64,000 bases of DNA, from the NCBI GenBank assembly GCA_001938485.1, contig MQRK01218924.1:73017-137016 (forward strand). The letters run 5' to 3'. The stretch comes from Girardia tigrina (lineage: Eukaryota). The notes below the pieces were generated by a model. The model made no database searches and was not told where the DNA came from. It was given only the letters and a program-made list of their open reading frames with translations. A program made the translations under genes and the position numbers. Positions 1 through 64,000 of the stretch are shown here, piece by piece; the stretch's first letter is position 1; every line of letters starts with the position of its first letter.

Positions 1-306
1 ACGTGTTAATATATGTAAAATTTTAAATTGTAATAAATGTTATTTTTCTGTTGTATATTCATTTTTTGAACTTTATGTCATTTTGTTCTCAAATAGCTGC
101 CGCACCCTGTATATAAGCAGATTTTTTTGGATTGTCTATACATTCACAATTAATATAAAAATGTATCATTTTGAATAATCTTTTCAATATCCATTAGCAT
201 AGTCTCTTATATAAACTACATCTTGACTGTAAAAGATCATATCATACAGTAAGATGTGAATCTAGACAAATCAGGCCGATGTCTCAACAATTTTATATTA
301 AAAATA

Positions 307-1583
307 AAGGATGAGCCAAAAGTAACTACACAATTTATTCTGTTTAAAATTTTTTTCGGGTTTACTTTTGTTTAAAATTTTTAAAATTATTTTATTCCAC
401 GGGCCTAGAATTTTTATCATGCCAAGATACACAACGGAGCAAAGAATATTTATGATCGAATCTTCAATAAAATTCAATAATTCAATTATTTCTGTTCAGC
501 GTGAATTTCAAAAGCGTTATAAAACTAAAAATGTTCCAGAGAGAAGAACAATTTTAAATATTTTAAATAAATTTTTGACTTCTGGATGTGTGGTAGATTT
601 GCCAAGGCTTGGGCGTCCTAAGATTGTGAGATCCAACGCGTAGAAGAAAATGTTCAATTCAAACCAAGATTATCGACAAGAAAACGTTCGAGTCATCTGA
701 ATATTTCGAGGACATCTCTTAGGCGAATTTTAAAAATTGATCTGAAAATGAAAGCCTACAAAATTCAGATCTGCCAAAAACATCAACCGAATGATTTTCA
801 GAAACGAGTTCATTATTCTGTCAGAATTCTGCAAATGGTGGTCGAAATTACAGATTTCATTGACAAAATGATAATGACTGATGAGGCTCACTTTTGGATG
901 GACGGGTATATAAATAAGCAAAATTGGAGGGTCTGGGGTTCAGAAAATCCCATGGAGGTTATTGAACGAACTTCAAATCACCAAAAATGCACAGTGTGGT
1001 GCGGTATTACTTCTGAAGCAATAATTGGGCCTTATTTTTTCGAAGATACTGATGGTCACCAAATCAATGTGAATGGAATGATCAGAGAGATTGTTTTACC
1101 ATTCATCGAAAATAAACCGGATATGTGGTTCCAACAGGACGGGGCCACATGTCAAACTGCAAATGAGACTATGAATTTGCTAAGAGATAATTTTGGTGAC
1201 AGAATTATTTCAAGACGTGGTAACATTGAGTGGCCTCCAAGATCTCCAGATCTTAACGCACCTGATTTCTTCTTATGGGTTATCTAAAAGACTGTGTATA
1301 CAAAAGAAACCCAAGTTCAATATCAGATCTAAAGAAAATTATAACCGAGGAAATAAGATCAATTAAGCTATCAGTTTTAAACAGGGTAATGAAAACTGCC
1401 ATAGAAAGATGTATAATTTGTCAATCGGGAAATGGAAAACACCTAAATAATGTAATCTTTAAAGGATAAATTAATAAAATATAACTTTTAAAGTTTATTT
1501 TTGTTTTATTGTTTGTTAAATTTAATAAAAGGAAAAGAAACTATAGGTTAAATAAATTGTGTAGTTACTTTTGGCCCACCCTT
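307..1583 (+). mobile_element. Tc1/mariner-superfamily DD41D (rosa/VS-type) transposon, full length, degenerate
   Basis: ~32-bp TIRs (aaggatgagccaaaagtaactacacaatttat vs rev-comp aagggtgggccaaaagtaactacacaatttat), TA at 305-306 and 1584-1585. Catalytic motifs TDEAHF ... QQDGAT-(41 aa)-D with WPPRSPDL. Confidence 0.93.
419..1469 (+). pseudogene. DD41D transposase pseudogene (stop/frameshifts)
   Basis: ATG 419 MPRYTTEQRIFM (HTH), then ORF pieces 748-1287 and 1275-1469 ending WGYLK..VY; frames broken near 643 and 1275. Confidence 0.9.
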
Positions 1584-2550
1584 TATTATTTACAGCCATA
1601 CAGTTTATTAAATATCTAGCAATTGAATTTACGGTTGATTATAGTTACCATATAATAGAATTTTATGGCATAAATATTCAAATCAAATATCAACAAAAAG
1701 TCAAGATCAAATTTCTATTTCGATCTCATTATATTTATTATGATTATCTTAATATATGATACATTTTTTTGAACAAAGATTAAAATTAATATTTTCACTG
1801 ATGACCAGAATGAACTCATTTTAATATTCGCATCTTGCTATTATTCTTCTATCCGGCAACTCAATTTGGGATGATATATCGTTCTAGTTATAATTAATGA
1901 AACATTCAATTTTAGATGACACTATTATTTATAACAAATTATTGAAAACTATTTTAGTTAAAATATTTTCTGTCACTTAACTTTTCTTTCTAAATGCAAT
2001 ATTCACAATAAATAGATCGTTGTTGTAAATTAGTCATCAGATTAGTTTACATAAATTTTAAATTAATATTAAGATAAACAAATAAATATAATTTATCACT
2101 TTTTCGTATTAAGATTGGGGAAAGAAAATGTTTTGTCACTAGAAAATTTAAAACAATATCTTTGCAAATGTTTTACAAATTACTCCGGGGGCATTATATT
2201 TCATCACGACTGGTTTTATAAAGAGGATAATTTATATTTCAAAATAGATTTTTTTATGCACTATTTTAAAATACTTTCAAATGAAATGGAAATTTTATCA
2301 TTCAATTGTTCAAAATAGAGGATTTACTTTAATTAATTGTAAAATGTTCATATTTCATAACCCCAAATAGTCTCGACTGTTTTTTGATAAAATAATATCT
2401 AAAAGATATTTTCTTTGCTATTAGTTTCTAGTTAAAATGTTAGTTGGAGTTCCTTTTACATTGGAAATCTGTTTCAATTAGATTGAAAAATATTTTATCT
2501 ATGACTTCTCCAGTTGCTACAAAAAGACTGAAATGTTTAAGGATTAAGGT

Positions 2551-4148
2551 TAAGGTTCCAATCCCGGGATTTCGGGATTAAATTTCTTCCAATACCGGGA
2601 TTCAGATTACACTTTATTAAGTTTATTTTTACAATAAAAAACGAACAATAATATAAAAATATTCAATCGAAAAATAATAAATTTATAATTAGATAAAAAA
2701 TCTAATAAATAACATTTATTTGTGCCAGAAGAATCATAATCGCGAAAAATTTAAGCGTAGAAAAGATAATTTGTCAAGAGTGTTATCATTCAAATCGGAG
2801 CGGATCTTATTGCATATGTATTTAGTGGTAGAGAAGATTCTTTCCGATTTCACAGACGTAGGAGGAATTGTCAGTAAATATTGATATACACTCTCTAAAT
2901 GGAGCTCTCGTTTGCCTGACTGGACTGCAATATTAATCTCATAATTAATGAAACTTGAATAGGTTACCCGCTCTGTTGTATGTATTGTAACTGAATTTGA
3001 AAAAAAACAACCACAATAATTTCTTGTAATCGGTACTCCATTATAAGATGGTCATTTGATGGTGATGACTCATTTCATTCTTTAAACTCCGAGGAATGTG
3101 AGTATTCTCTTCCAAACTTTGTACTTCTCCATATTATTCTTGCAATGGTTTAAGACGTATCAGTCTTTTTCTTTTTTTCTTAATTGTGCTTACGGGTTGT
3201 GCAGATATTGAAGGACAACTGATACTTCATTGTACCACTGTTCTAAAATTTCTTTTTTGAAGAGATTTGAGAAGCTCTTCGCTAAGAAAATGAGATTGTG
3301 CTTGCAGGTTCTTCGCTTCTGCAGATAGCTGCAACTGCTATCTAAAATGATTTCAGTGTAGAAAGGATTTTCTTCATGATTTCAAAATCTTCATCAGTCA
3401 AACGGACGCTCGTATTCACATCAATAAGAGCTTTTTGAACAAGTGACTTTACAATTAGCAGTCTTTCCAAAATGTTAACTAAACTAACCCAACATGTTCT
3501 GTAGTCTAAAATCTGAGACATATTGCTGGTCATGTTATTCTATCAACGTATGTAATTAAGTAAAATACTTCGTACTTCTGCGGTAATCGTTTAAATAATT
3601 TTACAACCTCTCGAGCTTTTTTCATCACTTCTTTTATGTATCCTTTTGAAAATACTTGAGATTGGTACGTATAATATTTCTTAAGGGGTTTAAAGATTAA
3701 AAAAAATGGTTTTTGAAAAAAATGCTTTTTTATTTTAAAAGTAATTTTTTAATAAAAAAGTGCTAAAAATTACTTTAAATTTTTACTAAGCTACATCCTT
3801 ATAACCAGAAAATATTTAAAACTCTTTTTTGGTTATAAATTTGGAGCTTAGTAAGAATTAAAAGTAATTTTTATAGCATTTTTTTTAAAAAATTACTTCT
3901 AAATCTTACTAAGCTATAAGATTATAACCAAAAAATATTTACTACTTTTTTCGGTTATAAATTAGTAGCTTAGAAGAATTAAAAATAATTTTTTGCATTT
4001 TTGGATAAAAAAAATGTTAAATCTTACTAAGATAGAAAGTAATTTTTCATAAAATTGAGAAGAAATAACGAAACGACGATTTATGGTCAATAATCCATGG
4101 ATTTACGGACACCCATTTGGGTCAGGGATCCCGGGATTGGAACCCCTA
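2551..4148 (-). mobile_element. Degenerate, internally deleted hAT transposon
   Basis: Inverted ends taaggttccaatcccgggat / atcccgggattggaacccta. Minus-strand hAT motifs LDYRTCWVSL (TRWNS-like, 3342-3533) and C-terminal LLTIPPTSVKSERIFST...IRSDLNDNTLDKL (~2755-2880). TSD only imperfect. Confidence 0.8.
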
Positions 4149-5411
4149 TTAATGATATATTATTTTAGGCGAAAAATATTTATAACAAATTTAGTTCTTG
4201 TTCTAAATAAACTTTTTCTCTCGATGTACCTTTTCCTTTATCATGGTCGCAACACTGTGCATAACGTTTGGTTCTTCTCACTTATCCTCAGTAAAAAAGT
4301 AAATTGAATTTTGGCCCTCGGCTTATATTTTTTCTTTGAAAGACTTCACAGCAATAAAGGTTACCCATCCTGATACTATTTTTGTTTCTTTTATTATACT
4401 AACACATTTTTTTATAAAGTATAAGACGTTTGTATTTTTACCTCAATAATAACAAAACAAATTAACAAAATTTTTTCATACAAATTTGTTTAATTTCGAT
4501 TATTTAAATTAATATTTTTTTCAAAAATTGAAAAACAAGATTAGCATTTAAAATAATGTCAAAAATATTAATTATCGATTGTTTGAGGATTTAAATAGTA
4601 AAGTAAATGAAAGAGTCGACTGAATCGACCGGGGAACACAAACATATCTAATTGGCACGCGATCCCCATTCAATAGAACATTGTCAATCCGTTTTGATTA
4701 ATTGATTTCTATTGTAACTTGACCCATGATTGTAAAAATTATTCACATAAATCACGAATTGCTTTTTTAGTACATTAGAAAAAATAGTTAATCATTAACA
4801 AAGTTTTGATTTATTCAAGATCCTATTTTGTTGATATATCGCTCACTTTTTTATATTTCGGGTAAAAGATAGGGTGGGCTTTGTATGTTAGCTATAATTT
4901 AATTTTTGTCTGTTTACCTATTTACTTCAATAAAATGTCTAAATTTACCAATAGACATTATCACCATCGAAATTGTCACTCTTGGCGTCCCAATATGTCA
5001 TACACGTCATTATCCAGTAAGACTAAGATATACTCATTCTCAATTTCAACTGGTATTTGTGTCTTACTATTTTTAAATTTCAACTTTTATATAAATCTGC
5101 TGAAAAATTTTGGTTTTGGATTTTCAAATAATAAAATTTCTATACATAAAGAATAAATAGAAATTGCCGAAAATAATTTGAAATCCAATAGGTTAAATGA
5201 AATGAAATTAGCAAAACAATACAAATTTCGAACAATCACAAACAGTCTCAAATATAAGACTATAGAAAGCAAGATTAGAGACAAAACATAGATATTTGGA
5301 TCCAAAAAGCAGATGAATTTCTGTCAACGAATTCTTTAAGAATTCATTGTAGAGGTGTTGAAGATTGTAAGAAAGTGTCGAATTTTTTTTCGTTCTTATG
5401 ATTTTTCTATT

Positions 5412-5560
5412 TTTACCACGTTTTTCTTAGCTTGGTTTCTTGTGTGTCTATCTGTTTGTCTGTCTGGAACAAATCTTGCGATTGATTTTTCGACCACTTT
5501 CAGTCATCCAATTGAGCTGAATTTTTTTATACAGGCTTACTTCCGATGACAATACAATAT
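5412..5560. repeat. Fragment of a dispersed non-autonomous repeat with (TGTC/TGTT)n microsatellite, related to 18662-19330
   Basis: tgtttgtctgtctggaacaaatcttgcgat is close to the reverse complement of atcgcaagatttgatgcatccagacagacaaac (~18966) and of the copy at ~19273. Confidence 0.55.
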
Positions 5561-5993
5561 TTTAAAACATTTACGGCTCTACATAAACCGCATATGCTAT
5601 AATTAAATAGCTTATGTCTTATATGGGAAAATAATCCGTTTTAATGATGTACGGAAAAAAATAATAAATTGAACAAATATTGTGAAAATCAAGTGATAAT
5701 TAAGTGTAGAAGTATTAAAATTAGGTTTAAAAAGACTATAAAAGGTGAAATATTGAGATAGAAGTGAATTTACTGAATAGATTTTAGTGCTTAGTAATAT
5801 TTGTATAAAAATAATAGAAATAATAGAAACTAATTTTAACTTTATGAAAAAAATCAATAATATTAATTAATACGTACAAAAAAATTATTTTGAAATAAAA
5901 CTTGCTTTTATTAAAATAAAACTTTGTTATTTTATGTTCTTTTTTATTGCTTTTATATAAGAAATGAGTGATTATGCAATTACTTACGTAAGT

Positions 5994-7495
5994 CTAATCG
6001 AAAACTCTTAACAAATTAGTTGAGAATGCTGTTTGAACATTGATTTTCGGATCACATGATCTTATCAACAATGCTTCACATGACACTGTCTCCCAATAAT
6101 TTTTAAAATGCTTGCACAAAATCTTAAAATCATTTATGCTCATATTACATTTACACGTTTTTATGCTCAGCAATATTACTCTTATCCCCCTTTTTGACTG
6201 TGTTCTTGGACTCTTGCAGAGATGATGGATGGGCAGTCTCTCCAATGTATGTGGCATTGCACCCATTACATGTGTATTGATAAACAATGTCCGAACACAA
6301 TCCTAAAGGAGTATGTGATTTATTACAAAACATATTCTCAACTTTAAATGATTGAGAAATAATTTTTAAATTTAAAATATTATTTGTTGATTTCAAAATC
6401 GAATTCTTGAGGTGTTTAAAACCCTCGTAAGCTTATAGTATACCCAGGTATAAAGCAGTTTTCAATGTTTAAACTATTAATTTGTTCATTATTGTTTTTT
6501 TTTCTTTTTCAATTATTTTATCTACAGTCTCACGAGTGAGTCTGTCTATGATGGACTTAGAGTAACCGTTATTATTCAATAACTTGCTCAATGTATCAAT
6601 AGTTTTAATAGATTTTGAAAACGTAGAAGAAAGAGACCAAGAGCGGTATAACAAACCTTTGATCATATTCCTTTTATATTTAAACTCACAAAAACTGGTT
6701 ATGAAGGTGTATAAACCAGTATCAATTTTCTTTCGATATATTTCAGTTTCATAATGATCATTTTTCTTTTCAATTAACAAATCAAGGAATGGTAATTTTC
6801 CGTTTATTTCCTGTTCCACTGCAAAGATTATATTTGAATGAATCGAATTCATGTAATCTTGAAAAGGAAAAACATGTTCTTGAGATTCAAAGACTAGAAA
6901 GATATCATCCACATATCTCTTATAAAGTAGTGGTTTTTTCCCAAAAAACAATTCTATTTTTTCTTCAATGGAAGAAAGAAATATAGAGGCTAACGTTGGA
7001 GCCAATGGTGAACCCATTGCAACCCCATCTATTTGTTTGTACCATTCACCATTAAATAGAAAATGAACGTTTGAAATAGCAAATGTTAAGAGTTTTCGAA
7101 AAGCAACTTCATCTAAATCAGAATTGTCCAGATTATTCTTACGCCAGAGTTCACAACATAATTCGATGGTTTCCTGTGACGAAACATTAGTAAATAGACT
7201 CGATACATCAAAGGAAACCATAAAATCATTTTCAGTTCGTATTTCAAAATTAGCAATGGAATTCACAAACACAAAACTGTCCTTACAAATAAAATCATTA
7301 GGAATGAAAGATTTTATCTTCTTGTCTAGATATTTAGCAATATTGTACTGAGATGTACGGATCATAGATAGAACCCGTCGCATTGGAACTCCATCTTTAT
7401 GTACTTTAGGAAGACCGTATTATTTTGCTGGTTGAGAACCAGATACATGAAGTAAGTCAAAAACATCCTTCGTAATGTGTCCATCATTTAAATTT
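5994..7495 (-). mobile_element. Penelope-like retroelement, 5'-truncated and decayed (RT + GIY-YIG endonuclease)
   Basis: YGLPKVHK..PMR, SFDVSSLFTNV, GVAMGSPLAP, RYVDDIF, LPFLDLLI, YRK in ORF 6469-7383. GIY-YIG IVYQYTCNGCNATYIGET and EALLI...PKIN in frameshifted ORFs 6151-6396 and 5994-6287. Confidence 0.93.
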
Positions 7496-7887
7496 ATCGA
7501 GTCTATTTAATAATGTTCCGTTACAGGAAACCATCGAATTATGTTGTGTTTTTAACTGTTTTTAATAATTTTCTTTTTTAAATTAAATATTTTATGCTGT
7601 TTTAAAATTTTGTGTTTAAAAAAACATTTTATAATATTTTTACTATTTTATGAAATTTTTGAAACTGCCTTATATTTAATATTCATTTTTTTATTTTAAA
7701 TATTTATTTTTTAATCATATCCTTAATTAAATTTAAAATTTGAAAAATAAATTTTTACACTTATTAATAAAATTTTTAATAGAATTCAAATTTTGACTAA
7801 AATTAATAATTTTAAAACTATTTAATCAGATCTGTTTTGATCAACTCCTATTTATACTAAAATAATATTTTAATTCAAATTAATTTA

Positions 7888-8077
7888 CCGTATTTACACG
7901 ATTAAGTTTCTGTCATTTTACCAAATTCATCAATATCGAGGAAATCTGCGCCTTCGTTTGTAGGTAAATCCCCATTTTTTAGAAAGGCGTGTGATTTCAA
8001 TTTAAAATAAAAAAAAAAATAAAAAATTAATACAAAAACCTTATTTTAATAAACGCCGTTTATTCGAGGAAATACGG
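7888..8077. mobile_element. 190-bp Tc2/pogo-type MITE
   Basis: TA|ccgtatttacacgattaa ... ttattcgaggaaatacgg|TA: CCGTA termini, imperfect 18-bp TIR, TA on both sides. Confidence 0.7.
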
Positions 8078-10106
8078 TATAAAGAATATTTATAATTCAA
8101 ATTTAAAATATTTAAGTATCATTCTAAGTATTAATTTTAAATTTTGATGTTGATTTCAATTCCAAATAATTTTTTAAATTATTTAAATTTTGATCAGCGA
8201 ACTGAAAATTAACTAACTCCTCATAGGGATGAAAAGGATATTTATTTTTTTTTCATTGTAATTAAGTAATTCATGCTCAACAATTTAAATATAATATCAC
8301 AACATGCGTTCTTGAATATTTAAACAAAATTTTAGAATATGAAAAAACCAATAATTGTTAACGAGAAAACGATCCGAACAAATTAGGTGCACGATTCGTT
8401 GGTGTCCCGGGTTCACTGAGCTAAAATACTGTCATTTACAATTGTTTTGCATTTGAATACGTTGTAATAATAATACACATTTCATATCGTGGTGAATGAT
8501 TTGCACCAATTAAGTCAATACTCGTCATAGATTGTCAATGAATATCATTAATTATTGGATCTACAAGTTCAAACATGTTTCGAACACAAATCGATTATGA
8601 ATTTCAATAATTATCAGTTTTATTGCTTGAATCATGTTTCTGTACTTAAAAAATGTTTCTTATCTTTAATTGATTTCTGTAGACTTGAAAAAGTTCTCTT
8701 GTAACATTTAAAATTATTTTATGATTTGAATATTTTATTGTAATTATTCTTTATTTCTGAATAATTATTAAAATTTAAGTGCATTTTCATTACTTTTATG
8801 ATTTAGTAGAAAAGTAAATTTTCAAGATTTTATCTTCACAGTTTAAAAAAAAAACTTTTTTATGTTTGTTTTTTAAATATTTTTTATGGAGTATTTCTTA
8901 TGATGGTTGAATTAAAGATATTCTGTCATTGTTTTTTTACAAAATTATCATTCAAAATTTGTCATTTGATACGATATTTTTTTATTCTTAGTACAAAATG
9001 TCTTCGAATATTTGTGTTTAATTAAAGAATATGTTTTTTTAACAATCAATTATCGAAAATGAGATCTAAATTTAGCCATTTGATCATTATTTTTATTTTC
9101 TGTGATGAAATTGGTTCAATAAATTAATAAAAACGGTTTATATGAAACAATTTTGAAACAAAAGGGGTCGAAAACATTTGCAAAAAGGTTTATCTATTTA
9201 TATTTTATAATTCAAATTCAAATCAATTATTAAAATTGTTTTTTAATATCTTTACTAATTCAAACGTGAACTAACCAAAATTAGATGGAGACTAAAAATT
9301 CAAATTGGGACTATTCAAATTTAAATATAGTTTTTTCACTATAAACAATTTGAAATAAAAAATTAACGACATAATAAAATTGAAAATTATTTTTTTATTA
9401 TTATTATTACAAATAATAACATTAAATTACCTCTTAATGTAAACAATGAACAACCGTGATTTTTCATTTAAAATCGAACATCCGTCATATTTAACTCATC
9501 TTTGTATATGAGCGATATATTTTGTACATTTCACAACCGTTATATTTTTTATATTTTCAATTTTGACTTTTTAACTTTGTTAATTGATATTAAGATTGAA
9601 TCATAACGGCACTGTCTAATTTTTTTGAATTTCTTTGGCAAATTCTCTTTTAACATCAGCTTTTAAACTTGACTTAACATAAGGCTCTACGTTCAAAGTC
9701 TTAGTAATAGATTATCTCTAAATTAATTTCCATAAAATCCTGACAAGGAGAGTAATCCGTCACCGATATAAGTTTTGATTGATACATGCTTCAAGTGTTT
9801 CGAAGGTAATGACGACGATTTCTCCGACTTTCGGCTTATAATTGGTTAATAAATCAAGCCAAATAACGTATATATTTGATCCCTTACAACCAGTAGAAAA
9901 ATTTGTACAAAAACTATTTTTATCGTCTCTTTTCTCGATATAAATAAATTGAATTTTATTTCATCCATTTACATCATTGAAACACTACTAACTTTGTATT
10001 CTAAAAGTTTATGTACATCGTTAATTCTTTAATTTGATTCTCTTCATTGTTAACTTTTAGTGATTATTTATGCATACCTTTTAATGTAAACAGCATTGTA
10101 TTTAAG

Positions 10107-10457
10107 AAGGCCTCTTCCCCTCAGTGGTAGCAAAAAATTGCTGGTGCGGCATTCACCCGGGCTAATAGCTCATAGAACTTATAAGGAACTGGTTCGGTGT
10201 ATCATTATCCGAGCACTTACGTGCAAGTCATCAACAGATTATGGGCTCCGCCACTACACGTTTCCATAATTCCACTTAGAAAGTATTGCTTTTTACGGTG
10301 GTGGATTGCAAGCCACTATACTAAGTTGGTCAGAAACTCCAACCAGGCAAGCTTACAAACACTTTAGCATAGAGAAGAGATCTTAGTTTCATAGGGACAC
10401 CGCGTGGGGGGTATGTTCGTCTGGCTTAAAAACAGGTTACCAATGTAACAGGTTCCC
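10107..10457 (-). mobile_element. Short non-autonomous retroelement (SINE/SIDE-like) headed by an HDV-like ribozyme
   Basis: GC-rich island bounded by a perfect 10-bp direct repeat TGTATTTAAG (10097-10106 and 10458-10467). No TIRs, no ORF in the track, ribozyme fold begins at base 1 on the - strand. Confidence 0.75.
10355..10457 (-). ncRNA. HDV-like (nested double-pseudoknot) self-cleaving ribozyme, probably partly decayed
   Basis: Hand fold: P1 GGGAAC/GUCCCU (G1-U wobble, one A-C mismatch); J1/2 hairpin GUUAC-AUUG-GUAAC; P2 ACGAACAU/GUGUUUGU (8 bp); P3 ACC/GGU; L3 CCCCACGC; imperfect P4; J4/2 GCUAAA with putative catalytic C at 10367. The expected P1.1 G is A in this copy. Confidence 0.7.
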
Positions 10458-11203
10458 TGTATTTAAGTATAGTCCTGAACACTATGTATAAACTGAAATT
10501 ATGTGATTTTCTCGAAATGTTTCTCGATTTAATCAATTCACACCTTCCTTAATTTGACTTTAATTAATCTCACTTTGAATTTATTTTTCAATAGAAGATT
10601 TTCACCTAAAATGAAAATTCCGATTTAATAAATATTAAGAGTAAATTTTAAAATGGAAATATTTTTAGTACATTATTCTTTCGAATTTTTGATATTTTCT
10701 AATCTATACCCAGTGTTAGGGTATGTCATTTAATGTGCTTTTCCTCGATATGACAGATACAGTTTTTCATTTATAATTTTTCATAATGCAACATTATGTT
10801 GAAGTAATATACTAAACAAATCACTACTGTTTTGCCAAGATAATCATTTTACTTATGCCAAACATTTTTGAAGTAGTATTAAATTAAAATTTAAAATTAA
10901 AATATTATAACGTTTTTATATGTTCGCTGTGTTGTCTCTTGTCTCTTTGTTGTTCTGAGTGAAATTTTTCAATCCTTTTTTGGTTCTTTCAAGTACAGAT
11001 AGAGTTCTGAAATTTTTAAGATACCTTAGAATCAGAAGACAATGAGTTATTTGAGAATTTATAGTTAGCTAAACTTTGTTTTTGATATAATTGTGATCGA
11101 TTGAATTTTTGTTTACAATAAAAACAAACAAATCACTCATACATAAAATACTGTAATAATATGCTTTTCAGTAAACGATAAAAATCCTTATATCCTATTT
11201 ATA

Positions 11204-12488
11204 CGTAGTGCGTTCAACAAGTACCCTTAGGTAAAAAAATTTAAATGTCAAATTTTAGTTTTTTTGCGTGATTAAATAAATGAATATCAGTTTTAATTCC
11301 AGTAATTGTTTTATTTTATCAAACTCAATAAAATTTTTACTGTGACATTTTGAATTTTCGTCAGTGCAATGATTTCAGGCGTTGAATATCGCCGCGTCAT
11401 CAAGTTCTTTGTGCTGCAGAAGAAGACTTGCAGTGAAATCTGTTATCCTTTGCAGTCAACTTAACTACATGACTCTGATAGCTGTTAAATAGTTGTTCAG
11501 AAAGTTTTAAGGTCCGTGGCACCTTAGTTTTTTGATCAAGAAAACGCAAGTCGGCCACAAGAAATTTTTGACACAGTTGATAAAAAATTTTAGAAGATGG
11601 CCCAAGAACAGCATCGAATTACAATGTAAATGCTGTCACGAAGGCTCAACATAAGTGTTGGTACAATCCACGCCGAATTGAAATCCATGGGAAACAGGAA
11701 AAGGTTTCCATATTCTTACCTAGCTTCTTGACTGGTGAAATGTTGCGAAACCGTTTGGAGTGCAGTTAGAAAAACTTGAATCTGTGGGAACAGAATGGTC
11801 AGACTTTCCTGGCAAATTTAATTACGGAGGATGAAATCCCACTCAGTATGTATTTGTCTGAAACAAAGCGTGAGACAGGAGAGGGAAAACTGCCTGGAGA
11901 GATGCCATCTTTGAAGATGTGAACTCGGACAAGTCATGGATGATTCATGATACTTTCCTTTTTCTGGGATCATAAAGATGTTATTCTTATGGTTTTCGCG
12001 GAAAAAGACATCACCATCAACGCTGCCTATTACAACCAACCAAGTGGTAACCGGCAAAAAGAATAGATAGAAACAGAAGAACATGCCATTATGGTTTCTC
12101 CACGACAATACGCCAGTGCACACATCGGACATTTCTCGGGCAACAATTGAAGGTTTTGGATTAGTACTTGTGGATCATCCACCGTACAGCCCAGATTTGA
12201 CGCCTAGCTATTTTTACATCTTCAGACACACAAAGAAGCACTTGAGAGGCATCCCGTTAGGATCTAAAAACTATTTGGAGGTTGCCGTGGAGGATTTCTT
12301 CGTACATAACCCCCATAATTTTTCAAAAAGGTGTTTTCTGAGTTGATTATTCGTTAGCTGAAGTATGTGAAGCAAAACGGACATTAAGTTAAAAATGATG
12401 CCTATATGCGTTAGGCTTGTTGTGTTATAAAATGACTCTTTGTAATTCATTTTCTTTGTCAGACCGGGTACTTATTGAACTCACCATG
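11204..12488 (+). mobile_element. mariner transposon, full length, highly degenerate
   Basis: TA|cgtagtgcgttcaacaagtaccc ... gggtacttattgaactcaccatg|TA. Motifs ITEDE, FLHDNTPVH, HPPYSPDL; many stops. Confidence 0.88.
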
Positions 12489-14103
12489 TACTTAATTTAA
12501 TCATTTATTTGATGAGCTGACAAGGTAACACGCAATATATAATTTGATTAATTATGTTGGGTATTTATTTACATTTTCTAAATAAAAGATTTTAATTCTT
12601 TTCAAATATATTTAATTTATTTTCAGTGCTTATTAGGAAAAAAACTTATAAAAATTGAAATTCTTGTTGAAAAAGATAAAATTTTTTTCTTACAATTGTT
12701 TCGTACATTAGACAAACTACTATGTTATATATGCGATCATATTGGCTTACTTTAATTTTGAAAAGAATTTCTAAGTAACAAATGACAGATTTATCTCATT
12801 TTCTCTTAAAGCGCCTTTACTAATTCCAACTGTTATTATATTAATAATCTGTTAAGTCTGTAAAAACAACCATATTCCAATGTAAACGTGAATATAAAAT
12901 CCTATCGAACTGAATAAATATAATTTGAACAGCTGCAAATATAGATTCGTGTACCTCAATTTTCTTTCTAAAGCCAAAAATGAATAAATTATTTTCCATT
13001 TTATTTATATGTACCAAGGTTATTATTAGTATAAACAATAGCGATTATTTTAAAGCTCTGTTAATATTGTCAAAAATTCGATATTACCAAGACAGAAAAT
13101 TACTAAATAATTAAAATGTTTGCTTTTAACAAAATGATTTATTGTCTCTTAATTTTGAATAGAACGTTATATTAAAATCTGCGTACCGTTATGTAGATAT
13201 TTCGAATTGTTAATATATTCTTCAGGGATCTTGATTTTTTTTTAAATTTAAGAAGGTCCAATTAAGAAAATCATTTTTTCATTTATAAATTATAAAGTTG
13301 AATATTCAGTTCATTAATTAACAAACAACTCTTATGGGTAAATAATTTTAAGGAATATGATTTAAGCTTCATTTATTTTCCCATATCGTCAGTAATTGTT
13401 GTTCTCAACAATCCTTTCAATTGTAAAAATTTCAACCAAATGTTTATCTCAATCAATCTTTAACATTGATTCTATTGCTCATATTTCTTGGATTTCCTAA
13501 CAATACTCTGACAAATACATTCTAAAATTTTATATTTTAGATCGAATTTATGTAAAATAATTTTTCATAAACAGGTAAATAGTTCAACAGAACTTCGCGC
13601 GAGATAGTTTGCTAAGTTTGAAATATATCTTATGTCTAATTTTAGCAGATCCTTTCTTAATGAATTAAAGAACAAACCGTTTAAAACCGGTTCGAAATTT
13701 TTCCTATTTTTTTTCATTACATCACTTTTATTAAAAAATTTAACAATTAAATAATTTCTAATTATATTTTTTAAAAATTATAATCTATAATTTCAAGTTT
13801 TAAATTTAGTTAAATATTTAATTTCTATGGTATTATTTAGAATTTATTCAATTAAATGTTTAAGTTTTGTTATTCCGACAAATATTTCTTTAATAAAACA
13901 CATCTTCTAATCATTTATTGTGAAAAAGTGCTTATTGTTACAATTCGGTCGCTTTTTACACAATATAAATATACAAATGGCTGCAGGAGGGAGACACTTT
14001 GGAGGAAAATTTGTGTCAAATAGGGTTTTCTACAACTATTTGAAGTAATTGGGAATTATTAAATTCCATAATATCATGGATGCGGAAATTCTTGATTATA
14101 TTT

Positions 14104-14213
14104 CATGTCTTAATTTTAAATCCATCAATTCTCAAACTTTAAACATAAATAACCATAACCATGTCTTAATTTTAAATCCATCAATCCCCAAACTTTAACA
14201 TAAATAATCATAA
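14104..14213. repeat. Tandem duplication, two copies of ~56 bp
   Basis: catgtcttaattttaaatccatcaat... at 14104 and again at 14160. Confidence 0.85.
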
Positions 14214-14588
14214 ATATATTATCAACTGAGTTCGTAAAACACGTGGCTAGGCGTCCTCAAAATGAAAAAAAACATTATAACGCCATTATTAATAGTAAAA
14301 TGGGATTTTTTTGTGATTTTGAATTAAATATTCAGATTTACAAATTTTATTAAATTTATAGATTTAAATAATGTAAGAATATCATATTTATTTTTTATTA
14401 AATACCCACAAATAAATGAAATTTAAAATGATTATACATAAACAAAAATAATGTTATCTTTTTAATGAAAGACCTTGATCTTCCATATCCAATGATCCTG
14501 GAAGGTTCCAAATTACTAATTGAATCAATGATATTAGAAACACGAGAGATTGATTTATATATGGTAAATGTTTCGCATGAGTATAGAT

Positions 14589-14851
14589 CAGGGATGTCTA
14601 AAATTCGGTCCGTCGGCCAAAACCGTCATACAGACTGGTCCGCTAGTCCACAAAAAAATAAAGAAATATGCACTAAATAATGGTTCATTTTTCCACCAAG
14701 AACTAGCGGAGTTTGTTGGTATACCACTATTTAACTTTTTGTAGGTTTGATTATTCGAAAATTAATGACATGGTAAATATCCATGCGTGACCCATGATCA
14801 GTTATCGATTTCCGTAATTGGTCCATGAGCCTAAAACTTTAGAGACATCTA
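14589..14851. mobile_element. hAT (Charlie/Buster-type) MITE
   Basis: Perfect 8-bp TSD GTATAGAT at 14581-14588 and 14852-14859; ends cagggatgtc ... gacatcta. Confidence 0.75.
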
Positions 14852-15158
14852 GTATAGATGGATTCAAAAACGAATCAAAATGTATATTCATAGTATTATG
14901 CAGTTTAAAACCAAAGACATCAGATCGATTGCCTTGCTCTCGATTTACAATAAATCTTTAATATAACAAATATTTTTTAAAATAACACGATAATCATCAA
15001 TACAAAATTTGATTAGGTACTTTTACAAAATAAATGAAAGAAAAGTTATGAAATCCAAGTCTGTATTATATTTTATTATTTATTTGCATAATTTTAAAAT
15101 TTATTAATAACAAGTTTTAAAGTCAAATAAAACTTTTAAAAATTCTCATTCTGTTTAG

Positions 15159-15338
15159 GTGTTAGAAGAATGTATTGGCCAATGTACGTCTTCTGTTTTC
15201 ATTATAAAACCAGATAAATTTCTTGAGAAACAAAAAGCTCAAATGGCGAGCAGTAAATTTACATTCGACATTCAAATAGTCTCTGTTCATAATCTCTATC
15301 AAGAAATAGATCAGTCTCAATTAACAAATCATTTTGAT
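15159..15338 (+). CDS. trio: Trio-like exon a: C-terminal SEC14/CRAL-TRIO domain
   Basis: tttag|GTG...GAT|gtgagc. VLEECIG...FIIKPDKFLEKQKAQMASSKFTFD...IDQSQLTNHFD matches Trio/Kalirin IIKPDNFWQKQKTNFGSSKF...VDPSQLTEEFD. Confidence 0.93.
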
Positions 15339-15427
15339 GTGAGCTCTCATTTATATTTCGGACTAAAATTTCCGCCCTTTTTCTTTTATTAATGACAGAT
15401 CAATTTGATAAGCAAATTTATTTCTAG

Positions 15428-15616
15428 GGAACACTGCCTTATAGTAATGAGGAATGGATTGAAATTAGAATTTGTCTTGAAGACTTTTTCACAATGGCTC
15501 ATGATATGTCGGATAAATTTACTAGTCTATATAAATTTCTAGATCGTAAAGATATTCCGGAATCAGTCCAGGAATCTAAAAGGCGTGTGGAAGATCATAA
15601 ATCAGTTCGTCTAAAG
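15428..15616 (+). CDS. trio: Trio-like exon b
   Basis: tctag|GGA...AAG|gtgtga. GTLPYSNEEWIEIRICLEDFF...KDIPESVQESKRRVEDH (cf. GSLDYNHEEWIELR). Confidence 0.93.
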
Positions 15617-15683
15617 GTGTGATTTTCGATATGAAATTATTTTCTATTTCAATGATAAAAATTGAATTTCTTAAAATAATCAG

Positions 15684-15812
15684 ATAATCCAAGCACCTGT
15701 ACATATCCTAGAAGCAGAGGGGGATAAATTGGGGCACTGGTTACGTTATGGATTAAATGCTCAAAATCAAACTAGATCTTCATGGGTTGCAATGAATCCG
15801 GATTATCAACAA
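15684..15812 (+). CDS. trio: Trio-like exon c
   Basis: atcag|ATA...CAA|gtaaga. IIQAPVHILEAEGDKLGHWLRYG...NPDYQQ. Confidence 0.9.
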
Positions 15813-18661
15813 GTAAGAAAAAATGATGATTTTATTAAAGAATATCTATTAATTTAATTATTGTTTATCTGTTAATACTTCATAATACATAGTTTTCTAT
15901 CATATGATGTCATTTCTATATCTTTGTAAAATTAAAAATCTTTAAACGACTCAATAATAATCATATATTTGGTTTTGTTTCCATTTATTTTATCGATTGA
16001 TAATTAAATCTCATTTTAGATGCGATTAATAATAAAGTATAAAAAATATTCCGAATTGAAAACAATGTGACTTTTCGAAACAAAATGTTGATAATAAACA
16101 ATCAAAGCCGTAAATGGCAAAAAGGAAATACCTTTATTTCCATTATGTTTTGTATGAACTATTTGATATAAGTGGCTCCAATATTAATGTTTTTAGTTTC
16201 TTTTTTGGAAATTGATTTTCTAATTTATTAGGAAATGATATCTTTTTGGTGATTTCAGAAATAACAGTTTTTATCAAACAGTAGAAATCAAATAATTAAA
16301 TTATATATTATATAATGAAATTATATCCTATATTACAAAAACAATATAAGAGAATTTCGTCTGTGGTTTAGTGAATAATAAAATTTAAAAAATAAAAATA
16401 TTAAAAAAACAAATATAATTTGTAACAATCATTTTCTACAGACTTCAACTCCGCGTTATTATCGCTTTTCATTTATCATTTTATGCATTGAATGTGTGGG
16501 AATAATGTTTCCGTAAATATTCAGTAGGAATAATAATTATATTTACAACTGCAACTACTATTATCGTTATGTATTGAGCAATAAAGGTTACCATATTTAT
16601 GGCCATGAATGTTTATTTAATTTCAATTGAGATTTAATCCGTCTGCCAACTGAGGTTTGTCTTTATTTTTATTCAATTTCTTATTTATTAAGTTATTCGT
16701 TAGTATAATTGACATTACAAACATTTAGAGTGCATAGGGTTTTCGATTTATATATATCGAAAATGTTTGGATAAATTGAGATACATAAATGAATAGTTAT
16801 CTTAATTTTATCAAGTCATTATTAAATGAACGACGTTTCTTCTGTTAACTGTACTTATTAATCAGATTACTCTAATTATTCACGACTGCAATAACAATAA
16901 TCTTGAATTGTATGGTAATGATAATAATAATTCAAATAAATGACGACTGTGTTAATGTGTTGCAGCAATAGCAAAAGCAACAGTCATAGCCATGGGTTTA
17001 TAAATGCTTTATAAGACACTGTTTGTATTGTCGCGCATCTTCTTGACATTCAAGGATGGCTGTGGTACTCTTCTGTCTGTCAGACACTGCAGCCGCTCTC
17101 TTCTGTTGCTGCTGCTAGTCACTGTCATGTTTTTCTTGAAGTATATGAAGACGATGAATCATCAAATGACAATTATCATTTCTGAATTTTATTTCTCTTG
17201 CGATTTAACAGATATAATTTCAATTCTAAATTCATGACAATTTAATTTTAATTCAAATTTTAATCATTTTCCCTTCTTTGATTTCTAATGTTAAATGTTT
17301 TGGAATTATTTCCATTTTTTCTACTATAAATTGTTACGAATATTGTTACGTGTAATTTACTGACATGATTTGTACAAATTTGTTACATGGAAGTTTGTAA
17401 AAGAATGGAATGTATTAAATTTATTGATACGATTTTCAAATATTTTTTTTGTCTTTGATTCGGTATTTTAAAATACGACAGGTAAATTTATTTGAAATTT
17501 GTTTATATTACCTCGTTGAACAGGGAAAACTTGATTATCTGCCAATATCGGATGATGATCCTTAACCCGGCGAGTATTACATCGGCGAGCGATTCTGTTC
17601 AGTCTAATTGCTTGTTATCGCTACCCAACACTTGTATTCTTCGTTAAAAAGACAAAATATACATTATTTTTTCTACGTTTAATTTTTAACTCAAACCGAA
17701 TGAAGTGAAATTAAGAAAAGATTTTCCAAAGGAAAAAATCTTCATTTAATTTTAATGTTAGAATTTTTTAATCTATTTAGCAAAAATAATAATTAGAATG
17801 CTGTTTTGTATTAAAACTAATTTAAAACATATCAAACATCTGTATCATTTGAATCAACAAAATACTTTTTGTAATCAGTTAAATTTTATGTTTGTAGATT
17901 ATTTCTATTCACGAAAGGAATATACACTTTATTTGAGTATTTGTGAGTTTTAAACACAATTAGACCGAAATTTCAGATTCATGGGGTAGTAAAAGGACTA
18001 AACTTCAAAAAAATAATCAAACTTTCAGAAAATTACTCTTATGTTCAAACTTAAGGAAATATGTCATAGATTCACACATTATTTCCGTATTATATTTCAC
18101 TCATTTTCATAGTGTAAAGACGTTAAAAGATATCTTTAATAATAATCACACCAAAATTACATTCATGTAAAATTAAGGATGTATTAGATATTTATCGAAA
18201 GCCATACAAAAATCGTGCATCACAATTCACTTAACAACGTTTATGTATTCAATAAAATCAACCAAATTAATATTGACACTCGTCCGATACGTATTTTCTA
18301 TCTTTGATGATGATTGTTCCGATCACACTTTTAATGTTTTGACTAGACCATTTCATACTCTACAAAATACTCGTTCATACTCGTAATTAATACTCGTTCA
18401 AAATCAGTATCAAAGACATGATAATTTTCCAATATACTCAAAGTTTAGGTTATTTTTGAATAGAAGTTTTACTTAACATTTTTCTTTTCTAATATCCAGG
18501 GGTCATTTGCCTATTCATGTGATTGTCAGAAATTGAAAGTGCAATAATCTTTTTTCAATGTTATTCTTTTCAGTTTAATATGTTCAACTTTTCCTTATTG
18601 AAACTTTCACAATTCATTTTATGGATAAGGGAATAATATCATACCAAAAAAATTTTTGGTG

Positions 18662-19330
18662 TACAAGCTTTTATAATTTGTCATATATTTGCGGTTCTGT
18701 ATCTATTTCACCCACTTCCCACATTTTTTGACTGAATTATCAAAGCCTACTAGGCGAAAACCCACTTTCTATTTGCATTTAGATGTGGCAAATTTCAAAG
18801 CCTACTACTAAGGAAAACATGAGAACGACACTTTAATTACTTTTTTGCGGCCAAACTAAAGGCGGTAGATGAGCAGTGACAGTGAAAAAGTGTATTGTTA
18901 CCTAGAATACATCCATCCTGAAAGTTTCATGTCGCTAGGTGAATGGGAAGTGGATGAATTTTCGATCGCAAGATTTGATGCATCCAGACAGACAAACAAA
19001 TGAAACGTAATAAAAGCTNNNNNNNNNNNNNNNNNNNNNNNNNNNNNNNNNNNATTTGGTAGAGTTTGAATTTTATTCATGAAAATAAACAAAAAGATTG
19101 CTATGTAATACAGTGTATAAATTTGTAGATAATCGTAAGTGGTTTTTTTGCAAAATAAATTAAAAAAATATTTTTCTTCAAAAATTTTCAAGGAAAAGTG
19201 TATTGTCATCTAGAATACATCACTCCTGAAAATTTCAAGTCACCAGCACAACGGGAAGTGGGTGAAATTTCGATCGCAAGATTTGATCCATACAGACAAA
19301 CAAACAAATGAAACGTAATAAAAGCTTGTA
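18662..19330. mobile_element. Non-autonomous element with imperfect inverted ends and internal duplication (spans an N gap)
   Basis: tacaagcttttat...tttcacccacttccc at left vs gggaagtgggtgaaa...ataaaagcttgta at right. A ~130-bp unit occurs at ~18887-19018 and ~19195-19326. Confidence 0.6.
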
Positions 19331-19537
19331 AAAATTAGGATTTTATTATGCCCTTAAGATAACTAGTTATTCAATTTGTTTTAGAGCTATTTAGAATTAC
19401 ATTTTTGGATATTAAACTTTAAAAAACTATGATAAAATAGGCTTTAACTTTTATCTATTTAATTCGTGTAAATATATCAACATAGTTTTTTAATTAATAT
19501 TCTTTCATTAATAAAATTTCATCTCTAATTTTATCAG

Positions 19538-19747
19538 TTAATACCCCAAGTCAAAAAGACTGTTCAACAACTCTACGAATATAGAGCTCATCTTCAGCAC
19601 AAATGGGACGCTGGTCGAAGTCGATTAGAACAGATTTATCAATTGAGACTTTTTGAAGAAGATATTGGCCGGATGTCCGAATGGCTCAACCAGCAGCGCA
19701 TTTTGTTTCTCACGGAATACCATGACATCGGACAAACCGCTTCTCAG
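19538..19747 (+). CDS. trio: Trio-like exon d (spectrin repeat)
   Basis: atcag|TTA...CAG|gttttt. LIPQV...HLQHKWDAGRSRLEQIYQLRLFEEDIGRMSEWL...DIG. Confidence 0.93.
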
Positions 19748-20177
19748 GTTTTTATGCTACTTTTATTATACTCCTTAAGATAAGAAAAATGTTAAAAATA
19801 AAATACCTTTCCGAGATAAAACATGTAGAGTTTTTAAATCTTAAATAAACTCAAACCGTTTAATACGAATTATCAACGATATGCGAGGCTTTGCGTTATC
19901 TTTGCGATGTTTTTTAATTCTAACCATTTTAAAAATTTTTTCATGCAGTTTCATAAATTGTTATCAATAAACATATGATTTGGTTCCTTGGCAGTTGCTC
20001 AAAATACACACCTGTTGTACTTCTAAATCGACACCTTTTGATGTGTTTTGTGCTGGTTTGTTACACTTATTCTAAGATCGTGTTTTAATGATGTTACTTT
20101 AAATGAGCAATTGTCGATCACAGTGATGATTCTTTGCAAAAAAATCGGTTTTATTGCACTTTATGTACATATCACAT

Positions 20178-20252
20178 AGGTAAACTCCAGTTTACCTATA
20201 ATTTAACAACATACCGATTGGATTGAAACTCTTAAACGTAACACTGGGAATT
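20178..20252 (+). repeat. ~75-bp dispersed direct repeat, copy 1 (copy 2 at 21744-21818)
   Basis: aggtaaactccagtttacctataatttaa...cgattggattgaaactcttaaacgtaacactgggaatt is nearly identical in both places. Confidence 0.85.
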
Positions 20253-22504
20253 GTGTTATAATCTTTCAATTAAAAACATAACATTGAAAGAAGTACTTTG
20301 AACCACTACAACGCTTTCTGTGTGACGACCTAAATTTTTTCCGTTCTAACTCTAAAATAATTTATATAAATCGTAGGAAATTTTTTTTATCTATTAATAT
20401 TTTTGGGTTTTTATATTTGAGTGGGTTATTTTATTTACTTTCCCTACATTGTTACCCAGAATAGTTTGGGCTCGCAAACTAACCAAATTATAAAAATTTA
20501 ATTTTCTAAAAGTTTTGTAAGATTAATCGAATAGTTTATTTTGCGTGGGCATATAATTTAGATTGAAAAAATAAAATCAAAAGGTTTTTAAAAAAAGTTT
20601 CAATATAAAATAGATTGGATTAAAAAATATTCAATTTCTGATATCCATTTCTCTCTATATATAGGTTGGATATAAGTTATATAAAATAATAAGAAAATAA
20701 AAAAAAATATTTGTATTTAGAGCAGGTAATATACTTAAAATATCATTTGATCAAATATAGTATCAAACAAATATTATGAAATTATTAATACTTTTTGTTA
20801 TTGCAAACTATAAACTAATAAATAATAGATTTTAAAATGTATTTTAATTTAACATTCTGTTTTCACGTTTTGTTATATTTTCATTTTTAATAAAATTTTT
20901 AATTTGCACATGGTCGATTTAAGTAACTTAATTATGTATTTTTTACTTATTTTTTGTAATTATAATTACAGAAATAAAACATGTTACTCCATGGTATAAA
21001 ATGTTTGACAGTAACATTTTATAAGAATTTTTACTTTTACTGTTAACCTAACATCATTTACTCAAACTTTGAGGATTTTTGAATATACAAAGACAACTAA
21101 TAATCACTTTTATAATCGTATTTATCTCTTTAGGCCATTTTCTGGATCTAGCAGTCATACATAAAAAAATATAAACAGTCATTAACTTTGATGTAATGAT
21201 TAATAATCCAATAAAATTTTGACATTTTGAATTTATCTCTCATTCTTGCTTTTTCTAAAATAATATCTTAATTTTGTCATTGCCATGAAAACGATGATAT
21301 TAGAACTCTGGTAGACTATGGCCGCGTGCTGTGTTGACCCGGGGCCAGAACCTGCGGCACTCTGTCGGACGGATCCCGTACCGAGCTTTTATTAATGTTT
21401 TTCACATATTGAAGAAATTCAACATTTTACAAGTGCCAAGTCTTATCAGTTTATTTTAAAAAATATTCTAGTTGCTGAAAGATTATTAAATAACGATAAT
21501 TTATGTACATTTTAAAATGGAAAACAAATATAAAAATGTTAAAAATGAGTCATTTTGTAAATATAGAAAATTATTGATAGTTAACAACTACCATAGACTT
21601 TTTAAAGATTTGTTTCTGAAAGGAAATGTAAAAAGTATTATTGAATCTTAGTATTTATCACATTTTCTTTAAAACTATTTTCTTTTTAAACTTGAGTGTT
21701 TTGGTTCTTTTGCTGTATTGTATATCAATGTAATGTGACTAGCAGGTACACTCTAGTTTACCTATAATTTAAGAACATAGCGATTGGATTGAAACTCTTA
21801 AACGTAACACTGGGAATTTTATGCAGTATAATCAATACATTTGTTCAATCAAGCGTTTCTGATCAGAACTATAAATTATTACATTCGAATCGGAACCTGT
21901 TTCAATTATTTTTCATTCATAAATGATTTTATGTATTAACACATTTCAGTAATGAATTGTAACCTAGAAGAAGAAACATTAACTTGAACCTTTCTAATTA
22001 AGTTGTCCTTGTATAATATGCATTTATAATTGTTACAAGGCCTATGAAAGAAGATACTTTTAAGGTTCATAGTTCTGAAAATTAGGGCTACATTAATAAA
22101 TAATTTAGATATAATTTATTAACGTTGATAATATTTTTTTCAGAAACATTAATTTTAAATTGAATGAGTATACACTTAATTTCGCTTTTTGGCAAAAGAA
22201 ACACCAATTTCAGTTTTGATTTAAAAGCACATTTTGACTCGTTATCGAGAATTAATTAATTTCCTTTAATCGTAGTCGAATTCGCCTGATTTTCAATATC
22301 ACTAAAGTTCATTTTCAATTTTCAGTGTTTTATTTTTTAAAATGAATTTGCACCACATTAGGATAGTTACTTGTAATGCATATATTTATCTGCATAATTC
22401 TCTTCTACTTGTGCTATTTTAAGGAAATTGTGTTACATTATGGGTTGCGTAACTTACATAATAAGTGTTCTTTACCATAATTGTATATTTATGTTATTTA
22501 TATG

Positions 22505-22559
22505 CTAGAGTGCGGCCTGTAGCCCGCCCGTGCCAATGTCCGTACGGGCCGCAACCTAG
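22505..22559. repeat. GC-rich imperfect palindrome bounded by CTAG (Helitron-end-like)
   Basis: ctagagtgcggcctgta ... gtacgggccgcaacctag|t, with internal hairpin gcccgtgc/gtacgggc ending 6 nt before CTAG. Confidence 0.5.
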
Positions 22560-22610
22560 TTTATATACTTAACCTTATATAATTATGTTACTTATGAGTA
22601 CACTCGTCTT

Positions 22611-22647
<37 letters not shown>

Positions 22648-23289
22648 ATGAATATACTCATTAACCTGGTTTTAGATGTTATATACAATTACGATATTAT
22701 TCCTTCAACCTTATTCACCAGAAATATTTTTCGGGAACATGAATTTTATTTCCAATGATGTACAAAATAATCGGTTAAACAGGTTACATAGTATTTGATT
22801 AATTAATTCTACAAAGTTCTATTTTGAAAAAAATGGCTGGAATGTGTTAAAAATTGGAGTCGTAAATGAACACTGAGACGTACTGTTGATTTTATAAAGT
22901 TTTTTCCATTCTTTTTATTAACTTACTTTCTATATACATGGAATTTAGAAAACTATTTTCGAATTTTAAAAACTTTGTTGGCAAATTAGAGTTCTGTCTG
23001 CATAAAGAATGTATATAAAAAATTTAATTTTTTGATTTACTAATTTCTCATCGTTTTATACTTTACAGTAGTAATTTACAAACTTCAGTTAATGAAATAA
23101 ATTTTTCATACCAAATAAAATGAATTTATTTTTTCTAACGCAAACCATTTTGGAGCTGGGAAGACTATTATTTACAAACTAGCTTTTAATTTATTCATCT
23201 AAATAATAATTCAAGGGATAAGTATCTAAGAAAGAAATTGTAATCAAAATAATAAATAAGAATTAATAAAAACAAAAAATTTCATGCAG

Positions 23290-23427
23290 GCAGCGGATCT
23301 GTATGCAGAACACCGACAATTTTTGGTGAATTGTAGCGATGTTCGGGAACAGGTTTCTCGGCTGACCGGAGTGGCGAACATGCTCGCCGACACAGGGCAT
23401 TTCGCCAGCCAACAGATACAAGTTCAA
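23290..23427 (+). CDS. trio: Trio-like exon e (spectrin repeat)
   Basis: tgcag|GCA...CAA|gtgagt. AADLYAEHRQFLVNC...VANMLADTGHFASQQIQVQ. Confidence 0.93.
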
Positions 23428-24204
23428 GTGAGTCTCTAATCTGATTTTTATATAAATATTATTATAGTAATAATCTTTTTCATTTAATATTTAATATAAA
23501 CTTTCTACCAAATCTTTGATATTAACTTTAAATCAGTATCAATTAAAACAGTACAAAAGTCATTGTAGACCTGTAATTTAACTATGTCAACAAAATGTCT
23601 CCAATTAAATATTAATTTTATGTAGCCTTTGGACTTCTATCATCATATGTGTATACTTTCTTTAATGCACTTATCTATGAGATTTATAAACTTTCAAAGT
23701 GTATTATTTCATACCTCATTTATATTACATAATCCATGACATTTATTCAACAGTTAACAGTTTAAATATATAATACTTCAATATTACTGGGTGATCTTTG
23801 AGTTACCATTTCTAGCCGCTGTGGACCACAGTTTCAACAAGCTAAAGATGTATGCATTTTAAACATTAAAAATGTATATTTATTATATTTCCTTAATTTA
23901 TTGATTAATAATAATAATAATAATAATAATAATTTGACCGTGTCCGAGAATCTTTGGTCTTTTGTTTACGATAAATAAACCATAATTTATTATTACTAAC
24001 ATAAATTTCATTCTTGTAACAAATTATTTATACACAATGTGAAACTTAGCGTAAACATATTTAATTATTAAAATTTATACCTTTACTTAATATACCTTAT
24101 TTCAATACATAAATTAAATTTTAAAATTATTTCAATTGTTTTTAATTAAATTATTTTATTTCAAAATAAGTTTTTATTTTAAATTAAATATTTCAAATTG
24201 TGTT

Positions 24205-25359
24205 TACCATTTTTTTCAAATTGGGCATTTTTTTACTACTTACAAATTTAATAAATTTGTTTAAATATTAAATAAAAATCTATATTATTGTAAATCCATG
24301 GAAGATCAACCAACAGAAAAAACTCAAAATAACTGCCCAAATAAATACAGTAGCGTGTCTAATGAGAAAAGGCTTAGTCTTATCAGGCTAGTCGAAGATC
24401 TTGTGCATTCGATTAAAGAAGCATCATCAATTTTGGAGATAAATGCAAGCACTGCTCGAAATATCGTAAGGGAGAAACTAACCGAAAATAGAGTATTAAA
24501 GAAAAATGCTTGAGGTGTACGTATAGTTGTTATGAATCCTGAGATTTTATTGAAAATCGAAGAATTATTATCGGAAAATAATTTAACAACTTTAAAAAAG
24601 TTACAATTAAAAATTACTCAATCATTTAATGTAAAAATTTCTTTATCTACAATCAATAAAGGAATTGGTGATATTGGGATTACAAGGAAGCTCAGACACA
24701 AATAATTTGATAGGGTAAAAATGCTGCCAGAAGCATTGATCTTAGAAGAGAATACGCTTTGTGGTTTAATAACTACTTTGAATCTAACTTTTCAAAGATT
24801 TATTATAATGACGAATCTTCTTTTAATCTTCATATGGTAGATACAAAAAAGGAACAAAAGTTAATTCCTTGTTGCTTACAAGTCGAGGTAGAGCAATGTC
24901 TTTGATTGCCGCTATGTCGATGAAGAAAATGAATTATTGTAAAGTGATTAGCAATACCACTGAAAATTCTAATGTTTTTGAAGAGTATTTAGAAGAGCTC
25001 TGCAATCATGTTTTAAATGTTGAAAAAATACATAATAATAATACATGTTGAATCCGATTGAAAATGAATTTTCAAAAATAAAATCTGGTATTCGAGCTAA
25101 ATTGACTGATAATATTAACATTAATTTGCCTGAAATGATTATGAATGAAGTTAGTCAAATAACAGAAAGTGACTGTTTGGGATACTTTAGATACATAGCC
25201 AGAAATATTAAAAATTCGGCAGCTGGAACACCTTAAGTTCATAAATAAATTATTAATTGCAATTTTCTTTCTTTAAAAGTATATTAAAAATTTTTGTCTA
25301 ATTTGAAAAAAAATTTGTCCAATGTGAAAAAAAATTTGTTCAATTTGAAAAAAATGGTG
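24205..25359 (+). mobile_element. Tc1/IS630-like DDE transposon, internally deleted and degenerate
   Basis: Inverted ends accatttttttcaaattg / caatttgaaaaaaatggtg|TA. HTH (SIKEASSILEINASTARNIV), YNDESSFNL and LNPIENEFSKIK motifs in broken frames. Confidence 0.8.
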
Positions 25360-26944
25360 TATATTTATTTTATGTCTATTTTTTTATTAAACATTTTTTA
25401 ACCTTTTGGATTTTTGTATTATTCATTTTTAATGTTTTTAAAAAATATCACATTTTTTCTTTTGAACAACCGTTGTTATGTATTTCATTTGCGTAATGTT
25501 CTATAATTTGATTTCTATATATCCGCCAATTTAATAATTTAATTATAATTATTAAATCCATTGAATTATTGCTATTAATAATATAAATAATAATAACATT
25601 GACCGTAATTATTCATAAGATTAAATTAGTATTTGACTCACAAATGGATACACTGTGCGAATCATGCACATAATGTAAACATTAATAAATCATAATAAAT
25701 TTTATCAACTAATTATAGAATAAATATTTTTCTTATATTTTTTAAAAGAAATTTTGTTTATTTTATTTTGTTATTAATTTAAAATTTTTGACAATTTAAA
25801 ATTTAGATTTAGTTTGATATAAATTTGAAATTATAATTATAAATTGAGCATGAAATTGATTGAAATATAATACAGGCTACACAGACGGAATATTCTTTAT
25901 TTTACTCACAAATATCCATATTCGATAATGGTTACAGCAGTCTGTTTATATTAGTTTTTGGCAACGTTGCCGCTTTTTTGTGGTGTATCACTTTCATAAA
26001 GACAAACAACTTTTTGTTTTGTTTTGCACATTCAATCTACAGAAGCAATTTTTCGGTTTTTACAATAATAATAAGTCATTAAAAGTATATGCAGTCTAAT
26101 TGTTAATGTTAATTAGTCATACAAATCCTTAATATATATAATATAAATACTATTAATATATAATATAAACACTAGTAGCTTTAATTGACTGACCATTTCA
26201 TTCAAGCATTTTAAATGAAATACATCATTGTATGAAAATGGCATCCTTGCGAGTTCATCTATTCGCAACTGTTCTTCACAAATTCAAACCATTGCAGATA
26301 TGAATTCACAATGCCTCATATACCAGATAATGCTCATACTCATTGACTTTGTGCTCGGAACAGAAATTCAATCAATCCAAACACATTATTCAATTTCCAA
26401 ACACATTATTAAGAACATCAATATGGGTTTTCACAACTTTATTTTCAATACAATTAGAATTGTCTTTTGGACAACTCTCAGCAAAGCTTTCGTAATTCGA
26501 CATCGTTCTAAATTGATAAATTTTAATTAATGTTTTTTAATAAACAATTATTCGAACAAATTTTCATTATTTTCAGATTTTATTTTCAAAGTTCTAATTT
26601 TATAATTTAAGTTATCATTTGATCTAAATATTAATTTAATTGTAAAATGATTTTATTTAAAGAAAAAACATTAATTTAGTCAATTTATAAACAAGTTAAA
26701 AGTTATTTACTTTAAATTTTTGATATTAAAATTTTAAACGATTTAATATTTAAAAGTTTTTTTAAATATCTTATGCTGTAATTTAAAATGCAAATTATGC
26801 TCGAATAACTATTAATAATATCACGAATATCCAAAATATCAATTTTCCATCTGGGTCGGAGAAACACATTTTCGAATACTACACTTAACATACAAATTTC
26901 AATATACCACATTTAAAATATTCCTCACACACATAAATCGCACA

Positions 26945-27350
26945 CATATTTGTAGATGGTAAAGTTGCTTGTCCTCAGTTGATAACCATTCGCGGTTTAC
27001 GGTGGTGATATCAAAAAAGTTCATTCAGTGAAACATATGTTCTCCTCTTGATACATTCATCATAAGTCTTAAGCATATTGTCATTTTTTTCGTATTACTT
27101 GATCCGAAACTTGTGGAAAACTCAGTTTATGCTTTCACTATTGTGTGACTATTTTGGAAATTTCTACTATTCATTCCTCGCCTCCTTCGATTTCTGCTCC
27201 AAGAAACTGGTATCGACAAATTATTTGTATTTTCAGTGGCACGCGACATTTGTCTTCCAGTGAAGCTTCTTCTAAAGGCACACTTCATCTTCTTCCATAT
27301 TATCGGTTCAGATATTCTTGGTCTTCTGTATCATTAAATCACTTATCCTG
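26945..27350 (-). pseudogene. Transposase-like N-terminal remnant, apparently same family as 41246-42495
   Basis: Minus-strand pieces KTYDECIKRRTYVSLNEL / FDITTVNREWLSTEDKQLYHLQI share the WLSxED motif with the 41-42 kb element. Confidence 0.45.
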
Positions 27351-28963
27351 TGCAATTAAAAAATTTTGTAATTTAAATTTGTATTTTTATTTTTTTTAAT
27401 TTTACAATGGTTTTCAATAAATACAATTAGTGAGTTACTCAGGAGTAATGTAACTGGATTGATAGCAGTCTTTTAAGCAAAAGGGGTAATTAAATCAACG
27501 ATGAAACAAATTAGTCGTGAACTAGATATGGTTTGGGTTCAAAAATGTACTTTTTAATCCAATATATTTGAGAATGAGAAAACAAGAAGTGTTTAAAATG
27601 CAAAACTAATTTTGCAATATAAACAAATTCCATTTTGGTAATTTCTAGTACACGTCTGCGAACGTTGCTTGATGTTTTGTATATATCTAGTAATGAATAA
27701 TCAATTGTTGATTCAAAACAATATCAATTTCGAAGACAGAAATTATTGATGAAAACCTTATAGCAAGTCTCTATTTTAACAAACGTATCATCGTGGTAGG
27801 CCTATAAATTCCCATATGTGGTATTAAGAACATTTAGACAAGTCTTGTTTGAATTTTTATTACAATCACATTTAGAATCATTATGACTCTCAGAAAGTCC
27901 TTCATCGTTTGTCATCGTTCTAATTGGTTTTCTTTCTATTTTTAATCATGATTATTCGAAAAATTTTTAAGTCATTTTTTAAAATATTTAACTTCTAAAA
28001 ATTATTAATTAAAAATAATAATTTTTACCATTTCTCAATAAATCCAAAAATAATAAAAATGTCATCAAATTATTAAAAATGCATTTAATTTAAATTTTAC
28101 TAAATAATATTAAACTTAATTCTAATTGTTAAATTAAAAAATATGAACTTACAAAATCATTATTTTAATTATGTTCGAATAGTCAATCACTTTAAATTAA
28201 AATAAAAAATACCAATTTCCATCTGGGTGGGAGAATCACCATTCTAAATTCAACATACTTAAATCAACATACAACATCCATGCATTTACACATGGGTTTT
28301 TATATTGTAGTTAGCCAATTATTTCTTAGCTAATACATCTAAGATCATCAATGAACAGTGATGAATGAATGGCCTATTCAAAGTTCGAAATTCTTGGGAA
28401 AAAACGTACAACTTATAAACATAAATATAATAGTTAAAATTTTTTTTGGATAAACAAATTAATTTTACAAAGTTTTATTCTAATTTTTGTAAAATTTATG
28501 AATATTGTGACATTTGGTAATCGAAATTTATGTAAAATTTGGGGTATCTTTTTATGATGTGTATTTTAGGGGTTTGTTTTTAACATGACCGACTAATTTA
28601 TTATTTTGACTTCTTAATTTTATTTTGTACAGTCAGTTTGGAGTTACAATTTGAGGAAATGAATAATATTTTAAACGTAAATTTGTTGAATTGGAATTTA
28701 TGTATTTTAGCAAAATTATTTCATTATAATTTTAGGCTTGAAATTTCATAATATCAATAATGGAAAATTTAATTGGAAAAATAATAATTTTTTTGTAAAG
28801 ATAAATATGAATTTCAGTTATTGGTATTGAAATCAATACAAAAACAAATATCCCACACAAATTTGTTAAGACAGTTGTGAATGACTCTTCAGTAGGTTAC
28901 ACATGTTTTAAAAATAAATAATTTTCTGTTTATTCTTTTTAAAAATTAACTTCTCCTGAATAG

Positions 28964-29173
28964 GCAAGGAAACTTGATCATGATTGGAAGTCATTTACTA
29001 CGGCTTTGGAAGATCGAAGCAATGTTTTGCAGTTATCGGCAAGTTTTCATTCTCGAGCAGAAGCTTTTCTTGCTAATTGTCCGCATTGGGAAACTGCGAT
29101 GAAGCAGCAGCAAATACAGCCTGGTCAACAAGAAACAGTCAATTCCTTAAACCAATATATAACTACACTTCAG
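28964..29173 (+). CDS. trio: Trio-like exon f (spectrin repeat)
   Basis: aatag|GCA...CAG|gtacaa. ARKLDHDWKSFTTALEDRSNVLQLSASFHSRAEAFL. Confidence 0.93.
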
Positions 29174-29217
29174 GTACAATTGAGTTTTTGCACTCACGTT
29201 TAAGAATATACAAATAG

Positions 29218-29382
29218 CAATTATGGCAAGAAGCGAGAATGGCTCATGAGGAAGTCTGTTCAGATGGACGGGCACTAGCAAGTCATTTAAGCAGCCCAGT
29301 ACCAAAGGGAAGTCATACGTCACTTGCAGCTGCCGTGGATTATACAGAAGGAAGGAAACATTGTACCCATTTGATGCACGAA
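29218..29382 (+). CDS. trio: Trio-like exon g
   Basis: Follows a 44-nt intron; aatag|CAA...GAA|gtaaga. EEVCSDGRALASHLSSPVPKGSHTSLAAAVDY (cf. EVSQDGKSLLDKLQRP...SLTASANY). Confidence 0.92.
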
Positions 29383-32014
29383 GTAAGATTGTTTATTAAT
29401 TTATAAGATTTTTCGGGTAGTTCCAGTCTGTTTTTCTATTTTGTTATTCAAAAACCACTGAACCTTCAACCTGTTGTTTTTAATTAACTTATTTTTTAAA
29501 ATTTATTTTGAAATGTTTACTAATATAATATTAATAATGACGATAAAGAATGAATCACAAGGTCACCTTTCAAAAGTGAGTCAACATTCGATCATACATT
29601 ATTCAACTGACCTCTTACGATAAAATATGAATTAATAATTTTATCAAATTGATACTAGAATTATTGATGAAATCGCATTTTGTTGGTACCACCCTTTGAG
29701 TCGCTAAGATTCTCCATATTTGTCTAATAGTGTTCATCGCCAACACAAACCGGATCAATATTGTTTTCTGTTTGCTTTAATTTTTATGTATACATATAGA
29801 TTAGATACTGTTTAAAACAAGTCAAGTAAATATTTACAAAAAGATTTACACAAGGATTTGTATTTAATGAAATTCAATTGCATTATGGGATATTTTTCTT
29901 TAATTAATGGATGTTTAATGCATTTTTGAAAAATTCATTGCTTAAATATATTCAAGATAACTTTAAGTAATCCAATCTCTTATTTCTTAATTGGGAAACA
30001 ACGAAAAAAATTTAATTAAGAAACATTCGATAAATAAGTTCAATGTAATCAGATTTAAGAATAAATCTGTTTAGAAAATCGTTTTTACAGCTTTTATTGA
30101 TTGTCGTGAGTTGTTGATGGTCACGCTTCACGTCATAGATAAGCTGCATTAGAATACTCAAAGCTTTAGTAGATAATCTAATGACACCTCAAAGGAAGGT
30201 CAATCCCGACTTTTAAGTGTAGATGAAATAAGATAGCATGTCAGTGCACCAACAAGACATTTGACTCTAATAAATCCATGAAAATATATCCACCAATAAT
30301 TTAAAGAACAATAAAAATAGAATTTCTATTTTATTTTTTTAACTCGTGACTAAACATCGATCTAAAGATCCAGGAAGTATTGTTTTCAATTTTGTGACAA
30401 ATCGAATTTGTGGGCTCAACAAATCAGAAATTGAAAAAATATGTACTTTAGATTTTTCCATTAAAATAAATGAAACCTTAGAAGCAGTTATAACAACTGA
30501 AATTTTCAAAAATATTATCTTACTCTAAATTGATTTATTAATCTATGATTTTTTATTTTTTACAATATTATAATATAAAACATATTTAGAATTTAATTTT
30601 AAAATTTAATTTAAATTAAAAAAATACGTAAAAATAATTATCGAATTAAATGACGTCCAAAGTAATTTTTCTTTTTGTTGTCAACAAATCCCGGATCAGA
30701 GTCATTTTCGGGCAGCGGTTTGTTAAACATTAATTTCTGTAGAGCCATTTTATCTAAGATAATCTCTCTGTCCATAAATATTCCTCTCTTGATGTTTGTG
30801 AGGCGCGCCCCTCCCGCTCCATACAATTATATCCATATATCAGAAGGGCACGCGAGGACAGCTGTCTTGAGCCTCATTCGCTTTCTGTTTTAATAATTTC
30901 CTATAACTTCTAATGAATTTTTTATGATTTATTTAGTGTAAGACAATACTTCCAATTTTATTTATCGTTTAAAATTTGTTAATTATTAATTGTTTTATGA
31001 ATATAAATATAAGTTATACAATTTAAATGATTTAACACTGTCTGAAATGTTAACATAAACTATTTTAAAAAACCAATAAATTGGAAGGTTAAAAATTAAT
31101 TTCTTAAAATAAACAAAAATGGCCTTTGTTTACGTTAGTCTTAAAATAAAGCTAATTAATTAGTCCTGGGTTCGCTTTTTATTTTACACATTTTTATTGT
31201 TCTATCATTTCAAATGTTATTCCAAGTTTGTTGTACTTCAAAGTTTTTAAATAAATAAATCGCACCAAAATATGTATTAAAATTAATAACGCGAACATAT
31301 GTAAAAATTTCATGTGTAAAAACACCATATACGAGTACAGGTTCGATTGAATTAATGCTTCAATTACACTAAGTGCTTAGAATGTCAGTTTAAAATGTTA
31401 AAAGTTCCCATTAAACGTAGACATTTTGACTCAGAAATATGACTTTTAATTGATTTTAATCTGTAAACAATTAATAAAAAATGAAAATGCCTTCAAATCA
31501 ATAAAATACTAATAATTTTCATGCCGGAATGACCATCAAGGACAATGAACATACCATAAAGTGAACCAGGAGTACTTTGACTTGGACCATAAACAAATAT
31601 AAATATGTAGACAGTGTCTGAACAAATCCTGGAAGTTGATGACTTACATCAGTTTAAACCGAAGTTCTTGTATAGTCCGTCCGTTTGAAAAACCGGAGAC
31701 AGCCAGTTAGGTCTTTAAGTAAGATAGTGTAGGATGCCGTTTTAGGCTACTTTTCGATCCAGAAGGTTGTGAAAGAGGATCTCAAGGTCAAATAAAGAGT
31801 CAGGATAAGGAGAAAAGTACACAGAATCAATCAGAAGGAGGACAAGATTCTGAAGAGAGATATCTTTACCATATTTCTCAAAGCTGAGAAGGTCGACTCT
31901 GCCATAAACAGGCGGAATTGTAGGTTCCTTAATGAGGAGCAAAAGAATTTCCCTAGTATCATTAAATATACATTCCACGCAAAGAATACAGTATATGGCA
32001 TTATATTTGAACTA

Positions 32015-33226
32015 TTAGGTTAGAAACAAAGTTCTTGCACAAATTTTATTACAACTTTTATGTACAACGAAACAATGCAGCAAAAGGAACATATCAATCA
32101 TCAATGTAATTACCGTTATTTTCGAACACCTGTTTCCAACGACGGGTAGATCATGGATACCTTTGTTGTAAAATTCAACTGGTTTGCTTTTGAGGAAGTC
32201 TCCAACTGCAGTTTTAAATTCATGGAATAAGTGGAAGTCTGTTGGTGCCAGGTCGGGCGAGTACGGTGGGCGAGGGAGAACTTCCCACTCCAGCTCCAGA
32301 AGTTTTTTACGGGTGAGATTTGCAACGTGTGGTCGGGAGTTGTCATGAAGAAACATGACATCAGTCAATTCTGGTCTTGTTTGTGCAATCGCGTCTGCCA
32401 CCCGTTGCAGTTGTTGACTGTATAATTGAGCGTTGATGGACTGATTGCGTTCCAACATTTCCCAGTGAATCACGCCCTTTACATCCCACCAGACACAAAC
32501 CATGAGCTTCTTTTGATGCAGGTCGGTCTTTGTCTGAGGTTATACAGTTGTAGCCTTGTTTGTCCAGCTTCTTCTGCGTGTCATGTTCGAGTACAGACAC
32601 TATCTCTCATCTGAAGTAACCAATTTGTTCAGACAATCTAAACGACGCTTCTTGGACAGTAGTGTCGTGCGGCGTTGACGGTCGAAGTCGGTTAGTTGGT
32701 GTGGGACCCATACGTCCAGTTTGCTGACTTTGCCAATTTCCTCCAAGTGATGCAAAATGGCAGTATGGTAGAAGCGAAACTTCTCAGCCATCTCATGTGA
32801 TGTCAGGTGTGGATCACTTTCGACACAGGCGCACAAACGATCATTGTCAATAAGTGAGGGTCAACCACTCCTTGGCTGATCCTTGAGATCGAATTGACCA
32901 CGCTGAAACTTCTTAAACCAATCGTAGGCTGTGCGATGGCCAATTGTGCCTTCTCCAAATGCTTGGTTGATACGCCGTTCCGAGGCACCAGCTTTTAGCC
33001 CGGACTTGTAATCATACAGTAATATAGTACGTTGCTGTTCATGAGAGATTTCATTTTATCGGCCATATTTGAAAATTTAGATATCTGAAATTATGAAAAT
33101 ATACAATTAAAAAATATTGCATTTACTTATATATAAATCAATAAAACAATAAATGTATATTGTTGCATTGTTTCGTTGAATATCATTGTTAATAAAAGTT
33201 GTGCGAGAACTTTGTTTCCAACCTGT
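32015..33226 (-). mobile_element. mariner DD34D transposon, full length, degenerate
   Basis: TA|ttaggttagaaacaaagttcttgcac ... gtgcgagaactttgtttccaacctgt|TA. WVPHQL, TSDE, HDNSRPH-(34)-D, YSPDLAPTD. Confidence 0.93.
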
Positions 33227-33761
33227 TAGTTCCGTCTAATGGAAAGAAAATACTTCTATTCTTCAAACATAACGAAAACTAAATCAAGAAAATGTTCTGA
33301 AGTTCTGTAAAATTATGAAAAACCATAGATCGACTCTATCTAACAAAATGACACCAATATTGTGTTCTAAAAGGAGGGAGCTTTTGCCCACGCGTAAAGA
33401 TTGATCCAAAATGGGCTTGAGAAAAAACATACAATATAAAAAGAGGTGATTATTATATCTATCCCATAAATCTCCGTTTCAAAGTATTATTCACATTCAT
33501 TCGTTTTTTTTGTTTTTTAAACTTAATTTCGTCAGTTTCTGATATGAAGTTTTTATTCTAGATAAAATACATTTTTTTCTAAAAATTTTTATTAACAAAA
33601 TTCATAAACCTCATTGATTTTTTTTCAACTTATTATTTTCCACATCGATATCTCACAAATGTCATAAAAGTAATTTTCTTTTCAAATCGAGATTTTGTGG
33701 TAAGAAATTAAAATTTTATGATGTAAGGTAGAAGAAAGAAATCATTTGATTTTTTTGTCAG

Positions 33762-33977
33762 GTTTGGGCTTGCTTCAAGCGAGTAGAAACCGTCCAAGCC
33801 AATCGGTATAAACGTTTGACAGCCCGGCTCAGTTTATTAATGTTTCGGGAAGATGTCGCTCAAGTGTTGGCTTGGTTAAATGAACATGGGGAACCTTTTT
33901 TGAAGAGGCAAACATCGGTGGGTAAATCACTACAACGAGCCGAACAACTTTATAATGCACATATGCAATTTGAGGAG
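33762..33977 (+). CDS. trio: Trio-like exon h (spectrin repeat)
   Basis: gtcag|GTT...GAG|gttggt. FREDVAQVLAWLNEHGEPFLKRQTSVGKSLQRA...HMQFEE. Confidence 0.94.
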
Positions 33978-35235
33978 GTTGGTTTATTATTATATTTTTA
34001 TTGTTGGCATTGTGAGTCGTACTGCATTTTTTGCCTATTTAAATTTTTTTTGCTTTTATACAGAGAAGATAAGTATCTCGTGTTAATAATAATTTAATTA
34101 AAATTACTTTCAATGTCACTTTCAAATAAATATTCGAATGACTTTTTCTTAAATATTTTTCTCTTTAGAATGATCAAAAAATCATCTCAGTTTTTCGATA
34201 TTTAGACGTTTTATTTTCTTTTACAGGTTCACACTTGAGTCCCAATAACGTGTGTTTTACGTATTTTACACTAATTTATTTTAAGGAACAATATTAAAGC
34301 ATATCGTTTAATTATTCGAATCATTTAATTAGTACATAGTTGCATCGCTAGGCATCATAAATAATTCATTGCTAAGGGCTGAGTTTTTTTAAATTTTGTT
34401 AATTCCATTAAATTTACCATGATATTTACGTGCTTTTCTGTTGTAATACTGCTTAATTTTACATTTAGAAAAGACTTGCTCGATCAGTTATCATTTAAGA
34501 GATTAGGGTGGCCTGTGACCTGTATTTTCGTTTGTTTCTCAAAGTAGTAAATTCCATTTCTTGTCATTGTAGTATTTTGGCTTCTTATCTACCTTACAGA
34601 TGTTCTTCGTAAAGGGGAAGTCCTCTTCCATTGGATAATCTTAAGCTAACGCTTATTTCAGTTTTATCAAGTAAAGTCATCAATCTGAATTAAAAGAAAT
34701 TCTGACGGGTCTGATATTTTAGTATTAAAGACCTCTCAGTATTTCTGGCTTGTGATATTAAAACAGTATCTTATAGGCTATAGTAGAAAGAGTTTTTTGA
34801 CTTTTTGATAGTTGAAATAAAAGGCCTTGTGCCAAGAATTACTTGCATATGTAATATTATTAAACCGATTTTTATTTTTATTACTGTTATCGTTTATTTA
34901 TATATTTTGATATGAAACGTCTTTGTAAATTGTTGTATGATTGAATTCTGTGAGTACTGTATTTGGAATGTAAAGCATCATTAGAGGGAAGTTTTGATTT
35001 AATTACACCAGTGCAAATTGCAATTCTAATTGATCGGGCTTCCTCTGTTATGGGTAGTGAACGGAAATTGTAGTATTTAACTGAATTTGGATTCTGTTTA
35101 ACCATTAGATTAGTTTGTTTTTAAATTAATAATTTGTGTCTAAAAGAAGAAAGGCTATGCAATTGAATAAAAACGAGAAATGTTATTATTTGGTCTATCA
35201 ATTCATTATCAAGCCATGATGAAAATTTGTTTTAG

Positions 35236-35328
35236 GTTGCTGCAAATACACTAACGAATGCCGAAAAGTTGATTATAGCAGCGGACGAATTGGTCGCCCA
35301 AGCTCACGATCCCGAGGAGATTCTGCAG
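35236..35328 (+). CDS. trio: Trio-like exon i
   Basis: tttag|GTT...CAG|gtttat. VAANTLTNAEKLIIAADELVAQAHDPEEILQ (cf. VAQNTYTNADKLLEAAEQL). Confidence 0.93.
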
Positions 35329-35671
35329 GTTTATCATTCAATTTAATTAATTTCAATTTTGTTTTCAAGACATTTTACACATGGAAAGTATTTTTACCTT
35401 AAATAAATTTGGTAATTAATTTAATGAGCCTTATTTTATTTATTTCATTATATTTTGCTGTTATAATTAAATATAATAATATAAGTATAAATTAAATATA
35501 AAACATTTATTTCATAAGACTATGGTAATGATTTCATCAATTTTGCATTAACTCACGTTCCATTTTATCGACTTGCTTTACATTTTCATTCTATTCTTGC
35601 AAAACAAAATTATTTTCTTTTATTTAAAGAAATCGATTATAATTTTTATTGTGACGATGATTTTTTTACAG

Positions 35672-35819
35672 GAACAAACTGAATTAGAAAGAAGAATAAA
35701 AGCATTTACAAAGGCTGTCGAAAATCGACGAAACACATTAGATTTGGCCGTGGGATTCCACAATCACACAAAGGATTTATTTAAATGGTTTCACCAGTTA
35801 AAAGAAAATCATAATACAG
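35672..35819 (+). CDS. trio: Trio-like exon j
   Basis: tacag|GAA...ACA G|gtaaat. LERRIKAFTKAVENRRNTLDLAVGFHNHTKDLFKW. Confidence 0.92.
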
Positions 35820-37419
35820 GTAAATAAGAAAACATATATTTAACAAAAATGTTTTTAACACTTGTTAAAACTAAACTTACAAAAACGAAGTATTTATTTA
35901 TGGAAGAAATATAATTATAAATACTTGTCATAGTTAAATGACCTTTCTCATCTTTCTAACATAATTAGATTTTTTAGAATAAGAATGATCTTTAGAAGTT
36001 TTCCAACCCAAAACCCATTTTTAACTAATTCATGGGTTGAAGTCTTTTTCACTAAATGTATCATTGACCGATAAAGGTGATATTCGGATTTAGCTCTACT
36101 GAATTAACCTCATTGACTAGCACTTGATAATGAATTGTTTTAAGTGTATTCTTGGCTGTCTTATTTACACGAAGTTGATCATTGTTGTGAAGTAAGATCA
36201 CTTTATTTTATTTTTCCTAATTTGGGTCGTTTTTCGTGTGATGCTATGCTCCAATGGATTATTTAATATTGATAAAGATTCTCTATAACTATTTCTCTAT
36301 GACAGGTTTCAGTATCTCAAGTTAGTCATATAGAAATCAATTTTTATTTTTTTGACTCCTACCAAATGTATTAAATGAGAGAATATTGATTTTCATTATT
36401 CTACACTTAATTTTTTTTTACCGTTTTCGACATTGTGCTTTGTAATTGTTGTGGCTCACTCAACCTGTTGGTCTCTAATATTTCCAACCAGACAGAAAAG
36501 TCATCTTACGTTTTGATTCAGTGTCAGTTGGTTACTTACTCGGTGTACCATTTCCGTCTTTTTATTTCGTCTATATATTGTATACAATATCATTAAATTG
36601 GTTTTTAAAGGTTGTTGTCGACTGTATTAATAAATCACGATTATCGCATTTATTTAGAGTTTATTCCATTTGTTTAGAAAATAAATTGTAGAAAGAAACA
36701 ATTTTAAGATTTTATAATTCTAGTTAATCAAGAAAATATTCATATTTGCTTTATTTAATTTAGCTATATTTTAATTCAATTAATTAACTTGTACTTTTTT
36801 GTCTCAAATTTAAATTTATTTGATTTTAATTCAGAGAATATTTTTTATATATTCTATTTTCCGTCTTTAATAAATCAGGGCCTTTTTAATTGATGAAACC
36901 AAAGGGAATATTTGTATTTATACAATTGAATTTATTGGCAAAGGACACCTTCGACTGATTTAATTATATTCTACTTGTTTCAAATAATTTTGGTTCTACT
37001 TCATTAAAAAAATATTTTTTTGTAAATTTTCTTATCGATAGATGGTTTTATTTATGAATATATACTGATATTTCTTTTTGTGCCATAATATGTTCGTTGT
37101 TACATCAGAATTTTAATTATCTTTTACTATTTATTTTCTATTCGGGCCACCATCAGCACTATGATTAAGTTTTGCGAAAACGGTAATTTATATTTTTTAA
37201 TTTTAGTAAAGTGATATATTACACTGAAAGTATTTATAAAATAAATCATGTGCAATTCGCCATTTTTTTATTTCAAACAATTTTATAATATAAGCTGGCG
37301 GGTTATAAAAAAAACTTAACTAAAGTTACATAAAAATATAAGAATAATGTTTAAAAATTGTTTATTTGAAGTAATTAAATAAATTAACAAGGAAATTTTT
37401 TATCCATGCCAAAAATTTT

Positions 37420-37745
37420 TAAAAAGTTCTTTCGATTCAGTTAAAATTGAAATTATTAGATACTGTGATTGTAATGCAGAATTGCTACCATTTTCAAAGA
37501 AATTTGAAGAGGATATATGAAAAGAAAAAAAAGGATTTAATAGTTTGGATGTCGAACGATGGAAAGAGGAAAGTAAAAAGAACAAGAGATATTAAATATA
37601 AAAATGTTGATCGTAATACAGTAAAATTGATTAATAAAATAGAAAATTTAATAATTTGATTAAGTAAAAATCACTTTTTTATACGAAGCAAGAAAAAAAT
37701 ACAGATTTCAAAACATCTACTGGCTGGTTAGAGGCTTTTAAAATA
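37420..37745 (+). pseudogene. pogo/Tigger-like transposase N-terminal (CENP-B-type HTH) remnant
   Basis: KRTRDIKYKNVD... and DFKTSTGWLEAFK (FKASxGWL..FK motif); stops present, no TIR found. Confidence 0.6.
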
Positions 37746-38476
37746 TTTTAAATAATATGTGAGAGGTTAGAAATAACCAAATAGTAGATATTATTTTTCA
37801 GAATGAAAGATAACGGAAACATAACATTCATATAGTTAATTTTATTAATTATATTTTATCATTTGTTAGTATCTGATATTTTCATTGATGATAGTGATTT
37901 GGTCCATGGATTTTAAACTAAAATCCAATTTGTTCAAAATATTGTCCCAGTCATTTAATAATAGTCAATAACCTTTCTCTTCTTAACTTCTCACAAATTG
38001 AATCAGAGAACTTAAACGATCTGCTACTGACATAATGGAATCGGTCCACATTGGTGCTTTGCTTTTAATATACTCATTACTTAACTTCACTAATTAGATG
38101 CAATATATCTATCTGAGGTTGATAAACTTTCATTTCCAGCTCATAATATGTAATACATATGATATCTCTTTAATCACTCTATTCACATTATGTACATTCA
38201 TTAGAAGTTCCATTTATATATGTGGAACATTCACATATAAATTCACTTTCTTATATTGAATATTGATTATATGATGTAGTTCTCATTATTAAAAACCGTT
38301 AATTAAATTAATCGTTATGAGCTAATTGATCTTGGTTCCTACAAAAACTAAGAAGATTGACATTTATTATTTCAATTATTTATTAATTATTAGAAGCAAT
38401 GTAAAATAAATACATAACTTAAATAATATCTTATAATACATTCAAATATTCATGTTACTTTTAATTTTTTATTTAG

Positions 38477-38649
38477 CCGAAATTTTACCATTAACCATTG
38501 AAGGCGTGGAGGATGAATTAAGACGTTTTCATAATGAGAAGAGAAGTATTCTTGACGCAGCAGACAAAGTACTAAAAGAGGGCTCGGCATTATGTTCTAG
38601 GCTTGTTGAAGAAGATGAAAAAAATCATTTTAAAGTTCTTCTAATGCAA
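38477..38649 (+). CDS. trio: Trio-like exon k
   Basis: tttag|CC GAA...CAA|gtattt. PLTIEGVEDELRRFHNEKRSILDAADKVLKEG; phase fits exon j. Confidence 0.85.
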
Positions 38650-38701
38650 GTATTTTAATATTGATAATTTGCTTCCACCATTTGAATTACTACGTTACAA
38701 G

Positions 38702-39005
38702 GTTCAAAATGACAAGGAAACAGCAACAGATCTGTTAACAGAACGTCAGGTGCGTCTCGATCTATGTCTACAGCTGCGTTTATTTGAAGCCGACGTTGGA
38801 TCTGCCATTGACTGCTTAAAACATGAAGTTCCAACTCCTTTGAGATACAATTTCTTAAATGATCCACGATTGGCTAGAACAATGAGTGAATTGGAAGAAG
38901 TAACTGCTACATTTCTAGCCGCAATAAAATCTGGTGAAGAAGTAATACAAAAAGGATCTGAATTATCGAGAGCGTTCGAATCGGTTGGAGTAAATTTTCC
39001 TGCAG
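38702..39005 (+). CDS. trio: Trio-like exon l (spectrin repeat)
   Basis: 52-nt intron with AAG acceptor. ERQVRLDLCLQLRLFEAD...VIQKGSEL...SVGVNFPA G|gtacga. Confidence 0.85.
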
Positions 39006-41245
39006 GTACGAAATAATACTACTTTAAACATTGTTTTTTTCTAATTAAATTTAATTAAAAAATTCTCCGTGTAATGTTGAAATTTTATTTATAATAAAAT
39101 AAATTATGTCAATTAAAGACAGAAATAAAATCAATAATTGTCTCTGAAATTACCAGGAAAAGATGATCGCACAAGTATTGTGAAATATGAGATGTCTTGT
39201 AGATGAACTCCACGAACGAACAGCTGACACTCTTTGCCACGACCAAATGCTGTTTTACCAAAAAAATTCGTTTACTTTTTAAACTGTAAATACTTTTCCC
39301 GTCAATTTATAATTTTAACTAATAAAATGACACTAATATATTTTTCAATATCAAATTTTATATAATGTTGTATTATCATTTTTTAAAAATTTTTTTTAAT
39401 TACATAAATAAAATGAAGTTAACTTTTAAACAGCAAATATATTCCGGAGACGCCTTTAAAATTGTGTGAATATCTAAATAGATATCATATTTTCTATGTC
39501 TTGTTTTAGGCATCAGACTTTTGATCTAATTTAAGGATTATGTGAAACCTCGTCTTTACATCCTTTAGTTATTTGATCTAACATCCACCTTCAATTTTTT
39601 ATTTTAGCTAATATCTATCATTGCTACTTTCTCAAATAATATCCCCATCTCCTAGATCATCAGTTGGAAGTGATAGTAATTGTGTCATCTTAATATTAAA
39701 GGTGACACTCTACGAGTGATATTTAATAGCGGTATTAGTAAATTGAATTTTATAATACTTAAATGAAGAACAAATAATAAACCCAATAATTTATGTCATA
39801 ACATAATTTTGTTTACAAAGTATTGATCACAACCTTTAATCGAAAGAGTTCAAGTAAACTTGTTAGTTAAGGTTGCGGATAACGACAAATATTATTAAAT
39901 ATAAAATATTAATTTTGATTGAATGTTTTAAATAGTTATCTAACTCACGTCTAAAACTTGAAGTTTATAAAAATTTTTAATGATCTCCAAATTACTTTAT
40001 GTATATATATATATATATATATCCAAATTATTTAAACACAAGATAATATTAAAATTTAATAAACGGCGTCAAATTTGTATATAGCTGTTTGGTTTTCGAT
40101 ATCATGAAAGGAAAATATAAAATTAGTTTCAATTGTGTTATTAATTAAATTTAAATATTGTTTCTTATAAATTAATACTTCTATTATGGAGGATGATATA
40201 AACATAACTAAAAATTATAATTACATTTTTATATCATTTATGAGTTATTATCCTCCTTTATCAATAATTGTAAAAAAGATATCCTAGTCTTTCGAAATTT
40301 GACAACAATTCCATTTAGTTATTTGATCAAACGCATGCCCAATTGTGAATACACAAATCTCTGAAATTCTAAGTAAAATAAGATTTGGAGAGATGTGTAA
40401 TCGCATTTGTGGTGAGGTAACTCTGTGATTCGCGACCGATTTTTAGGATACTTCAGTCAGCAGAGTCGCATCTCTATGTCTTCGCTCGAAAATTATCTGT
40501 TCATTTAGATTCAATCTACAAATTTGTTAAACATATGAACAGCTTAGTCATAATTTTTAAATTGATGTAAATTCATACTTTTACTGGACTTTTAATTATT
40601 CAATGAATATCTTCATTCATAATTCGATACTTCGATTATTACATATGTACTTGACAATCTGTAACTCTTTATTTCTACCTGATATGTTCGATCATATTTA
40701 CAGAGATTGTGATTCTTATTACTTCGTTGATGATGTTTGAGTTTGGTCCATGGAAAGAGTTGCGTTTCAGCTAATATGTAATTATTTCTTAAATTTATAT
40801 ATCAAAAGTTGGTTAAGTAATACTTTAGACCGTGATAATTAATTAATTATGATAAATTGGTGTGATCAACGATTGAAGTTTACCACATAGCTTTCTTTGT
40901 ATATATTATCGACATTTAACTTTGATTTAAACCATAAATTATAAGTTATTTTTAATGGCTTTAATTGATCTCATGAATATGAAATAAATGAAACCTAATT
41001 TAACCAAAAATTGTAATTAATTGTGATAAATTTTGTTAGAACAAATTTCTGAAGACGATTCACGGCCTTAGTTTTGAATAGTTTTTTATTGTCGTCTTTT
41101 GAACTATTTCAGCAATTTTATCTTCACCAAGAATATATTTTTCTATCACTCTTTTGTACAAGTAAGGCAGTTGCAAATACAATTTCACAGATTCAAGTGG
41201 AAAGATTTCTACTCTTACTTATTACACAAAGTGTATAATGGACAT

Positions 41246-41493
41246 TGGGGGGTTGACTTTTTTACAACTAAACTTGGTATAGTGCCAAAATATGACATTC
41301 TACATGAGATTACAAATTGCAAAAGTTTTACTGACTAAAGATACAAAAATGTCCACCGTAATTAAAAAAATATTTTTGTTAAAATCACAGAAATAGCAAT
41401 TTATTTTTACAAAGTTTTCAGTTTATTGAAAGGCAAAGGTAAATTGTTTGTGCAATTTAAAAGTTGTTGTGCAGAATAAATCTGTAGTTCATA

Positions 41494-41546
<53 letters not shown>

Positions 41547-42495
41547 AATAAATATATAATCTTGCATAATTTTTATGGCTTTTTCGGAACAAATAATGGA
41601 TCTCTGATGTATATGTATAACTTTAACAAGGATGTACTTTAACAAATTTTGATGTGCAATAACCAGCTTGACCAACAGTTTTCATCAGTAAGAAATAAAA
41701 TTCCATATCTTCATTGCTAAGCCAGTTATCATTCACTTTGGTTATGTCAAGTAAATAATAATCCCACATTTCGTCAAAACATTTTTTGGCTTTTTAAACA
41801 GTGATATTTTTAATAAGAAGTTCTACTTTTTGTGTTATATACCTTTCATTAATTTTTGGTAAACTGAGTTTAAGCCATAAATCAGATAATTCTGCGCCAA
41901 CCATTTTACATCTTGAATAATCTGACTCCTCTAAATTTGATAAGTAATTGAACCGATAAATAACAGAATAAGCTTTTGACATTTTATTCATATTATGAAA
42001 TGACTACAAAAGTTTCGGTATGTGAGATCTTGTTGATTTTGATTTCTCAAAGTGGACTAGATTTTCTTCCATGCATTGATATTTTCAGGTTTTTCAGCTA
42101 TCTCGGAGCTTATTCTAGACATTCTAAAATATAAAGTAAATTGAAATACTTTAAAGTCACATGCGAAATTCAAATGAAATCCAGTTAACGCTAATAATCA
42201 CCTTCATTGGAACACGTTTATATTGACAGCTAACAACAATAATTCAATCTTTCGCTTGTAGAAATAACTAACATTTGATCGATTCAAACGACGTATACTT
42301 AAAATTATTTATTTTTACATTTATTTGTATCCTGCCACACAATAAAGAAGCAATTATAAAATACATATTTACGGGGACATTTTTGCAATAAAGTGTCTCA
42401 AGCTATGCATTTCTATAAATAAATATACAATGTCAGCTTTTAAAAATATACCAATTAATTTTAAGGCGACAAAGTTAAAAAAAAGTCAACCCCTT
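41246..42495 (-). mobile_element. Non-autonomous DNA transposon derivative with short TIRs and 9-10-bp TSD; superfamily uncertain
   Basis: ggggttgactttttt / aaaaaagtcaacccc TIR; (T)AATGGACAT at 41236-41245 and 42495-42504. Minus-strand remnant LSDLWLKLSLPKINERYITQKV...WLSNEDMEFYFLLM..GQAGY; internal (TA)n. Confidence 0.75.
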
Positions 42496-42957
42496 AATGG
42501 ACATCTGTACTTCCATGGATCGGGTCTGCAATTTTACTAATATTTACTTGAGAAATTGTGAAAGAATCACAAAATAATAGTAAAAAATTATTTGCAATTG
42601 TCGACATCTTCAATTATTTTTTGTTAAAGAAAATCTTTTAATGTCCGACTGTGATAAACTTGATCCTCTCTGAATTGACATTTTTCTTGGAAGTCATTTA
42701 TATCAAATTCGATTAAATTTTCAATTTGATGTTTTAATCTGTTTGATAAAGATATGATCTAGCAAACCAGATGTGTCCAAACAGCTGTGAAAACTGTCTA
42801 TGTAAATCTTATGTTAAACGTTTTGATCATTTTGTCATAATTTGAGTAATAGTTTTGTTTCATTTAGAAATATTTTATTTTTAATATTATATTTAAAGAA
42901 TTATTATTCTAGTATTTAATAAACTATTAAGTTCCTACTTATTCTTGGTATTTTTAG

Positions 42958-43127
42958 GTGGTTCAGGGTCCAATGATTCGGGAGTTGTAGACAGTGCTGA
43001 ATATGCTGTTGAAAGAATACAAAGATTGAGTTTTGAACTAACGGATCTTGTTATGGCGGTTGATGAAGTTAATATTAAGCTTAAGATTGAACTTGACTGG
43101 CGACGATTGGAACAGCAGAGTCAACAG
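42958..43127 (+). CDS. trio: Trio-like exon m
   Basis: tttag|GT GGT...CAG|gttatt. ERIQRLSFEL...KLKIELDWRRLEQQSQQ. Confidence 0.88.
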
Positions 43128-44129
43128 GTTATTATAACATTATTTATAATTCTATTCAGAAAAAAAATGCAGTTATAAAATTATTTAAAGTTTACTACTA
43201 ACGTAACATGTGTACTCTTCCTTGTTTTGTAGTTAGTACTATTTGACTTTCTGAATGTCAAAATATTCTTTAGAAATATTTCAATTTGTTAAATTACCAC
43301 TGCAAATTTTATTTTACCATGATTCTTTTTTATTATTTACTACAGGGTTTACCATTAATGTTGATATGGACTTCATGGGGTTCAATAAAAATAGAAAATG
43401 ATTGAATGCTCACTTATATTAGGCGATATTGAATTTTAAAAACAAAAGGATAATTATAAAATTAATTAATTCTTATGAGATTTTTTATTTTTACCTCAAT
43501 AACAAATATAATTTAAAGCTATTTCTACAGATGAATTACAATCACGGTAACAATTATATTTTATACACAAATTAAAGGGAGTCGTTATTAGAAAAAAAGG
43601 TTGGAAATCCTTGTTTAACGTCAATAATTTTTTGTCAAACGTTCGAAGTAGATCTTGATACACGATTTAATTTAATACATCCTTTCATCAAATTAGTTTT
43701 ATGCATAGCTGCAAACAATTAAGTATCATCATTTTCGACATATTATCATAAAATATTCTTGAACATTAATGGACGATTAATGTAGGTAATTAATACATGT
43801 AGTCAGATTGTAGTCCTAGTTAAAAATATCATTTTCAAGAACCTACGATCTTTGACCATAGATCAAGTTGGACAAGATTTAAATTTAAAGTAATTTTTTT
43901 CAATTGTTGGTAGATATGACTGCATTTATGGCTAATTGACAAGATAATTTATGAGGTTTGAACATGTATCATATGATTTAGAAGGCTTAGTTGACCAAAA
44001 TTAGGTGATTAGTCTTTGCAGAGAATACAATATAACTGTGGACTGTGAAACCAGGAGCATAAGTATTACAAATCCTTGCGACGAAAGAAGGAATAATTTT
44101 TCTTAAGGGTTAAGGGTACTGGTATATCA

Positions 44130-44228
44130 AAAATTGAAATTAAAATTTGTGAATTTTTGAATATTATTAATTCTTTATTCATCAAATATTTTCTTTAATG
44201 ATTTAAGGACAAACTCAAACTAACTCTT
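44130..44228 (+). repeat. ~95-bp dispersed repeat (second copy ~46377-46471)
   Basis: aattgaaattaaaat(t/c)tgtgaattt...ttctttattcatcaaatattttctttaatgattta...caaactcaaactaactct occurs in both places. Confidence 0.8.
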
Positions 44229-44782
44229 TATTTTTTAAGTGACTTAATAATCTGAAATAATTTTCATTGTTTTAATCTTCGTCATTGAAATATTCTATGT
44301 TTATATTCTTTTATAATCAGTTTATATGAATTTTCGATTGTTTATTTTTCATGACTACTCATTTATAATGATTTAGTGGAATTATTTATTTTATAGTCAT
44401 TTTTTATTATATAATTACAGTGAAGTGTTAATATTTGAAATATTTAGAGGTTTGAAAATTACTCCGTTAATTTAATTTTTTTCTTTGTGAAAACATGCAA
44501 CAGCGAGAAGATGATTTATTCATATCATTTTGATGCATTATTTTCAGTAAATAATAAACGAAAGAATGTTTGAGGATCAACCTTTAAAATATAGAGAGCC
44601 ATTGTATCATTATTGCTCTAAATTGTTTCTTCTGAAGATGATTATTAAGAAAATTTTGTTGTTCGTCCAGTTCACTTTTTCCATTGATTTATGGACCTCG
44701 TTGTATATGATTCAGTATTGACTGACATGATACATTTGCGTGATAATCCGATAATCACATCTTGATCAACTTTAATTATTTA

Positions 44783-45546
44783 CAGGATGACGCAAAATAA
44801 ACTCCAAGGTACTTTTCTATTGGATCTTTTTATCCACCTACTTTTTTATAGGTAAAGTATACATTTTTAGAATCCTGAGCGTTGCCAAATTCTGATGGTA
44901 TATAAAAAAATCGAAAAAAAACATCAAAAATTAAAAAAAATTTTTGGACGAAAAATTTAACAAGCTTTTTATTCCATAAAAGCATAACAACATTTAATTA
45001 TCGAATTTCAACTTGTCCTCCATCTCTAAGAAAACATTCATGCAAACGTCGTCTGTAGTCGGCCACAACGCGTTCACGATGTGCGCGGTCTCCACGGATT
45101 TCATTGGCAACTCCTTCAATCGCTGCTCTCAACTCTTCGAGTGTGCTTGGACGTTGTTCGCGATGATAAATTCGACCTTTCATGTAGCCCCACAACCAAT
45201 AGTCACATGCTGTAAGATCTGGCGAGCGAGGCAGCCATGTAACTGGAGCAGAATGCGCCCGTGTTCTGCGACCTATCCATCGATTTGGAAACTGTTGACC
45301 CAACAATTCAAGAAAATCTCCAAGAATGTGTGGCGGAGCGCCGTCATGCTGCTCAATGAGAGAATTGAAATTCGGCCAAGTTTGAAGCTCTGGAATAACG
45401 TGCTCTTGATTCAATTCAGTCATCCAACGACCATTGATTCTGCGCTCATTTCCAGGATTCTAAATATGTATACTTTACCTATAAAAAGTAGGTGGATAAA
45501 AAGATCCAATAGAAAAGTACCTTGGAGTTTATTTTGTGTCACCCTG
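44783..45546 (-). mobile_element. Internally deleted rosa-like Tc1/mariner element with ~95-bp TIRs and D46D catalytic spacing
   Basis: TIRs 44783-44877 and 45453-45546; TA at left, CA at right. ORF 44998-45423 HDGAPPH...WIGR...WLPRSPDLTACDYWLWGYMK. Confidence 0.9.
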
Positions 45547-45933
45547 CACTATTCGCAATACTACAGACTAAACGGATTTGATAGTATTTTTGCATTGTTT
45601 CGTTTGATGTATAAATATTCTCATTTTTCACTTGAATTTAATAATTAGCATTGAGTTTTACATGTTTTTTTATAATTAATTAAAATATGCTGTATTATTT
45701 TTTATAATTTATTGTAATCGTATATGTGTGTGTTAATCTTAAATCATTAAAAATGACTTAATCTTTGAAGCAAAATCCGTATTAATCTTTTTGAAGTAGT
45801 TTTATTCGGGTTAATAATCCACTGTGTAATGGATTTTATGAGTAAATAAACAAAAAGTTAGAGAACTTGTAGACTGACAACTATTTTATATATATTAAAC
45901 ATATTTGCTTAAAATAAAAGTTACCTGAAACAG

Positions 45934-46304
45934 GTGCTCACGTGGATATCACAATGCGATGAGATGCTTCGTCAGACGGCCCTCGTTCCGGGCAACCTGA
46001 CCGAGGCCGAGCAACTGCAAATGGAGCACGATAAATTCCAGCCGATACTCAACGAGGCACATCCACAAGCTGTCACTTGTGCCGCGTTTGCTGAGATGTA
46101 TATCCAGCAAATCACTTATCAACTCGGATCAGAGAACGATTCAAATTCTGTCACATCTGAATTGTCAAATCACAATTTAACGTCCACAATTTTTTCACGT
46201 CGTAAAGAAGCCCAGAATATTGCTGAACTAGTTGCAGATCAGTGGCAGAAACTCGTCTACGCTGCAGAAGAAAAACATAAATTACTTCTAGCTGCAGGGA
46301 ATTG
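45934..46304 (+). CDS. trio: Trio-like exon n (spectrin repeat)
   Basis: aacag|GTG...AAT TG|gttggt. VLTWI...NLTEAEQLQMEHDKFQ...AELVADQWQKLV. Confidence 0.93.
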
Positions 46305-48607
46305 GTTGGTTTTATTGATTTTCTTATCAAATAACGGATACATATTTTGTTCCATCAGACTCTTAGAATTTTTTATAATTGAAATTAAAATCTGTGAATT
46401 TATGAATATTAATAATTCTTTATTCATCAAATATTTTCTTTAATGATTTACATACAAACTCAAACTAACTCTATTTTTTGAGAGAAATGATTTATTTTAA
46501 TAAACATGAACTTTAAATATTCCCTTCTTTTTTTACATATATTTAATTTTATAAATTTTACAATTATTTAAATCTCGATCTGGTGAAATGTTAATGGACT
46601 ATTATTAATGTTCATATAACAATCTATTCTTGACAATATGAAGAAATACTGTTTACACAAATTTTGTATCCGAGAATCTAAGATATTTTCTTAAGATATA
46701 TAATATAGAAAAATTGGGTACTTCATACATAAAGACTAATCATGAAAACAGTACAGAAAAGTCCTAGTCAAAATCGAAACCAGAGTAAAGAAAAAGATAA
46801 ATATGAATGACTGTACAGTGTGATTGAGAAGATATACAACAGAAAAAATATAAGGAATAGTTAATTTACATTTTACCACATTGAGATTTAAATAATTGTA
46901 AAATTTTTAATAGATTAAATATATGTAATAAAAGAAGGAAATATTTAAAGTTTAGATCGGATCGAATATTTCTTAATTTGGAAAATATATTATTTAGGTG
47001 AAATAATTAAAATTTTTAAATAAAAATCAAACAGTAGCTAATATGAATATTTTTTTTCATTTAGGATCGATATTTTGGTAATTAAGAATAATAGGCGTAT
47101 TAAAAATAACAAGTTTGTTATGAGAAACAAATCCATTAATTTTGCTAAATTTCTAAAGATTTCAACTGCTTATTCTTTAAATCTATAAAGATTCGTTCCA
47201 TTTTTGACACAATTTCCGATGTTTTGAGTTTTTCTATTAAAATAGCTTTTTATGTAATCTTTAAGACACCCATCTTTACAGTAACAATTACATCGACATG
47301 TATGATGAAACTTTGCATATTTAGCGATTAAAAAGAACAAAAAGTGGTATAACTTAAAGTGTTAAACGAGACATGTATATATATTAGGTAAAAAATAATT
47401 AACAATACATATTTGAGGGCATATGTGTGTGTCGGTGATCCAATATAATCTCCATTTAAATGAAACAGTACAGTATTTTTCGATCTCTAGAATAAATAAT
47501 AAAAAATATTAAGTCAGTGTAGAACTGTGTTAAACCTAACTATGGTCTGCTTTAAAGCGGATTGTTAAATGAATTCAGTTACCCAAAATTATGGGGGATC
47601 AGTGAGAAATGTCTCAAAAAGAATACAGAATTCGTCAATTAGAGAATTTCTTTGAAAATAATATTAACAGTATAAATGTAAATAAATCTGCTTCATTTAT
47701 AGCTCATATTTCTGTAACAATAAATATAGGCGATATTTCTTTTTTAATTAAAAAAATCTATTGTAATATTTATATTTTCATTTGTTATTTACTTCGTCTT
47801 GCAAATTTGTATTTCTATAAAATCTATTCTTGTAAAATTAGTTTTACTTGATGCCAATTTGATCTAGAAATGATTTTTACAAAACAGATAAAAGGATGGT
47901 AACGATTTTGTACCATAATTTTGTATCTTCTTATTAAATATTCTATTTAAGTGAAATTTTACTTTATTAATTTTTTGAAATCCTTTAATTTTTGCAAATA
48001 AAAGAGAAATTAATTTTTAATATGTTATTGAATGTAAAAGGTTCATATTTTAATGCTAGATTATTCTTGGAAACATTTTAATCTTAGCTGAGGCCTTTAA
48101 ATTTATAATAATAAATACCACTTATGCATGGCTTTCCAGTTCTGACCACCGTCTGAAAGCTTTTCGGGTACCTTTATGCGGATTGTAAGAATGCGAATAT
48201 CAATATCAGCAATTTTTTTAAACAAGCATTAAAAATATGATCGGTTATGTCACCATATAATCAGTTTTGATTTGAAATGAAATTCATAACCTTAAGTGAC
48301 ATTAATCAGTAATTTTTTTGGGTTTTCGATTAAAAATTTCTATGAAATCTTTGATTTAGTCATTCATTTGAGAGCTTGTAAATTTAGATCTTGCGATTGT
48401 AAATTTAGTTGAATTAGTTTCTGATATGAACAGCAGTAGTAGATATTCATTACTTTATTTACTTATAGTTCCACAATCTATTATTACATCTTTACATAAA
48501 GTAAATAACATTTTTTTATTTCAAGTCAAAATAGAAAAATTAGATTGCTTTTATTTTTTTCCAACATTTCTATATCTTGACTTATTAATTAATCTGAATA
48601 TTTTTAG

Positions 48608-48793
48608 GTACAAAACATCCGATCAAGTAACCTCTGTATTAAGATCATTGGAGAAAGAATATCGCAGAGCCGAAGATTGGTGTCAAAATGAAAAAGCTTC
48701 TTCACGGGGAGATCAAGTCACTTATCTCGGCGATTTACTGTCTAGACATTTTGAACAAAAGGAAGCATTTTTGAAGGCTTGTATTCTGGCAAG
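48608..48793 (+). CDS. trio: Trio-like exon o
   Basis: tttag|G TAC...GCA AG|gtgact. YKTSDQVTSVLRSLEKEYRRAEDWC...HFEQKEAFLKACILAR, a highly diagnostic Trio/Kalirin motif. Confidence 0.96.
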
Positions 48794-48829
48794 GTGACTT
48801 ATAATTTACCTAATTTTTTACTATGATTA

Positions 48830-50183
48830 TAGGGTTGTCTCATAAGTTTTGTCGTAAAAATAACACCAAAATACAATAAAATATAAAATGTTTTATCAAT
48901 CGTCCACGTCATGCAAATGCGAAAAGTAGTAGCCATTGTGCTCAATACATCTCAGTCAACGTCCAGGGAGGCTGCGTATCCCATTTTGGAAAAAAATCAC
49001 ACGGTTTCTTGTCAAATCAATGAAGATCTTCGATGATATCGTTGACACCGGCATAATTCTTTCCTCTAAGTGCACATTTCATTGGAGAGAATAGATAGTA
49101 GTCAGATGGGGAGAGATCGGGGGAGTATGGTGGATGTGGTAGTACCCGTGAATCCAAGCGCATTCAGCTTGTCCTTGGTCTTAGCAGCTTTATGCGGACG
49201 AGCATTATCGTGGAGATAATGAAAATTGTGGTTTTCTCCATGGAGCAACCGTCTGCGCCTCTGCTGAACGGCGATAATGAGACGATCCAGCTGAGTACAG
49301 TAGACATCCGCACTGATTGCAGCATTTGGAGGTAAGACATCTAACAAGAGCAATCCTTTACTATCCCAAAAGACGGAGACGAGATGCTTTCGGTTTGTCA
49401 GTCTTCGTGCCGGGGTTGCAAGTGGGTTTTCATCCGATTTTCTCCATGATCTATTGTTGAAAGCGCCTTCATTGTCCCATTACACCCATATCTAATCGCA
49501 TGTGATGATTTGGGACAGGAAATCATTCCGGTGATAACTATCCAATAGCTGTTGACAAATTCTTTTGCGATTATCCTTGTTCTGTTGTGTCAGAGCGTGT
49601 GGTACTCAGCAATTTTCCAGATATCGGTATCCCATCGCACTCAAGGGCCGGTACATCGTGGTTTTATCCTAATTAATTCCCTCTGCAATGTTCCTCGTTG
49701 ATGCACGCTTGTCTTCAGTCAGAAACTTGATTATCTCCTCGTCTATGTCAAGAGAGGGCCGCCCTTCGCGGACTTGGTCGTCTGTGTTAAAGTTGTTTTC
49801 ACGAAAATTGGAAATCTACCTTTCACATGTTCTCTTTGAGACTGTTCCAACTCCAAGGGCCGTGTTAATTTCGTCCGTCATCTGTGAGGGTGTTAAATCC
49901 CTTTTTAGCATTAGTAAATTAATTTACGAATATCACAGTGATTAAAATCCATTAGGATGATGAAAATGTGCGAAATTTTCGAAAATGCTATTATTTTATT
50001 AAAATAAAAATTCATTTAGAACAGAAAATAAAAATTATTGGACATAAGTAGATCGTAAATGCTTTTTTATCTAATTCACATTTTATTAGGGATGGCAAAT
50101 ATATAAGAATTATTTATGTGATGCAAGGATATCTGCAGTTAACATAGATATATGTGTGCGACAAAACCTATGAGGCAACCCTA
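48830..50183 (-). mobile_element. mariner transposon, full length, degenerate
   Basis: TA|tagggttgtctcataagttttgtcg ... cgacaaaacctatgaggcaacccta|TA. LHDNARPH motif plus HPPYSPDLSP in a shifted frame. Confidence 0.9.
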
Positions 50184-50702
50184 TAGTTTCTCTCTAGTGA
50201 TATAGATATATTTAAATATTTAATTAATTGCACCAATCTAACATTAAGATTTAAAACATTTGACTTTAAGTTTTATTAAACTGTAGTACTTTGACCATTC
50301 ATTTTTTCCGTGAGGCTCAGGAACACGGATATGGCTTTTATTATGTTTTAAATCAATTTAAACTTTACAAAATGGAAGTACAAACTTATTTATATTTTTC
50401 GTCTGTTGATTATGAACACATGATTTAATGTATAAAAAATTGTAATATCCTTAGTCAAAGAGACATTTTCTTCTCCAAAAATTTTGTTTTATGTTTAGTG
50501 AATATTTAATAATATTCCTAGTTCTTTTGTAGCGAGTTTGTTAAAAAAACCCTCCATTAACATTATTTACCTTCGATTTTTTTCCGCTATTTTCAGTCCA
50601 CCGTGATAAAGACAAAAGGGTAATTTAATAAATCTTAAGGTCTTGACTGCAACATACAATTTGTATATGGTTTTGTTAATTTAATTGTTGTAAAGATCAT
50701 TA

Positions 50703-51278
50703 TGAGGAGTGTCCCAAAAGTTCACGGACTGAGAGAATATTGTAACGCGCGTTGTGTGTACGATGACATGAGGGGGAACCAACCAATTGTAATTGTGAAC
50801 TCTCATTGGCTGCCCGTCGGCATGTGTGTGAAATACGAATGTACTAATTTGTCATTTTTCTCTCTTGTAGTTAGTATGGAAGAGGCAGTGAAATCTCAAA
50901 CGAGCAATCATCTATTTCCTCTGGAAGGAAGACACCCCCACTGCAGATATTATGCACCGTTTACACCGTGTCTTTGGTGATGTCGCTATGGGAAGAACGG
51001 CTGTTTTTAAGTGGGTGCAACGATTCCAGACAGGGCGTCAATCATTGGAGGATGATGAACGCACAGGGCGACCAACAACCTCCGGATGTCAAGAAAATGT
51101 GAATGTTATCGAAGAAGTCATTCTTGATGACAGATGTGAAAGTGTGTGAAACTGAATGGTGATTATATTGAAAGGTTCGATAGCGATTCTGATGAGGATT
51201 GATCAATTTTGTTAACTGGAATAAACTTTTTGAATTTGTTGTTACTTATCAGTACGCGAACTTTTGGGACACCCCTCG
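50703..51278 (+). mobile_element. Internally deleted mariner (MITE-like, 576 bp)
   Basis: TA|tgaggagtgtcccaaaagttc ... gaacttttgggacacccctcg|TA. Retains only the N-terminal HTH (VFKWVQRFQTGRQSLEDDERTGRP) joined to the 3' end. Confidence 0.9.
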
Positions 51279-51543
51279 TAGTTATTAATTTTCTAATAAT
51301 TTTTGAAGCGAAAAAAATTAACAATAATCCTAAAGTTTTGTTCGTTTTTGTCACGTCATGTATTGTATAACCAGCTCAATAATTTATTGACAATAATTAA
51401 TGAGCCTTCCATAGAAAAAAAAATCCGATAGCAAATGTGAAATCTGAATACCACATATAATACTAAATAAAAATCGTATTAATTTTAACAATATAAATAA
51501 AAAACTCTTACATGAAGTTTAAATGTATTTAATTTATATTTAG

Positions 51544-51730
51544 ACGAACCTCAGAACAGTTCACTAAATACCTAGGTCGACAGCCAGCTAAAACCCCTGG
51601 AAAAACCAGTGTTCAGGAAAAAGTTGATGCTTCAATTAAAGATTTAATGGTGAAAGAACAAGCAGTTCTTCAAGCGTGGGCTGCTAGAAAAAGTCGACTG
51701 GATGAATGTTTGGATTTTATTAGAGTGAAG
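51544..51730 (+). CDS. trio: Trio-like exon p
   Basis: tttag|A CGA...AAG|gtatgt. RTSEQFTKYLGR...KEQAVLQAWAARKSRLDECLDF. Confidence 0.92.
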
Positions 51731-51825
51731 GTATGTCTTTGAAAACAGTGAATAACTTGTCATATAAGTGATACATAACAATTTGTGCTTATATTTTAAA
51801 ACTATCATACAAAATTATCCTAGGT

Positions 51826-53412
51826 CAGCGGTTTACAACTTGGGGTACTCGAAAGGTTGCTTAGGGGTAATCAAAAAAGTATTATGACTTAAAATGCAAT
51901 TCAAATCTAGCTTAAAAACTCAAAAGAATCTTTAAACAAATAAGCAAATGGTTATTTTCTTATATTAAAATAATTAAATAATAGGAAATAGTACCGTATG
52001 CTGATTTTTTAAACACATTTATAAGGGCAAAATAATCGTCTTGAAAGTAAATATATTAGGTTGGTCGAAAAATAATGGCGGTTTTGGGACACAAACTTTA
52101 AAGACGTGTGAATTCACAGAAACAAAAGTTTATTAATCAAAGTATGAACCGTTAGCATCAATACATTTTTGCAAACGAGAAACAAGTTGTTTTATTCCAT
52201 CAGCATAAAATGCATCGCTTCTCGAAGCGACGAATTATTGGAAGGCATTTTGAGCATCATTTTGGTTTTTGAAATTATTTTCACGTAGGAAGTTGTACAA
52301 ATGCCTGAAAAAGTAGAAGTCCGTTGGCGAGAGGTCTGGTGAATATGATGGATGAAGCAGGGTTTCATAGCCCAACTCATTAAGCTTTTGAAGAGTCACT
52401 TTTGAAATATGAGGTCTAGCGTTATCATGAAGAAGGTTGGGACTTTTTCGATTGATCAATCCCGGACAAAGAGTTTTCAATTTCTTATTCATTTCATCAA
52501 TTTCACCAAACTTTCACCATAACCTTACGGGGTGTTAATTTCGGTTTTGGAAAGTGTTTCGGTACATCATCTTTGTCCAACCACTGTGCAGATCGACCTC
52601 GGTTATCATACAGAATCCATTTCTCATCACAGGTAACAATACGATCAAGAAATGGATCGTTTTTATTGCGAAGATGATTGGCAGAACAAATTTCATAGCG
52701 TGGGTTCTTTTGATTTTCATTCAAATCACGTGGAACCCATTTATCAAGTTTCTTGATTTTTCCAAGTTGTTTTAAATGATCCTGGACTGTTGAATGACTA
52801 ATGCCCAACCCATCTGCAAGTTCTCTGATTGTTGTACGGGGATCTGTTTACACCATTGTCCTCAAATTGTCGTTGTTCACAGCAACTGGACGACCACGAC
52901 CTTCTTCATCTTCAAGGTTTTCATCTCCATCAGAAAATTTTTGGAACCATCGCTGCACTGTGCTCTCAGAAGCTGTTCCCTTGCCAAACGCTTTATTGAT
53001 ATTGCAAGCCGTTTCTGCTGCTTTACGACCCACTTTAAATTCGTAAAAGAAAATTGCTCGAATATTAATTTTTTCCATTATTAATTTAGCGCCGTAAATA
53101 TTCTAAAAAATAACAGCAATATGTTAATAATGACTATATGAATATACAGCTAGGCATAAGATTTCAAATAATATCTAACACTAATGCATTTAAACTTATA
53201 CACATATCAAAGTAGATAAACAAAATATAAAGCTCAAAAACCGCCATTATTTTTCGACCAACCTAATATTTGTATATCTGAAATTACTAGATGATTTCTT
53301 ATTTGTGTGTGTACACGCACATATATATACGTGTGTTTGTGTTTTATGGGTACTCACTAAATAAACAATCAGGTAGAGGGATACTCTAAAGAAAAAAGGT
53401 TTGGAACCCCTG
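51826..53412. mobile_element. hAT-type MITE interrupted by the mariner at 52056-53266
   Basis: Ends cagcggtttacaacttggggtactc ... aaaaaggtttggaacccctg (CAG..CTG); degenerate 8-bp flanks tcctaggt / ccttaagt. Confidence 0.55.
52056..53266 (-). mobile_element. mariner DD34D, cecropia-subfamily-like (Hsmar1-type TIR), small internal deletion
   Basis: 30-bp identical TIRs ttaggttggtcgaaaaataatggcggtttt with TA both sides. WVPRDL, IVTCDEKWILYDN, HDNARPH-(34)-D, YSPDLSPTD. Confidence 0.95.
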
Positions 53413-54526
53413 CCTTAAGTTATCCGCATCCCTTCAAAATTTTTATAATTCCAACATGTCCTACCTCATGATTTCATATAGAGGTCCATGGTAATAAAAT
53501 TCCTAAAGGGTGTGTTTTATCATCGGTACATTAGAGTATAGAGTTTTTCGAACTAGAATAAAGGTTTGCAATCCTAAATAAAACTGTTGTAATCATCAAA
53601 GGTTCTTCGTTTCTAAATCTTATTGCAAATGTAATTTTGGTTTAAAAATATATTGTACAGAATGTATCAGTCTGAATTAGAATTCAATTGATAAAAAGTA
53701 ATCACAAATCTGATCAAGAAAGCATGTAACTTTGTGATTATTCTTATCGTAAAAAATTGATTACTTCAGAAAGCTGCTTTGTCATTGATTCAGCTAAATT
53801 AACAAACCAATTGTTAACTTTTAATTAGTCAAAATTTTGAAAATTCTTGGGTTGTCTTTTTAACAAGAACCACAAGTTCTCCGTAGGGTTCAAATTGGAT
53901 CTATGTCGGACTACTTTAGTACTCCCCATTTTTCTTTTTATCCCTTCGTTAACCTTCTTTGAGTTAATCAATTAAAATTATATTTACCTGATAGTTTTTA
54001 AAACGAAATACGACCAGTACCATGGATAGTAAAGTTACGCTAAAGAATTACAGAACCTGGATTTTTTGTTGACTGACAAAAAGTGGGTTTTTCGTGAACA
54101 TTTTGCCAAAAATATTTATCTTATTGTTTCACTACTTTAGTTTCGCCTATTAATAATACTCTTCCAAAATTAAACTGTTTAATCTCGATATTTCATGACA
54201 ATTGTAGATTTTAATTTACGATGTTTCTTCGTTAGGAGGGGTTTCCATGAAGCCGGATAGTTTTCATAAATATTTAAAAACTATAAATTTAAACGTATAT
54301 TGGTGCAAAAAACTCGGTAAATGATATAATTTCATTTATTGAGACTTGGGAATCAAAGTTATAATAGGAATTTTAAATTTTTGCTTCAGATTTTGAATAG
54401 TATGTAGAATTTCCATAATGATGAATGTTTTTCTAAAATTAATTAATAATTAACTAATGATTTCAAGACTTCTATTAATGTTTTATAAACCATATCCTAT
54501 TATCTAATGTTTCAAAAAATGTTTAG

Positions 54527-54849
54527 GCAGAGGCCGATGAACTTATCAGTAATTATGACGAGGCCGGCGTTACATCTCCTAAATTAGACGAGATCTATCG
54601 ACGAATTATTGCTAATCTCGAATCGAAAAATTTAAATCAACACACTGAAGTGATAAAGAGTATTAAAAATCGACTCAATCTACGATTTGCTAATCAATAT
54701 GTGCCGAAACCAAACCAGTTGACAACAGGACAAAGTGGAACCCCGGGGTCTAGTGTAGTCACGACCCCATTGGCATCTCAGACACAACCCACAAAACTGA
54801 GGACACAGCTTAGCTCGGGATCAAATTATGGTTCCGGAGATTTGAATAG
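54527..54849 (+). CDS. trio: Trio-like exon q (divergent helical segment plus Ser/Thr/Gln-rich linker)
   Basis: tttag|GCA GAG...AAT AG|gttttt; open frame whose phases (0/2) bridge exons p and r. Homology weak. Confidence 0.75.
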
Positions 54850-55701
54850 GTTTTTATATTTATTATATTATATATTTAAAGAAATTTGAATTTTATTATT
54901 TGATTTAATAATAAAGCAAATCGATGATTATGATATTTGTCCTAAGAATCATAATATTTTCATTAAGAGTGAATTTTATAAATATGTATAATACAATATT
55001 GCATATCACAATTGTTAGGAATTATGAAATGTTAGGAAAATTTTTGAAATGAGGTTAAATTTAATATATACAAATGAAAATTTAGATATATTTAAATGTA
55101 AAGTTTGTAAAATTAATTTTAAAAATTGATAAGATCTAATTAAACTATGAAGAATTAATAGATATTTGAGATACTTTAAAATATAATATACAAGTTAAAA
55201 TATAGATTTTTAAATGTGTAATGATTTTTAAAAATTAATAAAATTAAACGAAATGATTAAATATTTTACAATGTTATTGTAATTTAAAATCGATAATATT
55301 ATTAAAAATGAAATTCATAAAATTAAAATAAAATCAAATATTAATATTATAAGTATTTTTATTTATACCCGCTTAAGATTAATAAAACAAATGTTTCTCA
55401 AAAATAAGTTTGTTTAAATATTTTTTTGTATTATAGTAAAATTTGAATGTCGGAAATAACTTGTAACCATTATTCCGAGGATATTCTAAGAACATCTAAC
55501 AACAATCATAAATTAATGTAACATTACATTTTCTGTAAAGATTATTTAATAAAATTTGAAATTTATAGACAGTGAAGCTTTACTACAAGACGTTATAATC
55601 AAAGATAGAACTTTGCCAATATATTTATGTCCAAAACATATATATATATATNNNNNNNNNNNNNNNNNNNNNNNNNNNNNNNNNNNNNNNNNNNNNNNNN
55701 N

Positions 55702-56875
55702 ATATGTATTTAATTTAATTTAATTTAAACACACGTCTTAGGTGAGATTCAAATTAAATGCAAGCACGTTTCCGACAAAAGTCTGAAAAGGCTCCATAGT
55801 TCAGTGATTTAAAGTCTACCTTTGTCGCGCTGACGGCAGAGTTGAGCTCTACAAGGAGAGTCAACTAGGTGCTGGTGCCTGCTTGGTGTTCAGCAGTGCC
55901 ATCTCTCAGAATTTCTTCGTTGGAGATGTACAAGAGGTGTTGGTTGTAATGTTTTGCGCATAGTTCGATGTTTCGCCTAGCTGTTCTGGTGGCGTATGCT
56001 GCGATGTCGTCGTCATTCCATCCAATGGCGGCGAGGAGGAAGTTGTTGGTTGGGTGCCATCGGCCGAGGCTACCCACGACGAAGGGGAAGATTGAGACTT
56101 CGGATTTTCCTTTGGATTGGATGAGATCAAGTTGGGCGTTTAGGTATTTATCACAGGCTCTGTCATATGCGTGATTGAAAGTGTCCTCTGCGTCCCAGGG
56201 GCTTTTGACCTCGATGATCCAGGCTGTACGACCAAAATCGACGAGAATGTCGAAGATGAAAAGTTTTCCATCGGGCATCTGTGTTCGACACTTACGGTGT
56301 TGTTGCCGAACTTTTTGCTGATGAATTTGGCTTGGTCGTTTTTGATTTTATCTTGTTTCATGATTCCAAATGGGAGGGAGTAGTCGCATCCGTTTATGAT
56401 GTGTATTTTCATAGAACCTACGTGTTTACCTTCGATTTGCACGTCGGTGGTGTTGTTGGAGTAAAGGCTTTTAAGAACGTTGAGGAGGATAGGATCAATG
56501 CCTAAGTGGTTGAGGATTTGAAAGAGGAGGACGTGTTGAACGCTGCCGTAAGCGTCTTTGATATCGCCGAAGAAGAAGGAGGCTTGTTTAGGAGTATCTT
56601 TACAGTTAAGGCAAGCAAGTCTTACATAGTCGCGAATAATGTTGACTACAGCATTGTGGTCATGGCATCCTTCGAGGGTCCCTACAGCTTTTTGGTTAGG
56701 GGAGATAATGTTCTTATCGAGGATCCAGTCGGTGTAGTAGTAGCCAATGAAAGAGACGGCTGCTTTTGGAATTGTGTTTGATTTGGTGATGGGTCTCCAG
56801 GCGTTTGGAAGGAGGAGTTCGCTGGAGGATTTGCCATTTTTGGGAATCATGGTGGTGGCAGATTTCTTCAAAGAA
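55702..56875 (-). mobile_element. R2/NeSL-type non-LTR retrotransposon with restriction-like endonuclease; 5'-truncated and internally deleted
   Basis: RT start WRPIT..NTIPK, SPNQKA...GCHDH, DIKDAYGSV fused directly to the knuckle tail HIINGC, then RLE IIEVKSPWD...DKY...FVVGSLGRWHP. 3' UTR ends in (AATTA)n next to (TA)n and an N gap. Confidence 0.85.
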
Positions 56876-57608
56876 ACTCTATAAAAACATCCATATGACT
56901 CTAGTCGTGCTCATCAACTTGAATTTTTACATTCTAAGGAAAACTATTTTTAAGATTGAATATTATTTGATAGTATTTATTTTTAAAAATAATCTTTAAT
57001 AAGTACTTTGTAAAAATTATTGATTCAAACTTATCTTAAAACAAAAGGACCAATAACGTCAGTGTTATTCCAAAAATTGTGAAATCTTTAATATTGTTAC
57101 GGTTGAAAGATCTATCAAAAGTTAATCGAACTTTAATTTAACACTCGATCCATCTTTTAGGTTTCAAAAATTAATTGGAATAGATTTAATTTATCACATG
57201 GAAATGCGGTTGTTTTCTTTCGGAACTGATATTTGATAAATCTGGAACTTTTTAAAAAAAGATTTGAATTTCTCAGAAACATCAAATTTGCAAATTTATT
57301 AAAATTTGGAAATGCTTTTTTTGTAATTATTTGATAACTGATGTCCGTTTATCCATTGATTTATTCTTTGAGTAGGCTTTTGGTTCTACCGAGGATTTTA
57401 TTTTGATATAGTCAAATAAAGGATTGCCATCAGTATCAAATATGTGATAAATATCGGTATCCATCCAGCAATGTAACTCATTGTAATAATATATTCTAAC
57501 ACATTATTTTTCTATCATTCATTATTTCTATAAATATATAATAAGTCTAATTAAAATGAAACATAATCTCATATTATATATTCTAATGACTAGTGAAATT
57601 TGTTGCAG

Positions 57609-57840
57609 GTCATCCATGTCCAGCACCGGCAGCGGTGGTAGTTCTAAAACTACAGACACGGCGGCTACCAGCGGAATATCTATATCCAGTGGAATGTCGC
57701 AAGTTCAAGAAAAGGCGGCTAAAAAGAGAATACATTTGATTAATGAAATGATCCAGACCGAAATATCTTATGTCAGTGATCTTGAAACATATTTGAAAAC
57801 ATATTATAAAGCCATTTCAGAAGGGTCCCTTGATATTAAA
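57609..57840 (+). CDS. trio: Trio-like exon r (linker and start of DH/RhoGEF domain)
   Basis: tgcag|G TCA...AAA|gtatat. KAAKKRIHLINEMIQTEISYVSDLETYLKTY (DH CR1). Confidence 0.94.
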
Positions 57841-57895
57841 GTATATATATATTGGATTTTCAAAATAATAATCTAATAAAAAATAAAATGTATAG

Positions 57896-58195
57896 GTACC
57901 ACAAGATTTAGTTATGAGAAAGGATGTATTATTTAGTAACATCAAAGAAATTCTTGAATTTCATAAAACTATATTTCTCCCCGAAATGACTCAATATGAC
58001 CCCACGAACCCGAATAAAACCGACAGTAACACAACTTGCTGTTTCTTGCCGGAGGATATTGGTCATTGCTTTATTCGATATGCTAACGATTTCAAAAAGA
58101 TCTATGTTAAATATTTTGCCAACAAAGATGAAGGCAACCAAATCATGATGGAGAAAATGGATTTCTTCAATGAGCTCATGAGTTATTGTTTTTCG
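57896..58195 (+). CDS. trio: Trio-like exon s (DH domain)
   Basis: tatag|GTA...TCG|gtaggt. LFSNIKEILEFHKTIFLPEM...LPEDIGHCF...YVKYFANK. Confidence 0.93.
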
Positions 58196-58610
58196 GTAGG
58201 TCTTTCTTTTGTCGACTTAAAGTTTGATATTATAATAGATTTAAATAAATCTACGAAAATATTACAGTAATGAAATGTGTTAATATTAAAATGTGAGATA
58301 TCAAAATTTGTCTCATAATAACCTTATTTTAATGAATATATATTGTAAACTTATGACTTTTATACAGTGAAGTCATCGTATGTTAAGGATACAAACTACT
58401 TCGAAAGGATACAGATGACTGCAACTTTTGCAACTTTTCCATTCTTTTTATTAGTTTGCTTTCTATATATATATATATATATATATATTGGAACAAAACG
58501 GTCCCATCGGAGTTCCTGAACAATATTAGCATAAACAGATATACTTATTAATTATAAGTAGTTTATATTACGCAAAAAATATTTAAATCCAGTAAACCAA
58601 TTTAAAGTCT

Positions 58611-58757
58611 AACTAGTAAATCAAAAAAATGTATTTATTTTCATGCTTTATGCGGGCGAAATCTGCTTGACCAACATAATTTTTAAAATTTTGTTGGCCA
58701 AGTAGACTTCTGTCTGCATAAAGAATTGATATAAAAATTTTTTTAGATTTACTAGTT
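58611..58757. repeat. Fold-back inverted repeat (~70-bp arms); one arm recurs at ~22965-23045
   Basis: aactagtaaatc...ctttatgcgggcgaaatctgcttgaccaaca / tgttggccaagtagacttctgtctgcataaag...gatttactagtt. Confidence 0.75.
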
Positions 58758-59286
58758 TGTTTTTTACTTGGATATGAAAAAAATTATTTAACTTAGAAGT
58801 TTTTTTATGTTTATGTTAAAGAACAAAAATAACAAATGTAACATCTGAACAAATTTTTCATTTTCTAATAAAATGTTGTACAAACCTTATAATTTTAAAT
58901 GTGCAGAAAAAGTTCCAACTTTTTAAAAAATATTCTCGACAACCGGGTTGTACAAGTTGTAACGTTTTGCAAGTTGTGCAACTTTATACATTCATTTGCA
59001 ACTTTTCCGGTTGCCCTACTGATTACTGTAATGATTACCGTGAACATACGGCAAGTCTTTTCTTTTTTTTACATTTATTTATTAAAGCCTTTCAAAAACT
59101 TGTGTTCATAAAGTTAGAGTGAAATGTATAATCGTCAAAATCTCGTAAGATATTTTATGAATAAATTAAGTTAAAATAATAATGTTTATTATTTATTATA
59201 AATCTAGTTTAAACATTTATTGGAGAAATTCTTTCAATTTATATTAAGATATTCAATATTTGAATGTGTCTATTTATAATTAAAAG

Positions 59287-59484
59287 GGCGAAGAACAAAT
59301 GAAGAACACGATACAATCATTTTGGATTAAACCGGTTCAAAGAATTACAAAATATACCATATTTTTGAAAGATTTGTGTAATAACTGTGATACCGGCAGT
59401 ACCGGGGAGTTAAGTGAGGCATATGAAGTTATGCTAGAAATGAATAAAAGAATTAACGACGAGATTCATTTAAAAGATATAAAA
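59287..59484 (+). CDS. trio: Trio-like exon t (DH CR3 and C-terminal helix)
   Basis: aaaag|GGC...AAA|gtatta. IKPVQRITKYTIFLKDL...KRINDEIHL. Confidence 0.93.
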
Positions 59485-59532
59485 GTATTATTTATTATCA
59501 TATTACTGTTAATATAAGCGGTGGTTTATTAG

Positions 59533-59859
59533 GGTCTTCCTGAAGATAGACCTCTTGAAGCCCTGGGGGATTTTATTCTCATGGATGACTTTACTGTTTG
59601 GGAACCCAGGCAAATAATTAAAAAAGGACGTGATCGAAGAGTATTTTTGTTTGATGTTTGCCTTGTTCTAACAAAGAAATATAATCATGACGATACAAAA
59701 ATTTTCTATCAATATAAATCTCACATTCTCTTAACTGAATGTAATATAACCGAACATATTGAGGGGGATCAATGCAAATTTGCTTTGTGGACAGGTCGCG
59801 TGCCGCCCCTTGGAGAATATAGGCTGGTATTGAAAGGTAAAGACCTGGAAATTAAGCAG
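59533..59859 (+). CDS. trio: Trio-like exon u (PH1 domain)
   Basis: attag|GGT...CAG|gttaga. FTVWEPRQIIKKGRDRRVFLFD...ITEHIEGDQCKFALWTGRVP, the Trio PH1 signature. Confidence 0.96.
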
Positions 59860-60869
59860 GTTAGATTAATTTTGTACTTTCATGAATTATTTTTATATTT
59901 TATGATTTAATTTTAAATAAGTGTTGATTTGAATCTATTTAAATCTATCTATTTTGTCAAATTATCACATAAAAAGGAAAATTTATTTATAATTTGTGCT
60001 GTTTATTTATTTTCAATTTACCTTTTGCTGATTCATTTTAATATTTTTTATTTATAAAATCGAAATAATATACGATCTCAGATTTTTTCCAAGATAATTT
60101 TTTCCTAAAATTTATTATGAAAAAATATTATTTTATATATAGATTTTAAGAGTAAACTAATCAGATTTAATTAAGTAAAAATAAACATTTAAAAAGATTG
60201 GCCAATACAGCATTTGTTTACTTAAAAATGGATCTTTAATTGAAATTTTGATCTTGTTCATTCCTGCTAGTGTTTCAAATTGCGCCTTTGAAGTTCTTTG
60301 GTATCTGTTATGAATGTAACTGTACTTTAAAAGAACCAATTATTCCGGATCAAATGTTCGGGTATTATTTTATTGAGCAGTACTACCGATATTGGCATTG
60401 TTTTGGATTTAAATTGAAGAAACACAAAACTTTGTAAATTTGTAAATGAAATAATTTATTCGAAATTATTGCGTTTGTATTAAGGTATTATTTATTGTTG
60501 TGTAAATCGTCGAGAATATAAAATCGCGACTTGTTTTGGGGTAAATAAATATTTGAATTTGGTTAATCGTTCGAAATTAGTCGATGTATTCTTATTATAA
60601 CAATAGGCGGTTTTCTTTTCCATCGAATTTCGATTTTAATATAATTCCCGGTAAAGATTGTCAGAGGAAACTCGGATATCTGGACAATGAACGATTTCTC
60701 TACCGAACAGAGCAGTGGTTATTTGAGTGGCTTTTACTGCGAGTCTCAGATAATTGTTTTCATTTATTTGAGATCGTTAAATGATTCAGATTTTGTTCTA
60801 GTGAGCAGCATCACTTTAAATTTCGATTCGTTTTATGTGATTCTTTTTTCAAAAATAAATATTAATTTA

Positions 60870-61337
60870 ATCGAACAACACTACAGAGTTTTTGTGAGGA
60901 AAAATATAGAGAGGATATGGTAAAAGGCCTTGTTCACAGAGTTCGGAATTTGTCGTCAAGTTTTGAAATTGCAAATCACGGTTTAAATATTCTTAGAAGG
61001 CGCTTGAGGGACAATATGTATACAGACAAGCAAATAAAACAACATTATGGTAACATTAGACAAATTATGTACGGATGTACGAGTTAAGAAACAATTAAAA
61101 GAAGAAAATACTGAAGAATGCAAACAAATCATTAAAATACCATATTCTGAAGGATTTATAGCGTTTAAGAAGAGTATTTGTAGAACAATAAGTAGTGCTA
61201 AAGTAGTCTCTGTCACATCCAAAGTTCAAAGTTTCCTCTCAAACAAATCGAAAACAGTTTGTGATTTGCAAGCTAATCTGGTATATAAATTTAATTGTCA
61301 CGGGTGTCAAAACTCGTACATCGGAGAGACGTTCAGA
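60870..61337 (+). mobile_element. Penelope-like element fragment (post-RT linker and GIY-YIG start)
   Basis: MVKGLVHRVRNLSS, KIPY, NLVYKFNCHGCQNSYIGET; related to the copy at 5994-7495. Confidence 0.85.
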
Positions 61338-62813
61338 GCGATGATGAAACATGAAGATGGAAGTTTCCTTGAGATCAACAAACTAGCCTATGCTGACGAC
61401 CTCTGCCTCATCGACACGGACTGGAACAACCTGATAAATAATTTGAACATTTTAAATGCATCCTTTTTAGATTTAGGTCTCAAGATGAACATCGGTAAAA
61501 CCAATGTTTTGAACCTAAACGGAGATACTCGGATCCTTACTGCTGGACACCAGTTTGAGGCCGGTATTGAGTGGGTCTCTAGCTTTTGTTAGCTAGGATC
61601 CACGATCTCTTCAGGAAATGTGGCTGCGGAAGTTAAAAAAAGAATTAAGAAAGGAACCCAGAAGATCCGGAACCTGAGACCAGTGCTGAAGATCTCCAAA
61701 CTGAGTATTAGGAATAAGAAGAAATTAATCAACGCATGCATATTCTCCGTAGTCTACTACGGCTGTAAAAGCTGGAGAACTACGGGCAAGAACATTAAGA
61801 AATTGCATGCCCTTCATAACCTATGTACGCCCATAGTTAGGAAGAAACACAATATTGAAAAGATCCGTATGAACATCCTGGACATTGGACTCCCACATCC
61901 CATGGATATTATCGCGAGTAAAAGGCTTACTTTCCACAGTAAGCCGGAAACTTCAGAGGTGTACGAGACAATCAAACGGAAGGGAGAAATACAAATGGGG
62001 AAAAAGATCAGTGGGAGAAAGAAGCAATCAATTTCGGAATGTCTTTGAGTGGACATACAATGGCTATTTGGGGATGATGCGGTGTATGGAGATTTCATTA
62101 ACCGCATCATTCACAGAGATCCTACTGCATCGAGGGAAACATACATAAACTCCTTAATTCGATTAGGAAGACTCAATAGGGCAAGAGCAACTGTACCGAA
62201 GCTGATCAACGAGAGAGACAAACGTCACCAATGTCCAGTAGAAAGATGCTACAAGGAGTTTGCCGAAAAGAAGGAGCTGAACAGACACTTGAAAATGGAC
62301 CACGCGGTGTCCGCTTCCGCTAATCCTGATCAGCTCAATGACACACAACAACAGCAATTGCCATTCCCATGTACACTATGTAAAAAGTCGTACAAAATGA
62401 AGGGGTGGCTGACAAAGCACCTCTACCTGGATCATAAATTGGAAGAGACAGAAGAAATTGGAGAACCGACAATGACACCAGCGCAAACCAGTACAACAAA
62501 TACCACAGAAGAAATAGTCGTAGAAAACCTCAACATTCCAGGCAACCAGATTCAATCCGTGACGGACCCCCCAACTATCTCGACGGCGGTGGAAGAAGCG
62601 ATAGGTACTGAAGAAACACATCTGACTTTTAGGATTGCAGATCTAAGTGCAAGGGGTAGTTCAGATGTCCCTTTCGCGGCTGTAAGAAGTCCAGGAATAC
62701 AGCCAAAGGTATGCAGAACCATGGATATACAACCCATGGGTGGTCGTTTCTCACAGGGAAGCCGAAAAGATCTCGGAGACCGAAACTATCCGACCCCGTA
62801 GGAGGCCTATCGG
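61338..62813 (+). mobile_element. 5'-truncated RTE-like LINE with C-terminal C2H2 zinc fingers; runs into the N gap
   Basis: LAYADDL, GLKMNIGKT, F.*LGSTI, EVKKRI, SVVYYGCKSW, then CPVERC-12-HLKMDH, CTLC-12-HLYLDH and (shifted frame) CPFRGC-12-HGYTTH. In-frame stops present. Confidence 0.82.
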
Positions 62814-64000
62814 NNNNNNNNNNNNNNNNNNNNNNNNNNNNNNNNNNNNNNNNNNNNNNNNNNNNNNNNNNNNNNNNNNNNNNNNNNNNNNNNNNNNNNN
62901 NNNNNNNNNNNNNNNNNNNNNNNNNNNNNNNNNNNNNNNNNNNNNNNNNNNNNNNNNNNNNNNNNNNNNNNNNNNNNNNNNNNNNNNNNNNNNNNNNNNN
63001 NNNNNNNNNNNNNNNNNNNNNNNNNNNNNNNNNNNNNNNNNNNNNNNNNNNNNNNNNNNNNNNNNNNNNNNNNNNNNNNNNNNNNNNNNNNNNNNNNNNN
63101 NNNNNNNNNNNNNNNNNNNNNNNNNNNNNNNNNNNNNNNNNNNNNNNNNNNNNNNNNNNNNNNNNNNNNNNNNNNNNNNNNNNNNNNNNNNNNNNNNNNN
63201 NNNNNNNNNNNNNNNNNNNNNNNNNNNNNNNNNNNNNNNNNNNNNNNNNNNNNNNNNNNNNNNNNNNNNNNNNNNNNNNNNNNNNNNNNNNNNNNNNNNN
63301 NNNNNNNNNNNNNNNNNNNNNNNNNNNNNNNNNNNNNNNNNNNNNNNNNNNNNNNNNNNNNNNNNNNNNNNNNNNNNNNNNNNNNNNNNNNNNNNNNNNN
63401 NNNNNNNNNNNNNNNNNNNNNNNNNNNNNNNNNNNNNNNNNNNNNNNNNNNNNNNNNNNNNNNNNNNNNNNNNNNNNNNNNNNNNNNNNNNNNNNNNNNN
63501 NNNNNNNNNNNNNNNNNNNNNNNNNNNNNNNNNNNNNNNNNNNNNNNNNNNNNNNNNNNNNNNNNNNNNNNNNNNNNNNNNNNNNNNNNNNNNNNNNNNN
63601 NNNNNNNNNNNNNNNNNNNNNNNNNNNNNNNNNNNNNNNNNNNNNNNNNNNNNNNNNNNNNNNNNNNNNNNNNNNNNNNNNNNNNNNNNNNNNNNNNNNN
63701 NNNNNNNNNNNNNNNNNNNNNNNNNNNNNNNNNNNNNNNNNNNNNNNNNNNNNNNNNNNNNNNNNNNNNNNNNNNNNNNNNNNNNNNNNNNNNNNNNNNN
63801 NNNNNNNNNNATGATGATTTTTTAAAAATCGAAACATGTCCAATAGTTGTATTAAAAAAGCTTTAATCAAATTATATTTTCGAAATACTAAACTTGCGTT
63901 CACAAGACTCAATATATATATATATATATGTATAAAATGCTAATTTTGACTAGTTTGAAATGATTTATAAAATAATGTATAGCCGATTTTATTTTTATTC

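What the first reader, a model, noticed from the sequence alone, without database searches (positions are those of the whole stretch)
10097..10467. 351-bp ribozyme-headed non-autonomous retroelement (SIDE/bipartite-LINE-like), possibly an undescribed family
Seen: a GC-rich island with a perfect 10-bp TSD TGTATTTAAG, no TIR, no ORF, no poly(A) tail and no recognisable tRNA head or Pol III A/B boxes. After the ribozyme come further stem-loops (UUGG..CCAA; GUGG-CUUGCAAU-CCAC followed by CACCGUAAAAA; AGCAA-UUUU-UUGCU near the 3' end). Inference: a short element that may need no promoter, released from read-through transcripts by self-cleavage and retrotransposed in trans by a partner LINE, as described for R2 SIDEs. 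Candidate partners in this window are the RTE-like LINE (61338-62813) and the R2/NeSL-like LINE (55702-56875). It lies antisense to the Trio-like transcript, the orientation in which a ribozyme would not cut the host pre-mRNA.
Basis: partly seen in the sequence, partly recalled or inferred. Interest (0 to 1): 0.8.

Follow-up and report, generated by a model that had tools for sequence, protein, structure and literature searches.

The report
Ribozyme-headed retroelement guild targeting 28S rDNA
This is an old copy, with a damaged self-cutting RNA head, of a short non-coding jumping element that occurs hundreds of times in the genome; it likely borrows the enzyme of longer retrotransposons that insert at one exact spot in the ribosomal RNA gene and at look-alike spots elsewhere, a targeting habit not found in print for this group.

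Summary
The 351-bp insert and its 10-bp duplication are real. It is one of at least 461 candidate copies; 40 of 57 distinct insertions are full length, starting at the first G of an HDV-like ribozyme fold. In this copy the ribozyme core is damaged. The family prefers a site: RGTGT about 16 bases upstream and TAC at the junction (11 of 20 sites vs 2.3% background). Its best match is the 28S rDNA sequence GGTGTCAGAAAAGTTAC|CACAGGGAT. Two family copies sit exactly there, in tandem with APE-RT-zinc-finger LINEs, each flanked by CACAGGGAT. 14 of 57 copies sit independently in a look-alike site in Penelope elements. These LINEs, including the window's at 61.3 kb, carry related ribozymes and tails and form one RTE-like clade. 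A 25%-identical relative in a metagenome ends at the same 28S base. No direct parent LINE was found; cleavage and expression are untested; Repbase/Dfam could not be searched. The short element is a new member of a known kind; the 28S-specific RTE-like clade behind it is the novel part.

The parts
10107..10457 (-). Full-length copy of the short ribozyme-headed non-autonomous family (called SINE-1 here)
   Evidence: profile of the family covers positions 2-356 of 358 at E 1.8e-107
10355..10457 (-). HDV-like ribozyme head (P1 6 bp, J1/2 hairpin, P2, P3, L3, P4, catalytic C kept); damaged in this copy
   Evidence: weak Rfam HDV-F-prausnitzii alignment of an rDNA-borne copy, E 0.9
10291..10314 (-). 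RTE-type 5' UTR motif GGCTTGCAATCCACCACCGTAAAA
   Evidence: related motif in 4 of 5 LINE heads and in both other short families tested; GGCAATCCACTCC stands in BovB 5' UTR alignments in the supplement of PMC5786205
10107..10162 (-). 3' tail: long hairpin with GCAA loop in the family, ending GGAGGCC(TAC); exchangeable between copies
10097..10106 (.). Target-site duplication, 3' side of the element
10458..10467 (.). Target-site duplication, 5' side of the element
10467..10483 (-). Upstream half of the target site (AGTGT at -17..-13, TAC at -3..-1), 8 of 18 bases like the 28S site
61340..62813 (+). 5'-truncated copy of LINE-A (APE-RT-C2H2, about 3.85 kb when whole); 3' end lost in the N gap; member of the likely partner clade
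61303..61328 (+). Look-alike target in a Penelope-type GIY-YIG coding stretch (GGGTGTCAAAACTCGTAC|ATCGGAGAG), 12 of 18 bases like the 28S site; used here by LINE-A
   Evidence: the Penelope label rests on the peptide motif (recalled), Pfam gave no hit on this fragment

Best explanation
The insert is a decayed copy of a multicopy, 350-bp non-coding element with an HDV-type ribozyme fold at its 5' end, and it was likely copied in trans by RTE-like APE-RT-zinc-finger LINEs whose preferred target is one position in 28S rDNA. Shown: copies start at ribozyme G1, end in YAC, and are flanked by 7-11 bp duplications; two copies and several LINE and short-element families sit at GTGTCAGAAAAGTTAC|CACAGGGAT in 28S with the same 9-bp duplication; dispersed copies sit at look-alikes of that site, a quarter of them in a Penelope GIY-YIG stretch. 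Inferred: the element is co-transcribed with rDNA (or any read-through transcript) and would be released by self-cleavage; the LINE protein would bind the tail hairpin, nick the bottom strand after TAC, prime on the YAC/TAC microhomology and cut the top strand about 9 bases on; the zinc fingers would read the GTGT box, too far from the nick for APE alone. Because the upstream half of the target survives each insertion, later elements land in front of earlier ones and build head-to-tail arrays. The window copy is an old off-target insertion whose ribozyme is predicted to be inactive.
For: 461 and 494 candidates. 91 loci reduce to 57 insertions, 40 full length, TSD found in 23. Structure: 90.4% of cells paired vs 15-46% for slid controls; 7 of 14 heads tested score 19.9 or more on an HDV descriptor, 0 of 840 shuffles reach 18, with P3 changing ACC/GGT, ACT/AGT, GCC/GGT, GCG/CGC between families. 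Target: GTG at -16 +/-1 in 11 of 20 non-Penelope sites vs 2.3% of 7114 TAC/TAT/CAC-ending background sites (p about 1e-13); 6.65 vs 4.18 of 15 bases match the 28S site, 0 of 20000 resamplings. Rfam confirms LSU rRNA flanks. All 10 28S-flanked 5' matches are interrupted right after CACAGGGAT and all 23 3' matches have foreign sequence ending YAC upstream. L278: LINE|TSD|SINE-1|TSD|LINE|TSD|SINE-1|TSD-28S; run X1 holds the joint that skips 364 bases, the SINE plus one TSD. Penelope-site copies are scattered on the family tree (12 changes, shuffled mean 12.6), and LINE-A copies with different 5' truncations use the same site. LINE heads begin GGGAT like the end of the duplication, and LINE-E's P1 uses target bases. 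LINEs A, C, D, G, H form one clade (0.99), inside a 21-member clade (1.0); metagenome contig L297, found by the 28S junction alone, joins it (1.0) at 25% identity to LINE-D.
Against: No LINE with SINE-1's middle or tail was found: 30 of 30 tail-pattern loci (of 36 matches) were short copies, a variant tail found only itself, and LINEs A-D, G, H share only the ribozyme, the UTR motif and the last bases. Covariation inside the family is not above shuffles (146 of 500). Only 3 of 33 aligned copies keep a fully intact core. The 7 descriptor misses include SINE-2 (2), LINE-B, LINE-C, LINE-H, SINE-4 and the window copy (14.4). Most copies are not in rDNA: 0 of the 57 first-sampled insertions; LINE-C heads showed no Penelope or 28S flank in 9 of 9. 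No empty allele of the window site was seen; both haplotypes carry it. No intact 28S site is in the assembly, so the share of interrupted units is unknown. The RTE label rests on a FastTree with few named anchors and no R1 or Tx1 reference; one protein inside the RTE-like group bears a 'TX1' name.
Confidence: 0.8

Rival explanations
1. Ordinary dispersed bipartite RTE derivative with a loose sequence bias; the rDNA copies are incidental landings in a multicopy sequence.
For: None of the 57 first-sampled insertions is in rDNA; only 11 of 20 sites carry the GTG box; known RTE elements are described as dispersed (PMC13708176, passages).
Against: All 33 examined 28S junction matches break at one base; at least five families share the same 9-bp duplication; a 25%-identical relative uses the same base; heads carry target-like GGGAT.
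Confidence: 0.09
2. The element is transcribed from its own internal promoter (LINE 5' UTR or an unusual Pol III head) and the ribozyme is only a relic that sets no 5' end.
For: The conserved UTR motif could be a promoter part (PMC5786205 discussion); no RNA data; one A-box-like match.
Against: 40 of 57 insertions reach the first 5 bases of the ribozyme; helices are kept by compensatory change across families; no tRNA or B box.
Confidence: 0.07
3. The copies in Penelope sequence spread as passengers of one Penelope insertion, and the apparent target is an artefact of that.
For: 14 of 57 insertions share Penelope flanks.
Against: They fall across both subfamilies (at least 4 changes forced by well-supported branches); the motif holds after removing them; LINE-A, LINE-B and SINE-2 use the same site.
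Confidence: 0.02
4. The partner is the NeSL/R2-like restriction-endonuclease LINE at 55.7-56.9 kb.
For: It lies in the window; the NeSL element LIN9_SM inserts 5 bases from this 28S site (PMC4640811 S6 Fig).
Against: No sequence shared with the family; LIN9_SM inserts antisense, without duplication and with a T-rich end, unlike these sense insertions with a 9-bp duplication.
Confidence: 0.02

Closest known systems
R2 SIDEs and R2/R1 hybrid SIDEs of Drosophila (PMC3414825; abstract and Discussion read)
   Same: Non-coding, ribozyme head plus LINE-type 3' end, sits in 28S rDNA, depends on a site-specific LINE; old lineages diverged from their partners.
   Different: Partner is APE-type and RTE-like, site is near the 3' part of 28S (Rfam model position about 2819-2824), 9-bp duplication, and most copies are dispersed at look-alike sites.
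Bipartite non-autonomous RTE elements (Bov-A, RTESINE, RTE-N; PMC5786205, parts 1-3 of 5 and supplement passages read)
   Same: RTE-like 5' UTR motif, RTE-like GGGGAGGCCTAC near the 3' end, no ORF, no Pol III head, tail exchange; ribozymes predicted at RTE 5' ends.
   Different: No parent with matching 5' and 3' parts found; no microsatellite or poly(A) tail; strong target preference.
NARTc/RIME/SIDER of trypanosomatids (search listing and abstract starts only)
   Same: Short non-autonomous elements with an HDV-like ribozyme shared with an APE LINE.
   Different: Ingi clade, Pr77 promoter hallmark, no rDNA target.
R1, RT, R6, R7 (R1 clade) and Tx1-clade site-specific APE elements (PMC4640811 passages; PMC2718515 passages)
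   Same: APE endonuclease with sequence-specific insertion into rDNA and fixed duplication.
   Different: These LINEs have one ORF with C-terminal C2H2 fingers and group with RTE-like proteins; R1's site is 60-74 bp from R2's with 14-bp duplication. The RT1/RT2 site could not be read and may lie near this one.
LIN9_SM (NeSL clade, Schmidtea mediterranea; PMC4640811 S6 Fig)
   Same: Targets the same 28S stretch, 5 bases upstream.
   Different: Restriction-like endonuclease, antisense, no duplication.

Membership tests
HDV-like ribozyme | Nested double pseudoknot P1, P2, P3, P1.1, P4 with L3 UCCNCGY and catalytic C in J4/2 | tested here: met
   Family majority and 3 of 33 copies complete; P1 of 6 bp is within the range given in PMC3774820 (section 16). 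Not met in the window copy (P1.1 lost).
HDV-like ribozyme | Compensatory covariation | tested here: inconclusive
   Not above shuffles within the family; clear between families in P1, P2, P3.
HDV-like ribozyme | Self-cleavage at G1 | not testable with these tools
   No assay; no RNA run holds the stretch.
Non-autonomous non-LTR retroelement | Multicopy, variable TSDs, no ORF, no TIR or LTR, some 5' truncation | tested here: met
Bipartite RTE derivative / SIDE | 5' and 3' parts match one autonomous LINE | tested here: inconclusive
   Ribozyme (E down to 9e-8), UTR motif and last bases are shared with several LINEs, but no single parent was found in a capped search.
SIDE (R2 sense) | Copies in 28S rDNA at the partner's site with the partner's duplication | tested here: met
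   L275/L278 and L257.
SIDE (R2 sense) | Parts derived from R2 or R1 | tested here: not met
   Homology is to APE-RT-C2H2 LINEs.
Pol III SINE | tRNA, 5S or 7SL head with A and B boxes | tested here: not met
RTE group (partner LINEs) | Single ORF with APE and RT, no ORF1 | tested here: met
   1241-aa open frame APE-RT-C2H2 starting close behind the ribozyme.
RTE group (partner LINEs) | RT phylogeny with reference clades | tested here: inconclusive
   Nested (0.96-0.98) with CFDP2-like and DUF6451 proteins, apart from zf-RVT, RNase H and RLE proteins; 225 of 242 segments kept; no Repbase references.
R1 or Tx1 clade (partner LINEs) | Two ORFs with gag-like ORF1 | tested here: not met
   Full-length copies are 3.85-4.0 kb with the APE frame within about 300 bases of the head.
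Retrozyme | Hammerhead ribozyme, tandem or LTR-like repeats | tested here: not met
   No Rfam hammerhead hit; fold is HDV-like.

The most novel reading that the evidence does not exclude
A third, undescribed lineage of sequence-specific APE retrotransposons (beside R1 and Tx1): RTE-like LINEs with C-terminal zinc fingers that have targeted one base beside the peptidyl-transferase region of 28S rDNA across deeply separated eukaryotes, that feed a guild of ribozyme-headed short parasites, and that in this genome have spilled over, or switched, to a look-alike site inside Penelope elements.
Probability: 0.6. Interest if true: 0.85.

Novelty: new variant of a known kind. Interest (0 to 1): 0.72.

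Why it matters
Target-specific APE retrotransposons are described mainly from the R1 and Tx1 clades (PMC4640811), and RTE elements are treated as dispersed inserters (PMC13708176). An RTE-like clade with a conserved 28S site would widen that picture and give a natural test of how zinc fingers and APE share target reading, with hundreds of dated off-target sites as data. It shows in one genome how site-specific elements and their short parasites escape rDNA through a look-alike site in another transposon. The site is strongly conserved in eukaryotic 28S, which makes the clade of interest beside R2 for RNA-based gene insertion. The single window copy is itself a decayed fossil.

Tried and rejected
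Rfam gathering scan of the window: no hit. My first reading that the window LINE ends at 62813 in GGAGGCCTA was wrong; the family runs about 90 bases further. Parent search by tail pattern, variant tail, APE query and LINE-C protein: four relatives, no parent; all searches are capped. Expression: no RNA holder listed; runs X5 and X10 laid nothing on the rDNA-borne copy, no evidence either way. Empty allele of the window site: none in contigs of X1-X3, X4 had 2 reads; X1 may be the source sample. L002/L003 are the other haplotype, not new insertions. Upstream Trio exon not found. Intronic orientation bias not testable without annotation. Metagenome junction scan: 5 hits, of which 3 are native rDNA variants, 1 a LINE (L297), 1 a 1-kb non-coding insert (L293); Rfam on these failed. 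Papers not held: Ruminski 2011, Besansky 1992 (92), Fell 2025 (93), Eickbush 2007 (128). Ten literature searches gave no paper on a 28S-specific RTE-like element or a planarian ribozyme-headed short element; the library lacks most subscription journals and Repbase Reports. Earlier scan notes: nothing.

Full report
Observation. The minus strand from 10457 to 10107 is a 351-bp island (GC 45% against 24-29%) between two copies of a 10-mer that occurs nowhere else in the window. It has no ORF over 20 aa, no TIR, no tRNA and no B box. Rfam finds nothing at gathering threshold. The genome is large and AT-rich; the host gene's nearest named relatives are flatworm proteins, so a flatworm, planarian-like host is inferred.

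Family. A search of the own genome gave 461 candidates, 40 scored; a second copy's 3' part gave 494. 91 loci from three searches reduce to 57 distinct insertions; 40 are full length by profile and 23 show a duplication of 7-11 bases counted from the base after the terminal YAC. Copies are 73-90% identical to the window copy and the tree is star-like with median end branches of 0.095, so the dispersed burst is old. The 90%-identical hits are the second haplotype of this locus, and contigs of two DNA runs show both alleles with the element and no empty site.

Ribozyme. The family majority reads G1-GGGAC (P1), a J1/2 hairpin, CGGACAT (P2), ACC-TCCACGC-GGT (P3, L3), GTCCCT, GG (P1.1), GAAA, a 6-bp P4, G-C-TAAA and GTGTCCG. 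On 33 copies 90.4% of cells pair, against 15-46% for slid controls, but covariation is not above shuffles, as expected for dead copies of one master. A 6-bp P1 is within the R2 range (PMC3774820 section 16). Three of 33 copies are fully intact; the window copy keeps the catalytic C and P2 but has lost P1.1, has a P1 mismatch and an altered L3, so it is predicted inactive. Between families the helices change compensatorily; 7 of 14 heads score 19.9 or more on a descriptor that 0 of 840 shuffles pass at 18. Rfam's HDV-F-prausnitzii model aligns weakly (E 0.9) to an intact copy.

Partner LINEs. The LINE at 61.3 kb is a 5'-truncated copy of a 3.85-kb family (4388 candidates) with one APE-RT-C2H2 frame. 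Full copies start with their own compact HDV-like fold that the short family's profile hits at E 6e-5, and end GGGAGGCCCAC. Further families B, C, D, E, G, H were found; A-E have related heads, and A, C, D, E share a GGGCYWGCAAYC motif with the short element. None shares its middle or its tail hairpin: 30 of 30 tail-pattern loci were short copies. So the window LINE is a plausible mobiliser but not the parent. In an RT tree (225 of 242 segments) A, C, D, G and H form one clade (0.99) within a 21-member clade (1.0), within a group (0.96) that holds CFDP2-like and DUF6451 proteins; I read this as RTE group, using the recalled link of the CFDP2-like name to RTE, without reference sequences.

Target. 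Flanks carry RGTGT at -17..-13 and TAC at -3..-1. After removing Penelope and LINE-tail sites, 11 of 20 have GTG at -16 +/-1, against 2.3% of matched background. 14 of 57 insertions lie in one site of a Penelope-type GIY-YIG stretch and are scattered on the tree; LINE-A, LINE-B and a second short family (1875 candidates, about 400 bp, compensatory ribozyme) use it too. The best match is 28S rDNA: a LINE-D copy ends at CACAGGGAT-AACTGG, and L229 is an array of short element, LINE-D and two more heads behind GGTGTCAGAAAAGTTAC, each separated by CACAGGGAT. Of the 5' pattern matches, all 10 with 28S flank are interrupted after CACAGGGAT; all 23 3' matches have foreign sequence upstream, 22 of them element-like ends and one rearranged rDNA (the final AC was part of the pattern). 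Two SINE-1 copies sit in such an array, one 77% identical to the window copy over 234 bases with an almost intact ribozyme; run X1 holds the form without it. Dispersed SINE-1 sites resemble the 28S site upstream (6.65 vs 4.18 of 15) but not within the duplication (2.1 vs 2.1 of 9). From recall, the site lies beside the peptidyl-transferase loop, at the L2449 intron position.

Outside this genome. A scan of metagenomes by the junction alone gave 5 hits: three native rDNA variants, a 1-kb non-coding insert with the same 9-bp duplication (L293), and a 1394-aa APE-RT-C2H2 element joined to the same base (L297). L297 is 25% identical to LINE-D and joins the same clade at 1.0. This is one LINE from one other organism, but it was found independently of protein similarity.

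Mechanism. Shown: structure, boundaries, duplications, shared target, arrays. Inferred: release from rDNA or other read-through transcripts by self-cleavage, tail recognition, APE nick after TAC with priming on YAC, second cut about 9 bases on, zinc-finger reading of GTGT. LINE heads begin GGGAT, the end of the 28S duplication, and LINE-E's P1 is completed by target bases, as in R2 elements that cleave within 28S (PMC3774820 passages); this points to 28S as the ancestral home. Four SINE-1 copies lie directly behind a LINE tail, as expected when a later element inserts at the surviving upstream half.

Known and new. Ribozyme-headed bipartite elements are known from RTE, Ingi, Vingi and R2 (PMC5786205; PMC3414825), so the short element is a new member of a known kind. 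Site-specific APE elements are described mainly from R1 and Tx1 (PMC4640811). The planarian NeSL element LIN9_SM inserts 5 bases away, antisense and without duplication. Ten searches found no account of a 28S-specific RTE-like clade, but Repbase, Dfam and several key papers could not be read, and the Anopheles RT site may lie nearby. Verdict: real, mechanism well supported by genomic anatomy, untested at the bench; new variant of a known kind; interest 0.72.

Noticed in passing
L173:5700-6084 and L174-L198: Second ribozyme-headed short family, about 400 bp, 1875 candidates, ending GAGGATCAC, same target; heads often start CAGGGAT like the 28S duplication.
   Followed up: partly
L234, L240, L244, L250, L251, L255-L276: Long non-coding elements ending CCGGATTCAC at the 28S site whose head resembles LINE-H's 5' end; L234/L251 carry a short rRNA-like insert in the head.
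   Followed up: partly
L235, L236, L241, L246-L249, L252, L253: An AT-rich repeat carries the 26-base 28S target twice, about 215 bases apart, with no other rDNA; possibly a decoy or remnant of insertions.
   Followed up: no
L285 (rc 1230-4541): Restriction-endonuclease LINE with an 1104-aa frame ending at the R2-site sequence, followed by a short 28S piece and LINE-D.
   Followed up: no
L293: 1-kb non-coding insert with the 9-bp duplication at the same 28S base in another organism, ending GAGAATCAC.
   Followed up: partly
L009, L011, L023, L278: SINE-1 copies with three other tails after the same junction, all ending in a GAGGC-like terminus: tail exchange.
   Followed up: partly
window 15155-59910 (+): Trio-like gene: Sec14-like piece near 15155, spectrin repeats, RhoGEF and PH exons; first coding exon not located.
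   Followed up: partly
window 5994-7419 (-) and 60900-61328 (+): Penelope-type fragments (RT hit at 6469-7416; GIY-YIG label from recalled motif).
   Followed up: no
window 55702-56910 (-): Fragment of a restriction-endonuclease LINE (RT hit E 1e-5); unrelated to the finding.
   Followed up: partly
window 18869-19000 and 19159-19308 (+): Two similar short open frames about 290 bases apart, likely a duplicated repeat fragment.
   Followed up: no
window 622-1287, 12071-12346, 32015-32539, 44998-45459, 49102-49479, 52235-52847: Several mariner/Tc1-like transposase fragments by their peptide motifs (recalled).
   Followed up: no
P0242, P0247, P0251: Intact 1188-aa LINE-A proteins on independent contigs of 3.89-3.93 kb, about the element's length.
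   Followed up: no

Follow-up and report, generated by a model that had tools for sequence, protein, structure and literature searches.

The segment at 10,355–10,457 on the minus strand of the window (the whole 64,000-nucleotide stretch of Girardia tigrina DNA analyzed here) is most probably the decayed 5′ head of a non-coding retroelement of ~350 bp, the intact heads of which are predicted to be HDV-like ribozymes that would free the element RNA before its first nucleotide, G+1. A probability of roughly 80% was assigned to this reading, which was derived from sequence comparisons. The element belongs to a dispersed family having target site duplications (TSDs), a boundary at G+1, a covarying fold, homologous heads in LINEs, and copies in 28S arrays.

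The focal copy (10,109–10,457, minus strand) is a non-coding interspersed copy of family A within an A/B lineage, as judged from dispersed relatives with common ends. Exact 10-bp direct repeats (10,097–10,106 and 10,458–10,467) enclose a segment of 351 bp, and the repeat extends to 12 bp with one mismatch. In element orientation, the 5′ copy of the TSD is at 10,458–10,469 and the 3′ copy, with the single mismatch at 10,107, at 10,097–10,108. G10457 was placed by the direct-repeat search as the first base within the TSD, in agreement with the initial annotation, which had also parsed 10,457–10,355 (minus strand) as an HDV-order fold; the letters and coordinates of that parse matched those obtained here.

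The focal copy has the nested order P1-P2-P3-L3-P3′-P1′-P4-J4/2-P2′. The P1 5′ strand (10,452–10,457; fold, descriptor, and decay comparison), with the predicted cut 5′ of G10457, is paired with the P1 3′ strand (10,393–10,398; descriptor and alignment) as 10,457–10,452/10,398–10,393, the first pair being G·U and the fourth an A·C mismatch with G>A at 10,454. J1/2 (10,421–10,451; sequence and repeat search) contains a 5-bp hairpin (10,449–10,445/10,440–10,436). P2, formed by 10,413–10,420 and 10,355–10,362 (both from descriptor and alignment), is paired at all eight positions, and the changes at 10,420 and 10,417 preserve pairing. The P3 region (10,399–10,412; family alignment) consists of P3 (10,412–10,410/10,401–10,399) and L3 (10,409–10,402), which has 8 nt here versus 7 in the family (a U>C change plus one additional C). 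The P1.1 partner and J1/4 (10,387–10,392; alignment) read AUGAAA instead of the family GGGAAA, and P1.1 is lost. P4 (10,369–10,386; alignment) is weaker through the loss of one base and a G>T substitution, and J4/2 (10,363–10,368; sequence and descriptor) carries the predicted catalytic C10367. ACC/GGU together with GCUAA is the antigenomic HDV pattern. The focal copy thus has the J4/2 C and a purine-led first pair (G·U), and it is devoid of P1.1, a 7-nt L3, and an intact P1. The 8-nt L3 and the weak P4 had been pointed out in the initial annotation. Its proposal of two G-to-A losses held for P1 pair 4 (10,454); the single loss proposed for P1.1 did not, since 10,392 (G>A) and 10,391 (G>T) are both changed.

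The second half of J1/2 (within 10,421–10,457) is an imperfect repeat of the first bases of the element, and in 7 of 69 A copies one repeat unit is absent and J1/2 is 14 nt long. The repeat resembles the 5′-duplication model for R2 heads given in the available part of PMC3774820.

An HDV-like descriptor, composed after the motif had been seen, matched the focal site alone in the window; among 100 dinucleotide-shuffled versions of the window one was matched, as was one among 2000 shuffled versions of the element. Plain minimum-energy folding of the focal stretch gave no signal (z 0.19) and was uninformative. The Rfam scan returned no HDV-type match in the focal copy; of five loci scanned, one (the sister copy L043) had a weak match to RF02682 (HDV-F-prausnitzii; 24.1 bits, E 0.72), below the gathering score of 44. 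No RNA holder was listed for the stretch, which weighs neither for nor against the motif. No tRNA was found in the window, and the element has no tRNA head, no ORF, and no poly-A or microsatellite tail.

Family A had 461 first-look candidates in the 1.43-Gb AT-rich genome. Scoring of 40 of them gave 41 matches including the focal copy; the other full-length or nearly full-length matches were 73–90% identical to it, and the copies have both ends in common. A loose head pattern matched the genome 581 times (reversed control: 0). The A/B lineage is colinear, with pairwise identities of 68–95%, B carrying an internal deletion. Sister families C and F have a head of the same type and a different body, and their J1/2 is 15–19 nt long versus 30 nt in A/B. 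In family C (L107–L134), the first base is a conserved C that precedes the A/B start by one position, and P1 has 7 bp and opens with C-G instead of G·U.

Element ends were counted in A/B copies selected for possessing the head: 97 exact head matches, 80 fetched, 66 with distinct flanks, 47 with a recognizable tail, and 42 with a TSD. The TSD directly touched G+1 in 32 of the 42; one or two extra bases were present in nine, and one call was spurious. The suggestion that the 5′ boundary coincides with the predicted cut site was thereby upheld. Among copies selected by the tail, 13 of 21 reached the head (lenient match), seven were truncated or disrupted, and one had the core only. The A/B TSDs are mostly 11–14 bp and start with TA(C/T). 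T occupies position −1 in 51 of 69 copies; it was considered as an element-encoded base and rejected, as it mostly belongs to the TSD. It is target sequence, because TSDs end in T (25/32) followed by A (29/32). From these bases, both target strands appear to be nicked at T^A. A hot spot lies in the bases that encode YIG in a Penelope-like GIY-YIG endonuclease (window 61,300–61,335; also L113, L128, L166, L176, L266, and L283); A/B (9/66), C, F, and LINE D (6/20) were inserted there independently, some in tandem.

The column majorities of both A and B gave the canonical fold, with a 6-bp P1 (first pair G·U), a 7-nt L3, GGG after P1′, and a paired P4. Among 71 A and 42 B copies, 64 and 39, respectively, retained the J4/2 C. 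An alignment of 39 rows (the focal copy with 12 A, 10 B, 10 C, and 6 F copies, taken from 64, 41, 20, and 6) had 92.1% paired cells, slid registers reaching at most 48%; conservation of L3, P3, and P1′ is inflated here, because many of the aligned copies were found with patterns covering those parts. Each of the two P1.1 pairs was C-G in 36 of the 39 rows. Two-sided changes affected seven pairs and 44 cells, which represent about four independent family-level events counted many times. The covariation score (0.194) was equalled by none of 500 shuffles; the count of two-sided pairs on its own was not significant (58/500). Between families, the two-sided changes were at P1 pair 6 (CG/UA), P3 pair 3 (CG/UA), P2 pair 3 (GC/AU), and P2 pair 7 (AU/GC). 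Two checks proposed with the motif when it was first described, covariation in P1, P2, and P3 and retention of P1, P1.1, P2, and the J4/2 C in the family consensus, both came out in its favor. The intact family heads are very probably HDV-like ribozymes with a source that is likely active. Their 6-bp P1 falls inside the 6–7 bp range of R2 (PMC3774820, section 16, as available).

Relative to the family majority, the focal copy has 12 differences over 103 ribozyme positions and 28 over 246 body positions; in 15 similar copies, differences amounted to 15.1% in the ribozyme and 15.3% in the body. The decay of the focal ribozyme is neutral, its rate being equal to that of the body. A copy with the same flank (L002) carries eight of these 12 changes; the four P2 changes are all among them, with pairing preserved, and G is retained at the position equivalent to 10,454. 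The four focal-only changes lie in P1 (10,454), L3 (an insertion at 10,411, and 10,408), and P1.1 (10,391). The decay counts fit the earlier suggestion of a slow or dead copy from an active family. The focal copy is probably dead, because both P1.1 guanines are changed, and its chance of activity appears slim. The insertion is also present at another locus (L002 and L003), either an allele or a duplicate, where the 5′ flank is 95% identical and the lesions differ and include an 8-nt deletion in P2/P3.

A candidate trans-acting partner, a 5′-truncated copy of the APE-RT LINE family D, is at 61,331–62,814 (plus strand; start approximate, 3′ end in an N gap), inserted in the Penelope-like endonuclease motif. 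LINE D is abundant (4391 candidates) and ~3.85 kb at full length; its TSDs are of the same kind as those of A/B, and copies L170, L174, and L176 start with a head homologous to those of A and C. An endonuclease search (50 loci) yielded the further LINE families E and G. The LINE E copy in L316 has a single 1241-aa open frame with Exo_endo_phos, RVT_1, and C2H2 fingers, APE preceding RT; Pfam detected no RNase H in LINE E. D and E end with a fixed purine-rich motif followed by the TSD, without a 3′ microsatellite or poly-A. From their motifs, we take the partner LINEs to be RTE-like. The nearest proteins were two metagenomic ones (P0001, 94%; P0002, 87%), followed by APE-RT proteins of 950–1250 aa. 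In a quick RT tree (63 of 78 rows used; without named RTE references), D, E, and G fell within a 36-row clade (SH-aLRT 99), apart from DUF6451-bearing relatives; searches of PDB and Atlas gave no clade assignment for the partner LINEs.

Intact A heads aligned to the heads of D (z 7.7) and E (z 5.2) in the ribozyme core only (0/200 shuffles); the decayed focal head had a weak alignment with D (z 2.5) and none with E. By eye, the heads of D, E, and G have HDV-like folds with different P1 and P3 sequences, and the HDV-like descriptor missed all three. D and E heads have a G·U first pair and GGG after P1′, and the D head has a U·U pair in P3. LINE G heads (L289, L296, L303, and L312), parsed by eye, are without P4 and have GCG/CGC as P3. 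The tail of family A gave no homology signal against the tails of D, E, G, G2, and X; that of sister family C gave z 4.2–8.4 against the D/E tails, and C matches D/E at both ends. As the A tail matches none of the five tails compared, mobilization by D/E-type proteins is presumptive. For a parent LINE of A/B, the tail pattern gave 33 matches, of which 30 were fetched and none had an RT frame upstream, and neither the matches to the head patterns nor the 50 endonuclease loci included a LINE with the head or tail of A. The window LINE was considered as the parent of A via a shared terminal decamer and rejected: the decamer is internal, the true end being ~90 nt further in 20 longer copies. A/B have several features of SIDEs, namely no ORF, no tRNA head, variable TSDs, and 5′-truncated copies (the 7/21 tail-selected ones without the head).

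Other features of the window were recorded. Exons with spectrin, RhoGEF, and PH domains at 33,750–59,907 (plus strand) suggest a Trio/Kalirin-like gene, the name being inferred. An internally deleted fragment at 55,865–56,910 (minus strand) includes an RT piece and a restriction endonuclease-like motif, from which it is presumably R2/NeSL-like. An RT fragment, confirmed by RVT_1, is at 6469–7419 (minus strand), and transposase fragments are at 622–1287, 11,500–12,400, 32,015–32,539, and 44,998–45,459; from motifs, these are taken to be Penelope-like and mariner/Tc1-like, respectively.

In the proposed mechanism, the element RNA would arise by read-through transcription, be cleaved by itself before G+1, and be inserted by target-primed reverse transcription in trans. 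A copy without a known promoter would be transcribed from a host promoter, by Pol II in introns and by Pol I where the copy is sense-oriented in 28S. The double pseudoknot would then form, and the J4/2 C with Mg2+ would cleave before G+1; HDV cleavage leaves a 5′-OH end. An RTE-like APE-RT protein acting in trans would nick both target strands at T^A, 11–14 bp apart, and reverse transcription would be primed on the element 3′ end, of which 1–3 bases match the target, and proceed up to G+1.

Three other explanations of the focal motif were weighed. That the focal copy is still active, or is a domesticated ribozyme, would accord with its fully paired P2, which includes one two-sided change (10,417/10,358), with its intact C10367, and with the fact that the changes common to L002 leave P1 and P2 paired. 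It was nevertheless judged very unlikely given the focal-only changes in P1, L3, and P1.1 and the body-like decay rate; moreover, the copy runs antisense to the closest gene (exons at 33.7–59.9 kb, plus strand), and in R2 and other HDV-like ribozymes a loss of activity is linked to single mismatches in P1 (PMC3774820, in the part available). The head could instead be mainly an internal Pol II promoter, like Pr77 in L1Tc, the boundary being the transcription start and the fold a relic or protective. The G+1 boundary is indeed not proof of cleavage, because the first 77 nt of L1Tc can also be a promoter; according to the available part of PMC3383444, the L1Tc head is both promoter and ribozyme. 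The start of family C, one base upstream of A/B, likewise favors a promoter, as it places a pyrimidine at +1, which is unusual for HDV cleavage. Two-sided changes nevertheless keep three helices paired, and families with differing bodies conserve L3, P1.1, and the J4/2 C, none of which a DNA promoter needs. A mainly promoter-type head was therefore considered improbable.

The cut can be placed only to within one base, given that P1 could be lengthened by a target-derived U at −1 and that family C starts one base earlier. An active ribozyme might thus cut one base upstream, U −1 pairing with the first G of GGG to give a 7-bp P1 and the extra U being hidden by annealing to the T of the second-strand nick. 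The prevalence of T at −1 noted above, the extra T or GT/TT at several junctions, and the start of family C in that register with a C-G pair all agree with such a cut, and TSD sequence is part of the terminal helix in the schistosome RTE twister ribozyme (PMC8501958, in the part available). It was regarded as unlikely, though somewhat less so than the promoter: T is in both TSD copies with target A next, so a nick preference explains it; LINEs D and E start with G·U and also have GGG after P1′; and a P1-extending −1 base lowers L1Tc cleavage in the excerpt available of PMC3185411. Cleavage immediately before G+1 remains the preferred reading.

Several elements have the TSD ACCACAGGGAT in common, and Rfam detected eukaryotic LSU rRNA in 4 of 15 loci scanned, including L323, L318, and L275 beside ACCACAGGGAT junctions. 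The 28S site is ~545 nt past a motif we take to be R2-like and ~480 nt past one we take to be R1-like. All 22 genome matches to the downstream half-site had foreign sequence upstream from the same base: two A/B tails, one C, two of D/E type, one G, 11 tails of another type that was seen in tandem with G heads, four unknown tails, and one 18S-like fusion. The upstream half-site had 33 matches, of which 30 were fetched and 17 had true 28S upstream, four of these ending at a contig end or N; all 13 informative ones exited 28S at that TSD, 12 of them into the element families described here and none directly into A/B. No rDNA unit continuous through the site was found among the half-site matches in the assembly; since empty rDNA is probably collapsed or absent there, the junction counts are not occupancy rates. 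All inspected junctions were sense-oriented relative to 28S. On one contig, a LINE, a B copy, a LINE, and a 354-bp A/B copy precede 28S in tandem, and this A/B copy is 73% identical to the focal one with its fold intact.

Some observations at these junctions stand on their own. The unassigned element tail was seen in L359, L365, L367, and L377 (4 of the 22 junctions). In L369, 18S-like sequence, presumably 18S, is fused directly to the downstream half-site upstream of position 1501 (minus strand), and L303:1032–1190 has an Rfam SSU match beside a G head. L316 (minus strand, 480–900) holds one rDNA unit with a T-rich-tailed insertion at the R2-like site plus a LINE E copy; at the 5′ junction of this copy, ~390 nt of 28S have been lost together with the LINE head.

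Two metagenomic relatives, L388 and L390 (frames of 1375–1394 aa, 25–26% best-segment identity), end at the identical 28S base (2 of 80 loci); their 28S pieces of 85–99 nt were identified by blastn at 94–98%. Rfam at the gathering score found nothing in 14 metagenomic loci. The descriptor detected no HDV fold upstream of seven near-complete metagenomic relatives (six rescanned loosely), a null result that is uninformative because the descriptor also missed the D, E, and G heads. The last ~50 bases of L389 resemble 28S ~60 nt upstream of the shared site, and blastn gave no confirmation. In the quick tree, the 28S-flanked rows were all in the 36-row clade (SH-aLRT 99), yet they were not grouped together inside it. 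At the 28S site were 1 of 66 A/B copies and 0 of 20 D copies, and LINE E was also found at other sites (L187 and L322). The 28S targeting is a preference and not exclusive, and insertion is not confined to one rDNA site. The raw excess of the 11-mer target (912 vs. 127) was rejected as a sign of rDNA targeting, since an unrelated repeat accounted for 10 of the 20 loci sampled and 28S junctions for two. An AT-rich tandem repeat of ~215 bp (L465, L466, L475, L482–L484, and L487) has a unit that holds the upstream 28S half-site and the TSD motif.

Tentatively, and at less than even odds, a single-ORF APE-RT (RTE-like) lineage in distant hosts may have evolved a preference for a single 28S site downstream of the R1/R2 sites and, like R2, ribozyme release from Pol I transcripts, the focal family being a SIDE-like parasite of it, with source copies in 28S arrays seeding decaying dispersed ones, all previously undescribed. 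A comparably serious contender, also short of an even chance, is that the 28S insertions are a by-product of the TA(C/T)-N(8-10)-T^A preference acting on multicopy sequence, with no rDNA-adapted lineage; it opposes the rDNA-lineage reading and not the ribozyme. The copy counts suit a by-product (A/B 1/66 at 28S vs. 9/66 at the Penelope-like site; D 0/20 vs. 6/20), as do the origin of the 11-mer excess, mostly from the unrelated repeat, and the scatter of the 28S-flanked rows inside the clade. It is less readily reconciled with the interruption of 22 of 22 downstream half-sites at the same base (this 28S position being the one surveyed), with the exit of 13 of 13 informative upstream half-sites at the TSD, 12 into these families, and with two metagenomic relatives at 25–26% best-segment identity ending at the identical base. 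No earlier description of the 28S preference was found in the literature searched, the scope of which lay outside Repbase, Ruminski 2011, and the Anopheles RT1/RT2 papers. Whether the preference is undescribed was put at about even odds; figure S6 of PMC4640811, a source available in part, on 28S-specific LIN families may bear on this.

Ribozyme-headed non-autonomous LINE derivatives are already known (R2 SIDEs, NARTc, and bipartite RTEs), and the 28S preference is the variant part. HDV-like ribozymes in RTEs and SINEs have been reviewed (PMC6765202 and PMC7761336, in the parts available). The Drosophila R2 SIDEs and R2/R1 hybrid SIDEs described in the available part of PMC3414825 are likewise short and non-coding, with an HDV-like head and compensatory stem changes, and are mixed with autonomous elements in 28S tandem arrays with a TSD between units; R2 SIDEs self-cleave there at 54–89%. 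A difference from R2 SIDEs is that the partner elements are APE-RT LINEs with a single ORF and belong neither to R2 (RLE) nor to R1; in addition, most copies are dispersed outside rDNA, and the 28S site differs. The bipartite RTE derivatives RTESINE, WALLSI3, and Bov-A also have no small-RNA head, a LINE-like 5′ end, and variable TSDs (PMC5786205, in part); section 23 of the same source states that bipartite non-autonomous LINEs keep the LINE 5′ end. In contrast to these derivatives, A has no poly-A or microsatellite tail, and its tail matches no LINE found. RTE families with 5′ ribozymes are reported in the available text of PMC5786205, where, among ribozyme-bearing clades, only R1, R2, and R4 are listed as target-specific.

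L1TcRz in the trypanosomatid L1Tc, NARTc, and SIDER is similar in that an HDV-like fold begins at +1 both in dispersed APE LINEs and in the short elements derived from them, with structural decay in many copies (PMC3185411 and PMC4035085, in the parts available). L1Tc/ingi differ in clade and host group, and their proteins have RNase H activity, versus none by Pfam in LINE E. With HDV-like ribozymes generally, the family shares the helix order, a 3-bp P3, a 7-nt L3, P1.1, and the J4/2 C; it differs in that A/B are below the Rfam gathering score and J4/2 is one A longer, and the focal copy is degenerate. The rDNA-specific APE elements of the R1 clade (R1, R6, R7, and Anopheles RT1/RT2) have two ORFs. 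An APE endonuclease, a 28S target, and TSD-separated tandem arrays are common to the R1 clade and the elements studied here, which differ in having one ORF instead of two. The target-specific APE groups given in the available part of PMC4640811 are Tx1 and R1.

A ribozyme at the 5′ end of a retroelement is established biology, and the focal copy is a fossil of one. The four short and three LINE families with covarying predicted HDV folds form a natural series, and with the one-base 5′ shift between A/B and C it can be tested directly whether the element boundary is set by self-cleavage. In the available part of a 2026 review (PMC13708176), RTE and Vingi writers are treated as random integrators and R2 as rDNA-targeting, and because of this treatment genome engineers would take an interest in a single-ORF APE element biased toward rDNA. 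Should the 28S preference prove real and undescribed, the R2 strategy of an rDNA target, ribozyme release, and SIDE parasites would have re-arisen in an APE lineage regarded as dispersed, and, if true, this would be an APE rDNA-targeting lineage besides R1 and Tx1.
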